From a virus (taxonomy: Duplodnaviria > Caudoviricetes), in IMG/VR virus record IMGVR_UViG_3300033076_001099, positions 1-36,044 of that record: a stretch of 36,044 nt of DNA; one strand, 5' to 3'. The notes beneath the pieces were generated by a model. The model was not told where the DNA came from and did not search any database. It saw only the letters and a list, made by a program, of their open reading frames with translations. Numbering within the stretch: the stretch's first letter is position 1; every line of letters starts with the position of its first letter. The translations under genes were made by a program, and so were the position numbers. Below, in pieces: positions 1 to 36,044 of the stretch.

Positions 1-51
1 TGCTGATAGACTCGCGACAAGACGACATTCCTTTTACTGGTGAGGTGTAAA

Positions 52-276
52 ATGTTTGAAAAACCTATGTTGATGACGGTGCGCGAGGTGCAGGAGGTAC
101 TTAGGTGCCACCGGCCCAAGGTATATGAACTAATACACTCCGGTTTGCTTGACGGTTCCAAAGTGGGATCGGATTGGCGAATTAAAACTGATTCGGTTGA
201 GAAGATCGCCGGGGAGATAGATTCTGATTTTTTTGCGGGGAGACGATGGATACGGAGTTTGACGAAGAAACGCTAG
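52..276 (+). CDS. Excisionase-like HTH_17/MerR-type DNA-binding protein (copy 1)
   Basis: LMTVREVQEVLRCHRPKVYELIHSGLL..KVGSDWRI motif; SD GAGGT at 42-46 before ATG at 52. Confidence 0.85.
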   Translation: MFEKPMLMTVREVQEVLRCHRPKVYELIHSGLLDGSKVGSDWRIKTDSVEKIAGEIDSDFFAGRRWIRSLTKKR

Positions 277-395
277 CGAAAGCGGTTGAGGTGCTAAAGC
301 AAAGCACTTCTATTGATTATATCGTTAGGTACCTACAGTTCCTCGAAAGCGAGATAAACCGACTGCAGCGAATTATTGACGGTTACGAGAATTAA
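246..395 (+). CDS. 49-aa coiled-coil hypothetical protein (not in ORF track)
   Basis: MDTEFDEETLAKAVEVLKQSTSIDYIVRYLQFLESEINRLQRIIDGYEN. Changes versus copy 2 are mostly synonymous in this frame, including within the overlap with the HTH gene. Confidence 0.8.
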   Translation: MDTEFDEETLAKAVEVLKQSTSIDYIVRYLQFLESEINRLQRIIDGYEN

Positions 396-400
396 CTTAC

Positions 401-555
401 GGGGTGAGAGAGATAAAGGTTAACCAAGAAAGGATGGTGATCCTACTTTCGTTTCGGGTGTTCTCACTCTGGGGTTTGGAGAGATGAACGTGCCAAATAC
501 TCGAATCGGCAGGATGCCGTGCAGATCTAAAGGTTCATCCTCTCCCACCCCACCC
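401..555 (+). ncRNA. Candidate structured RNA or leader with two long stems
   Basis: 401-410 pairs with 461-470; 471-489 pairs with 533-551; internal hairpins AGGAT/ATCCT and CGGC/GCCG. Confidence 0.4.
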
Positions 556-628
556 TTTATGGTGATGATATGGCGCTTTGTTTGTTTGTAGCAGTAATGC
601 TGTTTTTGATTTGGGTTGGGTGGAGTGT

Positions 629-766
629 ATGAAAACAGTTGTGATTGATGGCGTGGAGTACGAGCTACTGCAACGGACCCACTCGTCCGCTTGGCGAATT
701 GATGAGGGCGCTAAAAAAAGCAGTGGAAGGGTACTGTTTAAACCCTACTTGCTGGACCTGGAATAA
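629..766 (+). CDS. Hypothetical protein (45 aa)
   Basis: GGAG at 622-625 before ATG 629; MKTVVIDGVEY start is typical of small phage proteins. Confidence 0.6.
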   Translation: MKTVVIDGVEYELLQRTHSSAWRIDEGAKKSSGRVLFKPYLLDLE

Positions 767-774
767 GGAGGCAC

Positions 775-1050
775 ATGAAGCCGAGAAAGCGAAGTAAGCC
801 GCGGGCGGTGTGGGTTGGTTTTGACGTTGATAACAACGCAATCTGGGGGCCTCATACTAAACTACTTGCGACCCGATGGGCCAAACGATGCCAAGCGATT
901 GGGCGAGCAGTATCAATAGAGAAATACGTCCGCGAGGTGAAGCGGAGGGGGAACGCGGTTAATGAAGTAAAGAATTGGGACAAGAAGAAACGCGATACCC
1001 TATCTGCAATATATGAGGCACGGCAGAAGGCACAGCGTAACGACAATTAG
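775..1050 (+). CDS. Basic hypothetical protein
   Basis: Strong SD AAGGAGG; tightly packed in the early operon. Confidence 0.7.
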   Translation: MKPRKRSKPRAVWVGFDVDNNAIWGPHTKLLATRWAKRCQAIGRAVSIEKYVREVKRRGNAVNEVKNWDKKKRDTLSAIYEARQKAQRNDN

Positions 1051-1060
1051 TGAGGGCACC

Positions 1061-1273
1061 ATGACCACTGACGGCGAGGGGAGAGAGGACGATTTGAAAG
1101 AGTGCCCGTTCTGCAATAGCAAAAACATCAGGTGGGGTAACGAAGCTGGAGACTATCCGCCTATAAACGTATGCTACTGCAAACGATGCCAGATAGAGTT
1201 TGTGTTTTGTTGGCATGGAAACGAAAAGAGCTACGCAAGGGCATTCAATGAACGAGAGGAGCCAGCATCATGA
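1061..1273 (+). CDS. Lar-family (restriction alleviation-like) zinc-ribbon protein
   Basis: LKECPFC...CKRC...A.AFN.R pattern; SD GAGGG before ATG 1061. Confidence 0.65.
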   Translation: MTTDGEGREDDLKECPFCNSKNIRWGNEAGDYPPINVCYCKRCQIEFVFCWHGNEKSYARAFNEREEPAS

Positions 1274-1527
1274 CCGGCACTGAGGAGAGGGAGAGGAAGA
1301 TGGTAACACAAGAAGATTACATAAAAGCTATACGACGCATTGATCGCTACCATGAAAAGGTAGGCGCGGATATGCGGATAGTTGAGGCTTATGTAGATGC
1401 GCTAGAAGATGCCAACAAACAATGGCTAGATTTGATTGAGCGTTCAGGGCTCGGTTTCGTTATAGATCAAACGACCGGTCAAAAGCTGCTCATGCGAAAG
1501 AAATTAACTTTGGTAATGTTCGACTAG
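1270..1527 (+). CDS. Hypothetical protein
   Basis: ATGA overlap with the upstream gene; alternative start at ATG 1300. Confidence 0.65.
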   Translation: MTGTEERERKMVTQEDYIKAIRRIDRYHEKVGADMRIVEAYVDALEDANKQWLDLIERSGLGFVIDQTTGQKLLMRKKLTLVMFD

Positions 1528-1533
1528 GAGCGT

Positions 1534-1950
1534 ATGAAGAGGAAGGAAATGAAAACTAGAGGCAAAGCAATACCGAGGGAGATTAAAGAGAGAGCATTTC
1601 AGCTCGTTGCTGTGGATGGGCTTTCATACAGGGAGGTAGCTGGTATCGTTGGAATCAACGACGCCTCTTCTGTGTTTGCTTGGGTAAAAGCAATAGAGAG
1701 AGAGAAGCAGATAGAGAACCTATCGGAACCAAATATAGATAAGAATCTCCCCGTCCCTCCTAGAAAACCTACGCGCTATTATTTGAGATTGGCGTTCAAG
1801 CTAAACGAAGGAGAGTCGATTCTATTCCCTACTCACTCAGAAGGGCGTCGGATGTATAGAGCTTTAAGGGATATGGGTTTTTATGCTCGTTCAAAACAAG
1901 AGGGTAAAAAAATGCGAGTATGGAAGATAGCCGACTTAGACAGAAATTAA
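1534..1950 (+). CDS. HTH DNA-binding protein with a second small C-terminal domain
   Basis: EIKERAFQLVAVDGLSYREVAGIVGIND.SSVFAWVK is a Tnp_1/HTH_23-like helix-turn-helix; SD AGGAG. Confidence 0.7.
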   Translation: MKRKEMKTRGKAIPREIKERAFQLVAVDGLSYREVAGIVGINDASSVFAWVKAIEREKQIENLSEPNIDKNLPVPPRKPTRYYLRLAFKLNEGESILFPTHSEGRRMYRALRDMGFYARSKQEGKKMRVWKIADLDRN

Positions 1951-1951
1951 A

Positions 1952-2125
1952 ATGAACGGTCACACTACTGCAAAAAGGGGGAAGAGAGTTCGAGTTGTTT
2001 TAGTTAGTGGCGAAAGTTTTGTAGATAAATACATAGAGCATCGCAGCGCGTTTTATGTATTTGAAGGTCGCGGAAGAATAAAAACAAAAGCCATTCGTAG
2101 CTTATCAATATATCGCGGTAGATAA
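1952..2125 (+). CDS. 57-aa basic beta-rich hypothetical protein (not in ORF track)
   Basis: MNGHTTAKRGKRVRVVLVSGESFVDKYIEHRSAFYVFEGRGRIKTKAIRSLSIYRGR; starts 1 nt after the upstream stop and fills the gap. Confidence 0.7.
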   Translation: MNGHTTAKRGKRVRVVLVSGESFVDKYIEHRSAFYVFEGRGRIKTKAIRSLSIYRGR

Positions 2126-2161
2126 AGAGAATTGGAAAACTCAGAAGTAGGTAGGAGAGAT

Positions 2162-2371
2162 ATGGACTGGATAAGTGTTAAAGATAGGATGCCCACGCCA
2201 TACGCAAGCGTTTTGACATGTAACGCAAACGATCCTGACGACATTCCCGTTGTTTTGTATTGGGATAATCGGGCGGATTGGTGGGCATCAGATTTATGTT
2301 GCGAGCCTAATGGGTTCAAGGTCACGCATTGGATGCCGCTACCATCTGTAGCCACCACCCCGCAGGAGTAA
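2162..2371 (+). CDS. DUF551-family protein
   Basis: MDWISVKDRMP ... VTHWMPLP signature; SD AGGAG. Confidence 0.85.
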   Translation: MDWISVKDRMPTPYASVLTCNANDPDDIPVVLYWDNRADWWASDLCCEPNGFKVTHWMPLPSVATTPQE

Positions 2372-2377
2372 GGAGAC

Positions 2378-2632
2378 ATGACAGACAAGAAGACACCGGG
2401 GCAGAGAGCCCTCGCCTTTGCGCGAGACGGCAAGTACCAAGTGCGAGAGTTTGGATGCTTGAGCGGTACCGAGGCTACTGCATACGATTCTTTCCTCGCC
2501 GGTCGCGCCGACTTCATCGCTAACGAGCTGCCGGGGCTTTTGGAGAAGGCGAGGAAAGTACACTTCCCACGAGACGACTGGTACTACTCAGTAGCCGACC
2601 TCCTAGCGATGGCCGAGAAGGGGGAGACATGA
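2378..2632 (+). CDS. Hypothetical protein
   Basis: SD AAGGAG; operon packing. Confidence 0.7.
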   Translation: MTDKKTPGQRALAFARDGKYQVREFGCLSGTEATAYDSFLAGRADFIANELPGLLEKARKVHFPRDDWYYSVADLLAMAEKGET

Positions 2633-2868
2633 GCGACGACATTGAGCGCAGCGAACCCGCAGGGGAAGCAGAGAAGGCGTGTAAGCTATGCAAGTATTAC
2701 GACGGGGGAAAGTGCAGGAGGCGATCCCCTCAATTTTACACCTTCACTCAATACTATCCATCATACGATAGAGATACACCTGGGACTGAGCAAATAGAAA
2801 GCAGTTCCGATTGGCCTAAAGTTAACGAAGATGATTGGTGCGGAGAGTTTAGTAAGCGAGTTCATTGA
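2629..2868 (+). CDS. Four-cysteine small phage protein
   Basis: CKLCKYY..CRRRSP...WPKV...WCGEF pattern, probably metal-binding; ATGA overlap. Confidence 0.75.
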   Translation: MSDDIERSEPAGEAEKACKLCKYYDGGKCRRRSPQFYTFTQYYPSYDRDTPGTEQIESSSDWPKVNEDDWCGEFSKRVH

Positions 2869-2895
2869 AACTCGTAAAGTATTTAGAGGTAGAAG

Positions 2896-3231
2896 ATGAA
2901 GCTAAATCTTAAGCCAGGAGAGCGCCAAGCGTTTTCTAAGTCTCAAAGAAAGCTAAAAAAGAAAATAGCTAAAGCGATCAGGCACCATAAAAAGCGCTCT
3001 CATTTTAGAAAGCAATTAAGCGATGAATGGAATGGTTTTTACGGTGCTATTTTTGGGCCTGGAAGACTTGCCACAATTATGAGTTATACCGCGCACAAAA
3101 GAAGAAAGCGATTAGCAGCTGCTGTAAGCGACAAAAACCCTTTGCTTGAAAAGCTGAAAGAGCTTGGGGTTAATTCGTTTGCAACATGTGGCAGGGTAAT
3201 TAGCGCACCAATAGAGGCAGAAGATGAGTGA
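2896..3231 (+). CDS. Basic protein with a C-terminal segment homologous to the MCP N-terminus
   Basis: SD GAGGT; residues 58-106 align without gaps to MCP residues 5-53 with 18/49 identities (manual alignment). Confidence 0.75.
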   Translation: MKLNLKPGERQAFSKSQRKLKKKIAKAIRHHKKRSHFRKQLSDEWNGFYGAIFGPGRLATIMSYTAHKRRKRLAAAVSDKNPLLEKLKELGVNSFATCGRVISAPIEAEDE

Positions 3232-3653
3232 AGATAAATTTCAATGGGAAATGTATTGTAAGCAGTGCGGCTTTAAAGGAGAAGTTTGCCAGGCTATGTC
3301 CCCCCTGTGCCCCAAATGTAAAAGCCGAATGTATATCAGATATTTGTACATACTTAATAACAAGGCAGAAGATGAGTGAAGAAAAGATAGCGGATGAATT
3401 ATACGCGGAATTTTATGTAAGACGACCTAACATGATTAAGGCCATGATTAGGGAGGTTTTGCAAAAACAGGCTAATCGTTTAGCAGAAAGACTAATCGAC
3501 AATATGACCGAATTTATCATGGACGATATTTCTAGATCTAGTGAGGTTATGGCCGAGATCATCAAAGATGATCCACATGGATGGATGATTCGCGATAACG
3601 CTCTGACGACTAAAGCTAAGACGGCGAGGAAGCAATGCAAGAAGAAAAAATAA
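3228..3653 (+). CDS. Hypothetical helical protein (start may be ATG 3372)
   Basis: GTGA overlap with the upstream gene; AT-rich. Confidence 0.6.
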   Translation: MKINFNGKCIVSSAALKEKFARLCPPCAPNVKAECISDICTYLITRQKMSEEKIADELYAEFYVRRPNMIKAMIREVLQKQANRLAERLIDNMTEFIMDDISRSSEVMAEIIKDDPHGWMIRDNALTTKAKTARKQCKKKK

Positions 3654-3895
3654 CCGGCGTGGTGCTCGATATTCCTACGGTGATTCGAGAGGCGAAAGAA
3701 AGCAAGTGGATCAGCGTTAGTGAAATGATGCCACGTATCGGGGATCTGGTTGCTGTAATTATACCGTCGTTGCGCTCTCCCATAGTGCAGATTTGGGGTG
3801 GCCCTATCGTGTATTTTAAGCGCAGCGGAAAGGAGCCACGCGGCGAAGCGGTTTTATACTGGACTCCATTACCTGATCCACCGAAACACCCGTGA
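3635..3895 (+). CDS. DUF551-like protein
   Basis: KWISVSEMMP ... YWTPLPDPPK signature. Confidence 0.75.
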   Translation: MQEEKITGVVLDIPTVIREAKESKWISVSEMMPRIGDLVAVIIPSLRSPIVQIWGGPIVYFKRSGKEPRGEAVLYWTPLPDPPKHP

Positions 3896-3919
3896 CAATT
3901 CCGCCCCGTCCTGTAGCTT
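3892..3919 (+). promoter_or_regulatory. Putative promoter GTGACA-N16-TAGCTT
   Basis: Sigma70-like boxes; shares GACAATT-N7-GTC-N3-TANCT with the site at 5709-5736 on the minus strand. Confidence 0.35.
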
Positions 3920-3947
3920 AGATCTCAACTAAGTTCGACGGGGTCCC

Positions 3948-4169
3948 ATGTCCTACTTCAAGCGGGTGGAGCGTAAACTTGTTACGGGTCGGGCTGGTTA
4001 CCAGCGCGGCGTTAGGGTGCTGGTAAACGGCTCCACGAATAACGCGAAAAGCCTACCTCCTCATGTGGCAGAAACCGCCGCCGAGAAGATAGACGAATAC
4101 GTCCAGCAACTAGAGGGAATCATTTCCGACCTGTTGCGCCTAGAACGTTCGACGGAGGTAGTACATTGA
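3948..4169 (+). CDS. Hypothetical protein
   Basis: 73-aa ORF overlapping the next gene by TTGA. Confidence 0.6.
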   Translation: MSYFKRVERKLVTGRAGYQRGVRVLVNGSTNNAKSLPPHVAETAAEKIDEYVQQLEGIISDLLRLERSTEVVH

Positions 4170-5224
4170 TACGGCTTTTGATTGTTCTGTATTTCCTGAT
4201 AGGTTCGGCGCTTGCTCAAGCGCCGTGTATTGACGAACTAGGGGCGGCAAAGTATCCCCAGATACTAGTAGACGGGCACCCGGACGGGGTAGGCGTCGGG
4301 GTGTTTACGCAGCCCGACCTATTCGGTGACCCCCTCCCCGCCTTGTCACGACTAAACGTTCGCAAGTCGATCCCATTCTTTCGGTTCAATTTGAGATGGT
4401 CGGACGCGCATCAGTTCCCCCGCTCCGACTGGCCCAAAATAATCGCGGAAGCCAAAAGGATCGCGGTTTGGGTTTCCCGCAATCCTGGCCCCAGGTGCTA
4501 CGTATCGGGAGCTACAGAACATCAGTTAAACGCAAAGGACGCCGCCGACCTAGCCCGCCAGGTGCTGGCGGTTATCCCTGAGCGCTGCAGCTATGTAAAC
4601 AACCCCTGGGAGGGTAAGGGCGCATTCCTACCCCCTGGGGCGCGTATTCTAAACGAGGTTCACGGGGACAAGGCAAACCCGCCCCGTATAGGTGGGCGGT
4701 TCTCTTTTAGCTTCGACGGGTCCAGTTCTGTAGATTCAGACGTCGAAAAGATAAAATCTCGAATGCGCGGCGCGGAGTTTTTCTGCCAATGGCACCCCGC
4801 AAACAATGGGCGCCTGAATACTAACGACAAGACGCCCCGCCCGCTGCGTAAGGCTTGGCCTACGATTGAGCTTTTGGAAAGTTTGACCTTCCTTTTTACG
4901 TCGTCCGGGGTTGTTAATCTGGGCCCCAATACCCTATGGAAAAGTCACGCGGATCGGCACAATACGCCACCGGAGCCGCGAGCGTATAAGCCCGTGGTAA
5001 TTACACCCCAAAAGGCCAGCAAATTGACGATTAAGAGTTTGGGGGTTATTGTCGCGTCATCGGGGCCTGCCCAGCCGTTTAAGGATAGGCGCTATAGGTA
5101 TTATTTCCCCGTCTGGGGGTATCGTATGGCCCGCGGTCCTGGTGGTCCTGTATTCGAGCTATGGGCCGATAATAAGAGGCTGGGGAGAGTTAACCCAGGG
5201 TTTCGCGTCGGCGGATTCCGCTAG
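4166..5224 (+). CDS. Secreted protein with signal peptide; possible alpha/beta hydrolytic enzyme
   Basis: MIRLLIVLYFLIGSALA-QAP signal peptide with ALA cleavage site; SD GGAGGT before TTG; 352 aa. Function not recognised. Confidence 0.75.
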   Translation: MIRLLIVLYFLIGSALAQAPCIDELGAAKYPQILVDGHPDGVGVGVFTQPDLFGDPLPALSRLNVRKSIPFFRFNLRWSDAHQFPRSDWPKIIAEAKRIAVWVSRNPGPRCYVSGATEHQLNAKDAADLARQVLAVIPERCSYVNNPWEGKGAFLPPGARILNEVHGDKANPPRIGGRFSFSFDGSSSVDSDVEKIKSRMRGAEFFCQWHPANNGRLNTNDKTPRPLRKAWPTIELLESLTFLFTSSGVVNLGPNTLWKSHADRHNTPPEPRAYKPVVITPQKASKLTIKSLGVIVASSGPAQPFKDRRYRYYFPVWGYRMARGPGGPVFELWADNKRLGRVNPGFRVGGFR

Positions 5225-5496
5225 CGCTTTAAAACCCCGACCGCTTCCAAAGCTTCATCAATAGACCGCACCACCGCTTTAGGCCCCTTCCACGTTTGGA
5301 AAAAGGTTTCTTGCCCGGCTGATAGTTTGCCCTTAGTAGTTTTGATCTCCAATAGGGTGTTAGTTTCCCCATTTCCCACCAAGCAATCCGGGGCGTCGCA
5401 CCCCAGCCGGGAGAGGTCCAAAACGGAACACCCCACGGCGCGCAGTGCGTCGCATATTTCGTTGTGGTTCGCGTCCTTTCGCGCCGCCCTTCTCAC
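5221..5496 (-). CDS. VRR-NUC / PD-(D/E)XK nuclease (Holliday junction resolvase-like)
   Basis: RAARKDANH.EI..ALR..G.SV ... PDCLVG ... LLEIK..KGKLS.GQ..F...W.G; GTG start overlaps the upstream TGA. Confidence 0.85.
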   Translation of the reverse strand: MRRAARKDANHNEICDALRAVGCSVLDLSRLGCDAPDCLVGNGETNTLLEIKTTKGKLSAGQETFFQTWKGPKAVVRSIDEALEAVGVLKR

Positions 5497-5702
5497 TTCG
5501 ACGAAAAGACGCCCTTTACCGGTTCTGTGCCCGTGAGTCGCCCGATGAGCCCCAGAAGAGCCCCAGCACCCGCCACAATCGGCGCTATGTGAGGAGGCAA
5601 GAAACCGGACCCAAGGGCCTTTTCTGCTGCATCTGAGATTAAAGGAAGGGACGCTACAAGCCAGCCCCAAAAGGATTTAGATTGTACTAATGGTTTACTC
5701 AT
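5493..5702 (-). CDS. Holin-like membrane protein
   Basis: KPLVQSKSFWG N-terminus, two hydrophobic segments, IGRL motif; located at the end of the late operon. Confidence 0.6.
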   Translation of the reverse strand: MSKPLVQSKSFWGWLVASLPLISDAAEKALGSGFLPPHIAPIVAGAGALLGLIGRLTGTEPVKGVFSSK

Positions 5703-5708
5703 GCCCCG

Positions 5709-5736
5709 TAGATAACTGACAGGCGTTAATTGTCTA
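5709..5736 (-). promoter_or_regulatory. Putative promoter TAGACA-N16-TATCTA, nearly leaderless
   Basis: The -10-like box ends 6 nt before ATG 5702. Confidence 0.35.
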
Positions 5737-6090
5737 GGGTGTTTCTACCGCTGCGGCTGGTGCGGCAAGATTAACGTATCCAAGGCGGTGCCCAGTCAGT
5801 AAAAACGCGATCACGAAACAGAGTGTTACTATAACGATGCCCAGCATCCAAAAAATCATTTTTGCGATCCCTACATCTAATTGGGTGCGCCCCGTAGCCG
5901 CGGCCAAAAGGTGATCTTTTATATCATCAAGCGCGTCGAGTTTCTTCAAATGGCTACAATATTCCACTAGGTTAGCGTTTTGCGCCTTTATCTCACTGAT
6001 TACGGCTTCCATCCTATCCGCTCTTTCCCTGTACTCGATCCATTCATCATCGTTTAAGTGGCAACTCCCGTTTAGTCTCCCTGGGCTCAT
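5734..6090 (-). CDS. Coiled-coil protein with C-terminal TM helix (possible lysis accessory)
   Basis: TM segment MIFWMLGIVIVTLCFVIAFLLTG; SD AGGA before ATG 6090. Confidence 0.6.
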   Translation of the reverse strand: MSPGRLNGSCHLNDDEWIEYRERADRMEAVISEIKAQNANLVEYCSHLKKLDALDDIKDHLLAAATGRTQLDVGIAKMIFWMLGIVIVTLCFVIAFLLTGHRLGYVNLAAPAAAVETP

Positions 6091-6097
6091 AGATATC

Positions 6098-6475
6098 CTA
6101 CGGAGTGTAAACGCTATAATGGACCTGCACCTTGACGTTGGAAACGGCAACGGTCACCCCTAGGGCCGTACCGGTTGACGTTTCAAAGTATCCCGCATCT
6201 ATAAAAATTTTATCCCACGGGACGGCGGTATAAATAGGCGCGTACAGTAGTCGTGTAAGATTAGTGCCGCCCGATCCGTCGCTTAGAAAATACTCCCCCG
6301 GCACGGCGCTTGCCTTGTCCGTCTGGGCGTCCCACCCATGCACTCTAATCCTTTTCCCGCTAACACCACTAACTAGAGTGTTATTCCCAACCGCCGCAGA
6401 CGCAGACGCCGTGAATATTTTTGTAACTTCCCCGTTTATTTCGTACATCTTCGCCGGGGCTAAAATTAAGTTCAT
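6098..6475 (-). CDS. Small beta-rich virion protein, paralog of 15935-16273
   Basis: Shares V.GV.G..I.V.G..AQ and G[YW]FET..G..L..T....VQV.YS with 15935-16273. Confidence 0.7.
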   Translation of the reverse strand: MNLILAPAKMYEINGEVTKIFTASASAAVGNNTLVSGVSGKRIRVHGWDAQTDKASAVPGEYFLSDGSGGTNLTRLLYAPIYTAVPWDKIFIDAGYFETSTGTALGVTVAVSNVKVQVHYSVYTP

Positions 6476-6479
6476 AGCT

Positions 6480-9248
6480 TTACACCTTGACCACATCGCT
6501 TGATGTGATTTCGCCGTATATGCGGCGGAGCTTAGGGAGAAGTGTATTTTTGAAGTATTGAACCTGTTCAGCTTGATTGTAAGTTAATTCTTCGCCGTTG
6601 ATCCACTTCGCGAGCGTTGGCGCTCCGAGAAAGTGCGCTGCGTAGATTGTTTCCACGTCGTCTTTACCAAAGCGGCGGATCGTTTCTTCTTTGAGTTTTA
6701 GATACCCCGCATAGTTCTGCGCCGGGTCGAAAACGTCCTTAACCCCCAGGTTCCCCGCTGTCTTTTTGATAAGCTGAAAGAGGCCCGACGCGGAGCTTGT
6801 CGGATTCTTGGCTTCTGGGTCGCCTCCTGACTCCATCAGCATTATAGCGTGATCTACCGGGTTTTGCTTGATTTCTTCAATGACTTGCGCGGCGGGTAGC
6901 TTGTCCATCTTATCCCCCTTAAACAGTGTGTTCATAAACTTAAAATCTTGATTACCGGAGCCAGCGGACGTAGGCTGCAACAATGAATCAGAGCCCTTGT
7001 CATTTCCAGTTGTTGACGTTTGACCAAGTGATGACGACGGTGCAGATTGCGGCTGTTGGGGCGTTAACGGTGCTCCTGCTGGCTGTGCTTGCGGCGGTGT
7101 TGTTTGCGCTAGTGCGCCCGCGCCCATGGGAATAGATGCGAGTTTTTTCGCGCTCGCTAGGGTTGCCGCCGTTCCCGAAGCTCGGCCCGCTGCCGATGAT
7201 AAGGCGCTGTTTTTTGCGTATTGTTCCAATATTGGGATAACTTTCTGCAGCGATGTTGCCCCTGCGTTAGGGTCAAAGTAAATTTTAGCGAGATTTCGCG
7301 CCACTTCGTCAGGCATCCCACCATCGAATAGAGATTGAATCGCGCCGACAAAATCACTGTTTGCAATTTTGGAAAGTATTCCCACCCCCTTGGTAAACTC
7401 TTTCTGTTCTTGCGCCATCGGTTGCGTTGGGCTTCCTACGAAGTATTTATTTTTCCCCTCGAAAAACCGGTTTTCAAGGTTGAGCCCTTCAAGTATCTCG
7501 TCCGCCTTATCGCCGAGAGCCGCCTTAAGTTTATTCGCTTGCTCGGTAGTCGCCGCAAGTTTTAGAGTGAAATTTTGTCCCTCGCGCGCTGACTCCGCCG
7601 CGGTTTGGAGATAAGATCGCACGCCGTCCTCCCACTCTGAGAGCTTCCCCGCTTCCTTAAAAACGTTTCGCAAATCTGCAATTCGAGATGCGGGTAGATT
7701 CATTAAGCGCCCAATATTCTGCGCCTTATCTTCTGCCACATTTGCGAGTGAGGGGATCAGGGTTTCCCCTAGCGCGTCGAGTTCACGCGAGCCCGCTGCA
7801 AACGCCTCGTCGGCAACGGCAAGCGCGCCGCTTTCTTTTTTCATTATAGCATTCAGCGCGTCGTACGTTTCTTTTACGTCCATCGCCTCGCTAGGATATT
7901 TTTCTAGGAGGTTTTCGCGAGTTTCCCATAGCCGCTTTCTGGCTTTTACCAAAAGCTCTGTCGAGTTGTCGGGGAGGTCGGCGTTGTTTGCGGTCTTTTT
8001 AATCTCCTTGATTGCCGTTGCTAGTGTCTTGTCCTTTTTTAGTAGTGTTTGAAGCTCTGGCGCGTCAATAGTTGGATTCTCGCTATACGCGCGCATATAC
8101 CACGGCGCGGCGGCTTCCTCTCGCGCTGCCTCTGCTGCCTTGATTATATCCTTAGCACCCTTAGAAATGTTCCGCGCTCCTAGGTACGTGTCCCGGTTCG
8201 GCGTGATTACGTCGAAAAGCTCTGAGGCTCTCGTCTCTGCCCCCGCTGTTCTGTTCTGTATTGCCGTCTGCGAAAACTCTAGCGACGGTTCGTAGTTTGC
8301 TATAAACTTCGCGTTTCTGGTTACTTTAGGCGAGTTAACCGCCTCCGGTAAAAATAACGGGACGTTCGTTTCTGCTGCTTCCGTTAGCTCCTTAGCCCCT
8401 GCCGCTATTTTGTCGAGCGGTGTATTTTTTAGCTGTTTGGCTAAAATCATTTCTTCAGGCGTCAGGCTGCGCGCAATATCGTTAGGCGTATCCCCTAGCG
8501 CTCCGCGCTCGCTTGCCAGCATCCCAGGACGTAAAAGCCCCCAGTCTGTCAGCTTGTCCGCAATAAATCGGCCCCCCGTCTCTATGGTTTTACCGACTAC
8601 GGGAGCCGCCACCGCGCCAATAGCGCCGCCCGTTGCCGCACCCTTGAGCCGTTCGCCCTCTTTAGCGTTGCCCGCTCCGAATAGAGCGCCCTGCGTTGCG
8701 CCCATTTTTGCAAGCTGTCCAATTGTTGGGGCTTCTTTAATCCCTACGCCGAAAACGTTACGCGCAAGGCTTGAGAGCAAGCCGCTCCCCGCTTCTGCCG
8801 CCCCTAGTCCCGCGCGAGCCACTCCGCCAGCGATTGAAGGAATCAAAGCGCCGCCGACTTGTAAGCCCGTAGAGGTCCACGGATTTTCTTTTTCGTAGGC
8901 TTTTAATTCCGCTTCGCTTGCGTCCCGTGTTGCTGCGTAGTTCTGCGCGAAGGAGCGATCATTTCCATACCCTACAACGTTTTTTAATAGGTTACCCACC
9001 GCACTAGTAGCGCCCTCGATTTCGGGTAGGAATCCAAACGTTAAGCCCTGGCCGATTTCGCCTAGCGCAGACATGCCGCCACGGTGCGCGCTTTGAGGTG
9101 CCGCCCCATAAGTCGCTGCATACTGCGCGCGCGTCATGGTGATAGGCTGATCCACTAATACCGGCGCAGGCGTTACCGTTGGGGCGGGTGCCCCATAGGT
9201 AGCTTCGTACTGTGCGCGGGTCATTTGGATCGGTGCTTCGTCTGCCAT
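6480..9248 (-). CDS. Large ejection (internal virion) protein with C-terminal lytic transglycosylase (SLT) domain
   Basis: Ala/Gly-rich helical protein with GQGLTFGF motif; C-terminal MESGGDPEAKNPTSSASGLFQL and AHFLG lysozyme-like motifs. Confidence 0.85.
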   Translation of the reverse strand: MADEAPIQMTRAQYEATYGAPAPTVTPAPVLVDQPITMTRAQYAATYGAAPQSAHRGGMSALGEIGQGLTFGFLPEIEGATSAVGNLLKNVVGYGNDRSFAQNYAATRDASEAELKAYEKENPWTSTGLQVGGALIPSIAGGVARAGLGAAEAGSGLLSSLARNVFGVGIKEAPTIGQLAKMGATQGALFGAGNAKEGERLKGAATGGAIGAVAAPVVGKTIETGGRFIADKLTDWGLLRPGMLASERGALGDTPNDIARSLTPEEMILAKQLKNTPLDKIAAGAKELTEAAETNVPLFLPEAVNSPKVTRNAKFIANYEPSLEFSQTAIQNRTAGAETRASELFDVITPNRDTYLGARNISKGAKDIIKAAEAAREEAAAPWYMRAYSENPTIDAPELQTLLKKDKTLATAIKEIKKTANNADLPDNSTELLVKARKRLWETRENLLEKYPSEAMDVKETYDALNAIMKKESGALAVADEAFAAGSRELDALGETLIPSLANVAEDKAQNIGRLMNLPASRIADLRNVFKEAGKLSEWEDGVRSYLQTAAESAREGQNFTLKLAATTEQANKLKAALGDKADEILEGLNLENRFFEGKNKYFVGSPTQPMAQEQKEFTKGVGILSKIANSDFVGAIQSLFDGGMPDEVARNLAKIYFDPNAGATSLQKVIPILEQYAKNSALSSAAGRASGTAATLASAKKLASIPMGAGALAQTTPPQAQPAGAPLTPQQPQSAPSSSLGQTSTTGNDKGSDSLLQPTSAGSGNQDFKFMNTLFKGDKMDKLPAAQVIEEIKQNPVDHAIMLMESGGDPEAKNPTSSASGLFQLIKKTAGNLGVKDVFDPAQNYAGYLKLKEETIRRFGKDDVETIYAAHFLGAPTLAKWINGEELTYNQAEQVQYFKNTLLPKLRRIYGEITSSDVVKV

Positions 9249-10310
9249 TTAGTCTACCAAAATGATGGTTTTGCCGTCTGGTGCTTTTATTGTTTGACCC
9301 TGCGGAGGCGCTACGGTGTTTATATTTAGATTCGGGTAAACCTCTGCAAAAGGCTTTGCCGCTCCAAACGGCACCACGGCATTCTCTGCCAGGTTCGCCG
9401 CCCGCGCTCGCTCTAAAAAGGTGTCGCGCAGCGTATTATAATCCACAAGCGAAGCGTCGTAAGAACGTTGCGCGATCCGCATAATTCCGTTTCTAACCTC
9501 TGGCGAAAGTTTCGTTTCACCGGATAACGCCGCTTTAACCGCCGCAACGCTCATTCCTAGCGCTGAAGCTGCGCCCTCTAGGGATTGCTGATCGTCCAAT
9601 TTTACGCTCAAACCAGGCTCTACCATCTGCGCGCCGCGTCTGATTATCTCGTAGTCACTAGTCCCTGAGGTATCCATGTAGGCTTTAGTCAGCGCCTTTA
9701 GGCCCTCGTCCTTATAGCGAAAGTTTTCGGATACTTTCATGAAATCATTAGCAAGGCTTCTCTCGTTGCTAAACTTTTCATTGGCTTGCTTAACTTCGTC
9801 CTGCTTCAATTTATACGCGGGACTATTAGGATTTACCGCCCCGCCTTGCCCCATCTGCTCAAAGGCTTGATTCTCCCCAAGGACCTCTGCCTTTTTCTTT
9901 AGCCCGGCGATCCCCACTTGTTGCATCATCTCCGCAAGGCTTCGCTCTTTCTGTGCATCGGCTTCGTACTTCTTCAGTATCGCGTTACCCCGGAGCGCCG
10001 CGAATGCGTCAGCGTTTACCCCTTCCGGTGCAGCCACCTCAAGCGGGTTGCTTCTAAGCTGCGGTAATACCGACGCCACGGAATTAAGCTGATCCGCTGC
10101 GTTCTGCCGAGCGTAGTTCCCCAGGAGGCCCGATAAAAAAGCCTTTCCGAAAGCCGTCGCCGCCGTAGTCTCTGGGGACCATGTAGCGGTATTAGGTTGC
10201 CAGGACGCAAGCGAGCGCCCCATTATGCCGTACGGGTCATTTTGAGTGACCGAGTTTTGAAACGCCGCGAAATCGGTAGGACCTAAAACGCCTAATAGTT
10301 CATCAGCCAT
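9249..10310 (-). CDS. Ejection / DNA-transfer protein
   Basis: Position after the nozzle gene; helical, Ala-rich. Confidence 0.65.
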   Translation of the reverse strand: MADELLGVLGPTDFAAFQNSVTQNDPYGIMGRSLASWQPNTATWSPETTAATAFGKAFLSGLLGNYARQNAADQLNSVASVLPQLRSNPLEVAAPEGVNADAFAALRGNAILKKYEADAQKERSLAEMMQQVGIAGLKKKAEVLGENQAFEQMGQGGAVNPNSPAYKLKQDEVKQANEKFSNERSLANDFMKVSENFRYKDEGLKALTKAYMDTSGTSDYEIIRRGAQMVEPGLSVKLDDQQSLEGAASALGMSVAAVKAALSGETKLSPEVRNGIMRIAQRSYDASLVDYNTLRDTFLERARAANLAENAVVPFGAAKPFAEVYPNLNINTVAPPQGQTIKAPDGKTIILVD

Positions 10311-10311
10311 A

Positions 10312-11469
10312 TTACCCCACTATTTCAAAGCCCGCCGAGTCGCCAGACTTATTGCCGCTACTCCCGCCCGATCCCTGCTTCGCTATTGCCAGCTTCTTGG
10401 TATACGTGTCTTGGTCTACCCCGTATTTTGCCATGTACTGAGCCGCCGACAAAGTAAGGATATCCTTAGTATCTGCGGAGCTATCAGTGCTTACGGTGTT
10501 GTTGTACGGGCCAAACTTACCGCCGAATGTAGAAGCACCCTCCGTAAGTGCGCGCAGAAAACTATCCCGCGCTGCGGAGTCGGTTGCATATGCTTGATTG
10601 CCCGCTAAAACCGCCTGGCGGCTCGCGTCGTCCTTCAGTGCTCTATATTTGGAACTAATCCCACCAATGGTTCGCCCATAGAGATCCTTGGTGTTCGGGT
10701 CCTGCGCCGCCTCTGGGTTGTACGGTATCCCCCGATTGGCTAGTTCCTGTTTGGAGTCTTCCATCTCCTTGGCCATGTCGCGATCATAGTATTTTGTCAG
10801 CGTCCCATAGGTTGCCTCCTCTGCCCGCTGTCTGCTTACATCGCCATTAAAGGTTTCCGCCGCTGCGGTCGCGAGGTCCTTGAATGTTTTAGAAATACCC
10901 CCAGCGGTGTCCTTCACCGTTACCGTACCATCAGGGTTTCTAACTACCTCCCGCGTGTTTCCGTTTTCGTCGGTAATTATCCGCGGCTGAGACAGGTTGA
11001 AATTTGTGTTTAGGTCGTTTGTTTCGGCTTTTGATACGTCATCGGCTGCGGCAACCGGATCGACGGTGCCGCTAGGCGATACGGTCCCTTTTTCAATCGC
11101 TCCCCCTGGGTCCTGAAAATTACGATCCCAAGTTCGGCCCTCTGAGCGACCGTTACTCATCCAGTGATCGGCGGCGATCTGATCGACCGAGCGCGGATCT
11201 CCTTGAGCCTTTAGGCGCTGCGCTTCTTGCGCCACGTCTGGATTCATTCTTAAGTAAGATTGCGCGTTGAAGTCCGATTCAAGTGTGGGCGCCGTAGTGC
11301 CGCCCCCTGCTGGGGCTTGCGGCTTGGCTTTTTTGCCGAGAGTGTTAGCGGTTTCCTGCGCTCGAGTGCCGTATCCCGCGTCCGCGTCGGCTTTAATCGC
11401 CGCGATCTGCTTAGGTGAAAGCCCGTCCGGAATGTTTATAACTGTCCCTTTTTTACTTCGGTATTTCAT
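10312..11469 (-). CDS. Ejection / DNA-transfer protein
   Basis: ATGA overlap with the nozzle gene; LANRGI motif; contains an FN..SYL..NPDVA...HW...GR.EGR module. Confidence 0.65.
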   Translation of the reverse strand: MKYRSKKGTVINIPDGLSPKQIAAIKADADAGYGTRAQETANTLGKKAKPQAPAGGGTTAPTLESDFNAQSYLRMNPDVAQEAQRLKAQGDPRSVDQIAADHWMSNGRSEGRTWDRNFQDPGGAIEKGTVSPSGTVDPVAAADDVSKAETNDLNTNFNLSQPRIITDENGNTREVVRNPDGTVTVKDTAGGISKTFKDLATAAAETFNGDVSRQRAEEATYGTLTKYYDRDMAKEMEDSKQELANRGIPYNPEAAQDPNTKDLYGRTIGGISSKYRALKDDASRQAVLAGNQAYATDSAARDSFLRALTEGASTFGGKFGPYNNTVSTDSSADTKDILTLSAAQYMAKYGVDQDTYTKKLAIAKQGSGGSSGNKSGDSAGFEIVG

Positions 11470-13073
11470 CGTGAACCCGTCTCTCCTGCGTTGTACCAAA
11501 CGTTATAAGAATACAAATCCAAACCCACTGTTTTACTGGCGGCGGTTGTCCCTGACATTTTTACCTGAACATAGGTAATGTTCTGCATTCCTACGTTCAC
11601 CGCCGGTTTCGAGACTGACGATGTCGAAGCGTCGGTTTTCTGATTGCCGCTAGTTTGCCGCCCGAAATCCACAACGAAATTCCAGTTTGTCTCTGCATAC
11701 AGATCAGACTCTAGGATCGGTTCGATCTGCACGGTTTCATATACTGCGGTTTTTGGGAAAGGGATCGGTGCGGAAACAAACGAATAGTCGTATGACGTTT
11801 TTGTCGTGTCATCATAGTTAACATCTTGAAAATCCGTTGCGCCTTCCTTAGATTTTATTATTATTTTTTGGGTTGAAGTTGCTGTGGTTACGCCAATGAA
11901 AAGCAATTTCCCTTTGAAGTTTATGGCACCATAAGACGTGACCGCAGAAGTAACCCCCCCAAAAGTACGATGCACAGACCACGATCTTCGTAAGGTATCA
12001 TAAACAAAAAACGTCGAACCTACATCCGCATAAATAGTAGACGAGCTTGGTTGTACGCAAAACGTCACTACAAGGCGCCCTTGTTCTTTCCACCAAGTAA
12101 TGACCGCAAAGGTCAAAGTCTGGATGCTCCCATAAGTTGCATAAATTCTATTAGTGAGATCGGTCCAATCGGGAGTAATACTTTGAGTTATTAATTGCTG
12201 CTCAGCTTGAATAGATCCATTGGTGTAAACATCACGAAGCGAAACGAGGCCAGTGTAACAGGCGACAAGGCTATCCCCCTGGTACGCAGTAACTACGCTG
12301 TTATAATGAATAGGCTTTCCGATGTTTGCAGTTCCTACTAGCCCCCAGCTATCGGAATCCGGGTAAGAACCTGTATAGAATAGGACCTCTCCAGAAAAGA
12401 AAACAACTGCAAGCACCTGTTCGGTATTCGCGGAAATTGTAACATTGAACGGCACTACGGCGGCGATGGTAGATGCATTTGAGATAACTCCGGCGAGAGG
12501 GACCTCTGTTATGGTGCCAGATATGCTCTTAATGCCCGAATACCCTAAGCTTGCCGAGTCTTTGAAGATTATGTAGTGCCTATTTTTGAACGTACAACCC
12601 CCAATCGGGCTTAGTCCCACAGGCATTGTATATGTAGCCGCGCCCCATGCGGAGCCATTGAAATAATCTACGTTCTGATCTTGTCCGTTGAAAAAAAATA
12701 GATATTGATTAAAGTAACTCGTATAGATTGTTTGGTACGACATTGTGGTGCTTGTGTAAGCTAATGTAGGCGCGGCCCCTTCTGTCGAGATGTCGTAATA
12801 CCTATTTTTTAATCCCGGTCCGGCACAATAGCAGACGATAAAAGCATAGGTTTCTCCGTACTTAACAATTGCAGCGGCCTCCTCGCTAGTAGCGCCTCCC
12901 GTAGTGTTGAGCGACTTGGAAACCCACTTGCTATCACCATTCCTTAGGGAAATCCCTTCTTTAGTGGTGTTGAAGTTATAAAGGGTTTCGCAATATGGAG
13001 ATTTTAGCGCTGCCGTAGGGGTCTGCGTATCTTGTCCCAAATACGGTGCCGGTAAATTCGCGGAGCTACTCAC
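11466..13073 (-). CDS. Tail nozzle / DNA stabilisation protein (P22 gp10 or T7 gp12-like)
   Basis: LPAP..G N-terminus; all-beta propeller-like composition; GEVLFYTGSYP motif; podovirus synteny. Confidence 0.75.
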   Translation of the reverse strand: MSSSANLPAPYLGQDTQTPTAALKSPYCETLYNFNTTKEGISLRNGDSKWVSKSLNTTGGATSEEAAAIVKYGETYAFIVCYCAGPGLKNRYYDISTEGAAPTLAYTSTTMSYQTIYTSYFNQYLFFFNGQDQNVDYFNGSAWGAATYTMPVGLSPIGGCTFKNRHYIIFKDSASLGYSGIKSISGTITEVPLAGVISNASTIAAVVPFNVTISANTEQVLAVVFFSGEVLFYTGSYPDSDSWGLVGTANIGKPIHYNSVVTAYQGDSLVACYTGLVSLRDVYTNGSIQAEQQLITQSITPDWTDLTNRIYATYGSIQTLTFAVITWWKEQGRLVVTFCVQPSSSTIYADVGSTFFVYDTLRRSWSVHRTFGGVTSAVTSYGAINFKGKLLFIGVTTATSTQKIIIKSKEGATDFQDVNYDDTTKTSYDYSFVSAPIPFPKTAVYETVQIEPILESDLYAETNWNFVVDFGRQTSGNQKTDASTSSVSKPAVNVGMQNITYVQVKMSGTTAASKTVGLDLYSYNVWYNAGETGSR

Positions 13074-14662
13074 TACCGCCTCCCCGTAAACCCTTGCGCG
13101 GCGGCTCTCCCCACTGCGTTGATGTTCGCTGGCGCTGGTGCCTTGTTAACTATTACGGGCGCGGCTGTCTTGGCGCCTACTTCAAAGCCCTTGAGCACAT
13201 TATTTTTGTTCTCTATAGCTTTCTTCTCGTCCGTTATCTCGACTTCACCCTTCTTGGATTTATAGAGCCCGGATTCTATATTCGCCTGGGTAATCGCCTG
13301 GCGCTGTTCTTGCGTAAGGTTCGCCCACTCTGGGCCGTAAACCTTGAGGTTACCATAAACGCCAGTCAGGTCCGCGGCATCGAGTCCGCCCTTCTCATAG
13401 TCGGCCCATGTCGCGTATTTCCCCGCGAAAGGCTTACTCTTGTCGGGGGGCGCTGCGTTGAATTGCTCGCGCATTCCCGCGGCATATTGCTGCCAGTTTT
13501 GATTGTCCTTTCCTTGGTTGAGTAGATCTTGCGTGTGCTCTTGCGCCACTTGGCGGGTCGTTTTGTGCATTAATTTGTCGATAATGCCTAGTTTTTTAGC
13601 GCCCAGAAGAACCGGGGAAACCGCGGCCAGTGCGAGATCGTTCTTGATTCCGCTGCCCTGTAGTCCGTAACCGACAACGTTACCCACCGCCGCGCCCGCT
13701 GCCGTGCCAAGCCCCGGCATAATCATAGAGCCGATACCAGCGCCCAAAGTTGTAGTTCCTGACCTGACGCCCTCGCCTCCCCTGTTGAACCCTTTGATTA
13801 CGTCGTAGCCGCCCTTGGCTGCCATAAGAGGACCGGCAAACGAGCCCGCCGCCTCTGAACCTAGGGCCGCGCCAACGTTTGCCGCGCCCGACGCTATATC
13901 CAAACCGCCGCCGATCTTGTCGTCCTTGAAGTTGGTTATCCCCTGATAAATTTGGTAAGCGCCCATAGCGCCCTGGACCACGCGGCCAATCATAGCGCCG
14001 GTTTTGGCGTCGATTATGCTCCCGTCTGCTTCTACCGTTGTGTTTGGTGGGAGCTGATCGGTAATTACACTCCCGTCAGGCTGCTGCACCCCGTTGAGGC
14101 TAAAATCCTGCGTTGGCGCACCGAGAGAGCCGGTCCCGCTGGGCGCTGTCAAGTCGCCTGCTGTAGTTGGAATGTTCCCGACTGCCCCCTGCGCTGCAGC
14201 TTGAGACAAGGTAGGCGCAGCGGCTGGCGGTTTGGAGATTATTTCGCCCGCTGTATTTCGAATCGAGCCGTCAGACCAAAAGACAGTGCCGTCTGCCAAT
14301 ATGTCTTTAGCTTCTGCAGGAGCATTACCGAACCCGCTTTTCATGATCTCATTGGCCGCTAACGTACCGACCACGGTTGCGCCCACCGGAGTGACTTGCC
14401 CAAGCGGACTATTGGCCCGTTCTTGCTGCTTCCGAGCGCTTTCCGCATCGTCCTTGGCTTTCTGTTCGTCCGCTATTTGTTGCTTAGGGTTGGCCCGAAA
14501 TACCTTTCGACCAGTCGCGTTAGAAGCGACCGGATCATAAACATAAGCAGGATTTCCAGGCACTACATAGAGCACCTGGCCCGCTGGTGTTACGACTTTT
14601 TCCCACGTCAGAAACTTGCTGTAGTCTGTTCCAGGGAAAGGATCATTTTTAAAAACGGCCAT
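13073..14662 (-). CDS. Virion or ejection-type protein with glycine-zipper membrane segments
   Basis: TAATG overlap with the adaptor gene; GAGIGSMIMPGLGTAAGAAVG zipper. Confidence 0.6.
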   Translation of the reverse strand: MAVFKNDPFPGTDYSKFLTWEKVVTPAGQVLYVVPGNPAYVYDPVASNATGRKVFRANPKQQIADEQKAKDDAESARKQQERANSPLGQVTPVGATVVGTLAANEIMKSGFGNAPAEAKDILADGTVFWSDGSIRNTAGEIISKPPAAAPTLSQAAAQGAVGNIPTTAGDLTAPSGTGSLGAPTQDFSLNGVQQPDGSVITDQLPPNTTVEADGSIIDAKTGAMIGRVVQGAMGAYQIYQGITNFKDDKIGGGLDIASGAANVGAALGSEAAGSFAGPLMAAKGGYDVIKGFNRGGEGVRSGTTTLGAGIGSMIMPGLGTAAGAAVGNVVGYGLQGSGIKNDLALAAVSPVLLGAKKLGIIDKLMHKTTRQVAQEHTQDLLNQGKDNQNWQQYAAGMREQFNAAPPDKSKPFAGKYATWADYEKGGLDAADLTGVYGNLKVYGPEWANLTQEQRQAITQANIESGLYKSKKGEVEITDEKKAIENKNNVLKGFEVGAKTAAPVIVNKAPAPANINAVGRAAAQGFTGRR

Positions 14663-15582
14663 TAACTGCCCCCCGTACCGGCCCAAGAGCCCACCGCTAC
14701 CACCGGCCAATCAAAACTACTGTTCATGTCGTATGCGGCGCTGACAACGACCGCGCCGTTTTGTCTACCTATAGCGGTACGTACTGACCCTTCCCAGCGC
14801 TCTTTATATGTATTAGCTGCAGAAAATTGCTGTTTAGAATCGTACCAAGCCCACCTAAGCCCCTCTACAAAAAGCTCGTCGTCGAGAAGTACAAAATCGG
14901 TATCAGCCGTTACGGGATACGGCTCGCTGTAAACCACCCAAGTACAAGCGCCATCCGTGATGGTTCCGCTAGTTGCTGTTAGTCGATTCGTCCCGCTAGT
15001 GCCGGAAGTCGTGCAATAATACATGTTGTTTACGCCGGTCCTAATATCTCCCTCAGTATATGCCGTCGAAGGCGCCCAGTTCTGCGGCCATACATAATTG
15101 CGCGAGGTGTACGCGATGGTCATTTGTGTTGTGTCGTCTTGCCCTGCTGGTGAGATTTGGAAATACCCTGCGGAGCGTTGCGTATAGGGGGAAGTGCTGA
15201 AGATGTATCCCTGCGCCCCGTTAACCTGATACCCAGCGTAAGGACTCGCGATGTTCACGCCATAGGTTTGAAACGCAAGCCGCGCATTTGATAGCGGACC
15301 CGCTAAAGGTATTTGATTCGTTACACCCCATTGCGTCCCGGTGAGCATTCGCAAATAATCGCCAGGGAGTTGATAGTTTGCGACTCCGGTTGAGGTTGTA
15401 AACGTATAGGTGCGCTTTAGTTGGTCCCAGCCGTCCTGGTAGTCAATAAGCTGATCCCCGATGAACTTGAAAAGTGACACGTATTGCCGCGCCGCCGGGG
15501 TGCTCGCCCCTACATAAGACGATTCCCGCGGCTGGTTTATCCGATCACAAAATTCGTCGAGTACCTCTTTAACTGTCGCCAT
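14662..15582 (-). CDS. Head-tail adaptor (tail tubular A-like) with inserted CBM-like module
   Basis: W..LKR.YTF.T..G...Y.LP.DY and GL.W core motifs; insert WAPSTAYTEGDIR...YYCTTSGTSG...DG..TW. Confidence 0.75.
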   Translation of the reverse strand: MATVKEVLDEFCDRINQPRESSYVGASTPAARQYVSLFKFIGDQLIDYQDGWDQLKRTYTFTTSTGVANYQLPGDYLRMLTGTQWGVTNQIPLAGPLSNARLAFQTYGVNIASPYAGYQVNGAQGYIFSTSPYTQRSAGYFQISPAGQDDTTQMTIAYTSRNYVWPQNWAPSTAYTEGDIRTGVNNMYYCTTSGTSGTNRLTATSGTITDGACTWVVYSEPYPVTADTDFVLLDDELFVEGLRWAWYDSKQQFSAANTYKERWEGSVRTAIGRQNGAVVVSAAYDMNSSFDWPVVAVGSWAGTGGS

Positions 15583-15594
15583 TTCATCTTTACT

Positions 15595-15927
15595 TTACGA
15601 CCGTTTTTTCTTCGCTGGTGCCACTTCCTCAACAACCGCCTCGACTTCCTCCACTACTGCCGGGGCTTCTACCTCAACGACCGGTTCGGGCTCTACGACT
15701 CGCGCCGCAGAAACAAAGCCGACGCCGCTGAAGCCAAAACTTGCGGGAAGTACAAAGCCGGGGTTTTTTCTCTGAAAGTCCTCGAACTGCACCGGGTACG
15801 ATTTGATATGATCGACAACTGCCTTGCTATCAAATCCGGCCTTTTCGTGGCGAAAGTAAAGAACGTCTTTTATCGTTACTATCTCGCCGCGGGCCGTCTT
15901 ATGTTGCTCGTCTACTAGGTAAAACAT
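15595..15927 (-). CDS. Hypothetical late protein with acidic Glu/Val/Pro tail
   Basis: Operon packing; low-complexity C-terminus. Confidence 0.65.
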   Translation of the reverse strand: MFYLVDEQHKTARGEIVTIKDVLYFRHEKAGFDSKAVVDHIKSYPVQFEDFQRKNPGFVLPASFGFSGVGFVSAARVVEPEPVVEVEAPAVVEEVEAVVEEVAPAKKKRS

Positions 15928-15934
15928 CTATACC

Positions 15935-16273
15935 CTATACTGTACGGAGTGAGTAAATAACCTGTACGCCGGTTGTTGAGCCTGCGCCGGTTGTGCATGA
16001 AAGGCCCTCGCCTACATTTGTTTCAAACCACCCATTACCGCTTTCGGTTTCGGGTAAAACCACACTGCCGTTTATTCCGTTTTGGAATGTGGCAGATATG
16101 GCCGAGCCAGCGCCCGAAGGTTTGGTGTTGAAAACTATGGTCGTCGCCGTTCCCCCAGCCTGCGCCACAAGCCCCAAAACCTTGATTGTGCTACCCGCTA
16201 CGGCGGCAACGATTGAGGAGTCAGTTTGCGACGCGGCTACGTTTACAAAAGCCTTTTTAACGACGAACGACAT
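15935..16273 (-). CDS. Small beta-rich virion protein, paralog of 6098-6475
   Basis: TAATG overlap; motifs shared with 6098-6475. Confidence 0.7.
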   Translation of the reverse strand: MSFVVKKAFVNVAASQTDSSIVAAVAGSTIKVLGLVAQAGGTATTIVFNTKPSGAGSAISATFQNGINGSVVLPETESGNGWFETNVGEGLSCTTGAGSTTGVQVIYSLRTV

Positions 16274-16701
16274 TAAGGAGCCTCATGAATAATAAACCAG
16301 TTCATGGTACCCGTATCGCCCGCCTCGCTTGTTACCGAGAAGCTGACGCCGTTAGAAATTGCCGATACGTAAGGGTTTAGCGCCGTGCTTTCTGCGCTTG
16401 TCCGAGTGAGGAAGATCCTTGATCCGGTTGTCGCGCAAGTTGTCGACGTAACTACGGGAGTAGTTTGGTTTAGCGTCAGCGTACCACTACAAGCGCTTGC
16501 CGATGTTGCCTCTTGTATCGCAATGGTTTTTCCAGTGATAAAAGCAAAGTCGGTACTGAACGCCTTGCCTAGCTTTTGACAAAGCGCCGTAGCTTGCGAG
16601 CTAGGGAACGCAATACCTAGCGCCGTGGTGCAGGCGTCAGCGTGAGCGGAGGCCACTCCGATCAAATTAAGCGATAGAAATAAAGCTAAAATTCTTTTCA
16701 T
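16273..16701 (-). CDS. Beta-rich structural-type protein with signal-peptide-like N-terminus
   Basis: MKRILALFLSLNLIGVASAHA-D; C-terminal GTLTL...SRIFLT...SFSVTS...NW domain typical of spike/fibre tips. Confidence 0.65.
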   Translation of the reverse strand: MKRILALFLSLNLIGVASAHADACTTALGIAFPSSQATALCQKLGKAFSTDFAFITGKTIAIQEATSASACSGTLTLNQTTPVVTSTTCATTGSRIFLTRTSAESTALNPYVSAISNGVSFSVTSEAGDTGTMNWFIIHEAP

Positions 16702-16703
16702 CG

Positions 16704-17495
16704 TTATACCTTTCGTGGTCGTCCTACTCTGTTTTTTAACTGCTCTGGGCTGATCTCCATTGTTGCCACTGGCGCTTCTTCTGGTGCTTCCTCAACAAAA
16801 GCCTCGACTTCGCGAGAAACACGCCCACGGCTTTTTGCCTTGAGGTCCGCCACTTCTCTCTTTAGGCGAGCATTCTCAAGCTCTATCCGGTCAAGCTTCC
16901 CCACCTGGCCCTGCGGGGAGTTAATGCGCAACCACTGTTGAGCAATGTCTCGTATTTCCCATCCAGACTGATCCTTGATTTGCTCGCAATCGACATCTGA
17001 CATGTCCGCTACTTGCTCAAGGGTATGTATACCAAACATGTGAAGTTCGGTAATTGTCTGAGGCTGCAGAAACTCGAAATCCTCGATGGAATGACCATCG
17101 GGGATCTTGCCGCTTCTGAAATACTTATATTGTCGGTTGAATTGCCTTTTAATGAATGCGTCCGCTATGTCTTCCTTGATATTGGTGTCGCCTTTAGTTT
17201 CGACGCGCACCATCTCTACGACTTCTTCGAAAGCATCCTTGTAAGGAATTCCAGTTTTTGGATCGATGTCAAATAAGAGCTTCCCCTTCTCGTCTCTGGC
17301 CTGAATCGGCTTTCCTTTGGCGTCGTGCGCGATAGAGCCGTCATCCTGCCTTACCCAAAGCGGGCGCGCCTTAAAGGTTAGCCGCTTTTTATTGTAAAAC
17401 TTGACGTTTTGCTTGCCCGACTGCTTCAAAGTACCGTCAGAGTTAATCTCTACGTCCGCAAGTAGTGGGCTCTCAAATGTGTCGATCCCTTCCAT
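16704..17495 (-). CDS. Conserved late phage protein (GI.TLEQVA..SD, HhH-like; coiled coil)
   Basis: Motif and position downstream of the capsid genes; ends in GRPRK. Confidence 0.65.
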   Translation of the reverse strand: MEGIDTFESPLLADVEINSDGTLKQSGKQNVKFYNKKRLTFKARPLWVRQDDGSIAHDAKGKPIQARDEKGKLLFDIDPKTGIPYKDAFEEVVEMVRVETKGDTNIKEDIADAFIKRQFNRQYKYFRSGKIPDGHSIEDFEFLQPQTITELHMFGIHTLEQVADMSDVDCEQIKDQSGWEIRDIAQQWLRINSPQGQVGKLDRIELENARLKREVADLKAKSRGRVSREVEAFVEEAPEEAPVATMEISPEQLKNRVGRPRKV

Positions 17496-17504
17496 AGTGC
17501 CTCT

Positions 17505-17533
17505 AAAAGTAGGGGGCTAAACTTCAGCCCCCT
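17505..17533 (-). terminator. Probable intrinsic terminator after capsid and decoration genes
   Basis: AGGGGGCT/AGCCCCCT 8-bp stem followed by ACTTTT. Confidence 0.6.
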
Positions 17534-17538
17534 GTTGG

Positions 17539-18024
17539 TTAGTCTTGGCAGTTCGTGACCATTCGTTGCGCTGATACGCAAGTCGCGGCCCGTGCTGTCG
17601 TAATGGTTTCGGTGAGGTTTAGTCCCTGGACAAGGTCGGTTGCCGTGTCGTCTACAACGCCCGCTGTAGCGGTTGTGTAGAGCTTCACGTCAGCGGCGCA
17701 GTTAAGCGCAGCATTGACCTTGAAGGTTGTGCTTCCGTCGAACGAGTAAACGTTAATTGGGCCAATTGGTGCCCAAAAGTATTCACTCGCCGCAGACACC
17801 GCAAACTGTGGAATCGCGCACAATGTCGGTTTCGCTCCCGAAGTTGTCGTGGTTCCCGATACCGCCACGTTTGCGTTGCTGATAGTACAAAGGTCGTACT
17901 GTGTTATTGCTGACGACGAAATGAGGTACTTGTAAACCGTTCCCTCTACCTCGCACTCGGTACCTAAAGCGAAATTCGCTGTAGTGCCATCCGAGCTTGT
18001 AAGATTCATTTTTGCTCTAATCAT
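17539..18024 (-). CDS. Capsid decoration / cement protein
   Basis: Immediately after the MCP; Thr/Ala-rich; LYTTATAGVVDD motif. Confidence 0.7.
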   Translation of the reverse strand: MIRAKMNLTSSDGTTANFALGTECEVEGTVYKYLISSSAITQYDLCTISNANVAVSGTTTTSGAKPTLCAIPQFAVSAASEYFWAPIGPINVYSFDGSTTFKVNAALNCAADVKLYTTATAGVVDDTATDLVQGLNLTETITTARAATCVSAQRMVTNCQD

Positions 18025-18041
18025 TTTTCAGTTACTCCCTA

Positions 18042-19025
18042 TTATGAATCGTACATAACAGCGTTAAGCGCTGGATTGTTCATCGTAAGATTTCCAATCC
18101 CGAGCAATACCGCAGCTTCTACCAATTGATTGAATGAGGTTCTCTTATTCAACGGTTGAAAGTTATAGCCGCTGTACATCTTCAGCTTGAACGTCTTGGT
18201 GTTCAGAAGGTATCCACGGTCCGCCGCGATATGCGAAAGCCCGGAGAAAATCTTTCCGCCAGCAAGAACGATGGTGACACCCTCGATTTGGACGTTGTCG
18301 AAGTTAGCTTCGAACATCTCCTTATCTACGGTAATGCGTTGCTTACCGCTGAAGCTGTCGCACGCTGCGTTGTAGTATGTGGTTCCAAACAAACCGAGGT
18401 CGGGCTTGTCTGTTCCTCGCACAATGAGGTTTTTTACATAACGGGTGCGGCTTTCGATATTGCTGCTATCGGTAGCCGAGCCGAATGTAGAAACCAGATT
18501 CACCGAGGTATTACGAATTGCCGAGTAGGTAGCACGCGACAAACCGCCGATAGATCCGGTGTTGTTGGTATCGGGGAGGTATCCTCGAATACCAGCGAAC
18601 GCCTTACCGCCGTAGGTTGTGCCGTCGCCCTGAAGCATTGCCTCCATTACGTTCCAGGTAGACTCGTCTGCAATCTCCTGGCGCTCGTCCATAAGGTCAA
18701 GGAAAGCGCTTTCCCCTTGGTTCTGCGCTTGCTCAAGCTCATTGATGACGGTAGGCGTTACAATGATTTTCGGCGTAAACGCAAAAGACGCTAGGGTGTT
18801 GTTATACCCCATCACGATCTCTTCGTCGGCGTCGATGAGCTGTACATAGTTATTTTGGGCTATGCGGATATTCTCGGAGATGAATCGACCACCTGAAATG
18901 GTCTTAATTCCCCCGTTCTTTCGCATCTTCCAAACGAGCGGAATGTTGTCCGCCACGGCATCCGCTGGTTTCTTCTCTCGAAGCTCCCAGGTTGTTGAAT
19001 AAATATCGCTAAAATTATCTGCCAC
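18042..19025 (-). CDS. Major capsid protein
   Basis: 327 aa after the scaffold; SGG..I, QNQG...DL...R, GDGT..GGK...GI and TG.IGG..R motifs of a widespread podoviral HK97-fold MCP family; GTG start with SD GGGAG. Confidence 0.9.
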   Translation of the reverse strand: MADNFSDIYSTTWELREKKPADAVADNIPLVWKMRKNGGIKTISGGRFISENIRIAQNNYVQLIDADEEIVMGYNNTLASFAFTPKIIVTPTVINELEQAQNQGESAFLDLMDERQEIADESTWNVMEAMLQGDGTTYGGKAFAGIRGYLPDTNNTGSIGGLSRATYSAIRNTSVNLVSTFGSATDSSNIESRTRYVKNLIVRGTDKPDLGLFGTTYYNAACDSFSGKQRITVDKEMFEANFDNVQIEGVTIVLAGGKIFSGLSHIAADRGYLLNTKTFKLKMYSGYNFQPLNKRTSFNQLVEAAVLLGIGNLTMNNPALNAVMYDS

Positions 19026-19029
19026 TCTT

Positions 19030-19053
19030 AATCTCCCTAATCGCCGGGAGATT
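19030..19053 (-). promoter_or_regulatory. Hairpin occluding the MCP ribosome-binding site
   Basis: Perfect 8-bp stem AATCTCCC/GGGAGATT containing the SD. Confidence 0.55.
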
Positions 19054-19059
19054 CGCCTT

Positions 19060-20091
19060 CTAGCGCTCCCGTGCTAGTTCTAAAGCCTTAGCCAGCGCCG
19101 CTCTATTTGAGAGCTTACCGACAAGGTTTGAGTCGTTAACTCTTGGCGCTGTTCGGCCAGGTACTGCTGCCGCTGCGCGTCGAGCTTTATGTGTGTGTTG
19201 TTGATTAGTTTCCGTGGAGACTCTTACAGCTTCGCCTGATACCCGTCCGCCTAACGCCCTGTACGCCTCGCGCACTAGGATTTTTAGGTCAGCATCGGGG
19301 AATCGACGTAAGATCCGCGATTGAAAACGCGGGTCTTTCGTAAGTGATCCGATGTCGCGGGCTAGCTCGATTCCCTCCTCGCTGTTGTTCAAGTCGGGGA
19401 ATACGGGCTCGCCGGTGCGAGTTTTTTCGACGGCTAGCTGGTCAAAGACGTTTCCGAAAGCGGATTCGATTTGATGAAACTTAGCTTCGTCTCTCTCTCG
19501 CTTTAATTCTTCGACTGTAGAATGTAAAGCCTCTATTTTGGGGTCACTTGCCGCAGACGACGGCGCCGACAAGTCTACCCCCAGCTTTTTTAGCTCCGCC
19601 CTAATTGCGTCAGGGTTTTGCTTTCTTATCTCGTCCACTAGCTGCAGCGCCTGCGCGATCTTAGCTTCATCCGGTAGGTTCTCCTCCCCTCTGATTTTAA
19701 GATAATCCTTCACCCGGTTCGCGAGGTCCTTAGTAGCCTTTACCTCTTCGCGGGCCGCACGCTCTGCGTGCTGCGCCCTTATGATCTCCGCGGTTCGCGA
19801 GTCATGGAGGCGCTTATATTCCCGCTGTATCGCGGCTATGTCCTTATTTCTCCAAGCCTGCTTCGCCGCCGCGCTAAACTCAGACGGAGGCTCAATCTCA
19901 GCCTCAACCGCTTGCTTAACCTCTTGTTTTGTTGGTTCCGCGGGTGCCTCCTCTTTCCCCTCGCGGTGCTTCTCTATCGCTTTTTCAAGCGCCTCCCGAT
20001 TAGAAAGCCCGTCGTACTCTTTCGGGGCTTCTACGGTCGTCTCGGTTACTGGCGCTTCTAAAACAACGTCATTTGTTGGCTGTTCGTTCAT
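19060..20091 (-). CDS. Capsid scaffolding protein
   Basis: Acidic and helical; EPP..FS..AK..W motif; directly upstream of the MCP. Confidence 0.8.
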   Translation of the reverse strand: MNEQPTNDVVLEAPVTETTVEAPKEYDGLSNREALEKAIEKHREGKEEAPAEPTKQEVKQAVEAEIEPPSEFSAAAKQAWRNKDIAAIQREYKRLHDSRTAEIIRAQHAERAAREEVKATKDLANRVKDYLKIRGEENLPDEAKIAQALQLVDEIRKQNPDAIRAELKKLGVDLSAPSSAASDPKIEALHSTVEELKRERDEAKFHQIESAFGNVFDQLAVEKTRTGEPVFPDLNNSEEGIELARDIGSLTKDPRFQSRILRRFPDADLKILVREAYRALGGRVSGEAVRVSTETNQQHTHKARRAAAAVPGRTAPRVNDSNLVGKLSNRAALAKALELARER

Positions 20092-20588
20092 AGTACCCCC
20101 TTTTCTTTAAGTAGTGGTTCAAGTCCTGACTTCTTGGCGATCTCTTTTTGCTTCTCTGCCTGCTTTGCCCATTTCTGGTTTATCTCGCGCGGATTGGCGC
20201 GCACCATCTTAAGCGCTTCCTCTGCGGCTTTGCGCCGGTCCTGTTTAATTGCTTTCTTTTGAGCTTCTGCGCCTCTGGTGACGCACTGGCGCGGCTCTTT
20301 AATGCTGCCAAAGGTTAGGCTCCCGGTTTCCTTGTCTAACCGTTCCCACTCCGCACGGCTTTCCACCATACGGCAAGCACCCTCGTGATAGGTAGCTGGC
20401 ATCGAGTCGAATATAGCCATTGGGGCCACGCCGTAGCGTGGGTTTTCATTTGGCGGGAGTCCGGGTGCTATTTCCTTGGTTGCCTTATCGACGTGAAATA
20501 CCCCGCGCCGCTTGCCCTCCGGAAAGCGTGGAGGCCATTCTGCCTCCTTTTCGCTTCCGTAATTAAAAATCTTGCTTTTAATCTTCAT
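20088..20588 (-). CDS. Conserved head-module hypothetical protein
   Basis: Basic 166-aa ORF coupled to the scaffold gene by an ATGA overlap region. Confidence 0.7.
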   Translation of the reverse strand: MKIKSKIFNYGSEKEAEWPPRFPEGKRRGVFHVDKATKEIAPGLPPNENPRYGVAPMAIFDSMPATYHEGACRMVESRAEWERLDKETGSLTFGSIKEPRQCVTRGAEAQKKAIKQDRRKAAEEALKMVRANPREINQKWAKQAEKQKEIAKKSGLEPLLKEKGVL

Positions 20589-20826
20589 CGTCTAGCACCT
20601 CCTGCATAAACATCAGTAAGATCTCTTCGTCTTGTCGCTTTCGTTTTCTTCGCGCCTTAGCCGCCCGCTTTTGAGCCGCCAGCGCCTCGCGCCTTTTCTT
20701 TTTACTTAACTTTCGGTCCTCCCTTAGCTTTTCTAGGTCCTCGTAGTCCCACAATGGCCCCACGTCCGGGGCGGTCCCGGTGTCCGTATTGCCAGCAGGG
20801 GATCGTAGAAAGAAAAGTAAAGTCAT
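20578..20826 (-). CDS. Hypothetical protein with basic helix and DEEILL acidic end
   Basis: Overlaps both neighbouring genes. Confidence 0.65.
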   Translation of the reverse strand: MTLLFFLRSPAGNTDTGTAPDVGPLWDYEDLEKLREDRKLSKKKRREALAAQKRAAKARRKRKRQDEEILLMFMQEVLDDED

Positions 20827-21410
20827 TTCTTCGTTAAGTGCGCGTGAATATCAGCTACCGAATTTGTGTAATGCCTAACCGCAAACTGTTTAAACTCATC
20901 AGAGCGCCCGTCCATAGAGCCGTCGAGCCCATATCCCCAGGTAGCAGCAAAATCACATTTCATGCCGTAGTGGTCTAATCCGTTGGCTACGCGCCACTCC
21001 TTGGATACGTAGAAGAATGTCGAGTCGCATATAGCCCGGCGGTGCGTCGGGTCCTGCCAGCATCTTTGATGGTTGTAATAAGGGGCTATGATTTCCAGCT
21101 TTCCGCCCGGAGCAAGAATTCTGTATACCTCCTCGAAAAACTTACAAAGCGCGTCTACGCTTTTGGGGCTCTTCATCTCCGGGGTGTATACGTCGCCAGG
21201 GTTCCAGTATGCTAGCGGTATATGCTCTATATAGTGGGAGCAAACAGCTTCGGTTACTGACCCGTCAGCGATAGGCCAAGGGAATTGATTCAGGTTGTGG
21301 ACAATATCCACGCCGTCACATTTGGCTATATCGATTCCGGTAAATCCTTCCCGCTTACGTTGACCGCACGCTATATCAAGCTTAATCTGTTTCTTTTTCT
21401 TCTTTACCAT
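20823..21410 (-). CDS. Class I SAM-dependent methyltransferase (Methyltransf_11-like)
   Basis: KLDIACG motif I, GIDI, SHYIEHI, EVYRILAPGG, DPTH. Confidence 0.9.
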   Translation of the reverse strand: MVKKKKKQIKLDIACGQRKREGFTGIDIAKCDGVDIVHNLNQFPWPIADGSVTEAVCSHYIEHIPLAYWNPGDVYTPEMKSPKSVDALCKFFEEVYRILAPGGKLEIIAPYYNHQRCWQDPTHRRAICDSTFFYVSKEWRVANGLDHYGMKCDFAATWGYGLDGSMDGRSDEFKQFAVRHYTNSVADIHAHLTKK

Positions 21411-22117
21411 ACCCGATCCTGTATATGGTCGTAGTGACCAACCTTTACGCGACAATCCACCGCGCACCTGTACCCGTGTTTTCGAGCATCGCCCCAGAAG
21501 TATAGATCCTGGGTGCTAGCGCCCTCTGCTCCTGCTGTAGTTCTAAACCACGGCTTGCGTAGTTTTGGGTCTTTAAACATCGATAGACGAAACAGGTTAA
21601 AGCCCATTCCCGTACCGCAGCACTCGACGATCTGGCCCTCCCTTGGCGGTTGCGGTCTAAAGTTCAATGTCGAATCTTTTGGGTCGCCCCAGATTTGAGC
21701 TACGCCCTCCTCCCCCTTGGTAAAATACAATCCGCCGACGCACGCAAACTCTGGGTGCGCTTCCATCGTTTCTATAAGCCGCACCACGCCATCGGACGGC
21801 GGACAGTTGTCATGCTCTATTGTCAGTATATATTCCCACTGGCTTAGGTCGGGGTGCGCTAGGACCTGCTCTATTGCGCTGCTGTATGCGTCCCCTACTT
21901 CGAGCCCCTGCGCCAAGATGCGAAAAACTCCCTGGTTTGGCGGATAGCAAAGGTTTAGGTGGGAAAGATAAACTTTCGCGGGAATAGAGGCGCCTGCAGG
22001 TACTATCACAATAATGCGCTGATGCTTCCAGCTCCCGCCCTTAATAAGACGGGCGGACGTTTTGCCTAAGTCTCGATTGTGAGTACCTGCGAAATCTTGA
22101 ACTATCAAACCGCTCAT
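21404..22117 (-). CDS. GT-A fold glycosyltransferase (GT2-like)
   Basis: YILTIEHDN (DxD-like E-x-D), VGGLYF, GTGMGFNL, TQDLYF, D.RVKVGH. Confidence 0.85.
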   Translation of the reverse strand: MSGLIVQDFAGTHNRDLGKTSARLIKGGSWKHQRIIVIVPAGASIPAKVYLSHLNLCYPPNQGVFRILAQGLEVGDAYSSAIEQVLAHPDLSQWEYILTIEHDNCPPSDGVVRLIETMEAHPEFACVGGLYFTKGEEGVAQIWGDPKDSTLNFRPQPPREGQIVECCGTGMGFNLFRLSMFKDPKLRKPWFRTTAGAEGASTQDLYFWGDARKHGYRCAVDCRVKVGHYDHIQDRVW

Positions 22118-22124
22118 TAATCAC

Positions 22125-23918
22125 CTAAAAAGTACCGAATAAGGCAAACCACGGCGGACGAATCGCCACGTTAGAGGTTTGCACTACCTGTGAAATGTTA
22201 ATCGACGCGGGTGGCGCCGTTGTCGCTGCAGAATAGACGCCATAAATTGGGTGATATGTTCTATTTCCTCCCCCAAAAGGTAGTTGTTGAAGTGTAAGCT
22301 GTGAGCCGTTCCCCGCTACGGAGTAAGTACCTACCGTACCCGACGAAGTGCTGTTGAAAATAAAGCCCATGTAATAATCGCCGGGCGTTACGTTGAAAGT
22401 GACCGGCATACTATGAAATCGCGTAGCTGATAAGGCGGTATAGGACGACGCGGCGGCGGTGCTGTTGAACCCGTAAGATACGGATGCACTTGATGCCATT
22501 GAAAGGGTAGAACCGGTTTGGGTGTATAGTGCCGCCGTATATGTAAGCGTGCCGCCCGCAGACGCTGATCCCGAAACGCCCACAATAAGATCGAGTTCTG
22601 TTGCTGATATGTTGTTTGGAGAATTAAACCTTTGAAACAGTAAGCTACTCGCCACCATAGCTTGCAATCCTGCAAGTGGTTTAGGCTCAAATGCCGACAC
22701 GGTCGGGTCCGTCTGAGAAAAAGAGGCCGTGACTACTGAACTGTTGTTCATTCCGAATGTAATTCGGTTCGAATTACTAAACACCACTGTTGCGTTTGTC
22801 CCCGCCGTCTGAGTACCCGCCGCAATGATATTGACCCCATCGGCGCCGCCTCCCGCTACGGAAGCGGTAATAACGGAATTATTCGACATGCCAAAAGTGA
22901 CGCCGTTGCTGTTGCTGAAAACTACGGTCCCGGTCGTGTTCGCTGTCTGCGTCCCTGCGGCCAGCACGTTCCCGCCGTCCCCTGCTCCCCCGCCCGAGGG
23001 GACTGAAATCACCACCGAGCCGTTAGTCATTCCGACCGATGCGATACCAGCACCTTGGAAGCTAAAAGAGCGGGCGTCTAGTGTGGTGCTCGACGCTGCG
23101 CCGGTTGTGTTGCTTACCGCATAGGCTCCCACCGTCTGCGCGGATTGTGTCGGTACTGTATAGGAGCCCACTACCGATCCGTTTGAGTTGCTAAACGTCA
23201 ACCCATTGCTATTTGCGAAGGTTAGAGTCTGAAACGTAGACGAGCCGCCCGACGCGCTAAACGCCGGGTTGCTTTGGGATGTTACCCCGTTGTGACTGCC
23301 GACTAACGAGCCGTTTGAAGTGTAAAAACTGAGCCCGTTTAAATTACCGAAGGTTGCAGTTTGAAAGGCAAAACTACCGTTACTTCCGCTTAATGCCTGG
23401 TTAGACTGCGACGTGAGGCCATTATGGGAGGCTGTAATCGTCCCGGCGTTAAGGCCAAACGACACGCCGTTACCGTTTGCGAAGCTAATTTGACTTGTGT
23501 TGTTTGATGTTGTGCCAGCGCTGAAGTTAACCGCAGACAGTAACCCGGCGGTACTTGGTACCGTATATGATGCAGTGACTTGCGAGCTATTCGACATTCC
23601 GAACGAAATGCCGTTGGAATTAGCAAAGTTCACGGTGCCGCTAGTCGCCGTCTGAGTCCCCGCCGCTGCAGCAATACCACCGCCGCCCCCCGCTCCGCCT
23701 GAAATGGTGATCGTCATCGATCCAGCGTTTGTAGAGCCCGAAAGTGTTATGTTGTTTCCACCGGCAAGCACTAGCCGGTTAGTGCCAAACCCGGTGTTTC
23801 CTAGCGTATTCCCAAGCGTAGACATGCCGCCGGAAAATGTAGCTCCGCCACCACCCCCACCGGTTCCTACCAAGTCCGGTAATCCTGTATATGGATTTCG
23901 AGAAACAGATAGCGCCAT
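22125..23918 (-). CDS. Gly/Ser/Thr/Asn-rich repetitive fibre protein
   Basis: At least six repeats of the type AGTQTA..GTV.F.NSNG.[ST]FG.....[IV]TAS, poly-Gly hinges, globular C-terminal domain. Confidence 0.75.
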   Translation of the reverse strand: MALSVSRNPYTGLPDLVGTGGGGGGATFSGGMSTLGNTLGNTGFGTNRLVLAGGNNITLSGSTNAGSMTITISGGAGGGGGIAAAAGTQTATSGTVNFANSNGISFGMSNSSQVTASYTVPSTAGLLSAVNFSAGTTSNNTSQISFANGNGVSFGLNAGTITASHNGLTSQSNQALSGSNGSFAFQTATFGNLNGLSFYTSNGSLVGSHNGVTSQSNPAFSASGGSSTFQTLTFANSNGLTFSNSNGSVVGSYTVPTQSAQTVGAYAVSNTTGAASSTTLDARSFSFQGAGIASVGMTNGSVVISVPSGGGAGDGGNVLAAGTQTANTTGTVVFSNSNGVTFGMSNNSVITASVAGGGADGVNIIAAGTQTAGTNATVVFSNSNRITFGMNNSSVVTASFSQTDPTVSAFEPKPLAGLQAMVASSLLFQRFNSPNNISATELDLIVGVSGSASAGGTLTYTAALYTQTGSTLSMASSASVSYGFNSTAAASSYTALSATRFHSMPVTFNVTPGDYYMGFIFNSTSSGTVGTYSVAGNGSQLTLQQLPFGGGNRTYHPIYGVYSAATTAPPASINISQVVQTSNVAIRPPWFALFGTF

Positions 23919-24220
23919 TATGTATACGTCAAACTAGCCCGGTTATCCCAAATTTGCGTGAAATCAAATGGATTTGCTGCAAACCTAATCTCGGTCACGG
24001 TGCCGGTAGTTACCTGGCGCATGATAAACCAGGAGGCGTCGCTATTCGCTGCGCCCCGGAGCGCATACCCCGTGTACACCGTGCCCGCTCCGTCGTCGTC
24101 CAGGTTGCTAATAAAGGGGAGCATTGCGTTTACGGTTTGAACTAACCCCCCATTCTCAAGTCGGGTCACACAAACTGGATAGCTATTCGTGGGGCTGTTC
24201 GCGACGTTTTGAACTGACAT
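23918..24220 (-). CDS. Small structural protein, possible fibre anchor
   Basis: YTGYA..G...S.A.W.I.R ... WDNRASLTY; TAATG-coupled to both portal and fibre genes. Confidence 0.65.
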   Translation of the reverse strand: MSVQNVANSPTNSYPVCVTRLENGGLVQTVNAMLPFISNLDDDGAGTVYTGYALRGAANSDASWFIMRQVTTGTVTEIRFAANPFDFTQIWDNRASLTYT

Positions 24221-26865
24221 TAGTCAATCTCCTCCTCGTCGATTTCGATATGTGTCGCATCTCCTGCAGCATCCCTAATTACCCGCCCGGTGCGCTTCTT
24301 TTTCTTGCCTTTAGGCTGATCAAGCTTAACCACTACCGGTGTGGGGCTTGTTTTCATTTCCTTGAGGGTCTTTTGCATTTCGAGCATACCCTTGGCCAGT
24401 TCTAGTTTGTGTTCGTCCTGTAACCGCGCCTCCGTTACCCACTTCTCCCGCTCCGCAAGCATTGCCTGTTGTGCTTCTACCCCTGCATATAGCTCGTCGA
24501 GTTGCGCCTTGCGGTCCTCTGTTGCCTTATTGATAAGAAGCTCTAGCTGCTTAAGCTCGGTCTTATCCGCTATCTCGCGGGCTTTCAGCATGAATTCGAC
24601 GCGGCTGGCTGCGATCTCTTGTTGCGCCACTGATAGCTCCGCCTGTAAAGCCTGCGCCTTTAAGTTGATTTCACTAGCTGCGGCCCCGGCTTCGTTCTGC
24701 ATCTTGATTTGTTCAAGCTGTAGCGCAAACCCGTCCAGGCGCTCCTTCTGGGCTATCTTGGCCGACTCTATCCCCTGGTCGATTTGCATTTGTAGTTGTG
24801 AAAGCCGGTCTTCGGTCATCGCCTTTTGTTCCTCGAAATCCTGCTTCCGTGTCTCAAGCTGCAGCCGTGCGCCCTCGATCTGTGCCTGCATCTTGAGCTT
24901 TTCGAGGTCAATATCGGGCTCCGGGTCTTTTGGCTGGTTTACCTTGTCGATGGTCTTTTGAATCGCGTCGGTAATCTCGTCTAGGAATAACTTCCCGTCC
25001 GTTAGCTCCCCAACCACGTGCTTCATTATGCGCAATTCGGCGTCCGCTAGCTCTGGCATCTCCTGGGCGGTCTTAGCCACGCTCTCCATCATCTTGGTGA
25101 TAGCGTTAGCGGTTTCAATAGCCTGCTTTTTCTTCCAGTCTTGATTGATGGAGATGGTCGAATCAGTCTCAAAATCGATCCTAAATCGGCCCCGGCGGTT
25201 GTTTTTGAGTAGTTCGAGCGCGGTAAGGTATCGCTGTTTATCCTCCGGGTCGAGGGTTTGGGGCACGACGTACTCGTCGATGGTCTTTTCAGAAAAGAGC
25301 TTCAGGCCCATTTCCATACCGAGTTGATAGTTATCCTTTATCCACTCCTGTACCTTGCGCTGGTACGGCTCCATACGGTTAAGGGCGAATTTACCCTCAA
25401 GTTGGCGCTCGCCGTAGGTTTTCTCCGCGTCGCCTGTCTGGCCCCGGATCAGGTCAGAAAAGCCGGTGATATTGTAGAACATGTTTAGGCGCTGCTCATA
25501 GGCCACATACATGTTCTGTAGTCCCTTCATTAGCTCGTCGACTGGGAAGTAGGCCACAAGGTTGGCAAGCGACCCCTTGCCATTCATTAAACTCTGTTGA
25601 AGGTTAGGAATACCCATTCCAGTACCCTCGCCTTGAGCCCAATTCTCTCCGATTAGGGGCGCCAATAGCTTAACTGACGAATCAAACAAAAACCGAATGC
25701 GAACGGCTCTAGTAAGCTGAAGCATGCGGGTGACGATTGAATTAATATCGTCGAGGATGTCCTGCACTTGGAAAAATTCAGGCGTCGGCCAAAAGCTACG
25801 AGTCGATTGATTGATGATTAGCGGCTCGGTGCACGGAAAGAATTTACAAAGCCCGTATAGGTCGGAATGGTCCATCTCCCCCGGCTCTTCAACCTTTTCC
25901 GTGCTTTCATGACTTGCGGCCATGTCTTTAGGCTGAAAGAAATCCTCTGAGTTTTCAGCGAACCATCGTACCTCTTTTAGAATCGAGTCGTGGTACTCAT
26001 AGACGGTTATAGGCTTTTTGCCAGTGCGGTGATCCTCTATGTCCCCCTTAGCCAGCTTATCAAGCGCCTTAGCGCCAAACTTGGCCTTAAACTCCCTATA
26101 GCTGTATGGATACTCGAAAACCAAGCGCGTGATTTTATTCCACCGCTTGCCGTCCGGGTCTGTTATTAGTGCGGCATAATCCCCGGCCTCAAAATAAACC
26201 CGCTCATTATCGACGCGGACCTTTTGGCCCGTTGAGAAATAAGGCCCTATGTCGTCCTCTTGTACCAGGTCGCCCGGTACTTCCTCACCGTCTGGCGTGA
26301 GGAATACCGGCGGCATTGGCGGCGGAGGCTCTTGCCCCTCTACCGGTTCTGGCATCGGCGGCTCTACCATCTGCAGCCTCACCCGCTCGTCCTCTAGAAC
26401 TTGGTCATTAGCGTACAGCCAGCGGCCCCAACCGAAATTAGTGACGAGTAAATCGTCCACCGAGCTTGCAAATTCAGAAAATGCGTCAAAGGTTTTTAAA
26501 ATGCCCTTGGTGAAGCGCTCGCCTATTACGCATGCGGTACGCCCGAACGGGTCATCGCCTTGGGTATCTTTTAGGACGGGGATCGCCATGCGGGCAAATA
26601 CGATAGGTTGGCGAATTTTCCAGCAACTCCACCAAAGCGGGAATTTGGTCCACCGCTTCGCTCGGTCTAGCTCCTGGCCTCCGTATAGCTTGCCGAGCTT
26701 GTTTCGCTTTTCGATTTCGTTCCAGGATCGATCTGCTATTAGCCGCCAGTCTTGCTGCCCCTTTTTGCCGTCAATAACAAACTGTTTTGCATCGGCAATT
26801 GTGATCGAATCGTTGCCCATTACCTGGGCGTCTAGTGCCTGCGATTTCTTAGACTTCTTAGCCAA
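24220..26865 (-). CDS. Portal protein with long C-terminal coiled coil
   Basis: Follows terL; FFPC.EPL, ITG.SD.IRG and FRID.ETDSTI motifs; about 200-aa Gln/Glu helical tail. Confidence 0.85.
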   Translation of the reverse strand: MAKKSKKSQALDAQVMGNDSITIADAKQFVIDGKKGQQDWRLIADRSWNEIEKRNKLGKLYGGQELDRAKRWTKFPLWWSCWKIRQPIVFARMAIPVLKDTQGDDPFGRTACVIGERFTKGILKTFDAFSEFASSVDDLLVTNFGWGRWLYANDQVLEDERVRLQMVEPPMPEPVEGQEPPPPMPPVFLTPDGEEVPGDLVQEDDIGPYFSTGQKVRVDNERVYFEAGDYAALITDPDGKRWNKITRLVFEYPYSYREFKAKFGAKALDKLAKGDIEDHRTGKKPITVYEYHDSILKEVRWFAENSEDFFQPKDMAASHESTEKVEEPGEMDHSDLYGLCKFFPCTEPLIINQSTRSFWPTPEFFQVQDILDDINSIVTRMLQLTRAVRIRFLFDSSVKLLAPLIGENWAQGEGTGMGIPNLQQSLMNGKGSLANLVAYFPVDELMKGLQNMYVAYEQRLNMFYNITGFSDLIRGQTGDAEKTYGERQLEGKFALNRMEPYQRKVQEWIKDNYQLGMEMGLKLFSEKTIDEYVVPQTLDPEDKQRYLTALELLKNNRRGRFRIDFETDSTISINQDWKKKQAIETANAITKMMESVAKTAQEMPELADAELRIMKHVVGELTDGKLFLDEITDAIQKTIDKVNQPKDPEPDIDLEKLKMQAQIEGARLQLETRKQDFEEQKAMTEDRLSQLQMQIDQGIESAKIAQKERLDGFALQLEQIKMQNEAGAAASEINLKAQALQAELSVAQQEIAASRVEFMLKAREIADKTELKQLELLINKATEDRKAQLDELYAGVEAQQAMLAEREKWVTEARLQDEHKLELAKGMLEMQKTLKEMKTSPTPVVVKLDQPKGKKKKRTGRVIRDAAGDATHIEIDEEEID

Positions 26866-28387
26866 TTGGTAACCCTGGAATCAAATCAGTTAGCGATGGT
26901 TTAACGGTGCGGCGGTCACTCATTGCGCGCTTTACCTCTGCATCTATGTCTCTGGGAGCGTCGTTGACAACGTTGTGCGCCATAGCGGCAAGCGTTACGC
27001 AGTCGACGATATGGGTAGGCTCTCCATCCTCTTGGTAGTCCCACTGGCGCGCCGGTGAGGGATGCCGCTCTACCATCGGCATATAATCCCTGCAGTATTT
27101 GCAGGTGTCGAAAAACACCATCATTGGCCAGCTTGTCTCGGAACCCGCGATCAATTTAACCCCGTTTAGCTTTGAGAGCGTTTGCGCTCCCCTGTTCTCT
27201 CTGCTCAATTCTCCGAGCGAGAGAATAACCCCCGCATCCTTGAAATCGTGTTCAATTGCCCGCCCGCCTAACTTAATAAACGGGAATCTATCGGTGAATG
27301 TTGGCTGATCGTCGTGTTCCTTTTCCGTGTGCTCGATTATGCCGTTGGCAATATCGCGGTTTGACCAGCCTTTGGGCGCGAGGTTTGTTATCCCTTTTTC
27401 TCTTTCGTTTTCAGGATATTCAGCCTTACACCCGTACCACTCGCGGTAACAGACGAGGCACCCTCTAGGCAAATACTTTTCGTGTATCGTTCCCTCGTGA
27501 ACCGTCACGCCTGGAGAGGGGACCCACCACAAACAGGCCCAAGGCTCATATGAGCCATAGTCAAACGTGCGAAATCGCGGTCCCCAGAAGTCGGGAATTT
27601 TAAAACTTTTAACAACGTGGCGATCCTCGTCCCATGTTGCAAAATAGTTGCCTGTTATCGCGTCCCAATCCCCGGTGTCTAGCGCCTTTGCTAGCTCTGG
27701 ATCTCCGATTTCCGAAAGCCGCTCCGCGTGCGCTATTAGGTCCACGCTCTTATTATCCTGCGCCTTTGACGGTACATACTGACGCCTAAAGCCGCCGATG
27801 CTTTCTATTTCGAACGGTAGGCGCGCCTTTACGTAGTTCTTTCGGTAATACCCGACTGACGCGCCCGTAGGGTTTCCAGTTTGTAGAATCCACGGTAGTT
27901 TCTTCTGCCAGAATTCAGGCTGTCGGGCTAAGTGCTCCGGGGTCATACGGCACCAACCACGGAAAGCGCGGATCAGGCGTTCATTGATTTGCGGCGCCTC
28001 GTCGATAACAACCAACTGATTCTCGTTACCCTGAGCGGAATCGAATTGCCGCTCGTCTTGGCAGTGCTTAAAGTTGCAAACGTTTTCTTTCGGGAATCGA
28101 ATTCGGGTTTCTGTTACCTCTACGATGCCCTTCGATGTGAGCGGATACAGTAGCTTTCGAAAGCCCTTGTCCCCTTCCAAATGATTGGTGGCTATGTCGC
28201 TAAACTTTTTACGTATCAGCGTCATCTGCAGCCCGCTACATTCCATCCCGGCGCTAGCTATAGCCACCCGCGCAAAGTAGGATTTCCCACCCTCTGAGGC
28301 GCCTCCGAAAAGCTGGTCATTTGCTGGGGATTCGAGCGCCTCTTGTTGTCTGGGCCATAGGGGCCAATGGACGCGGATTTCAGGCAT
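26858..28387 (-). CDS. terL: Terminase large subunit
   Basis: Walker A GGASEGGKS, Walker B VVIDEA, motif III TGNP, nuclease FDYG and H.VD. Confidence 0.95.
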   Translation of the reverse strand: MPEIRVHWPLWPRQQEALESPANDQLFGGASEGGKSYFARVAIASAGMECSGLQMTLIRKKFSDIATNHLEGDKGFRKLLYPLTSKGIVEVTETRIRFPKENVCNFKHCQDERQFDSAQGNENQLVVIDEAPQINERLIRAFRGWCRMTPEHLARQPEFWQKKLPWILQTGNPTGASVGYYRKNYVKARLPFEIESIGGFRRQYVPSKAQDNKSVDLIAHAERLSEIGDPELAKALDTGDWDAITGNYFATWDEDRHVVKSFKIPDFWGPRFRTFDYGSYEPWACLWWVPSPGVTVHEGTIHEKYLPRGCLVCYREWYGCKAEYPENEREKGITNLAPKGWSNRDIANGIIEHTEKEHDDQPTFTDRFPFIKLGGRAIEHDFKDAGVILSLGELSRENRGAQTLSKLNGVKLIAGSETSWPMMVFFDTCKYCRDYMPMVERHPSPARQWDYQEDGEPTHIVDCVTLAAMAHNVVNDAPRDIDAEVKRAMSDRRTVKPSLTDLIPGLPIG

Positions 28388-28769
28388 CTTTAGGCTTCCG
28401 GTCTATAATAACAGTGATGTCACCCGTGTGCTCTACGTCGAGCTTATCGCCCCACCGCTTAGGTAGCAGCTTCGCGGCCACCCATTTGCGCGCGTCTATC
28501 TGCAGTCTGGCTAGGTTGTAATCCTCCGCCGTGTCGGCAATTTCTACAATCTGATCAGCATAATAGTCGGCTTGTTTGGCTCGCGCGCGCGTGTATTGGT
28601 CGCCGTAATCCTTGTTAGAAATCACCGCATCCGTAACCGTGTTGTGCGCTGGCATGTGCGCGTCTTTACAGATAGCCCGCAGGCTTTCCCCGCGCGCCAG
28701 GCGCTCGCATATTTCGGTCATCTGCTCCTGAGTCACAGTTGTGCCCGTGCGTCGCCTACCACCGGCCAT
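28380..28769 (-). CDS. terS: Terminase small subunit (Sf6 gp1-like)
   Basis: ICERLARGESLRAIC...Y.RAR..QAD...EIAD...RLQIDARKW.AAKL.PK.WGDK. Confidence 0.9.
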   Translation of the reverse strand: MAGGRRRTGTTVTQEQMTEICERLARGESLRAICKDAHMPAHNTVTDAVISNKDYGDQYTRARAKQADYYADQIVEIADTAEDYNLARLQIDARKWVAAKLLPKRWGDKLDVEHTGDITVIIDRKPKDA

Positions 28770-29259
28770 TTAGTACCTCTGCCTTGATTGTCTCTATAGA
28801 GGCCACAAGCCTATTGGCTCGGATGTCGCGCAGCCACTTGCGTATAATCTCGCCGGGGAGATCGAGCACCTGTAGGCAGTCCTGATAGGTTACTGGCGGA
28901 CGGTGTAGCTCTAGCGCATCATCGTCTATTAACCAGGCGTGCGCGTTTTGTGCGTCCCTGTATATGTCATAGCTGAACATCCCCGCTTCTGCCTGAGAGT
29001 AAAACCCCTTTATGTCGTCGATGGCTCGCGCAAGGACCGCGGCGTATAAGTCACGCTCCGGGTTTGTATCTACATAGGGGAGATTCGCCCACTGGGGATC
29101 TACGGCGGGCTCGCTGTAATAGCGCTCGAAGCCGCGTGAGCTTATTAGGAATTTATAGGTTTTTGAGTGTTTAGAGGCTCGCCGGGTTGTGCCGACTTTC
29201 TTTAGGCATACGCCGCCCCTGTATCCCCATTCTTTGTTTGGGTTTCCTACCTGCTTCAG
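28756..29259 (-). CDS. Hypothetical regulator-like protein; probable non-AUG start upstream of the annotated ATG 28980
   Basis: Frame is open back to TAA at 29266-29268 and contains PERDLYAAVLARAIDD upstream of the ATG; CTG at 29259 follows TAAGGA. Confidence 0.55.
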   Translation of the reverse strand: MKQVGNPNKEWGYRGGVCLKKVGTTRRASKHSKTYKFLISSRGFERYYSEPAVDPQWANLPYVDTNPERDLYAAVLARAIDDIKGFYSQAEAGMFSYDIYRDAQNAHAWLIDDDALELHRPPVTYQDCLQVLDLPGEIIRKWLRDIRANRLVASIETIKAEVLNGRW

Positions 29260-29322
29260 TTGTCCTTATTGGGTCCCTCGCGTTTCAGGATAACGGAGGT
29301 TTTGCAATTAGCCAAGGGGTAT

Positions 29323-29397
29323 TGGCTGGATCGCTAGGATTCGAACCTAGAATCGTCCGGTTAACAGCCGGGTGCAGTACCGTTATGCTACGATCCA
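29323..29397 (-). tRNA. tRNA-Asn (GTT) with encoded CCA
   Basis: Acceptor TGGATCG/CGATCCA, discriminator G, CCA end, anticodon loop CTGTTAA, T arm CTAGG-TTCGAAT-CCTAG. Confidence 0.95.
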
Positions 29398-29425
29398 ATA
29401 AAAAACCACACTAATGCTTTATAGC

Positions 29426-29665
29426 CTATTTCCATTGATCTTTAAGTTGTTTTTCTATTCTTTTTTTTGCTGACATCAAAGATTTGATATTCGACTTAAG
29501 CCTTTTTGCGCGCATCGATTCCTCATATCGGCAACAATCCAGGCCGTCCTGCTGCACCTCTAAGGATAAATCAATTGCAAAAAAAATTGAGTCTAAATCT
29601 CTATAGGACAATGAAAGATTTCTCTTGGTTCTAAGATCGTATTTATTGCCCTTTGCCATAGACAA
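29426..29665 (-). CDS. Hypothetical protein
   Basis: 79-aa ORF in the repressor-side operon. Confidence 0.6.
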   Translation of the reverse strand: MSMAKGNKYDLRTKRNLSLSYRDLDSIFFAIDLSLEVQQDGLDCCRYEESMRAKRLKSNIKSLMSAKKRIEKQLKDQWK

Positions 29666-29942
29666 ACGCCCCCTCTACCATGTTTTCGTACTGGTCCAGT
29701 CCCTGCGGAGGCTTTATCATCTCCTGGCGTAATTGGTTGTTCCGTAAAATCTGATTAGTGATGACCTGCTCTTGAATTCTTAGGTCATTCTGCTGCTGCC
29801 AATAGTTGGGCTGCTGTTGCGGTACCACTACGACGACAGGCGGCTGCGCGAGGCCGGGCGGGTTGAAGTTGTAGGTAGACGGGAGATTCTGCGCGGTTGC
29901 TATTACTGGCATCAGTGACAGTGCGACTAGTATCTTTTTCAT
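29643..29942 (-). CDS. Secreted Gln/Pro-rich protein
   Basis: Signal peptide MKKILVALSLMPVIATA-Q; ATGA overlap with the repressor gene. Confidence 0.7.
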   Translation of the reverse strand: MKKILVALSLMPVIATAQNLPSTYNFNPPGLAQPPVVVVVPQQQPNYWQQQNDLRIQEQVITNQILRNNQLRQEMIKPPQGLDQYENMVEGAFVYGKGQ

Positions 29943-30178
29943 AGTTTGTCCCCTGTAAATTCTTCCTCTAAAATCTTACCAAACTTTTCCCAAGAAAGCC
30001 CTGATAATCGCTGCAGTCCCAATAAAACATCGAACCGCATCGACCTGGCTTTCCCCTTATCGTACTGGTCTATGCCCTGTGTCGTTACGTCTACCCCTAA
30101 CTTTCGGAGCTCCTTAGAAACACCGTAATTGGTTAACCCCTTGCTTTTCTTAACTAAGTCTAAAATCTTCATTGCCAT
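29939..30178 (-). CDS. XRE/Cro-type HTH repressor (no peptidase domain)
   Basis: GLTNYGVSKEL.....TTQGIDQYDKG...MRFDVL..L; divergent from the early operon. Confidence 0.75.
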   Translation of the reverse strand: MAMKILDLVKKSKGLTNYGVSKELRKLGVDVTTQGIDQYDKGKARSMRFDVLLGLQRLSGLSWEKFGKILEEEFTGDKL

Positions 30179-30300
30179 AGTTTAATTGTACATTTTTTTT
30201 TGCATACTGCATAGTTTGTTGTACAGTTTTTGTTGCATCCTTCCGTAAAATAACTTACTCTTAATTGTACAGTGATTGCTGTAGAAACAAAGGAAGCAAG
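30179..30300. promoter_or_regulatory. Divergent control region with three TTGTACA operator-like sites
   Basis: TGTACA at 30187, 30220 and 30266; TTAATTGTACA exact at 30182 and 30261; AT-rich. Confidence 0.65.
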
Positions 30301-30525
30301 ATGACAAGAAAAGACGCCGAAAAAAACTATAAGCAAGCCGCAAAAAATTGGCACGCTGCCGCCGCAGGATGTGACGAGTCTGCGTTCCTGTTAGCTGACG
30401 CAGAGTACAAGAAAGCATGTGCCGATTTGGTTGAAGCCGAGGCAAACGAGCCGACATTCGCCGAGCAAAAAAAACAAAATGAGAAGTGGAGGCTGCACAA
30501 AATGGGGGTGAATCTGTTGGGGTAG
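30301..30525 (+). CDS. Early hypothetical protein
   Basis: SD AAGGA before ATG 30301. Confidence 0.65.
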   Translation: MTRKDAEKNYKQAAKNWHAAAAGCDESAFLLADAEYKKACADLVEAEANEPTFAEQKKQNEKWRLHKMGVNLLG

Positions 30526-30618
30526 CCCCCCTGATGAGAGTTCAGCTAGGCCACCCCACGGGGTGTCCTCTGGTGAATTTTTCACCCTTACTTAAACGGT
30601 TAAGACACAAGGAAGGTT

Positions 30619-30933
30619 ATGAACAACAAAATAAAACTCGCTTCAATTATGTACCAGGTGAAGGTTCGCCGCTGGCTCAAGAGCCGCCGCCATACAGGTA
30701 TCAGCATCGCGCTCCTGTTCGCGTCGTCCGGTTGCCATATGACTTTAGGTACACCCGGAGCCATAAGAGAATACCATCGCGGGTTGAACGGCATGATTAC
30801 CGAGGGAAAAACCTCCCCGGATAAGGAGTCGGCATACTGGCAAACCCAAAAGGCCATAGACCGGGAGCATACCGCACGGGATACCGCTCCGGGCTTCGTT
30901 GGTAGCTTATTCGGCGTAAAGGAGGGGGAGTAA
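30619..30933 (+). CDS. Probable lipoprotein
   Basis: Basic N-region, hydrophobic GISIALLFA, lipobox-like SSG-C. Confidence 0.6.
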   Translation: MNNKIKLASIMYQVKVRRWLKSRRHTGISIALLFASSGCHMTLGTPGAIREYHRGLNGMITEGKTSPDKESAYWQTQKAIDREHTARDTAPGFVGSLFGVKEGE

Positions 30934-31010
30934 TGTTTATTGTTCCTTTTATAGCTGCCTACGGGCTTTTCATGGTTGGAATACTTGGATTTTTTAAGGG
31001 GTGCAAATGA
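30933..31010 (+). CDS. 25-aa membrane peptide (not in ORF track)
   Basis: MFIVPFIAAYGLFMVGILGFFKGCK; SD AAGGAGG; TAATG and ATGA overlaps on either side. Confidence 0.65.
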   Translation: MFIVPFIAAYGLFMVGILGFFKGCK

Positions 31011-31306
31011 ATAGGGAAGACATTCAAAGATTAGGGCGAAATCTCTGGGGATTTTTTGCGGTCGCGGTTTGGATTGTTGGAGTGCCGATGGTTTTCAAAC
31101 TTGCCTACAAGGGGGCGTCTGGGGCTGTTAGCGAGGCGCGGGCGGTTGTTTATGGTTCCGAGGGCCAACATGCAGAAAATAAACCCGATGTGCCCCCTGA
31201 TCTAAGACTTGACGTACTTAAGGAAATGACCGACGCGGATTTTGAGGAAATGGTGGGTATGTACTACGAGCACAAGGCTAACCAGCCAAAGCGTAAAAAG
31301 AATTGA
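31007..31306 (+). CDS. Single-pass membrane protein
   Basis: TM segment LWGFFAVAVWIVGVPMVF. Confidence 0.7.
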   Translation: MNREDIQRLGRNLWGFFAVAVWIVGVPMVFKLAYKGASGAVSEARAVVYGSEGQHAENKPDVPPDLRLDVLKEMTDADFEEMVGMYYEHKANQPKRKKN

Positions 31307-31341
31307 TAGGTTGCTATTTAGCAACCGAATATAAAATAGAC

Positions 31342-31373
31342 GCCCGGCTTCCGAAAGGTTGCCGGGTTTTTTT
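31342..31373 (+). terminator. Rho-independent terminator
   Basis: GCCCGGC...GCCGGGT stem followed by a T run. Confidence 0.8.
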
Positions 31374-31500
31374 GTATAAAAACAAAGCCGATATAAACGC
31401 CACAGAGAAAAAATTAAAAATTTTTGTGTTGCGCGAATCTGTTTCATGCTGTAAGAATCGTATTACACTCTGGGCCGCCACTCACTGACAAATATTTGGC

Positions 31501-31576
31501 GGTTCCTCACTGGAAACAAAAACGCCGCTTAGGGCTACTACCCCCTAAACGGCAAGGAAACCAGTGACAGGAGCTA
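31501..31576 (+). promoter_or_regulatory. Structured leader of the replication initiator gene
   Basis: GGTTCC-TCACTGG pairs with CCAGTGA-CA-GGAGCT; inner GCCG..AGGG/CCCT..CGGC stem. Confidence 0.6.
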
Positions 31577-31582
31577 GGATCA

Positions 31583-32407
31583 ATGTCACTGGTCAATAAA
31601 GACGATACCACAGGAAAAGCGGCAAACAAAAGCCCGGCCTTCCAGTTCTATCCTAAAGACTTCCTGACCGATTCGAACGTGCTCGTCATGTCTAACGAGG
31701 CGCGAGGCGCATACATAACTTTACTCTGCATCGACTGGCTTGAGGACGGCATTAAGAGGGATCGACTCTGTAAGTTATCCGGTTTTGATGCGTATGCTGA
31801 AGATGGTTCTTTACGCTCCCCGGATGCCTGGAACTCGATTGAAGCTCAGCTTCTGAATTGCTTCAAAGCTCACCCAGAAAAAGAAGGCTATGTAACAAAC
31901 CCACGCTTACAAAAAGAGCGCGGGCTGCAGGTTGAAAGACGTAAAGAGAGAAGCGAAGCGGGCAGACGTGGCGGAAAGGCTAAGCACAACAAAGCCTTAG
32001 CTGCCGAAGCTCAGCTAAAGCTCAGCCAGAAAAATAACATAGCAAAACCTAGCACTTCATCTTCATCTACATCTACATCTACAACTGCGGTATTTAATAA
32101 TGTTAACCCGCATTGGCCTCAAAACCTGGACTCCCCAGAAGCCAGAAACGCTCTCACGGAATGGCTGGATTACAAAAAATCGAGGCGCGAGAGTTACAAG
32201 AACATCGATTCGGTTAACCGGCTTTTAAGGCACTGGTCGAAATACACCCCCAAACAATTCATCGACGCCGTGGACCGGTCGATCCGTTCGAACTACGCCG
32301 GGCTGATCGATCCCGATTCTTCTTTTGGCTCAAGCAAGCAACCCAAAGCGACCGCATTTGAGAAAAACCTAGAGCTTTTACGCCGTACGGAGGCGGAGGA
32401 AGTATGA
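31583..32407 (+). CDS. DUF1376/YdaU-family replication initiator
   Basis: SPAFQFYPKDFL.D....MS.E.RGAYI.LLC..W and NPRL..ER; C-terminal W..YKK...SI..NY.GL domain. Confidence 0.85.
   Translation: MSLVNKDDTTGKAANKSPAFQFYPKDFLTDSNVLVMSNEARGAYITLLCIDWLEDGIKRDRLCKLSGFDAYAEDGSLRSPDAWNSIEAQLLNCFKAHPEKEGYVTNPRLQKERGLQVERRKERSEAGRRGGKAKHNKALAAEAQLKLSQKNNIAKPSTSSSSTSTSTTAVFNNVNPHWPQNLDSPEARNALTEWLDYKKSRRESYKNIDSVNRLLRHWSKYTPKQFIDAVDRSIRSNYAGLIDPDSSFGSSKQPKATAFEKNLELLRRTEAEEV
31841..32083. repeat. Candidate origin iterons inside the initiator gene
   Basis: AAGCTCAGC at 31842, 32007 and 32018, with degenerate AAGC/TAGC copies, followed by tandem CT[TA]CAT hexamers. Confidence 0.55.
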
Positions 32408-32934
32408 CCAAGACGGAAACGACCAAAATTTTAACTTACATCATGGCCGACTTTGACGTTGAGATTACCGAGGCGAAGCGGGACGTATGGCACGATCAAT
32501 TTAAAAACGTTCCCTACGAACTAGCCTTTGAGGCGGCTCGGTTGCTTCTCAAGAATAAATCTTTCGGAGCTCCTCGCGTTGCTGATTTTGCCGAGGCGAT
32601 TCGGTCTATCAGTCGAGCGACTGGCACAACCCTTGATGAGGGTCAGGCGTTCAACCTGGCGCTGCAGGCTGTCTCTCGGTTCGGCTACGTAAACGAGGCC
32701 GGGGCTCTTAGTTGGCTTTCGCGGATAAATCAGGACGTGGCCGCTGCCGTTTTAGAATTTGGGTATCAGCTTTTGTGCACGGCTGAAACGAAGGACCTAA
32801 ACATAACACGGGCGCAATTTGGGCGCGTCTACGCGGCTGCGCTGCAGCGCTCCCGCACCACTAGGGCGACGATGCAAGCCCCGCAGATTTCAAACCTGGT
32901 TAAGCAATTGGCGGAGGACAAACAAAATGCGTGA
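32404..32934 (+). CDS. Replicative helicase loader/inhibitor-like protein (G39P-like)
   Basis: MTKTET.KIL....W...F..VPYE.A..A......F.P..AD; ATGA-coupled to the initiator. Confidence 0.7.
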   Translation: MTKTETTKILTYIMADFDVEITEAKRDVWHDQFKNVPYELAFEAARLLLKNKSFGAPRVADFAEAIRSISRATGTTLDEGQAFNLALQAVSRFGYVNEAGALSWLSRINQDVAAAVLEFGYQLLCTAETKDLNITRAQFGRVYAAALQRSRTTRATMQAPQISNLVKQLAEDKQNA

Positions 32935-33139
32935 TGAAATTTTTGTCATGGGTCACCGGTTATTTTTGCGGCGTGACGGGCTTTACGAGGATTTGCGCGG
33001 CGTGAAGTTTGATTACACGAACGGGCGCTTGTTTCAGGAGAGAGCGCCCGGCGTTTGGTACTGGCTGCGCGAGGCTCCGCGGTTTGAGTCCGAGCCGCCT
33101 CCCCGTTGTTCTCAATCGTCTAGTTTGATGGAGTTCTGA
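32927..33139 (+). CDS. Hypothetical protein (70 aa)
   Basis: SD GGAGG before ATG 32927. Confidence 0.6.
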   Translation: MRDEIFVMGHRLFLRRDGLYEDLRGVKFDYTNGRLFQERAPGVWYWLREAPRFESEPPPRCSQSSSLMEF

Positions 33140-33142
33140 TCT

Positions 33143-33466
33143 ATGCTTATCGATGACGTAAAACACGAGCTTTGGTTGTCGGGCGTTCCAAAGGACACCG
33201 TAGAGGCGTTTATAGCGGCCTACCTCGAAAGCCCTGACGTTTGGCGAGCGTTTGAGGACCTCACCCTTAAGGTAATTCATAAAGGCCGTAGGGCGGGCGC
33301 TAAGGCCATTATAGAGCGTGTGCGCTGGGACGTTGAAATTGAATCGGGCGGCGTGTGGAAAGTAAACAACAACTGGGCACCGTACTACGCGCGAGTTTTT
33401 GAAATCAAACACCCGCGACACGCCGGGTATTTTAACAAACGCGAAATCAAGGGGGTTCACGTATGA
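33143..33466 (+). CDS. Conserved phage hypothetical protein
   Basis: P.VW..F....GAKAIIERVRW....KVNNN..PYYAR.F...HP...G.F..R motif. Confidence 0.75.
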   Translation: MLIDDVKHELWLSGVPKDTVEAFIAAYLESPDVWRAFEDLTLKVIHKGRRAGAKAIIERVRWDVEIESGGVWKVNNNWAPYYARVFEIKHPRHAGYFNKREIKGVHV

Positions 33467-33681
33467 ATTCGTTTCCTCCCCTCGATACTTTTCAAATTTC
33501 ACTCATCGTTGCTGCTGTCAGCTACTTCATAGGCTACCGGGTGCGCGGGTCACTTAATCGGCTCGACCTGGATGAGATGTACGCCAAAGGAAAAGCAGAC
33601 GGTTATTACGAGGCTTTAGTGCTTACGGAGTCCCCTCCAAAAAGCTACCCGGAGCCCGTAAAGCTGCGGCGAGTGAAATAG
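33463..33681 (+). CDS. Small membrane-anchored protein
   Basis: Hydrophobic ISLIVAAVSYFIGY; ATGA overlap. Confidence 0.65.
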   Translation: MNSFPPLDTFQISLIVAAVSYFIGYRVRGSLNRLDLDEMYAKGKADGYYEALVLTESPPKSYPEPVKLRRVK

Positions 33682-33763
33682 TAAACCATCTCCCCTGGGT
33701 CCCCATTCGGGGGAGACGATGACGCCGGTGAATCGAAAAACCCCGGCACTTTTAAGAGGTAAC

Positions 33764-33829
33764 ATGACTAAGAAAACCACAAAATCAACCAAGAAAACCG
33801 GCAAGAAAAGCGGGCGTAAAGGTTGCTAG
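33764..33829 (+). CDS. 21-aa Lys-rich micropeptide MTKKTTKSTKKTGKKSGRKGC
   Basis: AAGAGGT just before the ATG; lies between hairpin clusters. Confidence 0.5.
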   Translation: MTKKTTKSTKKTGKKSGRKGC

Positions 33830-33841
33830 TTGTACCCGTTA

Positions 33842-33993
33842 GCCGCGGCGGTAGAAGCGCGGCACTTATGAGGGGAAGCCCTGCAAAACTGCTCAATCAT
33901 GGTGAGGGTAAACCTATGACGGTGATGACGTAGCATCGGGGGAAAGGCATCCCCGGCGAAGAAGGGAGTACGCTCGATGAGGTGGGAAGCCTC
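33842..33993 (+). ncRNA. Candidate multi-hairpin structured RNA
   Basis: At least six short hairpins in 150 nt with no convincing plus-strand ORF. Confidence 0.45.
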
Positions 33994-34016
33994 TTTACTA
34001 CTACAAAAGGAGCAAA

Positions 34017-34502
34017 ATGAACGTTTACGAAATAAGTACAGAAATCGCAAAGATCGAGGCGGCTATTGACGAGGCGGGCGGTGTTGTCACGCCAGAAGTT
34101 GAGGAAATGTTAAACGCCCTATCAAACGCACGATCCGACAAGCTACAGGCGTTGGCGAAGTTGATTAAAAAGAATCAGGGAGACGGGGTAATAATCGATC
34201 ACGAAATTGAGCGCCTGCGCGCCCTACGCAAGACGGTAGACGCAAAGCATTCAAGCCTAGAAAAGCTAGTCCGCGTCCTGCTCATGGTTGGCGAAACCTG
34301 GCAGGAAGGATCGGATCGTTTCTCCTGGCGTAAGTGCCCGCCGTCCCTGGAATTAGCGGACGGTATAGAGGTCGACGATTGTTACAAGCGCGTTGAGGTT
34401 AAGGAGCGCATAGACGCTGAGAAGATAAAACTTGACCTCAAGGGCGGCGCCTCAATTCCGGGCGCGCAGTTAGTTACTAAATTTAATTTGGTTGTGAGGT
34501 AG
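34017..34502 (+). CDS. Siphovirus Gp157-family protein
   Basis: YEI..E ... EIERL..L.K ... RK.PPSL ... ID..KIK..LK.G..IPGA.L; located upstream of the annealase. Confidence 0.85.
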   Translation: MNVYEISTEIAKIEAAIDEAGGVVTPEVEEMLNALSNARSDKLQALAKLIKKNQGDGVIIDHEIERLRALRKTVDAKHSSLEKLVRVLLMVGETWQEGSDRFSWRKCPPSLELADGIEVDDCYKRVEVKERIDAEKIKLDLKGGASIPGAQLVTKFNLVVR

Positions 34503-34504
34503 TC

Positions 34505-35218
34505 ATGAACGATCAATCCCCTACCCTTGGATCTCTGGCGCTGGCGCTATCAAAAGCGCAGGCACAAATGAAACCAGCCGTTAAGGATAAAAACAATCCG
34601 TTCTTCAAAAGTAAGTATGCCGACCTTTCGAGCGTTTGGGATTCTATACGGGAGCCCCTTTCGAAAAACGAGCTTTCGGTTATTCAAACCACGAATATCG
34701 ACGCGGAGCGCGGCGCTGTACTCGTTACCGTGCTCGCGCATAGCAGCGGAGAATGGATTCGGTCCCAGTACCCTATAAACCCCGTAAAGAACGATCCGCA
34801 AGGGTTCGGATCCGCGGTTACATATGCCCGGCGCTATAGCCTGGCGGCGCTTGTCGGGGTTTGTACCGATGAGGACGACGACGGAGCGGCGGCAAGTAAC
34901 AACGGCAACGGCGGACAACGGGAGGCGTATAAAAATGAAATCAACGAAAGGCTTTCGGCGATTGACGCTAAGAAAACACAAAAACAGGCGGCGAATGTTG
35001 GTCCTGTGGATTGGGGATCGTTTCGATACCGGTACGCCCTACCCGACAACAAGCCCGGAGTTAACTCGAAGCAGTTTTTTGTTGCTCTTGAAACTAACGG
35101 AGCCCGCAAAAATCCGAGTAACGGCATCTGGTACTCTAACAAAGCGTTTCCGCAATTAGAGGAATACATGCTGATAGACTCGCGACAAGACGACATTCCT
35201 TTTACTGGTGAGGTGTAA
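34505..35218 (+). CDS. erf: ERF-family single-strand annealing protein
   Basis: AL.KAQ, NPFFKSKYADL, L.HSSGEWI.S, PQ..GSA.TYARRYSL, DDDG. Confidence 0.95.
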   Translation: MNDQSPTLGSLALALSKAQAQMKPAVKDKNNPFFKSKYADLSSVWDSIREPLSKNELSVIQTTNIDAERGAVLVTVLAHSSGEWIRSQYPINPVKNDPQGFGSAVTYARRYSLAALVGVCTDEDDDGAAASNNGNGGQREAYKNEINERLSAIDAKKTQKQAANVGPVDWGSFRYRYALPDNKPGVNSKQFFVALETNGARKNPSNGIWYSNKAFPQLEEYMLIDSRQDDIPFTGEV

Positions 35219-35219
35219 A

Positions 35220-35444
35220 ATGTTTGAAAAACCTATGTTGATGACCGTGCGCGAGGTGCAGGAGGTACTTAGGTGCCACCGGCCCAAAGTGTACGAACTA
35301 ATACACGCGGGGTTGCTTGACGGTTCCAAGGTTGGATCGGATTGGCGAATAAAAACCGATTCCGTCGAGAAGATTGCCGGGGAAATAGATTCTGATTTTT
35401 TTGCGGGGCGACGATGGATACGGAGTTCGACGAGGAAACGTTAG
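35220..35444 (+). CDS. Excisionase-like HTH_17 protein (copy 2)
   Basis: Three amino-acid differences from 52-276. Confidence 0.85.
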   Translation: MFEKPMLMTVREVQEVLRCHRPKVYELIHAGLLDGSKVGSDWRIKTDSVEKIAGEIDSDFFAGRRWIRSSTRKR

Positions 35445-35563
35445 CGAAAGCGGTTGAGGTGCTAAAGCAAAGCACGTCAATCGATTATATCGTCAGGTAC
35501 CTACAGTACCTAGAAAGCGAGATAAACCGACTGCAGCGAATTGTTGACGGGTACGAAACATGA
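35414..35563 (+). CDS. 49-aa coiled-coil protein (copy 2)
   Basis: MDTEFDEETLAKAVEVLKQSTSIDYIVRYLQYLESEINRLQRIVDGYET. Confidence 0.8.
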   Translation: MDTEFDEETLAKAVEVLKQSTSIDYIVRYLQYLESEINRLQRIVDGYET

Positions 35564-36044
35564 GCGGACTCCCCAAACCATACTATCAGGACGATGCGGT
35601 AACTATATATCATGCGGATTGCCGCGATATATTGCCTCTGCTTGATCCTGTAGATCTAGTGCTGACCGATCCGCCGTATGGTTTGGGTATCGCCGCTAAT
35701 CCGATCAGGCAAAAGCACGAAAAAAAATCATGGGACGACAACCCTGTTTCTATAGAATTACTGCACTTAGCAATGGGGTTAGGTAGGGAGTCAATGGTCT
35801 GGGGAGGTAATTATTTTAACTTACCTATCTCTCAGGGTTTTTTGATCTGGGATAAAGACCAGCCGGAAGATTTAACTTTGTCGCAGGTAGAATATTGCTG
35901 GTGGAGTGAGATGTCCCCGGCAAAACGGTTTAAAAGACGAGTTGTTGGGTATGTTAAAGAGCACCCAACGCAAAAGCCAGTCGAGCCGATGCGCTGGTGT
36001 ATTGATAAAGCAAAGACTGGCCCGCGAGTGATTTTAGATCCATT
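35560..36044 (+). CDS. DNA methyltransferase, N4-C/N6-A beta class, truncated by the window end (not in ORF track)
   Basis: MSGLPKPYYQDD.VTIYHADC..., catalytic LTDPPYG, WGGNYF, IWDK, HPTQKP, ends at VILDP; ATGA overlap. Confidence 0.92.
   Translation, partial: MSGLPKPYYQDDAVTIYHADCRDILPLLDPVDLVLTDPPYGLGIAANPIRQKHEKKSWDDNPVSIELLHLAMGLGRESMVWGGNYFNLPISQGFLIWDKDQPEDLTLSQVEYCWWSEMSPAKRFKRRVVGYVKEHPTQKPVEPMRWCIDKAKTGPRVILDP

Follow-up and report, generated by a model that had tools for sequence, protein, structure and literature searches.

Does a small ORF among the early accessory genes of a tailed phage carry a genuine copy of the start of the major capsid protein (MCP), and what would such a protein do? 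The question is raised by one ORF in the stretch of DNA analysed here, which at its full length of 36,044 nucleotides is called the window. The original prediction had taken this ORF for a retained mimic of the capsid N-arm that either titrates a capsid-sensing host defence or disturbs procapsid assembly. The features concerned are:

2896..3231, plus strand: accessory ORF P0001, 111 aa, net charge +16, one of a 10-sequence family (82-111 aa)
2959..3009, plus strand: conserved basic motif, residues 22-38, comprising the last part of predicted helix 1 and the turn that follows; the family's most conserved part
3067..3213, plus strand: ORF residues 58-106, judged an old copy of residues 5-53 of an Mx8-type MCP, with the MCP-invariant Asp22 replaced
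2885..2899, plus strand: left SD-start-codon repeat, differing by one mismatch from the right one; it forms the cassette joint in run X3
3213..3227, plus strand: right SD-start-codon repeat, which codes the residues at the ORF's end and holds the start of the next gene; a third copy lies at 3361-3375
18042..19025, minus strand: MCP of Mx8/Pr-type podophages (major head protein phrog_9953, E 3.8e-49; weak HK97-fold matches)
18867-19013, minus strand: MCP residues 5-53, the homologous segment within 18042..19025
19060..20091, minus strand: gene directly upstream of the MCP gene, a putative scaffold by gene order alone, with no family match

The accessory gene in its genome

As a virus record the window is 99% complete and includes head and tail genes of its own, so the ORF is not satellite-encoded. 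Its gene order is that of a P22-like podophage, in which the minus strand carries terminase, portal, scaffold-position gene, MCP and tail genes, and the plus strand carries replication and recombination genes and a row of small accessory ORFs. The Mx8/Pr clade, to which the window phage belongs, is described in an excerpt of its source as akin to P22 in all core structural genes (PMC10386132). Cultured relatives (51 records), from Myxococcus Mx8/Mx9, Stenotrophomonas BUCT555, Bradyrhizobium ppBjS10J-1, Ruegeria 45A6 and Brucella phages, have MCPs 21-33% identical to that of the window, and an 83%-identical MCP was found on one 'uncultured proteobacterium' MAG contig. Because the predicted structure of the window MCP is poor (pLDDT 54.5), the domain boundaries of the copied segment were taken from general HK97 anatomy, from which we presume it to comprise the N-arm, the following helix and the first strand.

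The ORF lies in the early accessory array and not behind the scaffold gene in the late head operon; as predicted, it is on the strand opposite the capsid gene, and the predicted distance of about 15 kb was measured at 14.8 kb. It likewise has an SD of its own (SD-like AGAGG at 2885-2889). Its GC3 of 0.36 is the second lowest among the 55 window ORFs, and a promoter scan returned 3 sites against 5.3 expected. AlphaFold modelled four helices (residues 9-29, 35-53, 57-77 and 82-89; pLDDT 77, pTM 0.53). Pfam and PHROGs returned nothing below E 0.01 for P0001, the top feature score in the ESM Atlas (0.85) was below threshold, the best hit of a PDB sequence search (E 0.026) was a designed protein, Foldseek against viral models gave no match at E ≤ 0.001, and VIA structure comparison reached at best Z 6.4 with generic helical hairpins and no specific fold.

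Several other properties of the window were recorded. Positions 1-388 and 35169-35556 overlap at 93% identity, with 27 differences, many of them at third codon positions in an excisionase-like gene; beyond the overlap the ends diverge, one leading into a DNA methylase at 35560 and the other into accessory ORFs from 775. A contig in run X2 has several letters of the 35169 type yet runs on to 909, so the record's two ends probably derive from co-occurring strain variants. A methyltransferase and a glycosyltransferase-like gene (20823-22117 and 22125-23918, both minus), labelled from weak PHROG matches, lie between the head genes and a repeat-rich fibre-like gene with an internal DNA repeat, and virion glycosylation through them is possible. 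The accessory array also encodes a Lar-like restriction alleviation protein (1013-1273, plus; phrog_599, E 1.2e-7) and a weak paralogue pair of phrog_924-type ORFs, one on each side of the studied gene (2132-2371 and 3635-3895). A second weak pair consists of small structural-region proteins with 30% identity (6098-6496 and 15935-16273).

Homology to the capsid N-terminus and its age

The predicted alignment of ORF residues 58-106 to MCP residues 5-53 was reproduced as ungapped, with 18/49 identities and 26/49 positives. Its score was reached by none of 5,000 shuffles (Gumbel P 3e-5), but in BLAST against the 55 window ORFs the pair gave only E 0.002, close to the E 0.003 of a second window pair (1270-1527 and 15595-15927), so that we grade the pairwise match taken alone as borderline; P0001 by itself did not match phrog_9953 at E ≤ 10. 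Among its homologues, P0004 and P0125 matched positions 7-60 of phrog_9953 with E 1.7e-5 and 2.2e-5 in a search of 38,880 families, P0002 and P0003 gave E 0.002 and 0.2, and P0126, P0127, P0128 and P0130 gave no match to it among the 38,880. Profile-profile alignment (HH) of the family with the MCPs yielded probabilities of 96.5-97.5% (E 7.8e-10 to 7.6e-12). An HMM built from 153 MCP N-termini only scored the ORF at 34 bits (E 8e-9 among 8,817 six-frame ORFs) and 9/10 family members at E ≤ 2e-5; the only stand-alone matches below E 0.2 in the 8,817 frames were the window ORF and a metagenomic locus, L058 (E 3e-4), and the best short ORF outside the family had E 0.25. Since the homologues, the family profile and the MCP-only HMM all match, we regard the homology of the C-terminal half to the MCP N-terminal segment as firm on sequence grounds; the profile comparison that had been suggested as a check was significant.

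Over these N-terminal ~50 residues the ORF and the Mx8/Pr-type MCP (phrog_9953) are homologous in the same register without gaps. The ORF, in contrast, covers ~15% of the coat protein, and all 10 family members (82-111 aa) match MCP positions ~5-55 only, whereas the full HK97 fold (~325 aa) with its spine helix, A-domain and E-loop is absent. The copy is also fused behind a basic helix, and its gene is accessory and mobile. The claim that the ORF stops after the MCP-like segment held in so far as the copy lies near the C-terminus; five more residues follow, coded by the junction repeat at 3213-3227.

A tree of 54 columns with 8 family members and 29 of the 153 MCP N-termini, from which P0128 and P0130 were left out as too short, placed the family on one side of a branch (94/97, not starred). 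Grouping P0001 with its own MCP was rejected (p-AU 1.5e-42), whereas grouping the family with the wider clade of that MCP was not (p 0.44); an earlier, less resolved LG+G4 tree likewise placed the family outside the own clade. A profile of the family's C-terminal half ranked the own MCP 37th of 125 N-termini (39 bits), and its top MCPs were from the sister clade, ~60% identical to the own MCP (P0108, 55 bits; P0120, 52 bits). Recent duplication of the own MCP gene was rejected on two grounds, the AU test and a DNA identity of 19, 25 and 22 of 49 by codon position. The capsid copy is thus, as far as sequence comparison goes, old and of single origin, and it does not track its carrier's MCP. Asp22 is present in 153/153 MCP rows and in none of the 10 family members, one of which is gapped there. 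The basic helix of the P22 scaffold is bound by acidic residues in the N-arm of the coat (D14/E15/E18), according to part of PMC9965877, and we infer by analogy that Asp22 may be their equivalent.

A rare family under selection

Of 13 candidates from a word-index search, 3 proved to be homologues, and a full phmmer search over 1.84 billion proteins gave 8 matches, of which 7 were kept; the other, P0129 (2,981 aa, repetitive), was excluded. A metagenome scan confirmed 1/44 candidate stretches, L058. No homologue was confirmed among pattern-matched DNA stretches (0/598, 0/593, 0/42 and 0/47), and a search for longer relatives with P0004 residues 46-105 found none among 320 candidates, which is weak evidence. 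L077, a 65-aa frame with a stop (E 0.008), was not taken as a member. The resulting family is rare and undescribed: 10 sequences of 82-111 aa with 36-63% identity, every one a singleton or near-singleton cluster.

All ten members are strongly basic (net charge +14 to +21). Column conservation is 0.82 in the basic motif (residues 22-38, with K26, A27, R29, R34, S35 and H36 invariant), 0.43 in the linker, 0.48 in residues 58-72, 0.63 in residues 73-90 and 0.39 in residues 91-106, and mean pairwise identity is 0.38 for the capsid copy versus 0.50 for the basic motif. The basic half, which the original prediction had treated as a mere appendage, is instead the most conserved part of the family. 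The tail after a conserved Leu-Leu pair varies from 7 to 27 residues; a Gly-Arg-x-Ile strand is kept in 7/10 members and the final strand is absent in 3/10. In the L058 member (L058:2998-3318) the basic half is identical at 39/53 positions and the capsid-like half at 14/45, with most of the 73-90 motif eroded.

Selection was estimated from one pair, the ORF and L058, the sole homologue with a nucleotide sequence. At pS 0.78 the synonymous sites are saturated, and pN is 0.22 for residues 5-57 and 0.50 for residues 58-106, giving bootstrapped pN/pS ratios of 0.28 (0.16-0.47) for the N-terminal and 0.65 (95% CI 0.47-0.90) for the C-terminal half. A near-identical contig in run X2 differs in the ORF by one non-synonymous change, at low depth. 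Variable endpoints, named earlier as a sign of decay, do occur in the family, but its members are not decaying fragments, as frames are intact and both ratios lie below 1. Given a significant profile alignment and intact homologues with pN/pS < 1, we consider the ORF a retained gene of a family whose sequences point to purifying selection. That it could be a decaying, non-functional piece of a capsid gene is accordingly very improbable: rarity, variable C-termini and the singleton or near-singleton clusters would fit, but ten intact frames with invariant residues down to 36% identity, pN/pS < 1 in both halves at saturated synonymous sites and an own SD largely refute it.

The window has three copies of a 15-nt SD-start repeat, at 2885, 3213 and 3361, and no fourth when up to 2 mismatches are allowed. 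In run X3, of which 59% was read, sequence like 2857-2884 runs straight into 3213-3238 on a relative's 34.3-kb contig, which leaves this slot without the ORF, a reading that rests on 30 loose letters. In two overlapping sets of related records, family profiles gave a single match in each of 20/31 and 22/29, every one within a capsid frame of 320-370 aa; no stand-alone family ORF was present in these records, which include complete relatives with MCPs 94% and 83% identical, and the ORF is absent from L018, which covers the syntenic accessory region. The survey of related phages for stand-alone N-arm ORFs, an earlier suggestion, returned only the window ORF and L058 among the 8,817 frames of the loci examined, and no other copy in the related records surveyed. 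From these sequence data we consider the ORF a mobile cassette. Other slots are swapped as well: 153, 195 and 176 other letters replace window positions 1299-1522, 3238-3642 and 3719-3878, respectively (runs X1 and X3). Other members may belong to this phage clade too, since the contigs of P0002 and P0125 are equal in length to those that carry the MCPs P0013 and P0006. The L058 member sits in a similar array of small overlapping ORFs beside genes that we take, from sequence motifs, to be integrase- and methylase-like, and no head genes were found in the 13.3 kb examined of this 29.9-kb locus.

Scaffold resemblance and candidate functions

The putative scaffold bears a motif related to the basic motif at both ends (19960-20007 and 19066-19113, minus), kept across 11 aligned relatives, and the two are possibly two coat-binding sites. 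Scanned over ~10,500 positions of the proteome, a basic-motif profile put one of the scaffold end motifs at the top for two of three window widths and in second place for the remaining one; in 8/9 relatives' loci such a motif was likewise first or second. The likeness was first seen by eye and the statistics are post hoc: permutation p values for four widths were 0.005, 0.034 (top match outside the scaffold), 0.057 and 0.19, and profile-profile comparison was not significant (probability 0.8-1.2%, E 0.04-0.07). In L067 and L075 the end of the scaffold gene shares its reading frame with the MCP gene, and translation across the junction gives a sequence that aligns to family positions 17-98, spaced as in the shortest members; of six scoring settings applied to 1.53 million six-frame positions, one ranked the L067 junction tenth and the other five placed it outside the top 10. 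Taken together, a weak resemblance of the basic helix to the scaffold's terminal motif is suggestive only. Scaffold and MCP genes are also in frame in 5/12 other relatives (L001, L002, L005, L010 and L015), in addition to L067, and out of frame in the window; where they are in frame, stop read-through would give a scaffold-coat fusion.

Proteins that act on phage coats are known from satellites. Ccm of SaPIbov5 is near full-length coat-like and yields small capsids. The ORF, by comparison, holds an N-terminal coat segment only and cannot form a shell, and Ccm is a satellite protein. An extract of its source describes Ccm as a coat-protein homologue that blocks phage head assembly (PMC5052747). 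CpmB of SaPIs shares a C-terminal motif with the scaffold and contacts the coat N-arm helix (PMC5644958, excerpt), and Rcm is a small helical SaPI capsid redirector that competes with scaffold at the coat (PMC12409344, excerpt). What we propose for the ORF is similar, namely a small helical protein competing with scaffold at the coat. CpmB and Rcm, however, are satellite genes with demonstrated coat binding, whereas the ORF is phage-encoded and a candidate coat binder, and its firm part is the coat homology while its scaffold likeness is weak. It is not a member of the CpmB, Rcm or Ccm group but, by analogy, would work like them.

We tentatively favour the possibility that the ORF product is a coat-binding assembly interferer, probably aimed at sister phages. 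It would bind unassembled coat subunits or the inner face of the procapsid and thereby disturb head assembly, probably that of co-infecting sister phages. The retained helix motif of residues 73-90 would dock where the coat's own N-arm packs on the P-domain, and the basic helix, in the manner of CpmB and Rcm, would occupy the acidic site at which scaffold binds. Because the acidic arm residue is lost, the copy would not recruit scaffold and bound subunits would become dead ends, and divergence from the own MCP together with the better fit to sister-clade MCPs would spare the carrier. We infer these steps, which go beyond homology, selection and mobility.

Consistent with interference are selection on both halves, the retention of residues 73-90 (0.63) above linker (0.43) and tail (0.39), the preference of the C-half profile for sister-clade MCPs, the systematic loss of Asp22, the high rank of the scaffold end motif together with the L067/L075 read-through alignment, and the precedents of CpmB, Rcm and Ccm as scaffold competitors or coat homologues that block phage heads. 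The patchy cassette distribution and low GC3 also fit, both being typical of conflict genes. Several observations argue against it: the scaffold likeness was found by eye, with p 0.005-0.19 and no significant profile-profile match; conservation is lower in the capsid copy than in the basic motif; the final strand is gone in 3/10 members and most of residues 73-90 is eroded in L058; and L058 lies beside integrase- and methylase-like genes, away from any head gene in the part examined. Moreover, the retained hydrophobic residues could just pack within the ORF's own modelled four-helix fold, and the preference for sister-clade MCPs could mean ancestry and not targeting.

Nearly as likely, though still on the unlikely side, is a basic nucleic-acid-binding or host-takeover protein without any capsid involvement, in which a capsid fragment captured once supplies structural helices only. 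The uniformly high charge, the basic motif as conserved core, a capsid copy that is trimmed or eroded in several members and tracks no single MCP, the early accessory position and the L058 surroundings would all be expected of such a protein. It would leave unexplained that residues 73-90 and the Gly-Arg-x-Ile strand (7/10) are still MCP-like despite saturated synonymous sites, and no nucleic-acid-binding family or fold was matched in the searches described above. We consider it improbable that the product travels inside the head, in which case the arm copy would serve as an address for docking inside the procapsid and the basic helix would bind packaged DNA or be injected along with it. Small size and strong basicity suit a passenger of this kind, but the late operon is elsewhere, on the opposite strand, and the early-strand gene is dispensable, as judged from its absence from complete relatives. 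An address tag should also track its own coat, and the copy fits the own MCP worse than sister MCPs.

The same lack of tracking disfavours a decoy role, in which the product would titrate a capsid-sensing host defence ahead of late expression; we rate this as quite improbable and slightly more so than the passenger. Its early-strand accessory position and patchy spread would agree with this role. Capsid-triggered defence exists (CapRel SJ46; PMC9712102, in part), and the small phage protein DSAD1 (anti-DSR2) competes with a tail-tube trigger at the defence sensor (PMC11087589, in part). DSAD1 differs, however, in that its trigger is the tail tube, and its abstract reports no homology to this trigger. 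A decoy should match the carrier's capsid surface, the trigger surface in question, but the ORF segment is 37% identical to the own MCP and does not cluster with it (AU p 1.5e-42), the family's C-half profile ranks the own MCP 37/125, Asp22 is lacking in 10/10 members, and their end points vary from 7 to 27 residues past the Leu-Leu pair, all of which weakens the predicted decoy of the own capsid. The other predicted role, the poisoning of competing relatives, would fit these data. In addition, CapRel escape mutations map to SECPhi27 capsid residues 114-115, in a different MCP family, and not to the first 50 (PMC9712102, same excerpt). The decoys described in the portion of PMC12409349 considered are Ocr and nucleotide decoys and not capsid fragments.

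With regard to the origin of an interferer, the sequences leave room for the ORF being a captured scaffold-end/capsid-start junction, which it may be. That such a junction was read through as a mini-protein, with a scaffold tip and coat N-arm that has lost its acidic residue, and now serves as a cassette poisoning the heads of sister phages, we consider unlikely. If the junction-capture reading is true, the ORF would be a phage-versus-phage weapon made from its own lineage's assembly parts. In the literature, no described stand-alone capsid N-terminal gene was found, a search of open-access texts and hence no proof of absence.

The main consequence of these findings is that a phage lineage turned a fragment of an essential capsid gene into a separate, selected and mobile gene. 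The systematic loss of Asp22 points to a candidate scaffold-binding residue in the structurally uncharacterised Mx8-type capsids. If the product binds coat, it would be a natural assembly inhibitor of ~100 residues from a phage and not a satellite, and the cleft between N-arm and scaffold would be a site of phage-phage conflict.
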